Origin: a virus
Virus genome (UHGV): UHGV-1984318
Length of the DNA stretch: 10,041 nt
Reading direction: 5' to 3' (one strand)
Shown here: in pieces, positions 1-10,041 of the stretch
Layout of the letters: every line of letters starts with the position of its first letter
Numbering within the stretch: position 1 is the stretch's first letter
Program-made: the position numbers and the translations under genes
Notes under the pieces: generated by a model
What the model was told of the DNA's origin: nothing
The model's input: only the letters and a program-made list of their open reading frames with translations
Database searches by the model: none

Positions 1-1
1 T

Positions 2-814
2 TCATCGACTATTGAATATTTCTCCCTTACTGGCGCAACCACCGTTGGTGCCGCTTTGTATGTTGCACAGCCATCGCTGATGGTGCAGAAAGGTATTGCC
101 GGAACCTACTGTAAAACTCCATTCGCTGATTCCTATGCGTTCATCAGCAATCCGGCAACAGGTGCGCCGTCTGTATACATCATCGGCTCCGGTCAGGTAT
201 CACCAATCGCCAGCGCGAGCATTGAGAAAATTCTCCGCTCCTACACTGCTGATGAACTGGCTGAGGGTGTGATGGAGTCTCTGCGATTTGATGCTCATGA
301 GTTGCTGATTATCCACCTTCCGCGCCATGTTCTCGTGTACGACGCATCTTCAAGCGCCAATGGTCCGCAATGGTGTGTGTTGAAAACTGGCTTGTATGAC
401 GATGTGTACCGCGCTATCGACTTCATTTACGAAGGCAATCAGATAACGTGCGGCGATAAGCTGGAATCCGTGACCGGGAAATTGCAGTTCGATATCAGCA
501 GCCAGTACGACAAGCAGCAGGAACACCTGCTGTTTACTCCGTTGTTCAAAGCGGATAACGCCCGGGTGTTCGACCTTGAGGTTGAATCTTCAATTGGCGT
601 TGCGCAGTACGCTGACCGCCTGTTCCTCTCTGCAACCACTGACGGCATCAATTACGGGCGTGAGCAGATGATTGAGCAGAATGAACCGTTCGTTTACGAC
701 AAACGCGTTTTGTGGAAGCGAGTAGGGCGCATCAGGAAAAATGTCGGTTTCAAATTGCGCGTTATCACGAAGTCACCTGTCACTCTGTCTGGTTGCCAGA
801 TAAGGATTGAGTAA
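2..814 (+). CDS. gp10: Tail hub / head-completion protein, gp10-like; C-terminal ~270 codons only (5' end lies upstream of the window)
   Basis: Frame is open from nt 2 to TAA at 812-814 with no in-frame stop; the ORF-track start at 56 is an in-frame TTG, so the true start is outside the window. Stop overlaps the ATG of the next gene (TAATG). Assigned by synteny directly upstream of the tail needle gene, as in the P22 order 10-26-14-7-20-16. Confidence 0.75.
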
Positions 815-1515
815 TGGCTGATTCGAATCTCAATGAGCCGGTAACAATTCAGGCTACACGACTCGATACATCAATCCTTCCACGCAATATATTCAGCCAG
901 TCTTACCTGCTGTATGTCATTAATCAGGGGGCTGATGTCGGCGCAATTGCCGGGAAGGCAAATCAGGCTGGTCAGGGCGCTTACGATGCGCAGGTGAAAA
1001 ACGATGAACAGGATGTCGAACTGGCTGACCACGATGCAAGAATCTCCGCAAACACAAAAGCGATAAATCTCCTTGAGGTCAGGTTAACAACTGCCGAAGG
1101 GAAGATAGTCGTACTGCGTAGCGATGTTGATTACTTGCTGGATGAGGTTATCGATATTCAGGCGCATCTGGTCACTGTTGACCAAAGACTGGATGACGTA
1201 GAAAACGATGTCTCTGGCATTAAGAGTGATTACGTATCGAAAACCGTAACCGAATTGCAGTCTCTTGAGTCACCGCTGGATGTAAAAACATCATATTCAG
1301 TTGATGGAATTCAGGTTGTTGGAGCAAGAAATACCGGATGGACTGCAGCCACAGGTACGCCACTTCTTGGCTCATTCAACGCTAACCAGTCATACACTGT
1401 CGGCACTACGTACACACAATCCGAAGTCGCAGCTCTCGCTACAGGTTTGCAGCAGGCGCGGCAGCGTATTCTGGCGCTTGAAACGGCACTTAGATTACAT
1501 GGGCTGATTGACTGA
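814..1515 (+). CDS. gp26: Tail needle (cell-envelope-penetrating fibre), P22 gp26-like, 233 aa
   Basis: 233 aa, the length I recall for P22 gp26. N-terminus [32 protein letters not shown] and C-terminus ..RLHGLID match my memory of P22 gp26; heptad-rich central region fits a trimeric coiled coil. SD AAGGA at 802-806 with 7-nt spacing; TAATG overlap upstream and TGATG overlap downstream. Confidence 0.9.
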
Positions 1516-1970
1516 TGATTACATTCAAACCAACGCGAAACATCGACCTGATCGAAGCAGTCGGAAATCACCCTGACATTATCGCTGGTAGCAACAACGG
1601 TGATGGATACGACTACAAACCTGAATGCCGTTACTTTGAGGTGAACGTGCACGGGCAGTTCGGCGGCATTGTTTACTATCAGGAGATTCAGCCGCTGACA
1701 TTCGATTGCCACGCCATGTACCTGCCAGAGATTCGCGGCTTCAGCAAGGAAATCGGGCTGGCGTTCTGGCGATACATTCTGACTAACACCACCGTTCAGT
1801 GCGTCACATCGTTCGCTGCGCGCAAATTCCGCCACGGTCAGATGTACTGCGCAATGATTGGCCTTAAGCGTGTAGGAACCATCAAGAAATACTTCAAAGG
1901 CGTGGATGACGTGACTTTTTACAGCGCCACACGCGAAGAACTAATCGACTTCCTGAATCACGGGAGATAG
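1515..1970 (+). CDS. gp14: gp14-like virion assembly/ejection-associated protein, 151 aa
   Basis: ATG at 1515 overlaps the upstream stop (TGATG); stop TAG at 1968-1970 lies 2 nt before the next start. Position between the tail needle and first ejection-protein gene matches P22 gene 14. Product inferred from synteny only. Confidence 0.7.
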   Translation: MITFKPTRNIDLIEAVGNHPDIIAGSNNGDGYDYKPECRYFEVNVHGQFGGIVYYQEIQPLTFDCHAMYLPEIRGFSKEIGLAFWRYILTNTTVQCVTSFAARKFRHGQMYCAMIGLKRVGTIKKYFKGVDDVTFYSATREELIDFLNHGR

Positions 1971-1972
1971 CC

Positions 1973-2661
1973 ATGTTATATGCATTTAAGCTGGGCAGAA
2001 AACTGCGCGGCGAGGAACCTTATTGCCCTGAAAAAGGCGGAAAAGGTGGCAGTTCTGATAAAAGCGCAAAGTATGCAGCAGAAGCTCAGAAGTATGCCGC
2101 AGACCTGCAAAATCAGCAGTTCAACACCATCATGAATAACCTGAAGCCGTTTACTCCTCTGGCTGAGAAGTATGTCGGCAGCCTCGAGAACTTATCGTCT
2201 CTGGAGGGGCAAGGTCAGGCACTTAACCAGTATTACAACTCTCAGCAGTATAAAGACCTTGCAGGTCAGGCTCGCTATCAGAGTCTGGCGGCAGCGGAAG
2301 CAACAGGTGGATTGGGTTCCACCGCAACCAGTAATCAGTTAGCAACAATCGCACCAACGCTTGGTCAGCAATGGCTATCTGGACAAATGAACAATTACAA
2401 CAACCTGGCAAATATCGGTCTTGGCGCTCTTCAGGGGCAGGCAAACGCCGGGCAAACATATGCCAACAACATGAGCCAGATTTCACAGCAAAGCGCTGCG
2501 CTGGCGGCGGCGCCAACCGACCGTCAGCATTGCAGCAGGGTGTTAGTGGTGCTGCATCCGGTGCGCTTTTGGGTGGTGGCATAGCCAGTGCTCTCGAGCT
2601 ATCAACTCCGTGGGGTGCTGGTATCGGTGCTGGTCTTGGTCTGCTTGGCTCGTTGTTTTAA
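1973..2661 (+). CDS. gp7: Ejection (E) protein, P22 gp7-like, with the reading frame interrupted by an apparent 1-nt deletion near 2505-2515 (possible pseudogene or sequencing error)
   Basis: ATG at 1973 with SD GGGAGA at 1962-1967. Frame A is protein-like (Q/N/A/G-rich) up to ..SQQSAALAAA at about 2512, then reads junk and stops at 2584. The overlapping frame reads ..ANRPSALQQGVSGAASGALLGGGIASALELSTPWGAGIGAGLGLLGSLF to TAA at 2659-2661, directly before the next gene's SD. Span 1973-2661 is 689 nt, i.e. 229 codons plus 2 nt; P22 gp7 is 229 aa as I recall. The switch falls in gcgctggcggcggcgccaacc (2496-2516). Confidence 0.7.
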
Positions 2662-2671
2662 GGGGTAATCA

Positions 2672-4087
2672 ATGGCTACGTGGCAACAGGGTATTAATTC
2701 TGGTGGTTTTCTGGCTGGCATCGGTACGCAAAATGAGAATGCGCCAAAGGCAAGCGACATTAACGCAACGCTTGGTCTGATCCGCGAAAACAATGAACTG
2801 GCTCGCTCAGGTGTAAATAACGTTGGCCTGACCGCGTTACGTGGTCTGGCTGGAGTTGCTGATATTTACAATCAGGAACAGCAACAGAAAGCGATTAGTG
2901 CGTTCAATAAGGTTCATGCTGATGCATGGGCTTCTGGTGATCCATCGGGACTATTTAAGTTTGCCCAGGAAAATCCAGCGTTTGTTGCACAGGCACAACA
3001 GGCGTTTTCAGGTCTTAATGATCAGCAACGCAACGATATGGGCGATTTAGCCATGAGGGCTAACGTCGCTCTTTCTCAGGGACCGGAAGCCTACAGTAAA
3101 TTCATTACTGACAACAAGGACAGGTTAAATCGCGTGGGGGCGAATGCTGACTGGATGATTCAGACAGGTATCCAGAATCCAGAGCAGCTATCACACATGC
3201 TGACTACTATGTCTCTCGGTGCGCTTGGACCAGAAAAGGCGTTTGCTGTTCAGGACAAGATGGCTGGTCGTGAAATTGACCGAGGCAGACTGGCAGAGAC
3301 AATCCGCAGCAATCAGGCTGGAGAAGCACTTCAGGCGAGAGGGCAAAACCTTTCCTATCAGTCAGCAATGACTGGGCACAATATCGCAGCACAACGCTTG
3401 GCTCTGGATCAGCAAGAGTTCGGGTTTAAGATGCAGCAAGCGCAGGAAAAGGCTCAGCAGTTGATTAGCGAAGCACCTAAGCTGTCAGTAAACATGGAAA
3501 AAGGCATCGAGACGGCTGTAAACAATGCCACAGCATCATCAAACTCAGCCAATTCCATGAGTGCGCTTGCTCAACAGTTCAGAGCAGAAAAACCAACGAC
3601 AGGTTTGTTCGGTAACGCACAGAACATGTTCGCAAAACTTACCGGAAGCGATACGACATTGCGTGATTTGCGCATTCGCCAAAATGCCCTTGTTAACAGT
3701 CAGGTTCTTAAATTCCTACCTCCCGGCCCAGCAACGGATAAAGACGTTGAGATCGTTCGACAGGGTGCGCCAACTGACATGGATAACCCTGAGACGGTCG
3801 CAAGATGGCTTGATGCAATGGCAAACCTTGAGCGACGAAACGCGCAGTTTAATGAGTTTAAAGCCGAGTGGATGAGCGCGAATGGCAACCCTGGACAATC
3901 GCGTAATGGCGGTCAGATATTGGGGTTGGATGTTAAAAAAGGTGAATCATTGGGGAGTGCCGTTAAGCGGTATATGTCATTGAATACTGACGCAGCGCCA
4001 GCACAAGATTCGACACCTTCAGGAGAACCACGGAATCAGGTTGGATCATATACCTCAAAATCAGGCATTCAATTTACGGTGGAATGA
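2672..4087 (+). CDS. gp20: Ejection (E) protein, P22 gp20-like, 471 aa
   Basis: ATG at 2672 with SD AAGGGG at 2661-2666 (5-nt spacing). 471 aa matches the size I recall for P22 gp20. Stop TGA at 4085-4087 overlaps the next start (ATGA). Assigned by synteny and size. Confidence 0.85.
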
Positions 4088-6090
4088 TGAAAGTTACTGC
4101 AAACGGTAAGACATTTACCTTTCCTGATGGTACGAGCACCGAAGATATTGGCACCGCCATTGATGAGTATTTTGCTGGTCAGTCAGCACCAACACAACAA
4201 GGTGTTCAGCAATCGCCAGCAGACAACTCACTTGCATCAGGATATGCACAGCTTGCCACTCAGCAGAAGGAAGGACTAGATCGCTCTGCTGAGCAAGGGG
4301 CTGTTTTAGGTGCTGCAATGCGCGATGCCGTTACCGGTGAAAGCCGAATGACACCAGAAATGGAGAGACTGCAAAATGTTGGGTCTGCTCCAGAGCTTAA
4401 TAGCTTAAGCACTGATGCGCTGCGTGCTGGATTGGGGCAGCTATTTGGTTCCGACGCTTCACAGGAGAAAATACTGCAAAGTATTGGCGGGAAAATCCGG
4501 AAGGATGAGAAGGGAAATTCCATCGTCACTCTTCCTTCAGGGGAATATGTACTTAACAAGCCTGGTTTGTCACCGCAGGATATAACGTCATTCTTGGCAA
4601 ATGCTCTTGCATTCACTCCAGCAGGTAGAGCTGCGTCTGTTGTAGGTGCAACACTAAAATCAGGCGCTACTGATTTAGCTTTACAGGGTGCCACTAAGAT
4701 CGCTGGCGGTGAGAATGTTAATCCAGTTCAAACTGCAATTTCTGCTGGTCTTGGTGGGGTACTGAAGGGTGTAGAAAACACCGCAAGCGCAGTGTCTCGT
4801 TCTGCTATGGGTAAGATTGCTCCTGAAAAACAAGCTCAGATTGACTTTGCCAAGCAGAACAACTTGCCACTGATGACAACAGATCTTGTGGAACCGGGAA
4901 CAAATATTGGTAAGCAAGCACGAGCTATGGCTGAGCGAATCCCAATAGCCGGAACAGGTGGGATAAGAAATGCACAGCAAAAGGCCAGGGAAGATTTAGT
5001 TAGAACATTTAGCGATAATGTTGGTGGAATATCTGACGCACAACTTTACCAATCAGCTACTCGTGGTCAGCAGCAATTTATTCAGGCTGCTGGCAAGCGG
5101 TACGACAGGATCATCAGTTTGATGGGGGATACTCCTGTTGACATCACTGGAACAGTGAAAGCAATTGATGAGCAGATTTCCAAGTTAACTCGCCCAGGAG
5201 TATCGCAAGACCGCTCAGCTGTTTCTGTCCTTCAACAGTTTAGAAATGACATCACCAGCGGTCCAAATAACCTGCAATTAGCTAGAGAAAACCGTACAAA
5301 CTTACGTAAGCGCTTTATGGCAGCACCTGACGAGGTCGATAGAGATACGCTGGAGAAAGCTGCGCAGTCTGTTTATAACGCATACACAACAGACATGAAA
5401 AAAGCGGTTGGCGCAAAACTAGGTGCGAAGGAAGCGCAAAACATGTCGCGTGTTGATCGTTCTTGGGCAAAGTTCAACGACATGATGAGCAATACACGTG
5501 TCCAAAAAGCTATTCAGAGTGGTAAAACAACGCCAGAAGATGTCACTAAACTAGTATTCAGCCAAAGCCCAGCGGAAAGGGCGCAACTTTATCGATTGCT
5601 TGATGATAGTGGGCGTCAAAATGCTAGAGCAGCACTTGTTCAGCGTGCAATGGATAAGGCGACAAGCGATTCAGGAAAGCTTAGCGTTGAGAAGTTTATT
5701 AATGAAATGAAAAGGAATCGGAAGCAGGCTGAGACGTTCTTCAGAGGAGAGCATGGGAAACAGCTTGATGGGATAATGAAATATCTTGATTCCACTAGAC
5801 AGGCAGCTACTGCTGCCGCAAGCCCACTAACAGGGCAAATGGTAGCTGGTCCAGCAGCGCTGATAACAGCTCTTGCGTCTGTTACAAATCCAATGTTTGC
5901 AAAAGTTGCGGCAGTTGGAGCTGGTATCGGTATGGCTGGCAGGGGCTATGAGTCACGCGCGATGAGGAACGCATTACTAAAGTTAGCAAACACGCCAAAA
6001 GGAAGTACTGCTTATGATAGAGCGATCAGACGGGTATCTGAAACTCTTACACCTCTAATTCAGGCTTCAAGTGAGAAAGCCCAGCAGTAA
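4084..6090 (+). CDS. gp16: Ejection (E) protein, P22 gp16-like, 668 aa
   Basis: ATG at 4084 overlapping the gp20 stop; a second in-frame ATG at 4087 has better spacing from GGTGG (4078-4082) and may be the true start. Long uninterrupted frame to TAA at 6088-6090, ~50% GC. Last large gene of the late block before the immI-type region, as gene 16 is in P22. Confidence 0.85.
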
Positions 6091-6098
6091 AAAGTTGG

Positions 6099-6419
6099 TT
6101 AGCGGTTGATGGTTGCTTTTTTCGGGTCATACCATCTCGGCCATTCTTTCAGGAATGGGAATGAGTCGGGAGCGTGGTTCTTTTTGTACGATTTAAGCAG
6201 CCTTAACCGCTCAATCGCACACTCATAAACCTCTTGTTGCCCTGTAGTCATCTCGGTCCATGAAAGGTGATCCATTGATAAGACAACGTTTTCAGCTTCT
6301 TTTATGAGGGCGTTTTTATTTCTCACCGCAGCAGCATGGCTGACAGAGCAATCCTGCCATATTCTTAAAAGCCAAATAGCTAAGCAGATGAAAAAAATGG
6401 TAGAGAGCGATATGTACAT
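6099..6419 (-). CDS. Hypothetical membrane-anchored protein, 106 aa (cargo gene 3)
   Basis: ATG at 6419-6417 with a strong SD (AGGAG, complement of 6426-6430, 6-nt spacing); stop TAA at 6101-6099. N-terminal hydrophobic segment MYISLSTIFFICLAIWLLRIW followed by a Trp/Pro/Lys-rich soluble region. AT-rich. No homologue recognised. Confidence 0.6.
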   Translation of the reverse strand: MYISLSTIFFICLAIWLLRIWQDCSVSHAAAVRNKNALIKEAENVVLSMDHLSWTEMTTGQQEVYECAIERLRLLKSYKKNHAPDSFPFLKEWPRWYDPKKATINR

Positions 6420-6443
6420 GCCGATCTCCTTAGATTTATCAAT

Positions 6444-6478
6444 GCTGCATGATTTTCAACAGACATCAATCATGCAGC
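6444..6478. repeat. Perfect 11-bp inverted repeat (gctgcatgatt / aatcatgcagc) with a 13-nt loop, between cargo genes 2 and 3
   Basis: 6444-6454 gctgcatgatt pairs perfectly with 6468-6478 aatcatgcagc. No U-tract follows on either strand, so it is not a canonical intrinsic terminator. Confidence 0.6.
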
Positions 6479-6499
6479 TATAGGTAATAAATCAAGAAA

Positions 6500-7012
6500 C
6501 TATTGAGAACGTTTGTCTTTTTGAGACTCTAATATAGCCAATACCTTATAAAGAGATTGGTTTGTTGAGTCTAATTTTTGATCAGTGTTATCAATCCTTG
6601 ACTGTAATACTGATTGGTTGTTTTGGATAGTAGCCATTATCTCTGCCTTACTGGTTTGGATGTTTCCTGTTAGCTCTTGTCGTGATGATTCAACTTTATC
6701 ATCTATAGTGCCTCGAATCGTCCATGTGGCGGCAACGATAGAACCAATGATAGCAACTGCAACCCCGTATAGCTCTAAACGTTTCACGGTATCACGACCT
6801 TCTTCTTTGTGTTGCTCTTCTTGTAGGCTAAATATTTGTGGTTCCTTTGACGGATTTCTGCCAGTTGGTCTGTAATACTCTGAATATTTAGCGTTTTCTA
6901 TTGAACTCCATAACGATTTGTCAAAGTCAAGGTTTTCATGTTGGCTTTGAGCATCTCCATAAATACTAGGTGATTTATTGTGAACATGTTGGTCAAACAT
7001 TATCTCCATCAC
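6500..7012 (-). CDS. Hypothetical single-pass membrane protein with coiled-coil-like C-terminal region, 170 aa (cargo gene 2)
   Basis: Minus-strand ORF with possible starts GTG 7012, ATG 7009 or ATG 7000; stop at 6500. One strongly hydrophobic helix LELYGVAVAIIGSIVAATWTI mid-protein, acidic/polar N-terminal ~80 aa, heptad-like Q/N/S-rich C-terminal ~70 aa. Its 5' end overlaps the 3' end of the upstream ORF. Sampled GC ~30-38%. Confidence 0.65.
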   Translation of the reverse strand: MMEIMFDQHVHNKSPSIYGDAQSQHENLDFDKSLWSSIENAKYSEYYRPTGRNPSKEPQIFSLQEEQHKEEGRDTVKRLELYGVAVAIIGSIVAATWTIRGTIDDKVESSRQELTGNIQTSKAEIMATIQNNQSVLQSRIDNTDQKLDSTNQSLYKVLAILESQKDKRSQ

Positions 7013-7340
7013 CCTTTACGAATTTTCCAGAAGAGATATTTTCACTAACTTTGTTTAAACTAAAAAAGTGGAAGAAACCGCAAGTGGTGCATTGCATGGC
7101 TACCATGTTAAGACTATCGTTGCTATAAGTATCTTGATTAACAGGATTATTAGGCAAGCTTTTACCTGGTATGGATGGTCCTATAACTTCAACACCATCA
7201 TCTTTTTTAAGATGCTCCGGTGCTAAAAGAGTCCAGTTTGTATTGCTGCATATTGGGCATACATAAGTTTTTTTGAATGAAGTCAAGTAATTACTAAAAG
7301 ACTCAAAAGTAACTTTTAAGTATTGCTCCTTACTGCTCAT
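6993..7340 (-). CDS. Hypothetical small four-Cys (CxxC..CxxC) zinc-ribbon-like protein, 115 aa (cargo gene 1)
   Basis: ATG at 7340-7338 shares one base with the mnt stop (TAATG on the minus strand); SD-like GAGG ~7 nt upstream; stop TGA at 6995-6993. Contains C-P-I-C and C-T-T-C separated by 53 residues. AT-rich. No homologue recognised. Confidence 0.6.
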   Translation of the reverse strand: MSSKEQYLKVTFESFSNYLTSFKKTYVCPICSNTNWTLLAPEHLKKDDGVEVIGPSIPGKSLPNNPVNQDTYSNDSLNMVAMQCTTCGFFHFFSLNKVSENISSGKFVKGDGDNV

Positions 7341-7579
7341 TATTGGCCTCGAATCTTCTTAAGTACGCTAATTGCAATATCCATTGCTTCCTTCTCTGTT
7401 TTTGTGAGATCTTGAGATGTCGATGGTATGACCTTTTCTCTGTTAATCTTAATCCATAGCTGTATTGCAGCTATGATTTCAGCATTGATAGAGCGCCTGT
7501 TTGTTGCCGCAATGTGAGTAAGCTGCTGCTTGATTTCACTTGGCATTCTTACGTTAAATTGTGGATCGTTTCTAGCCAC
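7340..7579 (-). CDS. mnt: Mnt-like ribbon-helix-helix repressor (maintenance-of-lysogeny repressor of the antirepressor), 79 aa
   Basis: GTG start at 7579-7577 with SD AGGAG (complement of 7586-7590, 6-nt spacing). N-terminus MARNDPQFNVRMPSEIKQQL..NRRSINAEIIAAIQ resembles P22 Mnt (MARDDPHFNFRMP..GRSMNSELLQIVQ as I recall), i.e. the RHH beta-strand and helices. Divergent from arc/ant, as in P22 immI. Confidence 0.85.
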   Translation of the reverse strand: MARNDPQFNVRMPSEIKQQLTHIAATNRRSINAEIIAAIQLWIKINREKVIPSTSQDLTKTEKEAMDIAISVLKKIRGQ

Positions 7580-7598
7580 GTCGCTCTCCTGTTATTTG

Positions 7599-7627
7599 TT
7601 GACATGCTAGAACGGTAGTAGTACGCT
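7599..7627 (+). promoter_or_regulatory. Pant-like promoter for arc-ant: -35 TTGACA (7599-7604), 17-bp spacer, weak -10 TACGCT (7622-7627)
   Basis: Consensus -35 hexamer; the -10 matches only the T-A....T positions. Lies ~45 nt upstream of the arc start. The arrangement (TTGACA-TG-TAGAA.. with operator sequence in the spacer) resembles my recollection of P22 Pant. Confidence 0.5.
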
Positions 7628-7632
7628 TTCAA
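7604..7632 (-). promoter_or_regulatory. Pmnt-like promoter on the minus strand: -35 TTGAAA (complement of 7627-7632), 17-bp spacer, -10 TAGCAT (complement of 7604-7609)
   Basis: Hexamers read on the minus strand with 17-nt spacing. The -10 overlaps the -35 of the divergent plus-strand promoter, as expected for face-to-face Pant/Pmnt. A start ~7597 would give a short leader to the mnt SD. Confidence 0.4.
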
Positions 7633-7653
7633 TAGTAGTACGGTGCTATCATT
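7604..7653. promoter_or_regulatory. Candidate Arc/Mnt operator region: TAG-rich repeats including a 10-bp direct repeat TAGTAGTACG (7616-7625 and 7633-7642) and an imperfect palindrome centred on 7642
   Basis: Direct repeat seen 17 bp apart. aatagtagtac-g-gtgctatcatt (7631-7653) is 8/11 symmetric about G7642, with core TAGTAC-G-GTGCTA. ATGCTAGAA at 7604-7612 resembles the left half of the P22 arc operator as I recall it. Confidence 0.45.
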
Positions 7654-7672
7654 TAATGGAATGGAGTGGAAT

Positions 7673-7834
7673 ATGCAAGGCGCAAGAAAAATGCCGCAGT
7701 TCAATTTGCGGTGGCCTAAAGAAGTATTGGATTTGGTACGCAAGGTGGCGGAAGAGAATGGTCGGTCTGTTAACTCTGAGATTTATCAGAGAGTAATGGA
7801 CAGCTTTAAGAAGGAAGGGCGTATTGGCGCGTAA
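7673..7834 (+). CDS. arc: Arc ribbon-helix-helix repressor, 53 aa
   Basis: ATG at 7673 with SD GGAG at 7663-7666 (6-nt spacing); stop TAA at 7832-7834. Sequence [53 protein letters not shown] is nearly identical to P22 Arc as I remember it. The ORF-track start at 7643 is an upstream in-frame GTG without an SD. Confidence 0.9.
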
Positions 7835-7838
7835 AGTT

Positions 7839-7870
7839 GAAGCCCCAACTGCGGGAACAGTCAGGGCTTC
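7839..7870. other. Stem-loop in the arc-ant spacer: 7-bp outer stem gaagccc/gggcttc plus 4-bp inner stem actg/cagt
   Basis: 7839-7845 pairs with 7864-7870 and 7848-7851 with 7858-7861. Followed on the plus strand by a moderately U-rich tgttgt. This is the position where P22 has the sar antisense-RNA region; function here is not established. Confidence 0.4.
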
Positions 7871-7902
7871 TGTTGTCAGTAAATTCGTGGAGAAAAACCA
7901 AC

Positions 7903-8805
7903 ATGAATAGTATAGCAATTTTAGAAGCAGTGAACACCTCTTACGTACCTTTCAATGGTCAGCAGATTATCACCGCCATGACTGCCGGAGTTGCATATGT
8001 TGCGATGAAGCCAATCGTTGAAAACCTTGGAATGAGCTGGTCAACGCAGCAAACAAAACTCATGAAGCAGATTAGCAAATTCAACTGTGTTCATATGAAC
8101 ATGGTTGCCGCTGATGGTAAGCTTCGTAAGCTACTCTGCCTTCCTTTGAAGAAGTTAAATGGATGGCTGTTCAGCATCAACCCTGAGAAAGTTCGTGCTG
8201 ACATCCGCGATAAACTGATTCAGTACCAGGAAGAATGCTTTACTGTGCTGCATGACTACTGGACGAAGGGAAAGGCAGAAAATGCACGTAAGAAAACATC
8301 TGTTGATGACAGGACTCCGCTTCGTGATGCTGTAAATATGCTAGTCAGCAAAAAGCATCTAATGTACCCAGAAGCTTATGCAATGATTCATCAGCGTTTC
8401 AACGTGGAAAGTATTGAAGAGCTTGATTCATCTCAGATACCGCAAGCAGTAGAGTACATCCACAGGGTAGTGCTTGAAGGCGAGTTCATCGGCAAACAAG
8501 AGAAGAAAACCAACGAGCTTTCTGCAAAAGAAGCAAACAGCCTTGTATGGTTATGGGATTATGCCAACCGCTCACAGGCATTATTCCGCGAACTGTATCC
8601 GGCGCTAAAACAAATTCAATCGAACTATTCCGGCAGATGCTACGACTACGGTCATGAGTTCTCGTATGTTATCGGAATGGCGAGAGACGTTTTAATCAAT
8701 CACACACGAGATGTTGATATTAATGAACCAGACGGACCAACGAATCTTTCCGCATGGATGAGACTTAAGAATAAAGAATTACCTCCTTCAGTACATAACT
8801 ACTGA
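7903..8805 (+). CDS. ant: Antirepressor Ant, 300 aa
   Basis: ATG at 7903 preceded by GTGGAG (7888-7893); stop TGA at 8803-8805; 300 aa as I recall for P22 Ant; lies directly downstream of arc. The ORF-track start at 7837 is an in-frame TTG immediately after the arc stop, adding 22 residues that span the stem-loop and are probably not translated. Confidence 0.85.
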
Positions 8806-8823
8806 CAGATAACCAACGCAACG

Positions 8824-8847
8824 ACCCAGCTTCGGCTGGGTTTTTTT
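8824..8847 (+). terminator. Rho-independent terminator downstream of ant
   Basis: Perfect GC-rich 6-bp stem cccagc/gctggg (8825-8830 / 8835-8840) with A-T extension, TTCG tetraloop (8831-8834), followed by seven T (8841-8847). Confidence 0.85.
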
Positions 8848-8896
8848 ATGCCCAAAATTCACCGCAGCAACTAAGCGGCGATGGCCTTGATGGATA

Positions 8897-8919
8897 GCAC
8901 TACACAAAAAGTGTAGTGC
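8897..8919. repeat. Perfect 9-bp palindromic hairpin gcactacac-aaaaa-gtgtagtgc in the tailspike leader
   Basis: 8897-8905 pairs with 8911-8919 around a 5-A loop. No U-tract follows, so it is not a canonical terminator. A 10-bp perfect palindrome cgtagctacg lies at 8941-8950. Confidence 0.4.
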
Positions 8920-8983
8920 AAAAAGCAAACAAATACTCACCGTAGCTACGCTGCGGAGATTCATTGTATCTGGAGCAAATTAA

Positions 8984-10041
8984 ATGACAGACATTACAGC
9001 CAATGTGATTGTATCGATGCCTTCGCAACTCTTCACTATGGCCCGCTCTTTTAAAGCCGTAGCCAATGGTGAAATTTATATCGGTAAAATTGACACTGAC
9101 CCGGTAAACCCTGAAAACCAGATTCAGGTTTATGTGGAGAACGAAGACGGCTCTCACGTTCCTGTTTCGCAACCAATCATTATTAACGCTGCTGGATATC
9201 CGGTATATAACGGACAGATTGCCAAATTCGTAACCGTGCAAGGCCATTCTATGGCTGTTTACGATGCTTATGGCACTCAGCAGTTTTATTTTCCAAATGT
9301 ATTAAAATACGATCCAGATCAGTTTGGCCCAGACTTCAAAGAGCAGTTATCTCAATCAGGAGCATACATTAATGATGATTCAAAAGGTGATGCATTAATT
9401 GGGGTAAGGCAGCCATTTACCGGGGCTGTAACTATAACTCAGCATGAAAACAATGCTCTTTTCTTAAATGTAAAACAATTTGGAGCAATTGGGGATGGGA
9501 AATATCATCCATTATCTGAGTGGTTTTCTTCAATTTCTGAAGCAAAATCCTTATATCCTTTTGTTGACTCATTATCTCAGTCAATAGACTGGGCCGCGTG
9601 GCAAGCTGCCATTAACACAGGAAAGGTTATTTATGGTACTGATAATGCGTATGTAATAACGGATACGTTAACACCTGTTTCTGGTGGTGGGATAATTGGT
9701 CTTGGTGTGGGCAAATGGGTCTCTGGATATACTGCAACATTTGCTCCTGATATTACCACAGGGACCACATTCCTGATGTACGGTGTAGGAAATAAAAAAT
9801 ATACTGTAGATTGTGTTTCTAATATGGATGTTAGTGGTGGTGTGGTTTCTAATCCATCTTCCGAAGACCCGTATACAACAACGGCACCTGCGTCATCATA
9901 TGATTTATTGGATTTTACTAACGGTGATGCTAATGGGGCTACAAGAGCCACGCTTAAACCATTCTCTGCCGCAATATTGATGCCAGAGACAGGATGTGTT
10001 CGCCTTGAGAACTTTCGTATTGTTCCATATTTCAATGGGCT
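8984..10041 (+). CDS. gp9: Tailspike protein, 5' ~352 codons (3' end beyond the window): conserved P22-family head-binding domain plus start of a beta-helix receptor-binding/depolymerase domain
   Basis: ATG at 8984 with SD GGAG at 8972-8975 (8-nt spacing). I translated the frame by hand and found no stop up to the window end. N-terminus [68 protein letters not shown] matches the shared head-binding domain of P22/Sf6/HK620-type tailspikes as I recall. Downstream ..[30 protein letters not shown].. is a pectate-lyase-like beta-helix entry motif. The ORF track misses it because it has no in-window stop. Confidence 0.85.

What the first reader, a model, noticed from the sequence alone, without database searches (positions are those of the whole stretch)
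2496..2516. Frameshift interrupting the gp7-like ejection-protein gene inside a GCG repeat
The protein-like reading switches frame within gcgctggcggcggcgccaacc. Frame A gives ..SQQSAALAAA then junk to a stop at 2584; the other frame gives ..ANRPSALQQGVSGAASG.. and a glycine-rich hydrophobic tail to the stop at 2661. The start-to-stop span is 689 nt, one nucleotide short of 229 codons plus stop, consistent with a single-base deletion. gp7-type ejection proteins are needed for infectivity in P22, so if real this prophage cannot make infectious particles without complementation. Alternatives are a sequencing/assembly error in a GC-rich repeat or, less likely, programmed frameshifting.
Basis: seen in the sequence. 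Interest (0 to 1): 0.5.

Follow-up and report, generated by a model that had tools for sequence, protein, structure and literature searches.

The report
Four-base deletion breaks phage gene 7
A well-known DNA-injection gene (gene 7) of a P22-like E. coli phage carries a 4-base deletion in this metagenome contig that shifts the reading frame and cuts off its conserved tail; this is either an ordinary knockout mutation or an assembly error.

Summary
ORF 1973-2584 matches Pfam P22_gp7 positions 1-186 of 230. The -1 frame from 2512 to the stop at 2661 matches positions 182-230.

The window is a complete 10,041-bp JGI/IMG contig. It is 99.93% identical to an E. coli prophage (GCA_044000395.1), differing by 3 SNPs and this single indel. 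That relative and every other one examined encode one uninterrupted gp7 of 229-231 aa.

The deleted junction is absent from 5,426 complete E. coli genomes, 50,697 phage records, GTDB species representatives, IMG/VR and JGI metagenomes. The intact junction occurs in 256 E. coli genomes.

The predicted product keeps residues 1-180, gains 23 out-of-frame residues and loses the conserved glycine-rich hydrophobic C-terminal 50 residues. All three P22 ejection proteins are required for DNA injection, so the allele is most likely null.

Programmed frameshifting is rejected. Without reads I cannot separate a real recent mutation (about 0.6) from an assembly or sequencing error (about 0.35). "Prophage" cannot be shown from the window, which has no host flank. 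The finding is ordinary and of low interest.

The parts
1973..2584 (+). Frameshifted gene 7 ORF: 203 aa, made of gp7 residues 1-180 plus 23 out-of-frame residues and a TAG stop. It includes the N-terminal leader and the KGGKG motif that matches the mature P22 gp7 N-terminus.
   Evidence: (PF25688 positions 1-186/230, 368.8 bits); mature N-terminus Lys-Gly-Gly-Lys-Gly in PMC8402733
2510..2512 (+). Deletion junction. Four bases (CAAA/AAAC) present in all relatives are missing here. Codon 180 reads GCG instead of GCA, and the frame shifts after it.
   Evidence: junction 40-mer absent from all collections, intact 44-mer present
2512..2661 (+). Displaced 3' part of gene 7 in the -1 frame. It encodes gp7 residues 182-230, the glycine-rich hydrophobic tail, plus a TAA stop. 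It is 100% identical to the intact relative L006.
   Evidence: (PF25688 positions 182-230, 57.8 bits; weak Gly-zipper_YMGG match)
1515..1970 (+). Gene 14 homologue (head morphogenesis), intact, upstream neighbour
2672..4087 (+). Gene 20 homologue (ejection protein, 471 aa), intact. The exact protein also occurs in E. coli assemblies.
4087..6090 (+). Gene 16 homologue (ejection protein, 667 aa), intact. It carries 2 SNPs versus L006, one synonymous and one A155V.

Best explanation
The contig carries a recent, genuine 4-nt deletion (CAAA/AAAC) in gene 7 of a P22-like (Lederbergvirus) E. coli phage or prophage. Translation from ATG 1973 reads gp7 residues 1-180, shifts frame, adds 23 unrelated residues and stops at 2584. 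The conserved 50-residue glycine-rich hydrophobic C-terminus (still encoded, out of frame, at 2512-2661) is not made. By analogy with the P22 7-amH1375 fragment, the truncated protein would probably still be loaded into procapsids, because residues 21-154 suffice for that. It would probably fail to help build the DNA-delivery conduit. The expected result is DNA-filled particles that cannot inject unless wild-type gp7 is supplied in trans. Shown here: the deletion, its uniqueness, the gene identity and the conservation of the lost segment. Inferred: that the deletion exists in the biological sample, and that the allele is null.
For: The window differs from E. coli prophage L006 by 3 SNPs and one 4-nt gap over 10,041 nt. 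There are no other indels and no homopolymer-length errors, so the consensus looks high quality. A lone 4-nt loss in a non-homopolymer context is not a typical read error (own knowledge). All relatives have a single 229-231 aa ORF. Pfam P22_gp7 splits across the two frames. The 203-aa product is recorded from JGI/IMG on one contig of 10,041 bp, so the lesion is in the deposited contig. Among 9 relatives the C-terminal 50 codons show pN/pS of about 0.34, end in the invariant motif STPWGA.IG.G.GLLGSLF and form the most hydrophobic segment of the protein. [quoted passage not shown] The 7-amH1375 fragment (codon 155) is incorporated into virion-like particles (PMC8402733). Sequence downstream of the junction is identical to the intact relative, so if the event is real it is recent.
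Against: The deletion is seen in this one contig only and nowhere else. No reads or coverage data are available, so an assembly or consensus error cannot be excluded. No experiment has tested a truncation at residue 180. The lost tail evolves faster than the rest of gp7 (pN/pS 0.34 versus 0.07).
Confidence: 0.58

Rival explanations
1. Sequencing or assembly artefact: the real genome has the intact 693-nt gene 7, and the 4 bases were lost during consensus calling in a GC-rich stretch of a metagenome assembly.
For: It is the only indel against a 99.93%-identical relative whose gene is intact. The junction is found in no other genome, phage, virome or metagenome record, whereas the intact junction occurs in 256 complete E. 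coli genomes and 8 phage records. The downstream frame shows no further decay. The contig is a short metagenome fragment, and its coverage is not known to me.
Against: The other 10,037 bases show no indel at all, which argues against an error-prone consensus. A 4-nt deletion outside a homopolymer, with only 1 nt of microhomology, is not a usual Illumina or long-read error signature (own knowledge).
Confidence: 0.37
2. Programmed -1 ribosomal frameshifting, or a functional two-piece gene 7 made of a 203-aa N-terminal protein plus a separately translated C-terminal peptide.
For: The downstream frame is open from ATG 2371 to 2661, and the two frames overlap by about 70 nt after the junction.
Against: None of the relatives has a two-frame arrangement; all are single ORFs. 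There is no X XXY YYZ slippery heptamer at 2496-2516 (read directly). The ATG-2371 ORF would carry 47 out-of-frame residues and overlaps the conserved gp7 frame. Procapsid incorporation depends on the N-terminal part (PMC8402733), so a free C-terminal peptide would not be packaged.
Confidence: 0.02

Closest known systems
Gene 7 (DNA ejection / DNA transfer protein gp7) of Lederbergvirus phages: the E. coli prophage in GCA_044000395.1, CUS-3, HK620, N7, HZ41 and P22
   Same: The gene order is 10-26-14-7-20-16-immI-tailspike. DNA identity is 99.93% to the E. coli prophage over 10 kb and 92-98% to CUS-3, HZ41 and HK620 over gene 7. The Pfam P22_gp7 match, the N-terminal leader and the KGGKG motif are all present.
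   Different: Four bases are missing at codons 180-182, so the single 230-codon frame is split into two frames. All relatives examined are uninterrupted.
P22 conditional-lethal nonsense mutant 7-amH1375 (codon 155)
   Same: Both give a C-terminally truncated gp7 that retains the procapsid-binding N-terminal part. The P22 mutant fragment is incorporated into virion-like particles (PMC8402733).
   Different: Here the truncation is by frameshift after residue 180, with a 23-residue out-of-frame extension, in an E. coli phage. Its phenotype has not been tested.
T7 gp14-like outer-membrane ejection proteins (the functional class assigned to gp7 in the review PMC8954989)
   Same: Same proposed role as the smallest of three ejection proteins, which forms the virion-proximal, outer-membrane part of the DNA conduit.
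   Different: No sequence relationship was tested here, and no solved structure matches gp7 by sequence.

Membership tests
P22_gp7 (Pfam PF25688) DNA ejection protein | Profile match above the curated cut-off (28 bits) | tested here: met
   The 203-aa ORF scores 368.8 bits, and the 49-aa downstream-frame segment scores 57.8 bits.
P22_gp7 (Pfam PF25688) DNA ejection protein | Full-length coverage of the 230-position profile in one reading frame | tested here: not met
   Frame A covers positions 1-186 and the -1 frame covers 182-230. The intact relative L006 covers 1-230.
P22_gp7 (Pfam PF25688) DNA ejection protein | Synteny: located between gene 14 and genes 20 and 16 of a P22-like late operon | tested here: met
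   Annotated relatives and the Pfam families of neighbouring genes agree with this order.
P22_gp7 (Pfam PF25688) DNA ejection protein | N-terminal 20-residue leader followed by KGGKG, the mature N-terminus after OpdA cleavage in P22 | tested here: met
   Window residues 21-25 are KGGKG. The P22 mature N-terminus is given in PMC8402733. Cleavage itself is not testable here.
P22_gp7 (Pfam PF25688) DNA ejection protein | Packaged in the virion, ejected, and required for DNA delivery | not testable with these tools
   Known only from P22 genetics.
Programmed ribosomal frameshift (recoding) site | The two-frame arrangement is conserved among homologues | tested here: not met
   Every relative examined has a single ORF. 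The intact junction occurs in 256 E. coli genomes and the deleted junction in none.
Programmed ribosomal frameshift (recoding) site | Slippery heptamer X XXY YYZ at the frame junction | tested here: not met
   In frame, the sequence is GCG GCG GCG CCA ACC GAC, which contains no such heptamer (direct reading).
Decaying (cryptic) prophage pseudogene | Integrated in a host chromosome and carrying multiple inactivating lesions | tested here: not met
   The window has no host flank or integrase. All other genes in it are intact, and the window differs from L006 by only 3 SNPs.

The most novel reading that the evidence does not exclude
The 4-nt deletion is real and the phage is still viable. This could be because the conserved glycine-zipper-like C-terminal tail of gp7 is dispensable, or because a truncated gp7 is maintained as a variant that is packaged and interferes with conduit assembly in mixed infections. 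Either case would revise the view that the hydrophobic tail is the functional, membrane-active end of gp7.
Probability: 0.03. Interest if true: 0.4.

Novelty: already known. Interest (0 to 1): 0.1.

Why it matters
It matters little beyond annotation. If real, this is one more example of a temperate-phage genome disabled by a small frameshift in an essential virion gene, and the gene should be annotated as a gene 7 pseudogene rather than as two ORFs. The natural allele truncates gp7 after residue 180 and removes only the conserved hydrophobic tail. It could therefore serve as a ready-made construct to test what that tail does in assembling the DNA conduit. If it is an artefact, it is a caution about indels in metagenome contigs.

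Tried and rejected
1. Exact-junction pattern scans of GTDB representative genomes, IMG/VR and JGI metagenomes returned nothing. Even the window's own contig was not returned, so the sample of origin could not be identified.
2. Exact-protein look-ups of the 203-aa product and of gp16 found no gene position. Only the cluster table showed that the product comes from one 10,041-bp JGI/IMG contig.
3. A 40-nt junction query found no match in complete E. coli genomes or in phages. The control with the intact 44-mer worked, so the negative result is not a filter artefact.
4. A PDB sequence search with intact gp7 found no solved relative.
5. The 2026 preprint on the in-situ P22 translocation channel, listed, could not be opened. 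The structural role of the gp7 C-terminus therefore rests on conservation and hydropathy only.
6. Programmed frameshifting and a genuine gene end at 2584 followed by an independent downstream gene were both considered. Both are rejected on the homologue evidence.
7. A single-base deletion was rejected by alignment.

Full report
**What is in the sequence.** The ORF starting at ATG 1973 runs to TAG 2582-2584 and encodes 203 aa, ending ...SQISQQSAALAAA-PTDRQHCSRVLVVLHPVRFWVVA*. The frame one base back reads (A)NRPSALQQGVSGAASGALLGGGIASALELSTPWGAGIGAGLGLLGSLF* and stops at TAA 2659-2661. The span 1973-2661 is 689 nt.

**Gene identity and context.**
- The region is 85-98% identical at the DNA level to gene 7 of P22-like phages (Lederbergvirus), including HZ41, EC.P3, E212, CUS-3, phiv205-1, N7, HK620 and many Salmonella phages. 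In these records it is annotated as a DNA transfer, injection or ejection protein.
- Pfam P22_gp7 (PF25688, 230 positions) matches the 203-aa ORF over positions 1-186 at 368.8 bits. It matches the 49 aa of the downstream frame over positions 182-230 at 57.8 bits. The intact relative matches positions 1-230.
- The window carries the canonical order: gene 10 (3' end), 26 (tail needle, 233 aa), 14, 7, 20, 16, three minus-strand ORFs of unknown function, an Arc/Mnt-like repressor, arc, ant with the sar antisense RNA, and the 5' third of a tailspike gene.

**Nature of the lesion.**
- Multiple alignment with CUS-3, HZ41, HK620 and phiv205-1 shows that the window lacks four bases: GCGGCGGCAAACGCCAAC has become GCGGCGGCGCCAAC.
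- The closest relative was found through the exact gp20 protein. It is E. coli assembly GCA_044000395.1, contig DAZYMQ010000039.1 (locus L006), a prophage with an integrase next to host genes.
- The entire window aligns to L006 at 99.93% identity. The differences are three substitutions and one 4-nt gap after window base 2510. The substitutions are 4530 (synonymous, gp16), 4550 (gp16 A155V) and 9111 (tailspike H43P).
- L006 reads ...gcg gcg gca aac gcc aac cga ccg... (A A A N A N R P).
Close relatives have 693-nt genes (230 aa), while P22-type genes have 690 nt.
- The deletion abuts the 3' end of a (GGC)3 run, with only 1 nt of microhomology.

**Uniqueness.**
- The exact 203-aa product is in the 15-billion-protein collection only from JGI/IMG, on one contig of 10,041 bp. 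The window is therefore a complete metagenome contig, and the lesion is in the deposited sequence.
- The other listed members of its 2,245-member 90% cluster are 227-231 aa long.
- A degenerate 35-nt junction pattern that matches the window has no match in GTDB species-representative genomes, IMG/VR or JGI metagenome contigs.
- A 40-nt query centred on the junction matches nothing in 5,426 complete E. coli genomes or 50,697 phage records.
- The control 44-mer carrying the four bases matches 256 E. coli genomes and 8 phage records over its full length.
- In one search, all 60 best full-length E. coli matches to the 131-nt query span 135 nt.

**Consequence for the protein.**
- The product keeps residues 1-180, because codon 180 changes from GCA to GCG and remains Ala. 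It gains 23 unrelated residues and loses residues 181-230.
- Among nine intact relatives the lost segment is glycine-rich and ends in the near-invariant STPWGA.IG.G.GLLGSLF. It contains the most hydrophobic 19-residue windows of the protein.
- The lost segment is under purifying selection (pN/pS of about 0.34), although less strongly than codons 30-180 (0.07). It also gives a weak match, below the Pfam cut-off, to a glycine-zipper family.
- In P22, all three ejection proteins are needed for K+ release and DNA injection (PMC10461980).
- In P22, the amber fragment of 7-amH1375 (codon 155) is still incorporated into virion-like particles, which maps procapsid binding to residues 21-154 (PMC8402733).
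- gp7 is classed as the gp14-like, outer-membrane component of the conduit (PMC8954989).
- My inference is that the truncated protein would be packaged but non-functional, giving particles that cannot inject unless they are complemented. This has not been tested for a truncation at residue 180.

**Real mutation or artefact.**
- For a real mutation: over 10 kb there is no other indel against L006, so the consensus is not generally error-prone. A 4-nt loss outside a homopolymer is not a typical read error (own knowledge).
- For an artefact: the lesion is unique to one short metagenome contig. The downstream frame is still identical to the intact relative. No read data are available.
- I put the real mutation at about 0.6 and the artefact at about 0.35.

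**Other readings rejected.** Programmed frameshifting or a functional split gene is rejected at about 0.02. No relative has the two-frame layout, and there is no slippery heptamer at the junction. The alternative that the gene truly ends at 2584 with an independent gene downstream is rejected by the same homologue evidence.

**On "prophage".** The window has no integrase, attachment site or host DNA. It begins in gene 10 and ends in the tailspike gene. Only the near-identical L006 is demonstrably integrated. The contig could come from a lysogen or from packaged DNA. Particles lacking a functional ejection protein are still made in P22.

**Verdict.** This is an ordinary frameshift, a 4-nt deletion, in a well-characterised phage gene. 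It belongs to an already known kind of feature and is of low interest. The only small value is that, if real, it is a natural allele that removes just the conserved C-terminal tail of gp7.

Noticed in passing
window 1-10041: The window is an entire 10,041-bp JGI/IMG contig. It is 99.93% identical to a prophage in E. coli assembly GCA_044000395.1 (contig DAZYMQ010000039.1), differing by 3 SNPs and the 4-nt deletion. The contig breaks inside gene 10 and about 1 kb into the tailspike gene.
   Followed up: yes
window 7835-7902 (-): Rfam sar RNA (RF00262) matches at 91 bits over the full-length model. It lies antisense to the start of the ant gene in the immI region (mnt-like 7340-7579 on the minus strand, arc, and ant ending at 8805).
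   Followed up: partly
window 6099-6419, 6500-7012, 6993-7340 (all -): Three minus-strand ORFs (106, 170 and 115 aa) lie between gene 16 and the mnt-like repressor. They have no Pfam match and match only PHROGs of unknown function (phrog_10450, 24865, 4293). From memory, this is roughly where P22 carries sieA. They are conserved in phage N7 and in L006.
   Followed up: partly
window 814-1515 (+): The tail needle gene 26 encodes the short 233-aa form, as in CUS-3 and L006. Phage N7 and the E. coli prophage L007 have a 282-aa form, and the L007 product carries a Phage_tail_NK Pfam hit. This looks like a mosaic boundary within otherwise similar late operons.
   Followed up: no
window 8984-10041 (+): The tailspike gene runs off the contig end. 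The head-binding domain (PF09008, residues 1-113) is conserved. Similarity to most phages stops near 9325, where the receptor-binding part begins. There is one non-synonymous SNP (codon 43, P here versus H in L006).
   Followed up: partly
window 4530 and 4550 (+): Two C-to-T differences from L006 lie 20 nt apart in gene 16, one synonymous and one A155V. Apart from 9111, they are the only substitutions in the whole contig.
   Followed up: partly

What the first reader, a model, noticed from the sequence alone, without database searches (positions are those of the whole stretch)
6099..7342. AT-rich three-gene cargo operon chained to mnt at the sieA position: candidate undescribed lysogen-expressed exclusion/defence module
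Between the gp16-like gene and mnt lie three minus-strand ORFs with no homologue I can recognise: orf115 (four-Cys zinc-ribbon-like signature), orf170 (one hydrophobic helix, then a heptad-like Q/N/S-rich C-terminal region) and orf106 (N-terminal hydrophobic anchor plus a Trp/Pro/Lys-rich domain). Sampled 60-nt stretches are about 28-38% GC against ~50% in the flanking structural genes (counted by eye), which suggests foreign origin. The genes are chained to mnt: the mnt stop overlaps the orf115 start, orf115 ends inside the 5' end of orf170, and orf106 has a strong SD but no convincing promoter of its own. Mnt is made in lysogens, so this block should be expressed from the prophage. P22 carries sieA (inner-membrane superinfection exclusion) at this locus. 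Two membrane proteins plus a small zinc-binding protein is a plausible shape for an injection-blocking or abortive-infection module, but I cannot match this composition to a named system.
Basis: partly seen in the sequence, partly recalled or inferred. Interest (0 to 1): 0.8.

Follow-up and report, generated by a model that had tools for sequence, protein, structure and literature searches.

The report
Repressor-linked two-gene prophage cargo cassette
The "three-gene operon" is really a conserved, uncharacterised pair of genes (a small zinc-ribbon protein and a single-pass membrane protein) that in many enterobacterial prophages sits directly behind the lysogeny repressor, plus an unrelated small membrane protein gene. 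The pair is a good but untested candidate for a new prophage defence system.

Summary
The three minus-strand ORFs are real and chained as described, in a P22-like immI region 99.8% identical to Escherichia phages N7 and HZ41. They are not one unit.

**The pair.** orf115 has four invariant Cys and is zinc-ribbon-like. orf170, best read as 166 aa, has a variable N-terminus, one TM helix and a conserved helical tail. Together they form a conserved, overlapping two-gene cassette. Relatives at 25-50% identity lie directly behind an Arc-family mnt in two P22-like lineages. In nine or more lambdoid prophage lineages they lie directly behind S24-type cI repressors, in the rexAB slot. Identical cassettes occur behind unrelated repressors.

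**orf106.** It is separable: normal GC, found alone beside the same gp16 allele, and absent from all other cassette loci. Its distant relative, mEp043 gp49, also follows cI.

**Comparison with known systems.** None of the three resembles SieA, and none matches a Pfam, NCBIfam or PADLOC family. PHROGs places them only in unknown-function families.

**Best reading.** These are two stacked lysogen-expressed morons, and the pair is most likely a Rex-like sensor plus membrane-effector exclusion or abortive-infection system. Organisation and conservation are shown; expression and function are inferred.

The parts
7604..7632 (-). Pmnt-like sigma-70 promoter (TTGAAA-17-TAGCAT) in the divergent mnt/arc control region
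   Evidence: Promoter scan. The region aligns with the P22 Pant/Pmnt/operator region (P22 features).
7340..7579 (-). mnt homologue: Arc-family ribbon-helix-helix repressor, 79 aa, GTG start with an AGGAG Shine-Dalgarno
   Evidence: Pfam Arc, E = 4.8e-13. 48% identity to P22 Mnt over the N-terminal 40 aa. The stop overlaps the orf115 ATG as TAATG.
6993..7340 (-). orf115: cytoplasmic zinc-ribbon-like protein (CPIC at residues 28-31, CTTC at 84-87); first gene of the conserved cassette
6500..7000 (-). orf170 re-read as orf166: membrane partner with a variable polar N-terminal ~74 aa, one TM helix and a conserved ~70-aa helical tail. Alternative upstream starts are ATG 7009 and GTG 7012.
   Evidence: ORF. 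The start is supported. phrog_24865 is hit by all partners. Alignment of 11 partners. dN/dS 0.17-0.36. No Pfam, PADLOC or PDB match.
6716..6778 (-). Single predicted transmembrane helix of orf166 (residues ~75-95, LELYGVAVAIIGSIVAATWTI), rich in small-xxx-small spacing
   Evidence: Kyte-Doolittle 19-residue window 1.92 at residue 77. A TM helix is found at the same place in all partners.
6503..6724 (-). Conserved juxtamembrane and helical tail of orf166 (W93, I99, R107, E109, E120 invariant; motif TW.I...I..K...SRQEL.G.IQ.S..EI...ID)
   Evidence: Tail length varies by 11-residue indels. Periodicity is weak, peaking at 3.6-3.67.
6424..6500 (-). Long RNA hairpin in the orf166-orf106 spacer, with a perfect 11-bp inner stem (6468-6478 / 6444-6454). 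The outer stem pairs UUUCUU, just after the orf166 stop, with the orf106 Shine-Dalgarno (AAGGAG, 6426-6431). There is no U-tract.
   Evidence: RNA fold: -25.9 kcal/mol, z = -3.5, 0 of 200 shuffles as stable. The terminator scan finds nothing here. The role in coupling or processing is inferred.
6099..6419 (-). orf106: separate single-gene moron at the sieA position, with an N-terminal membrane anchor (residues ~3-21, nt 6357-6413) and a small conserved helical domain. It is convergent with the gp16-like gene, whose stop is at 6090.
   Evidence: ORF. GC 43.6%. Found alone at 97% identity in other P22-like prophages. A 67% homologue sits behind a different cassette. mEp043 gp49 (34% identity) lies 14 nt downstream of cI. 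AF2 pLDDT 87 with no fold match. phrog_10450, unknown function.

Best explanation
The block is two independent lysogen-expressed morons stacked between gene 16 and mnt of a P22-like phage.

**(1) The orf115 + orf166 cassette.** This is a conserved two-gene cassette made of a soluble four-Cys zinc-ribbon protein and a single-pass inner-membrane protein with a conserved helical tail. The two genes always overlap. The cassette always sits immediately downstream of a lysogeny-maintenance repressor. Here it is translationally coupled to mnt. Elsewhere it follows S24-type cI repressors, in the slot where lambda carries rexA-rexB. It is therefore built to be made, at repressor-like low levels, in every lysogen.

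I think it most likely works like RexAB. The cytoplasmic zinc-ribbon protein would act as sensor or regulator. The membrane partner would act as effector, oligomerising through its TM helix and helical tail to disturb the inner membrane when another phage infects, giving exclusion or abortive infection.

**(2) orf106.** This is a separate small membrane-anchored protein at the sieA position. It probably reaches expression by read-through from Pmnt. Its Shine-Dalgarno is masked by a hairpin that translation of orf166 may open.

**Status of each step.** Shown: gene structure, coupling, conservation, purifying selection, context, and lack of homology to known systems. Inferred: expression in lysogens, topology, protein-protein interaction, and any anti-phage function.
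For: **Coupling in the window.** The mnt/orf115 junction is TAATG, the orf115/orf166 overlap is 8 nt, and no terminator or promoter lies between them.

**The same pair elsewhere.**
- Behind a distant Arc-family mnt in another P22-like prophage (L023).
- Behind HTH+Peptidase_S24 repressors and, where an N gene was identified, before it: L005, L006, L012, L013, L016, L024/25, L026/27, L033, L034, L035, L036, and L039 from Pluralibacter gergoviae.
- The gap from repressor stop to the zinc-ribbon gene start is 42-106 nt (337 nt in L033). The pair overlaps by 8-26 nt.
- A canonical terminator follows the pair in L035.

**The cassette moves as a unit.** L035/L036 carry identical pairs behind repressors only 41% identical. 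L033/L034 carry pairs 100% and 99% identical, behind repressors whose N-terminal domains are 38% identical.

**The most divergent zinc-ribbon gene** (L030) also follows an S24 gene.

**These are real genes.** The four Cys are invariant and dN/dS is 0.10-0.45.

**The pair is not tied to one virion type.** It occurs in both P22-like and lambdoid prophages. A soluble plus a membrane component fits a sensor/effector design better than known single-protein Sie factors do.

**orf106 is independent**. Its relative mEp043 gp49 also sits directly behind cI.
Against: - There is no functional or expression data of any kind.
- The topology of orf166 is unresolved, because charges flanking the TM helix are balanced. 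In two distant pairs (L030, L038) the coiled coil precedes a C-terminal TM helix. This leaves open on which side of the membrane the conserved tail sits.
- Position behind a repressor is also compatible with roles in lysogeny control or host physiology.
- The cassette is rare: 41 of 5,426 complete E. coli genomes and 2 of 50,697 phage records. Strong general selection is therefore not evident.
- I could not read Brenes & Laub 2025, so a prior description there cannot be excluded.
Confidence: 0.5

Rival explanations
1. SieA-like superinfection exclusion. One or more of the membrane proteins (orf106 at the sieA position, or orf166) sits in the inner membrane and physically blocks DNA delivery by P22-like phages.
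For: - orf106 occupies exactly the sieA position, immediately after gene 16, convergent with it and on the mnt strand.
- orf106 travels with one gp16 allele in several prophages.
- SieA acts through the ejection proteins gp16 and gp20 (PMC10883804).
- Both proteins have a membrane anchor.
Against: - There is no sequence similarity to P22 SieA and no FxRYPxEAxxFNK motif.
- Each has one TM helix, against the multi-helix SieA topology.
- The orf115/orf166 pair is mostly found in lambdoid prophages that carry RecT, Rep_O, N and CII/CIII genes of other module types. It is not restricted to P22-like prophages, as SieA is.
- The orf106 relative in mEp043 sits in a siphovirus.
Confidence: 0.2
2. Lysogeny-control accessory. 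The pair modulates repressor function, prophage induction or anti-repressor activity, for example by transmitting an envelope signal to a cytoplasmic zinc-ribbon regulator. It would not act on other phages.
For: - The cassette is strictly adjacent to, and on the same strand as, two unrelated classes of maintenance repressor, Arc-type Mnt and S24-type cI.
- Zinc ribbons are common in nucleic-acid-binding regulators. The top fold hits are TFS/TFIIB/NrdR-type ribbons, though weak.
- The architecture, a membrane protein with a cytoplasmic partner, resembles anti-sigma-type signalling. This is an analogy only.
Against: - The cassette swaps freely between unrelated repressors. That argues against a specific repressor partner.
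- Most P22-like and lambdoid phages do without it.
- No DNA-binding family was detected.
Confidence: 0.12
3. Lysogenic conversion of host physiology unrelated to phages, such as envelope stress tolerance, colonisation or serum resistance. Alternatively, an addiction-like toxin/antidote pair that stabilises the prophage.
For: - Other lysogen-expressed lambdoid morons have host-fitness roles, such as lambda bor and lom (established knowledge).
- The full block is carried by many clinical and bovine E. coli isolates.
- A small soluble protein next to a small membrane protein with overlapping genes resembles some toxin-antidote layouts.
Against: - There is no signal peptide, lipobox or virulence-family match.
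- There is no TA family match. The only RHH hits belong to mnt itself.
- The repeated choice of the rex slot is more typical of anti-phage cargo.
Confidence: 0.13
4. The ORFs are non-functional, either chance ORFs or decaying remnants.
For: - They are annotated only as hypothetical proteins.
- One prophage carries a truncated partner of 140 aa.
Against: - Both proteins are conserved at 25-50% identity across many lineages, with invariant Cys and conserved motifs.
- dN/dS is 0.10-0.45.
- The overlap architecture is conserved.
Confidence: 0.03

Closest known systems
Lambda RexA/RexB (cI-rexA-rexB operon)
   Same: A two-gene unit of one soluble and one membrane protein. In the relatives, it sits immediately downstream of the cI repressor and, where an N gene was identified, before it. 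The position implies co-expression with the repressor in lysogens. A terminator follows the pair in L035.
   Different: No sequence relationship: no Pfam or PADLOC hit of any kind, which includes any Rex family they hold. From established knowledge, RexB has four TM helices and RexA has about 279 aa. Here there is one TM helix plus a helical tail, and a 115-aa zinc ribbon. In this window the pair rides on mnt, not cI. Function is untested.
P22 SieA (types A-C; PMC10883804)
   Same: Same genomic slot between gene 16 and mnt/gene 9 of P22-like prophages. Small inner-membrane proteins on the mnt strand.
   Different: No similarity, no FxRYPxEAxxFNK motif and only one TM helix. P22 sieA has its own promoter after the mnt terminator, whereas here no promoter or terminator is seen. 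The pair is not restricted to P22-like prophages.
P22 orf59a (gene between mnt and the mnt terminator)
   Same: It is the positional counterpart of orf115/orf166: cargo placed directly downstream of mnt inside the mnt transcript.
   Different: Unrelated sequence. It is a single 59-aa gene, and its function is also unknown.
PHROG families 4293, 24865 and 10450; mEp043 gp49
   Same: True sequence homologues: orf115 hits phrog_4293 (E = 4.7e-31), orf166 hits phrog_24865 (E = 2.8e-116), and orf106 hits phrog_10450 (E = 3.2e-52). mEp043 gp49 is 34% identical to orf106 over its full length.
   Different: All are annotated 'unknown function' or 'hypothetical protein', so membership names the family but explains nothing.
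Single-protein Sie factors (T4 Imm/Sp, HK97 gp15, phi80 Cor) and Rz-type i-spanins
   Same: Small prophage or phage inner-membrane proteins. The TM-plus-coiled-coil architecture resembles an i-spanin. One relative gives a weak Rz-like PHROG hit (E = 0.0037).
   Different: The resemblance is in architecture only, and partly recalled from memory. The locus is not a lysis cassette, no o-spanin partner was seen, and the 75-aa N-terminal extension and the zinc-ribbon partner have no counterpart.

Membership tests
P22 SieA family | Detectable sequence homology to SieA types A-C | tested here: not met
   BLASTP of orf170 and orf106 against P22 SieA gave no meaningful alignment. Types B and C were not available as sequences.
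P22 SieA family | Conserved cytoplasmic motif FxRYPxEAxxFNK (PMC10883804) | tested here: not met
   A regex search, including a relaxed form, found nothing in orf106, orf166 or orf115.
P22 SieA family | Several transmembrane helices with similar TMHMM profiles across types | tested here: not met
   orf166 and orf106 each have one hydrophobic segment by Kyte-Doolittle. No dedicated topology predictor was available.
P22 SieA family | Location between genes 16 and 9 of a P22-like prophage | tested here: met
Lambda RexAB | Sequence membership in the RexA and RexB families | tested here: not met
   No Pfam, NCBIfam or PADLOC hit for either protein or for nine relatives of the partner.
Lambda RexAB | Two genes immediately downstream of the lysogeny repressor, same strand, before N | tested here: met
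   Met for the cI-linked relatives. In the window the repressor is mnt.
Lambda RexAB | Abortive infection with membrane depolarisation on superinfection | not testable with these tools
   Requires infection assays.
Zinc-ribbon fold | Two CxxC knuckles, conserved | tested here: met
   C28, C31, C84 and C87 are invariant in 14 sequences.
Zinc-ribbon fold | Structural match to solved zinc ribbons | tested here: inconclusive
Zinc-ribbon fold | Metal binding | not testable with these tools
   Needs ICP-MS or a PAR assay on purified protein.
P22 immI region (mnt-arc-sar-ant) | Divergent Arc-family repressors, sar antisense RNA and an Ant antirepressor | tested here: met
   Pfam Arc twice, plus P22_AR_N and P22_AR_C. 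Rfam sar at 91 bits, 7835-7902 minus strand. The control region aligns to P22.
Known anti-phage defence systems (PADLOC-DB v2.0.0) | Match to any component model | tested here: not met
   No families matched, at E-values up to 1, for the three proteins and mnt. The database dates from 2023, so later systems were not covered.
Rz-type i-spanin | N-terminal TM helix plus periplasmic coiled coil, encoded in a lysis cassette with an o-spanin | tested here: not met
   There is only a weak PHROG hit for one relative. The locus is in the immunity region and not a lysis cassette. The TM helix is preceded by about 74 residues.

The most novel reading that the evidence does not exclude
The orf115/orf166 pair defines a previously undescribed two-component anti-phage system. 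A zinc-ribbon sensor is coupled to a single-pass membrane effector with a conserved helical tail. The system has evolved as a portable cassette that plugs into whichever lysogeny-repressor transcript is available, either cI/PRM or mnt/Pmnt. It would be a functional analogue of RexAB built from unrelated proteins.
Probability: 0.4. Interest if true: 0.7.

Novelty: new variant of a known kind. Interest (0 to 1): 0.6.

Why it matters
Genes co-transcribed with prophage repressors, such as rexAB, sieA/sieB and nun, are the classic source of phage-exclusion mechanisms. Here an uncharacterised gene pair with no detectable relationship to known defence families occupies that niche in two different repressor operons. 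It also moves between immunity types as a unit.

If the pair is a defence system, it would add a compact 0.85-kb sensor/effector pair of new composition. It would also show that 'ride on the repressor transcript' is a transferable design rule for finding prophage defences.

The locus is directly testable. Phages N7 and HZ41 exist as isolates, and 41 complete E. coli genomes carry the identical block. For annotation, the result separates one apparent operon into two independent cargo units and corrects the orf170 start.

Tried and rejected
- **Direct comparison with P22 SieA and orf59a:** no similarity.
- **Family libraries:** Pfam, NCBIfam and PADLOC scans of the three proteins returned only sub-threshold noise. 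A Pfam scan of nine partner relatives returned only scattered coiled-coil or TM noise, including apolipoprotein, DUF1664 and XhlA at E >= 0.001.
- **PDB profile searches for all three families:** nothing better than E = 0.047. Influenza HA2 coiled coils for the partner are a compositional match.
- **Word-indexed protein search for orf115:** found only itself. Relatives appeared only with the exhaustive HMMER search.
- **The search for related loci:** failed with the zinc-ribbon alignment and with the broad partner alignment, because no stretch was conserved enough. The first genome scan found nothing.
- **cI-linked cassette against complete E. coli genomes by megablast:** no match.
- **Own promoter for orf106 in the 80-nt spacer:** none found. 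The hairpin there is not a canonical terminator, and its weak Rfam mir-2013 match is spurious.
- **Distant pairs in L038 and L030 as homologues:** the L038 zinc-ribbon protein is probably related (hhalign probability 85%). The coiled-coil/TM partners are not demonstrably related. They are kept as leads only.
- **Literature:** searches by accession, phage name and concept found no description. Brenes & Laub 2025 is not held.
- I ran no further search on orf166. With six close sequences it would give a TM helix plus a long helix, which fold searches cannot interpret.
Full report
**What the window is**

The window carries the ejection-protein genes and the immI region of a P22-like (Lederbergvirus) phage.
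- Bases 6000-7700 are 99.8% identical to Escherichia phages N7 (MH717096) and HZ41. All three ORFs are annotated there as hypothetical proteins.
- The rest of the window is mosaic relative to N7, at 89-97% identity.
- Pfam identifies two Arc-family repressors and a P22-type antirepressor. Rfam finds sar RNA at 7835-7902 on the minus strand (91 bits).
- Identical prophage loci show the gp7, gp20 and gp16 families on the other side.
- The mnt/arc control region aligns with the P22 Pant/Pmnt/operator region (P22 features). The Mnt homologue is 48% identical to P22 Mnt over its DNA-binding N-terminal 40 residues.

**Check of the observation**

The three minus-strand ORFs exist.
- The mnt stop and the orf115 start share a base, as TAATG. 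orf115 stops at 6995-6993, inside orf170. orf106 has an AAGGAG Shine-Dalgarno.
- The only sigma-70-like site on this strand upstream of the block is at 7632-7604, which is Pmnt. No promoter or canonical terminator is detected between 7579 and 6099.
- The likely start of orf170 is ATG 7000, giving 166 aa and an 8-nt overlap. The PHROG profile match begins at residue 5, and gene callers give 166 aa in identical prophages.
- Composition is only partly as described: orf115 is 34.8% GC, orf166 37.9%, mnt 40.0% and orf106 43.6%. The gp16-like gene is 47.1% and the whole window 45.9%.
- Each membrane protein has one hydrophobic helix.
- The helical tail of orf166 shows only weak periodicity, near 3.6-3.67 residues rather than heptads.

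**orf106 is a separate unit**
- In complete E. coli genomes, 41 of 5,426 carry the whole block at 99% identity or more. A further 19 records carry only orf106, matching query positions 1-340 at 97%.
- In two of these that I inspected, orf106 lies in the same place after the same 668-aa gp16 allele. It has its own Shine-Dalgarno and a GTG start, and different cargo lies between it and mnt.
- A 67%-identical homologue in another P22-like prophage follows a different two-gene insert.
- orf106 is absent from every other locus that carries the orf115/orf166 pair.
- Its only relative among isolated phages is mEp043 gp49, 34% identical over the full length. That gene starts 14 nt after the cI stop, ahead of PL and N. 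So orf106 also belongs to a repressor-linked family, but independently of the pair.

**orf115 and orf166 are a conserved cassette**
- A word-indexed search of 5.8 billion proteins found only near-identical copies of orf115. For orf166 it found a few relatives at 40-46% identity.
- An exhaustive HMMER search of 1.84 billion representatives found about a dozen orf115 clusters at 26-35% identity. All four Cys are invariant.
- In every locus I recovered, the zinc-ribbon gene (104-133 aa) is followed by an overlapping gene.
- In all but the two most distant loci (L030, L038), that gene encodes 148-173 aa with the same plan: a variable polar N-terminus, one TM helix and a conserved tail.
- All these partners hit phrog_24865.
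- Unsaturated pairwise comparisons give dN/dS of 0.10-0.45 for both genes.

**Context of the cassette**
- In a distant P22-like prophage (L023), the pair again follows an Arc-family mnt-like gene, with 4-nt and 1-nt overlaps.
- In loci L005, L006, L012, L013, L016, L024/25, L026/27, L033, L034, L035, L036 and L039 (Pluralibacter gergoviae), the pair follows an HTH + Peptidase_S24 repressor that diverges from a cro-like gene. Where an N gene was identified, the pair precedes it. This is the lambda rexAB slot.
- The gap from repressor stop to cassette start is 42-106 nt, or 337 nt in L033. The overlap within the pair is 8-26 nt.
- L035 has a canonical terminator 11 nt after the partner's stop.
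- The cassette moves independently of the repressor. Identical pairs sit behind repressors that are 41% identical overall and 20% in the N-terminal domain (L035/L036). Pairs 100% and 99% identical sit behind repressors whose N-terminal domains are 38% identical (L033/L034).
- The most divergent zinc-ribbon gene (L030, 26% identity) also follows an S24 gene. Its partner has the coiled coil before a C-terminal TM helix.
- A similar inverted pair follows mnt in L038. There the zinc-ribbon protein is probably homologous (hhalign probability 85%), but the partner is not demonstrably so.
- Three loci are less clear. L028 and L029 have no identifiable repressor upstream. In L032 the pair lies next to smpB, with DinI and an S24 gene nearby.
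- Among 50,697 phage records, only N7 and HZ41 carry the cassette.

**What the proteins look like**
- *orf166.* About 74 polar residues precede the TM helix (LELYGVAVAIIGSIVAATWTI). The most conserved stretch follows, with tail length varying by 11-residue indels. No Pfam or PDB sequence match was found.
- *orf106.* AF2 gives pLDDT 87: a long helix over residues 5-48 that includes the anchor, a second helix over 59-77, and an ordered Trp/Pro-rich tail. There is no fold match in BFVD and no PDB sequence match.

**Comparison with known systems**
- None of the three proteins resembles P22 SieA or orf59a.
- They lack the SieA motif and the multi-helix SieA topology described by Leavitt et al. (PMC10883804).
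- PADLOC v2, Pfam and NCBIfam give no family. PHROGs gives only unknown-function families.
- Searches by accession, phage name and concept found no description. The DefensePredictor supplements do not contain these proteins.
- Brenes & Laub 2025 could not be read.

**How it most likely works**
- *Shown.* The pair is translationally chained to mnt. Family-wide, it is placed on the repressor strand immediately after the repressor gene, and it transfers as a unit.
- *From established knowledge.* P22 mnt and lambda cI-rexA-rexB are transcribed in lysogens. The pair should therefore be made constitutively, at low level, in lysogens.
- *Inferred.* The soluble zinc-ribbon protein and the membrane partner act together, which would explain the obligatory adjacency and overlap. 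The membrane partner is the effector.
- *Why I favour a Rex-like sensor/effector mechanism over a SieA-like plug.* The pair has two components, whereas the Sie factors I recall are single membrane proteins. It also occurs in prophages with unrelated virion and injection modules.
- *Open point.* The side of the membrane on which the conserved tail lies is unresolved. A 74-residue charged N-terminus argues for N-in/C-out. The tail-anchored variants in L030 and L038 would put a coiled coil in the cytoplasm.
- *orf106.* It probably depends on read-through. A stable hairpin (-25.9 kcal/mol, z = -3.5) pairs the bases just after the orf166 stop with the orf106 Shine-Dalgarno. A terminating ribosome could therefore unmask it. 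This is an inference.

**Rivals**

The rivals are a SieA-like injection block (most plausible for orf106), a lysogeny-control accessory, and a host-physiology or addiction function. Non-functionality is excluded by conservation and dN/dS.

**Verdict**

The interesting object is a two-gene, repressor-riding cassette of unknown function, with orf106 as an independent neighbour. It is a new variant of a known kind, namely repressor-co-transcribed prophage cargo, and very likely exclusion or defence. All functional claims remain untested.

Noticed in passing
window 1973-2661 (+): The gp7-like ejection-protein gene appears split between two frames: 1973-2584 (203 aa), and 2371-2661 carrying the conserved Gly-rich C-terminus. 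N7 and identical prophages have one 230-aa gene. The difference lies in a diverged patch with several indels relative to N7 (2476-2631).
   Followed up: partly
window 7835-7902 (-): A full-length sar antisense RNA (Rfam RF00262, 91 bits) lies at the arc/ant junction, so the immI regulatory circuit is complete.
   Followed up: yes
window 7546-7579 (-): The GenBank annotation of phage N7 starts mnt 11 codons too late, giving 68 aa. The GTG at 7579, with an AGGAG Shine-Dalgarno, gives MARNDPQFNVRMP, which matches the P22 Mnt N-terminus. RefSeq prophage annotations use the 79-aa form.
   Followed up: yes
window 6424-6500 (-): The hairpin between orf166 and orf106 sequesters the orf106 Shine-Dalgarno against bases just after the orf166 stop. 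This may be translational coupling by unmasking, or an RNA processing or stability element. The weak Rfam mir-2013 match here is spurious.
   Followed up: partly
L035/L036 and L033/L034: Identical zinc-ribbon/partner cassettes sit behind repressors of different immunity type. In L035/L036 the repressor N-terminal domains are 20% identical, and in L033/L034 they are 38% identical. This implies recombination junctions at or near the 3' end of cI.
   Followed up: partly
L038 2196-2886; L030 673-1268: These are variant pairs: a CxxC...CxxC zinc-ribbon protein followed by a short coiled-coil protein with a C-terminal TM helix (tail-anchored, XhlA-like layout). One is again directly behind mnt (L038) and the other behind an S24 repressor (L030). 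They may be a second architecture of the same system.
   Followed up: partly
L040 2090-4510 (Longimicrobiales MAG): A 198-aa protein with a TM helix and a coiled coil shows dubious 27% similarity to the partner tail. It lies just downstream of a 512-aa reverse-transcriptase-domain gene (Pfam RVT_1), a layout reminiscent of RT-based defence systems. It could be a chance coiled-coil match.
   Followed up: no
L003 5352-6350: In prophages that have orf106 but not the pair, the slot between orf106 and mnt holds other uncharacterised cargo. This includes a 121-aa plus-strand gene, a 74-aa double-hydrophobic membrane protein, and a 69-aa gene overlapping the mnt stop. The slot behaves as a cargo hotspot.
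   Followed up: no
L018 8341-8763: One otherwise identical E. coli prophage carries the membrane partner truncated to 140 aa. This may be natural inactivation, or a hint of a cost.
   Followed up: no
window 1-1038 and 8264-10041: The window is not phage N7 itself. Identity drops to about 90% at the left end and in the tailspike N-terminus, and then is lost. This is typical P22-like mosaicism, and the immI/cargo block is the best-conserved part.
   Followed up: partly

What the first reader, a model, noticed from the sequence alone, without database searches (positions are those of the whole stretch)
7340..7653. Mnt homologue carries an Arc-like recognition residue (Gln where P22 Mnt has His) and the predicted operator is TAG-type rather than the P22 GTCCAC palindrome
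The Mnt-like N-terminus here is MARNDPQFNVRMP; P22 Mnt as I recall is MARDDPHFNFRMP and Arc is ..[10 protein letters not shown]. In the classic Arc/Mnt specificity work the beta-strand residues (Mnt Arg2/His6/Asn8/Arg10, Arc Gln9/Asn11/Arg13) set operator choice. This Mnt has Gln at the His6 position, so both repressors in this phage present the same Q-x-N-x-R face. In line with that, the place where P22 has the symmetric mnt operator (AGGTCCACGGTGGACCT, from memory) here carries TAGTAC-G-GTGCTA (7636-7648). A 10-bp direct repeat TAGTAGTACG occurs at 7616-7625 and 7633-7642, so Arc-site-like and Mnt-site-like sequences share a core. This raises the possibility of cross-recognition or a rewired immI switch.
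Basis: partly seen in the sequence, partly recalled or inferred. Interest (0 to 1): 0.55.

Follow-up and report, generated by a model that had tools for sequence, protein, structure and literature searches.

The report
Variant P22 antirepressor switch, look-alike operators
This is the antirepressor control switch (mnt, arc, ant) of a P22-like E. coli prophage, in a natural variant where both small repressors carry the same DNA-reading residues and both operators belong to one sequence family, so the P22 textbook separation of the two repressors may not hold here.

Summary
The window is 99.5% identical to Escherichia phage N7 and carries a full immI module: mnt, overlapping Pmnt/Pant promoters, arc, sar RNA and ant.

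Gln at Mnt position 6 is the common state of the family and P22's His is the minority. ST64T-type Mnt proteins have the same Arg2/Gln6/Asn8/Arg10 face but use GACCAC operators, so Gln6 alone does not make a TAG-type site. The base that tracks His-to-Gln is position -5 (T to A), the same adenine that Arc Gln9 contacts.

New here:
- This phage's Arc has Arg5 where P22 Arc has Ser5, matching Mnt Arg2.
- That change tracks a switch of the O1 centre from AGCAC to ACGGT.
- The motif TAnnAC-S-GTnnTA occurs only twice in the whole N7 genome, at O1 and O2.
- No P22-type Arc palindrome exists in that genome.
- Loci without arc keep O2 and lose O1.

I assign Mnt to O2 and Arc to O1. Cross-binding is plausible but untested. 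This is a new variant of a known kind, of moderate interest.

The parts
7340..7579 (-). mnt-like gene. GTG start, 79 aa. Ribbon-helix-helix domain followed by a C-terminal helix unrelated to that of P22 Mnt. Contact residues Arg2, Gln6, Asn8, Arg10.
   Evidence: ORF and translation. Pfam PF03869 Arc, E 4.8e-13. PDB 1MNT match over residues 2-41. 34% identity to P22 Mnt, alignable only in the N-terminal 45 residues. Predicted helices 14-26, 31-47 and 60-78.
7584..7589 (-). Shine-Dalgarno sequence (GGAGAG) for the GTG start of mnt.
   Evidence: Read from the sequence. The GenBank record of phage N7 instead starts the gene at Met12.
7599..7627 (+). Pant promoter for arc and ant. -35 TTGACA at 7599-7604, 17-bp spacer, -10 TACGCT at 7622-7627.
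   Evidence: Gap-free alignment with the annotated P22 promoter. The -10 matches the consensus at only 3 of 6 positions and was not called by the scan. TACGCT is conserved in 19 of 20 distinct relatives.
7604..7632 (-). Pmnt promoter. -35 TTGAAA at 7632-7627, 17-bp spacer, -10 TAGCAT at 7609-7604. It overlaps Pant face to face.
   Evidence: Promoter scan. Same position as the annotated P22 Pmnt.
7604..7624 (.). O1, ATGCTAGAAC-G-GTAGTAGTAC, centre G7614, core 7608-7620. It lies where P22 has the arc operator, between the Pant hexamers and over the Pmnt -10. The left half keeps the Arc TAGA box. The centre is ACGGT instead of AGCAC. The right half is GTrrTA followed by TAGTAC.
7632..7652 (.). 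O2, ATAGTAGTAC-G-GTGCTATCAT, centre G7642, core dyad TAGTAC-G-GTGCTA at 7636-7648. It lies where P22 has the mnt operator, 28 bp from the O1 centre, over the Pant start.
   Evidence: Phage Emek has the perfect dyad TAGTAC-G-GTACTA.
7616..7625 (+). Copy 1 of the direct repeat TAGTAGTACG (right part of O1 and start of the Pant -10).
7633..7642 (+). Copy 2 of the direct repeat TAGTAGTACG (left half and centre of O2).
7673..7834 (+). arc, 53 aa, [15 protein letters not shown]... The recognition strand is the same as in P22 Arc, but the N-terminal arm has Arg5 where P22 has Ser5.
   Evidence: 150 of 162 nt are identical to P22 arc, and 6 of the 12 differences fall in codons 2-5.
7835..7902 (-). sar antisense RNA, between arc and ant.
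   Evidence: Rfam RF00262, 91 bits, E 1.1e-19, full length.
7903..8805 (+). ant, antirepressor, 300 aa.
   Evidence: Pfam P22_AR_N (E 3e-45) and P22_AR_C (E 6e-30). Annotated as antirepressor in N7.
6099..7340 (-). Three genes of unknown function downstream of mnt on the same strand (6993-7340, 6500-7012, 6099-6419), probably co-transcribed from Pmnt in the lysogen.
   Evidence: ORFs. PHROG families of unknown function. Co-transcription is inferred from the arrangement only.

Best explanation
The region is a working variant, which I call the N7/Emek type, of the phage P22 immI switch that controls the antirepressor Ant.

**Mechanism, inferred from geometry and homology with P22**
- In the lysogen, the Mnt-like ribbon-helix-helix repressor (contact residues Arg2, Gln6, Asn8, Arg10) is made from Pmnt.
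- It binds the dyad O2 (TAGTAC-G-GTGCTA, centre 7642), probably as a dimer of dimers held by its own C-terminal helix.
- O2 covers the Pant start. Binding shuts off arc and ant and so frees the overlapping Pmnt.
- After infection, Arc is made from Pant and binds O1 (TAGAAC-G-GTAGTA-GTAC, centre 7614). O1 lies between the Pant hexamers and over the Pmnt -10, so binding turns both promoters down.
- sar RNA adds antisense control of ant.

**What differs from P22**
- Mnt has Gln6 with A at -5 of each half-site. P22 has His6 with T.
- Arc has Arg5 in its arm with a C-G-G operator centre. P22 has Ser5 with G-C-A.
- Both proteins therefore carry Arg(-4), Gln(0), Asn(+2) and Arg(+4), and both operators fit TAnnAC-S-GTnnTA.
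- Telling O1 from O2 must rest on very few positions: -3 is A in O1 and a pyrimidine in O2, and O1 has the extra TAGTAC on its right.
- I expect weaker cross-binding, chiefly Mnt on O1. That would give Mnt negative autoregulation.
- The P22 repressors should not recognise these operators, which makes this a separate immI specificity class.

**Shown:** the sequences, their conservation and the covariation. **Inferred:** which protein binds which site, and all the regulatory consequences.
For: - **Module identity and layout:**
- **O2 goes with Q6-type Mnt:**
  - Every Gln6/Asn8 Mnt-like gene examined has an upstream dyad with A at -5 and AC-n-GT at the centre. These include distant Acinetobacter and marine loci that have no Arc partner.
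  - A weight matrix built only from 30 half-sites of loci without a Gln9-type Arc partner ranks O2 first (19.1 bits) and O1 second (12.5 bits) among 38,812 positions of the N7 genome. The mean is -22.7 and the sd 8.0. The P22 operators score below zero.
- **O1 goes with Arc:**
  - Loci that have the N7-type Mnt but no arc keep O2 and have lost O1 (L091, L332, L333).
  - The left half of O1 changes with the partner repressor: TAGAAC with Gln9 Arc, TATTAC with Val9 or Asn9 Arc-like proteins, and other sequences with unrelated ribbon-helix-helix partners.
  - Arc Ser5 always goes with the centre AGCA[C/G]. Arg5 always goes with ACGGT, in 15 distinct protein/operator combinations.
- **Function is conserved:** in 20 distinct control regions the two mRNA leaders have diverged, but the 53-bp core is almost invariant.
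- **Divergence from P22 is targeted:** arc coding DNA is 150/162 identical to P22 and the control region 32/54. Half of the arc differences lie in codons 2-5.
- **No other candidate sites:** TAnnAC-S-GTnnTA occurs only twice in the genome, and no TAGA-N5-TCTA is present anywhere.
- **Contact chemistry:** in the Arc-DNA crystal structure 1PAR, Gln9 contacts the A and Arg13 the G of TAGA (PMC12645479).
- **The module is in use in nature:** it is in isolated phages N7, HZ41 and Emek and in 41 of 5,426 complete E. coli genomes at 99% identity or more.
Against: - No binding data exist for any protein of this type. Every assignment is by analogy and covariation.
- The covariation rests on few independent lineages. 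The Ser5/AGCAC class is essentially one clade.
- ST64T-type Mnt has the same four contact residues but a GACCAC operator. Unidentified determinants therefore exist, and identical contact residues do not guarantee identical specificity.
- The right half of O1 is not a mirror image of its left half. As a dyad it lacks the G that Arc Arg13 contacts. As a flipped TAG box it would need Arc dimers to accept a direct repeat.
- The Pant -10 (TACGCT) is weak and was not called by the promoter scan.
- Tetramer formation by the new C-terminal helix is unproven.
Confidence: 0.6

Rival explanations
1. Full cross-recognition with a rewired switch. Both repressors carry Arg/Gln/Asn/Arg, so each binds both O1 and O2 with comparable affinity. 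Arc then represses Pant from two sites. Mnt represses its own promoter through O1. The P22 division of labour, in which Mnt spares Pmnt and Arc hits both promoters, is lost or is set only by protein concentration and oligomeric state.
For: - The contact residues are identical.
- O1 matches inverted O2 at 15 of 21 positions, and O2 is the best match in the window to the P22 arc operator (16 of 21).
- O1 is the second-best Q6-Mnt-type site in the genome.
- A Phlomobacter locus (L203) has Gln-type Mnt and Arc genes flanking a single dyad, TATCAC-G-GTGATA.
- Other ribbon-helix-helix proteins accept directly and inversely oriented boxes (ParG; PMC3413123).
Against: - Arc-less loci lose O1 but keep O2.
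- The left half of O1 is invariantly TAGAAC, and this half-site never occurs in O2. That points to discrimination at -3.
- ST64T shows that the same four residues can go with a different operator.
- L203 is a 1.6-kb contig from an endosymbiont-like genome and may be decaying.
Confidence: 0.25
2. Strict orthogonality. Mnt binds only O2 and Arc only O1, exactly as in P22. The likeness of the two operators is a by-product of shared ancestry and shared chemistry and has no regulatory consequence.
For: - The geometry is the same as in P22.
- O1 and O2 differ consistently at -3 and in the TAGTAC extension across 20 distinct loci.
- Arc-less loci lack O1.
- The arms and the inward-facing strand residues differ: Arc has KMP and L/W, Mnt has NDP and V/M.
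Against: - O1 scores 12.5 bits on an independent Mnt-type matrix, above every other position in the genome apart from O2.
- The consistent differences come down to only one or two base positions.
Confidence: 0.3
3. O1 is mainly a second, weaker Mnt operator, and Arc binds chiefly the left TAGA half-site or O2. In this reading the right half of O1 is an Mnt half-site that replaced the Arc one.
For: - The right half of O1 reads TAyyAC on the bottom strand in all variants, which fits the Q6-Mnt half-site repertoire.
- The centre ACGGT equals every Mnt operator centre.
- O2 is closer than O1 to the P22 arc operator (16 against 12 of 21).
Against: - The ACGGT centre is equally explained by Arc Arg5.
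- O1 disappears when arc is absent.
- G7621 (+7 of O1) is invariant although it lies outside the Mnt-type core and outside both promoter hexamers. That fits a TAG box better.
Confidence: 0.12

Closest known systems
Phage P22 Mnt repressor and its operator Omnt (immI region)
   Same: - Divergent mnt gene with an N-terminal ribbon-helix-helix domain. Arg2, Asn8 and Arg10 are conserved.
- The operator sits at the same distance from the promoters, with the same ACGGTG centre, over the Pant start.
   Different: - Gln6 instead of His6.
- Half-sites are TAGTAC/TAGCAC instead of GGTCCAC.
- Only 34% identity overall, with no similarity after about residue 45, so the C-terminal helix is different.
- P22 Omnt scores -7.9 bits on the Q6-type matrix.
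Phage P22 Arc repressor and its operator Oarc
   Same: - 48 of 53 residues are identical, including the strand PQFNLRWP.
- The left half-site ATGnTAGAA is kept at the same place between the Pant hexamers.
   Different: - The arm has Gln2, Ala4 and Arg5 where P22 has Lys2, Met4 and Ser5.
- The operator centre is ACGGT instead of AGCAC.
- The right half is not the inverted TCTA box. No TAGA-N5-TCTA exists in the whole N7 genome.
ST64T / L / Gally-type Mnt (P22-like phages that have mnt but no arc or ant)
   Same: - Same Arg2/Gln6/Asn8/Arg10 face.
- A single dyad with A at -5 and an AC-n-GT centre upstream of mnt.
   Different: - The operator is AAGACCAC-n-GTGGTCTT.
- The helices and C-terminal domain are P22-like.
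- There is no second operator.
Arc/Mnt hybrid repressors of Knight and Sauer (1989) and Raumann, Knight and Sauer (1995). Cited from my own knowledge and from the reference list of PMC3413123; the papers themselves could not be read.
   Same: A few residues N-terminal to the conserved Phe decide which operator is bound. The natural variants here differ from the P22 proteins at exactly those residues.
   Different: These variants are natural, they co-evolved with their operators, and they are found in many prophages. Their binding has not been measured.
ParG-type ribbon-helix-helix repressors that bind repeated boxes in direct or inverted orientation
   Same: O1 can be read as two TAG boxes 11 bp apart in direct orientation. 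PMC3413123 reports that ParG dimers bind directly and inversely oriented boxes.
   Different: The proteins are unrelated beyond the fold. This behaviour has not been shown for Arc.

Membership tests
Arc/Mnt ribbon-helix-helix repressors (Pfam PF03869) | Significant match to the Arc-like DNA-binding domain profile | tested here: met
   Mnt-like protein E 4.8e-13 (49 bits, cut-off 20.4). Arc E 6e-31. PDB 1MNT E 2.4e-6 over residues 2-41.
Arc/Mnt ribbon-helix-helix repressors (Pfam PF03869) | N-terminal strand with alternating outward polar residues, followed by two helices | tested here: met
   The strand is PQFNVRMP. Helices are predicted at 14-26 and 31-47. The strand itself is not formed in the monomer model, as expected for a strand that pairs only in the dimer.
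P22 Mnt proper | His6 and recognition of AGGTCCAC-G-GTGGACCT | tested here: not met
   The residue is Gln6. The P22 operator sequence is absent from the window. All 40 or so distinct His6 loci carry GGTCCAC dyads and no Gln6 locus does.
P22 Mnt proper | C-terminal tetramerisation domain homologous to P22 Mnt residues about 52-82 | tested here: not met
   There is no sequence similarity beyond residue 45. A different C-terminal helix, 60-78, is predicted. Whether it makes tetramers cannot be tested with these tools.
P22-type immI module | Divergent mnt and arc-ant genes, with overlapping Pmnt and Pant and two operators 28 bp apart | tested here: met
   Gap-free alignment with the annotated P22 features. 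Pmnt was found by the scan.
P22-type immI module | sar antisense RNA between arc and ant | tested here: met
   Rfam RF00262, 91 bits, 7835-7902 minus strand.
P22-type immI module | Ant antirepressor with P22_AR N- and C-terminal domains | tested here: met
P22-type immI module | Location in the late operon between the ejection-protein genes and the tailspike gene (the 'ant moron' of PMC2629481) | tested here: met
   PHROG hits for the needle and ejection proteins upstream. The tail protein gene follows ant in N7.
P22-type immI module | Arc operator built as the inverted repeat TAGA-N5-TCTA | tested here: not met
   Absent from the window and from the whole N7 genome. O1 has TAGAAC-G-GTAGTA instead.
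P22-type immI module | Mnt and Arc bind separate operators without cross-binding | not testable with these tools
   This needs binding assays. On sequence, O1 and O2 belong to one motif family.

The most novel reading that the evidence does not exclude
In this widespread class of immI switches the two repressors have the same four base-contacting residues and bind one operator family, so they cross-bind. Mnt would occupy O2 tightly and O1 weakly, which gives negative autoregulation that P22 lacks. Arc would occupy both sites. The choice between the lysogenic and lytic states of the switch would then be set by affinity differences of one or two base pairs and by oligomeric state, not by orthogonal specificities. 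The natural pairs His6/T against Gln6/A at -5, and Ser5/GCA against Arg5/CGG at the centre, would give a usable recognition code for this ribbon-helix-helix family.
Probability: 0.3. Interest if true: 0.6.

Novelty: new variant of a known kind. Interest (0 to 1): 0.45.

Why it matters
- **Natural counterpart of engineered switches.** Arc and Mnt are the classic models for DNA recognition by a beta-sheet, but their specificity switches have so far been engineered. Here the switches are natural and paired with their operators. They span many prophages of Salmonella, Escherichia, Citrobacter, Serratia, Pectobacterium and Yersinia.
- **Testable contact rules.** The data suggest two: residue 6 of Mnt (9 of Arc) reads position -5, and the arm arginine reads the C-n-G centre.
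- **Separate specificity classes.** The data define at least three immI classes: P22, ST64T and N7/Emek. These should behave as separate immunity groups when P22-like phages meet in one cell. That bears on prophage induction by superinfecting phages.
- **A circuit question.** It raises the testable idea that a two-repressor switch can work with non-orthogonal repressors.
- **A parts list.** The classes could supply ribbon-helix-helix repressor and operator pairs for synthetic circuits.

Tried and rejected
- **Gln6 alone makes the operator TAG-type:** rejected. ST64T and Gally have Gln6 with GACCAC.
- **Other candidate determinants of the TAGTAC against GACCAC split:**
  - The Arg in NRRS at the start of helix B is rejected, because L108 has NGRS with a TATTAC operator.
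  - Val9 against Leu9 is rejected, because L113 has Leu9 with TAGTAC.
  - Residue 3 is rejected, because Asp, Asn, Thr and Glu occur in both classes.
  - The determinant stays unidentified.
- **The 16-of-21 match of O2 to the inverted P22 arc operator as proof of an Arc site:** downgraded. The ATAG flank is shared with the P22 mnt operator context, and the right flank varies among relatives.
- **ACGGT at the O1 centre as proof that Mnt binds O1:** weakened by the finding that Arc Arg5 tracks it.
- **Database scans:** the scans of species-representative genomes and of metagenomes with a family alignment used one narrow pattern. They gave only 4 and 37 loci, mostly distant relatives. These were useful for the general rule but not for the N7 type.
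- **Primary papers:** those on Mnt and Arc specificity (Knight and Sauer 1989 and 1992, Raumann 1994 and 1995, Youderian 1983, the Stormo laboratory) are not in the library. The Arc contact details come second-hand from PMC12645479. My statement about Mnt Arg2 is from memory.
- **Prior descriptions:** no paper describing the immI region of N7, HZ41 or Emek was found.
- **Structure search:** no fold search was run on the model, because the Pfam and PDB sequence matches already settle the fold.
Full report
**What the window is.** The window is 99.5% identical over the region to Escherichia phage N7 and HZ41, both P22-like phages of the genus Lederbergvirus. Genes for head closure, tail needle and DNA ejection proteins lie upstream. 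Then come three minus-strand genes of unknown function, the mnt-like gene (7340-7579, minus strand), a 93-bp control region, arc (7673-7834), the sar antisense RNA (7835-7902, Rfam 91 bits) and ant (7903-8805; both P22 antirepressor domains). The tailspike gene follows in N7. This is the immI region, called the 'ant moron' in the epsilon34 genome paper (PMC2629481).

**Checking the observation.** All the stated sequences are present at the stated coordinates.
- The mnt-like ORF starts at GTG behind GGAG and reads MARNDPQFNVRMP.
- P22 Mnt reads MARDDPHFNFRMP. The annotated P22 operators are ATGATAGAAGCACTCTACTAT (arc) and AGGTCCACGGTGGACCT (mnt).
- The window aligns with P22 without gaps from the Pant -35 to the end of the mnt operator. 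TAGTAC-G-GTGCTA (7636-7648) therefore sits exactly where P22 has its mnt operator.
- The repeat TAGTAGTACG occurs at 7616-7625 and 7633-7642 only.

**Anatomy.**

| Element | Coordinates | Sequence |
|---|---|---|
| Pant -35 | 7599-7604 (+) | TTGACA |
| Pant -10 (17-bp spacer) | 7622-7627 (+) | TACGCT |
| Pmnt -35 | 7632-7627 (-) | TTGAAA |
| Pmnt -10 | 7609-7604 (-) | TAGCAT |
| O1, centre G7614 | 7604-7624 | ATGCTAGAAC-G-GTAGTAGTAC |
| O2, centre G7642 | 7632-7652 | ATAGTAGTAC-G-GTGCTATCAT |

Pmnt was found by the promoter scan. O1 occupies the place of the P22 arc operator and O2 the place of the P22 mnt operator. The centres are 28 bp apart, as in P22.

Compared with P22, the promoter hexamers and the left half of O1 are kept. 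The O1 centre, the O1 right half and the outer parts of both O2 half-sites are replaced. Identity is 32 of 54 in the control region against 150 of 162 in arc coding DNA.

**How common this is.**
- All 61 close homologues of the Mnt-like protein carry DPQFNVRMP. They come from Salmonella, E. coli, Citrobacter, Serratia, Pectobacterium, Yersinia and others.
- The module is present at 99% identity or more in 41 of 5,426 complete E. coli genomes.
- Among isolated phages in the collection, only N7, HZ41 and Emek have it.
- Among the 150 best representatives from an exhaustive search with the ribbon-helix-helix domain, 114 have Gln at the Mnt-6 position and 10 have His. 109 have Arg four residues before it. 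The ranking favours proteins like the query.
- Gln6 is therefore the usual state and P22's His6 is the exception.

**Operators across the family.** I extracted the DNA upstream of more than 280 Mnt-like genes and listed the dyads centred on AC-n-GT.

| Mnt type | Upstream dyad |
|---|---|
| His6 | AGGTCCAC-n-GTGGACCT in all loci |
| Gln6, ST64T / L / Gally type | AAGACCAC-n-GTGGTCTT |
| Gln6, N7 / Emek type and more distant Gln6 proteins, including Acinetobacter loci with two or three tandem sites | TA[G/T][T/C]AC-n-GT[A/G][C/A]TA |
| Gln6 with Arg8 | TGTCACAC-G-GTGTGACA |

Three points follow:
- Every Gln6/Asn8 class has A at -5, where P22 has T.
- In the Arc-DNA crystal structure, Gln9 contacts the A of the TAGA box and Arg13 contacts the G (analysis of 1PAR in PMC12645479). 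That A lies at -5 from the arc operator centre.
- The His-to-Gln change thus has a plausible structural reading. But it does not explain why ST64T-type and N7-type proteins, with identical Arg2/Gln6/Asn8/Arg10, use different half-sites. I tested three other candidate residues and none fits.

**Which protein owns which site.**

*O2 belongs to Mnt.*
- Its type follows the Mnt type whether or not an Arc is present.
- It is kept in loci that have lost arc and ant (L091, L332, L333).
- A weight matrix built from 30 half-sites of loci without a Gln9-type Arc partner ranks it first in the whole N7 genome at 19.1 bits.

*O1 belongs with Arc.*
- It is lost in those same Arc-less loci.
- Its left half follows the partner protein. 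It is TAGAAC with Gln9 Arc, TATTAC with Val9 or Asn9 Arc-like proteins, and something else with unrelated ribbon-helix-helix partners.
- Its centre follows the Arc arm. P22-type Arc (MKGMSKMPQ, Ser5) always goes with AGCA[C/G]. Arg5-type Arc ([G/D]-A-R-[K/N/T]) always goes with ACGGT, in 15 distinct combinations.

Arc Arg5 lies four residues before Gln9, just as Mnt Arg2 lies four residues before residue 6. Every Mnt operator has the same AC-n-GT centre. From memory, Mnt Arg2 is an essential operator-contact residue (Knight and Sauer 1992, which I could not read). The inference is that the arm arginine reads the C-n-G centre in both lineages. Half of the nucleotide differences between this arc and P22 arc lie in codons 2-5.

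**The unusual point.** In this phage both repressors carry Arg(-4), Gln(0), Asn(+2), Arg(+4), and both operators fit TAnnAC-S-GTnnTA.
- That motif occurs only twice in the 38.8-kb N7 genome, at O1 and O2. Expected 0.12, and no shuffle of 100 reaches two.
- A P22-type Arc palindrome, TAGA-N5-TCTA, occurs nowhere in that genome.
- O1 is the second-best Mnt-type site in the genome at 12.5 bits. The next position scores 10.6 and the mean is -22.7.
- O2 is the best match in the window to the P22 arc operator.
- In 20 distinct control regions the consistent differences between O1 and O2 are few. Position -3 is A in O1 and a pyrimidine in O2. O1 has an invariant TAGTAC at +5 to +10, including G7621, which lies outside both promoter hexamers.
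- The right half of O1 can be read in two ways. It can be a TAyyAC half-site in mirror orientation. It can also be a TAG box flipped about its local axis, because the skeleton TAnTAnTA is nearly symmetric and the box centres stay 11 bp apart. Other ribbon-helix-helix proteins accept both orientations (ParG; PMC3413123).

**Mechanism I commit to.** Mnt on O2 blocks Pant in the lysogen and thereby favours Pmnt. Arc on O1 shuts both promoters after infection. sar adds antisense control. All of this is as in P22, but with a different specificity class that the P22 proteins should not recognise: the P22 operators score below zero on the Q6 matrix. Weak binding of Mnt to O1 is likely and would give autoregulation. 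Binding of Arc to O2 is possible. None of this has been measured.

**Protein architecture.** The Mnt-like protein shares only the first 45 or so residues with P22 Mnt. DNA similarity to P22 begins inside mnt, at about codon 16, so there is a mosaic joint there. The model (mean pLDDT 77) has the two ribbon-helix-helix helices, a linker and a C-terminal helix at 60-78. This matches the layout of P22 Mnt, whose C-terminal domain makes tetramers (PMC3325190), but the sequence is unrelated.

**Novelty and score.** I found no description of this immI type. It is a new variant of a known system. It is interesting to people who work on ribbon-helix-helix recognition and on phage immunity, but it does not change the picture. 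Interest 0.45.

Noticed in passing
window 7340-7579 and 7673-7834; L002 (N7, MH717096): The GenBank record of phage N7 starts the mnt-like gene at Met12 (68 aa). That removes the whole DNA-recognition strand. It also starts arc 12 nt too early (57 aa, [10 protein letters not shown]). The GTG at 7579 and the ATG at 7673 each have a proper GGAG upstream and match the homologues.
   Followed up: yes
L196, L201 and other RefSeq phage records; PHROG 2685 and 795: Mnt homologues are widely labelled 'partition protein ATPase' in RefSeq phage records and in two PHROG families. These are 80-aa ribbon-helix-helix repressors, so the label looks like a propagated annotation error.
   Followed up: partly
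window 6099-7340, minus strand: Three genes of unknown function (115, 170 and 106 aa) lie directly downstream of mnt, where P22 has sieA, hkcC and orf59a. They are probably expressed from Pmnt in the lysogen. The 115-aa protein has CPIC...CTTC cysteine pairs and a weak zinc-finger hit. They are candidates for superinfection exclusion or defence.
   Followed up: partly
L197 (phage CUS-3) 680-1209; L325 856-1095: Some relatives carry two Mnt/Arc-family genes in tandem. CUS-3 has MSDRKYKNPQVNLRLP plus a P22-type Mnt that lacks its operator directly upstream. L325 has a second Arc-family gene after mnt, next to a HicA-like gene.
   Followed up: no
L203 (Candidatus Phlomobacter contig, 1.6 kb): Gln-type Mnt and Arc genes flank a short control region with a single dyad, TATCAC-G-GTGATA, right after TTGACA. 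If both genes work, they must share one operator.
   Followed up: no
L202, L291, L297, L317: A further class of Mnt-like proteins (DPQFRIRLP, with Arg at position 8) goes with dyads of the type TGTCACAC-G-GTGTGACA. Their partner genes also start with an RHH-like strand. This is another natural specificity pair.
   Followed up: no
L112, L288, L296: This immI variant combines an ST64T-type Mnt operator (AAGACCAC-G-GTGGTCTC) with an Arc-like protein that has Val or Asn at position 9. Its O1 is the true dyad TATTAC-G-GTGGTA. Here the two operators differ clearly from each other.
   Followed up: partly
window about 7531: DNA similarity to P22 starts inside mnt, at about codon 16, and runs through arc. 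The rest of mnt is unrelated. A mosaic joint therefore lies within the gene, and the two recognition N-termini and their operators travel as one cassette.
   Followed up: partly
PDB 9pio chain G: A recently solved 79-residue 'Arc family DNA-binding protein' matches the ribbon-helix-helix domain weakly (E 0.004). I did not look into what complex it belongs to.
   Followed up: no
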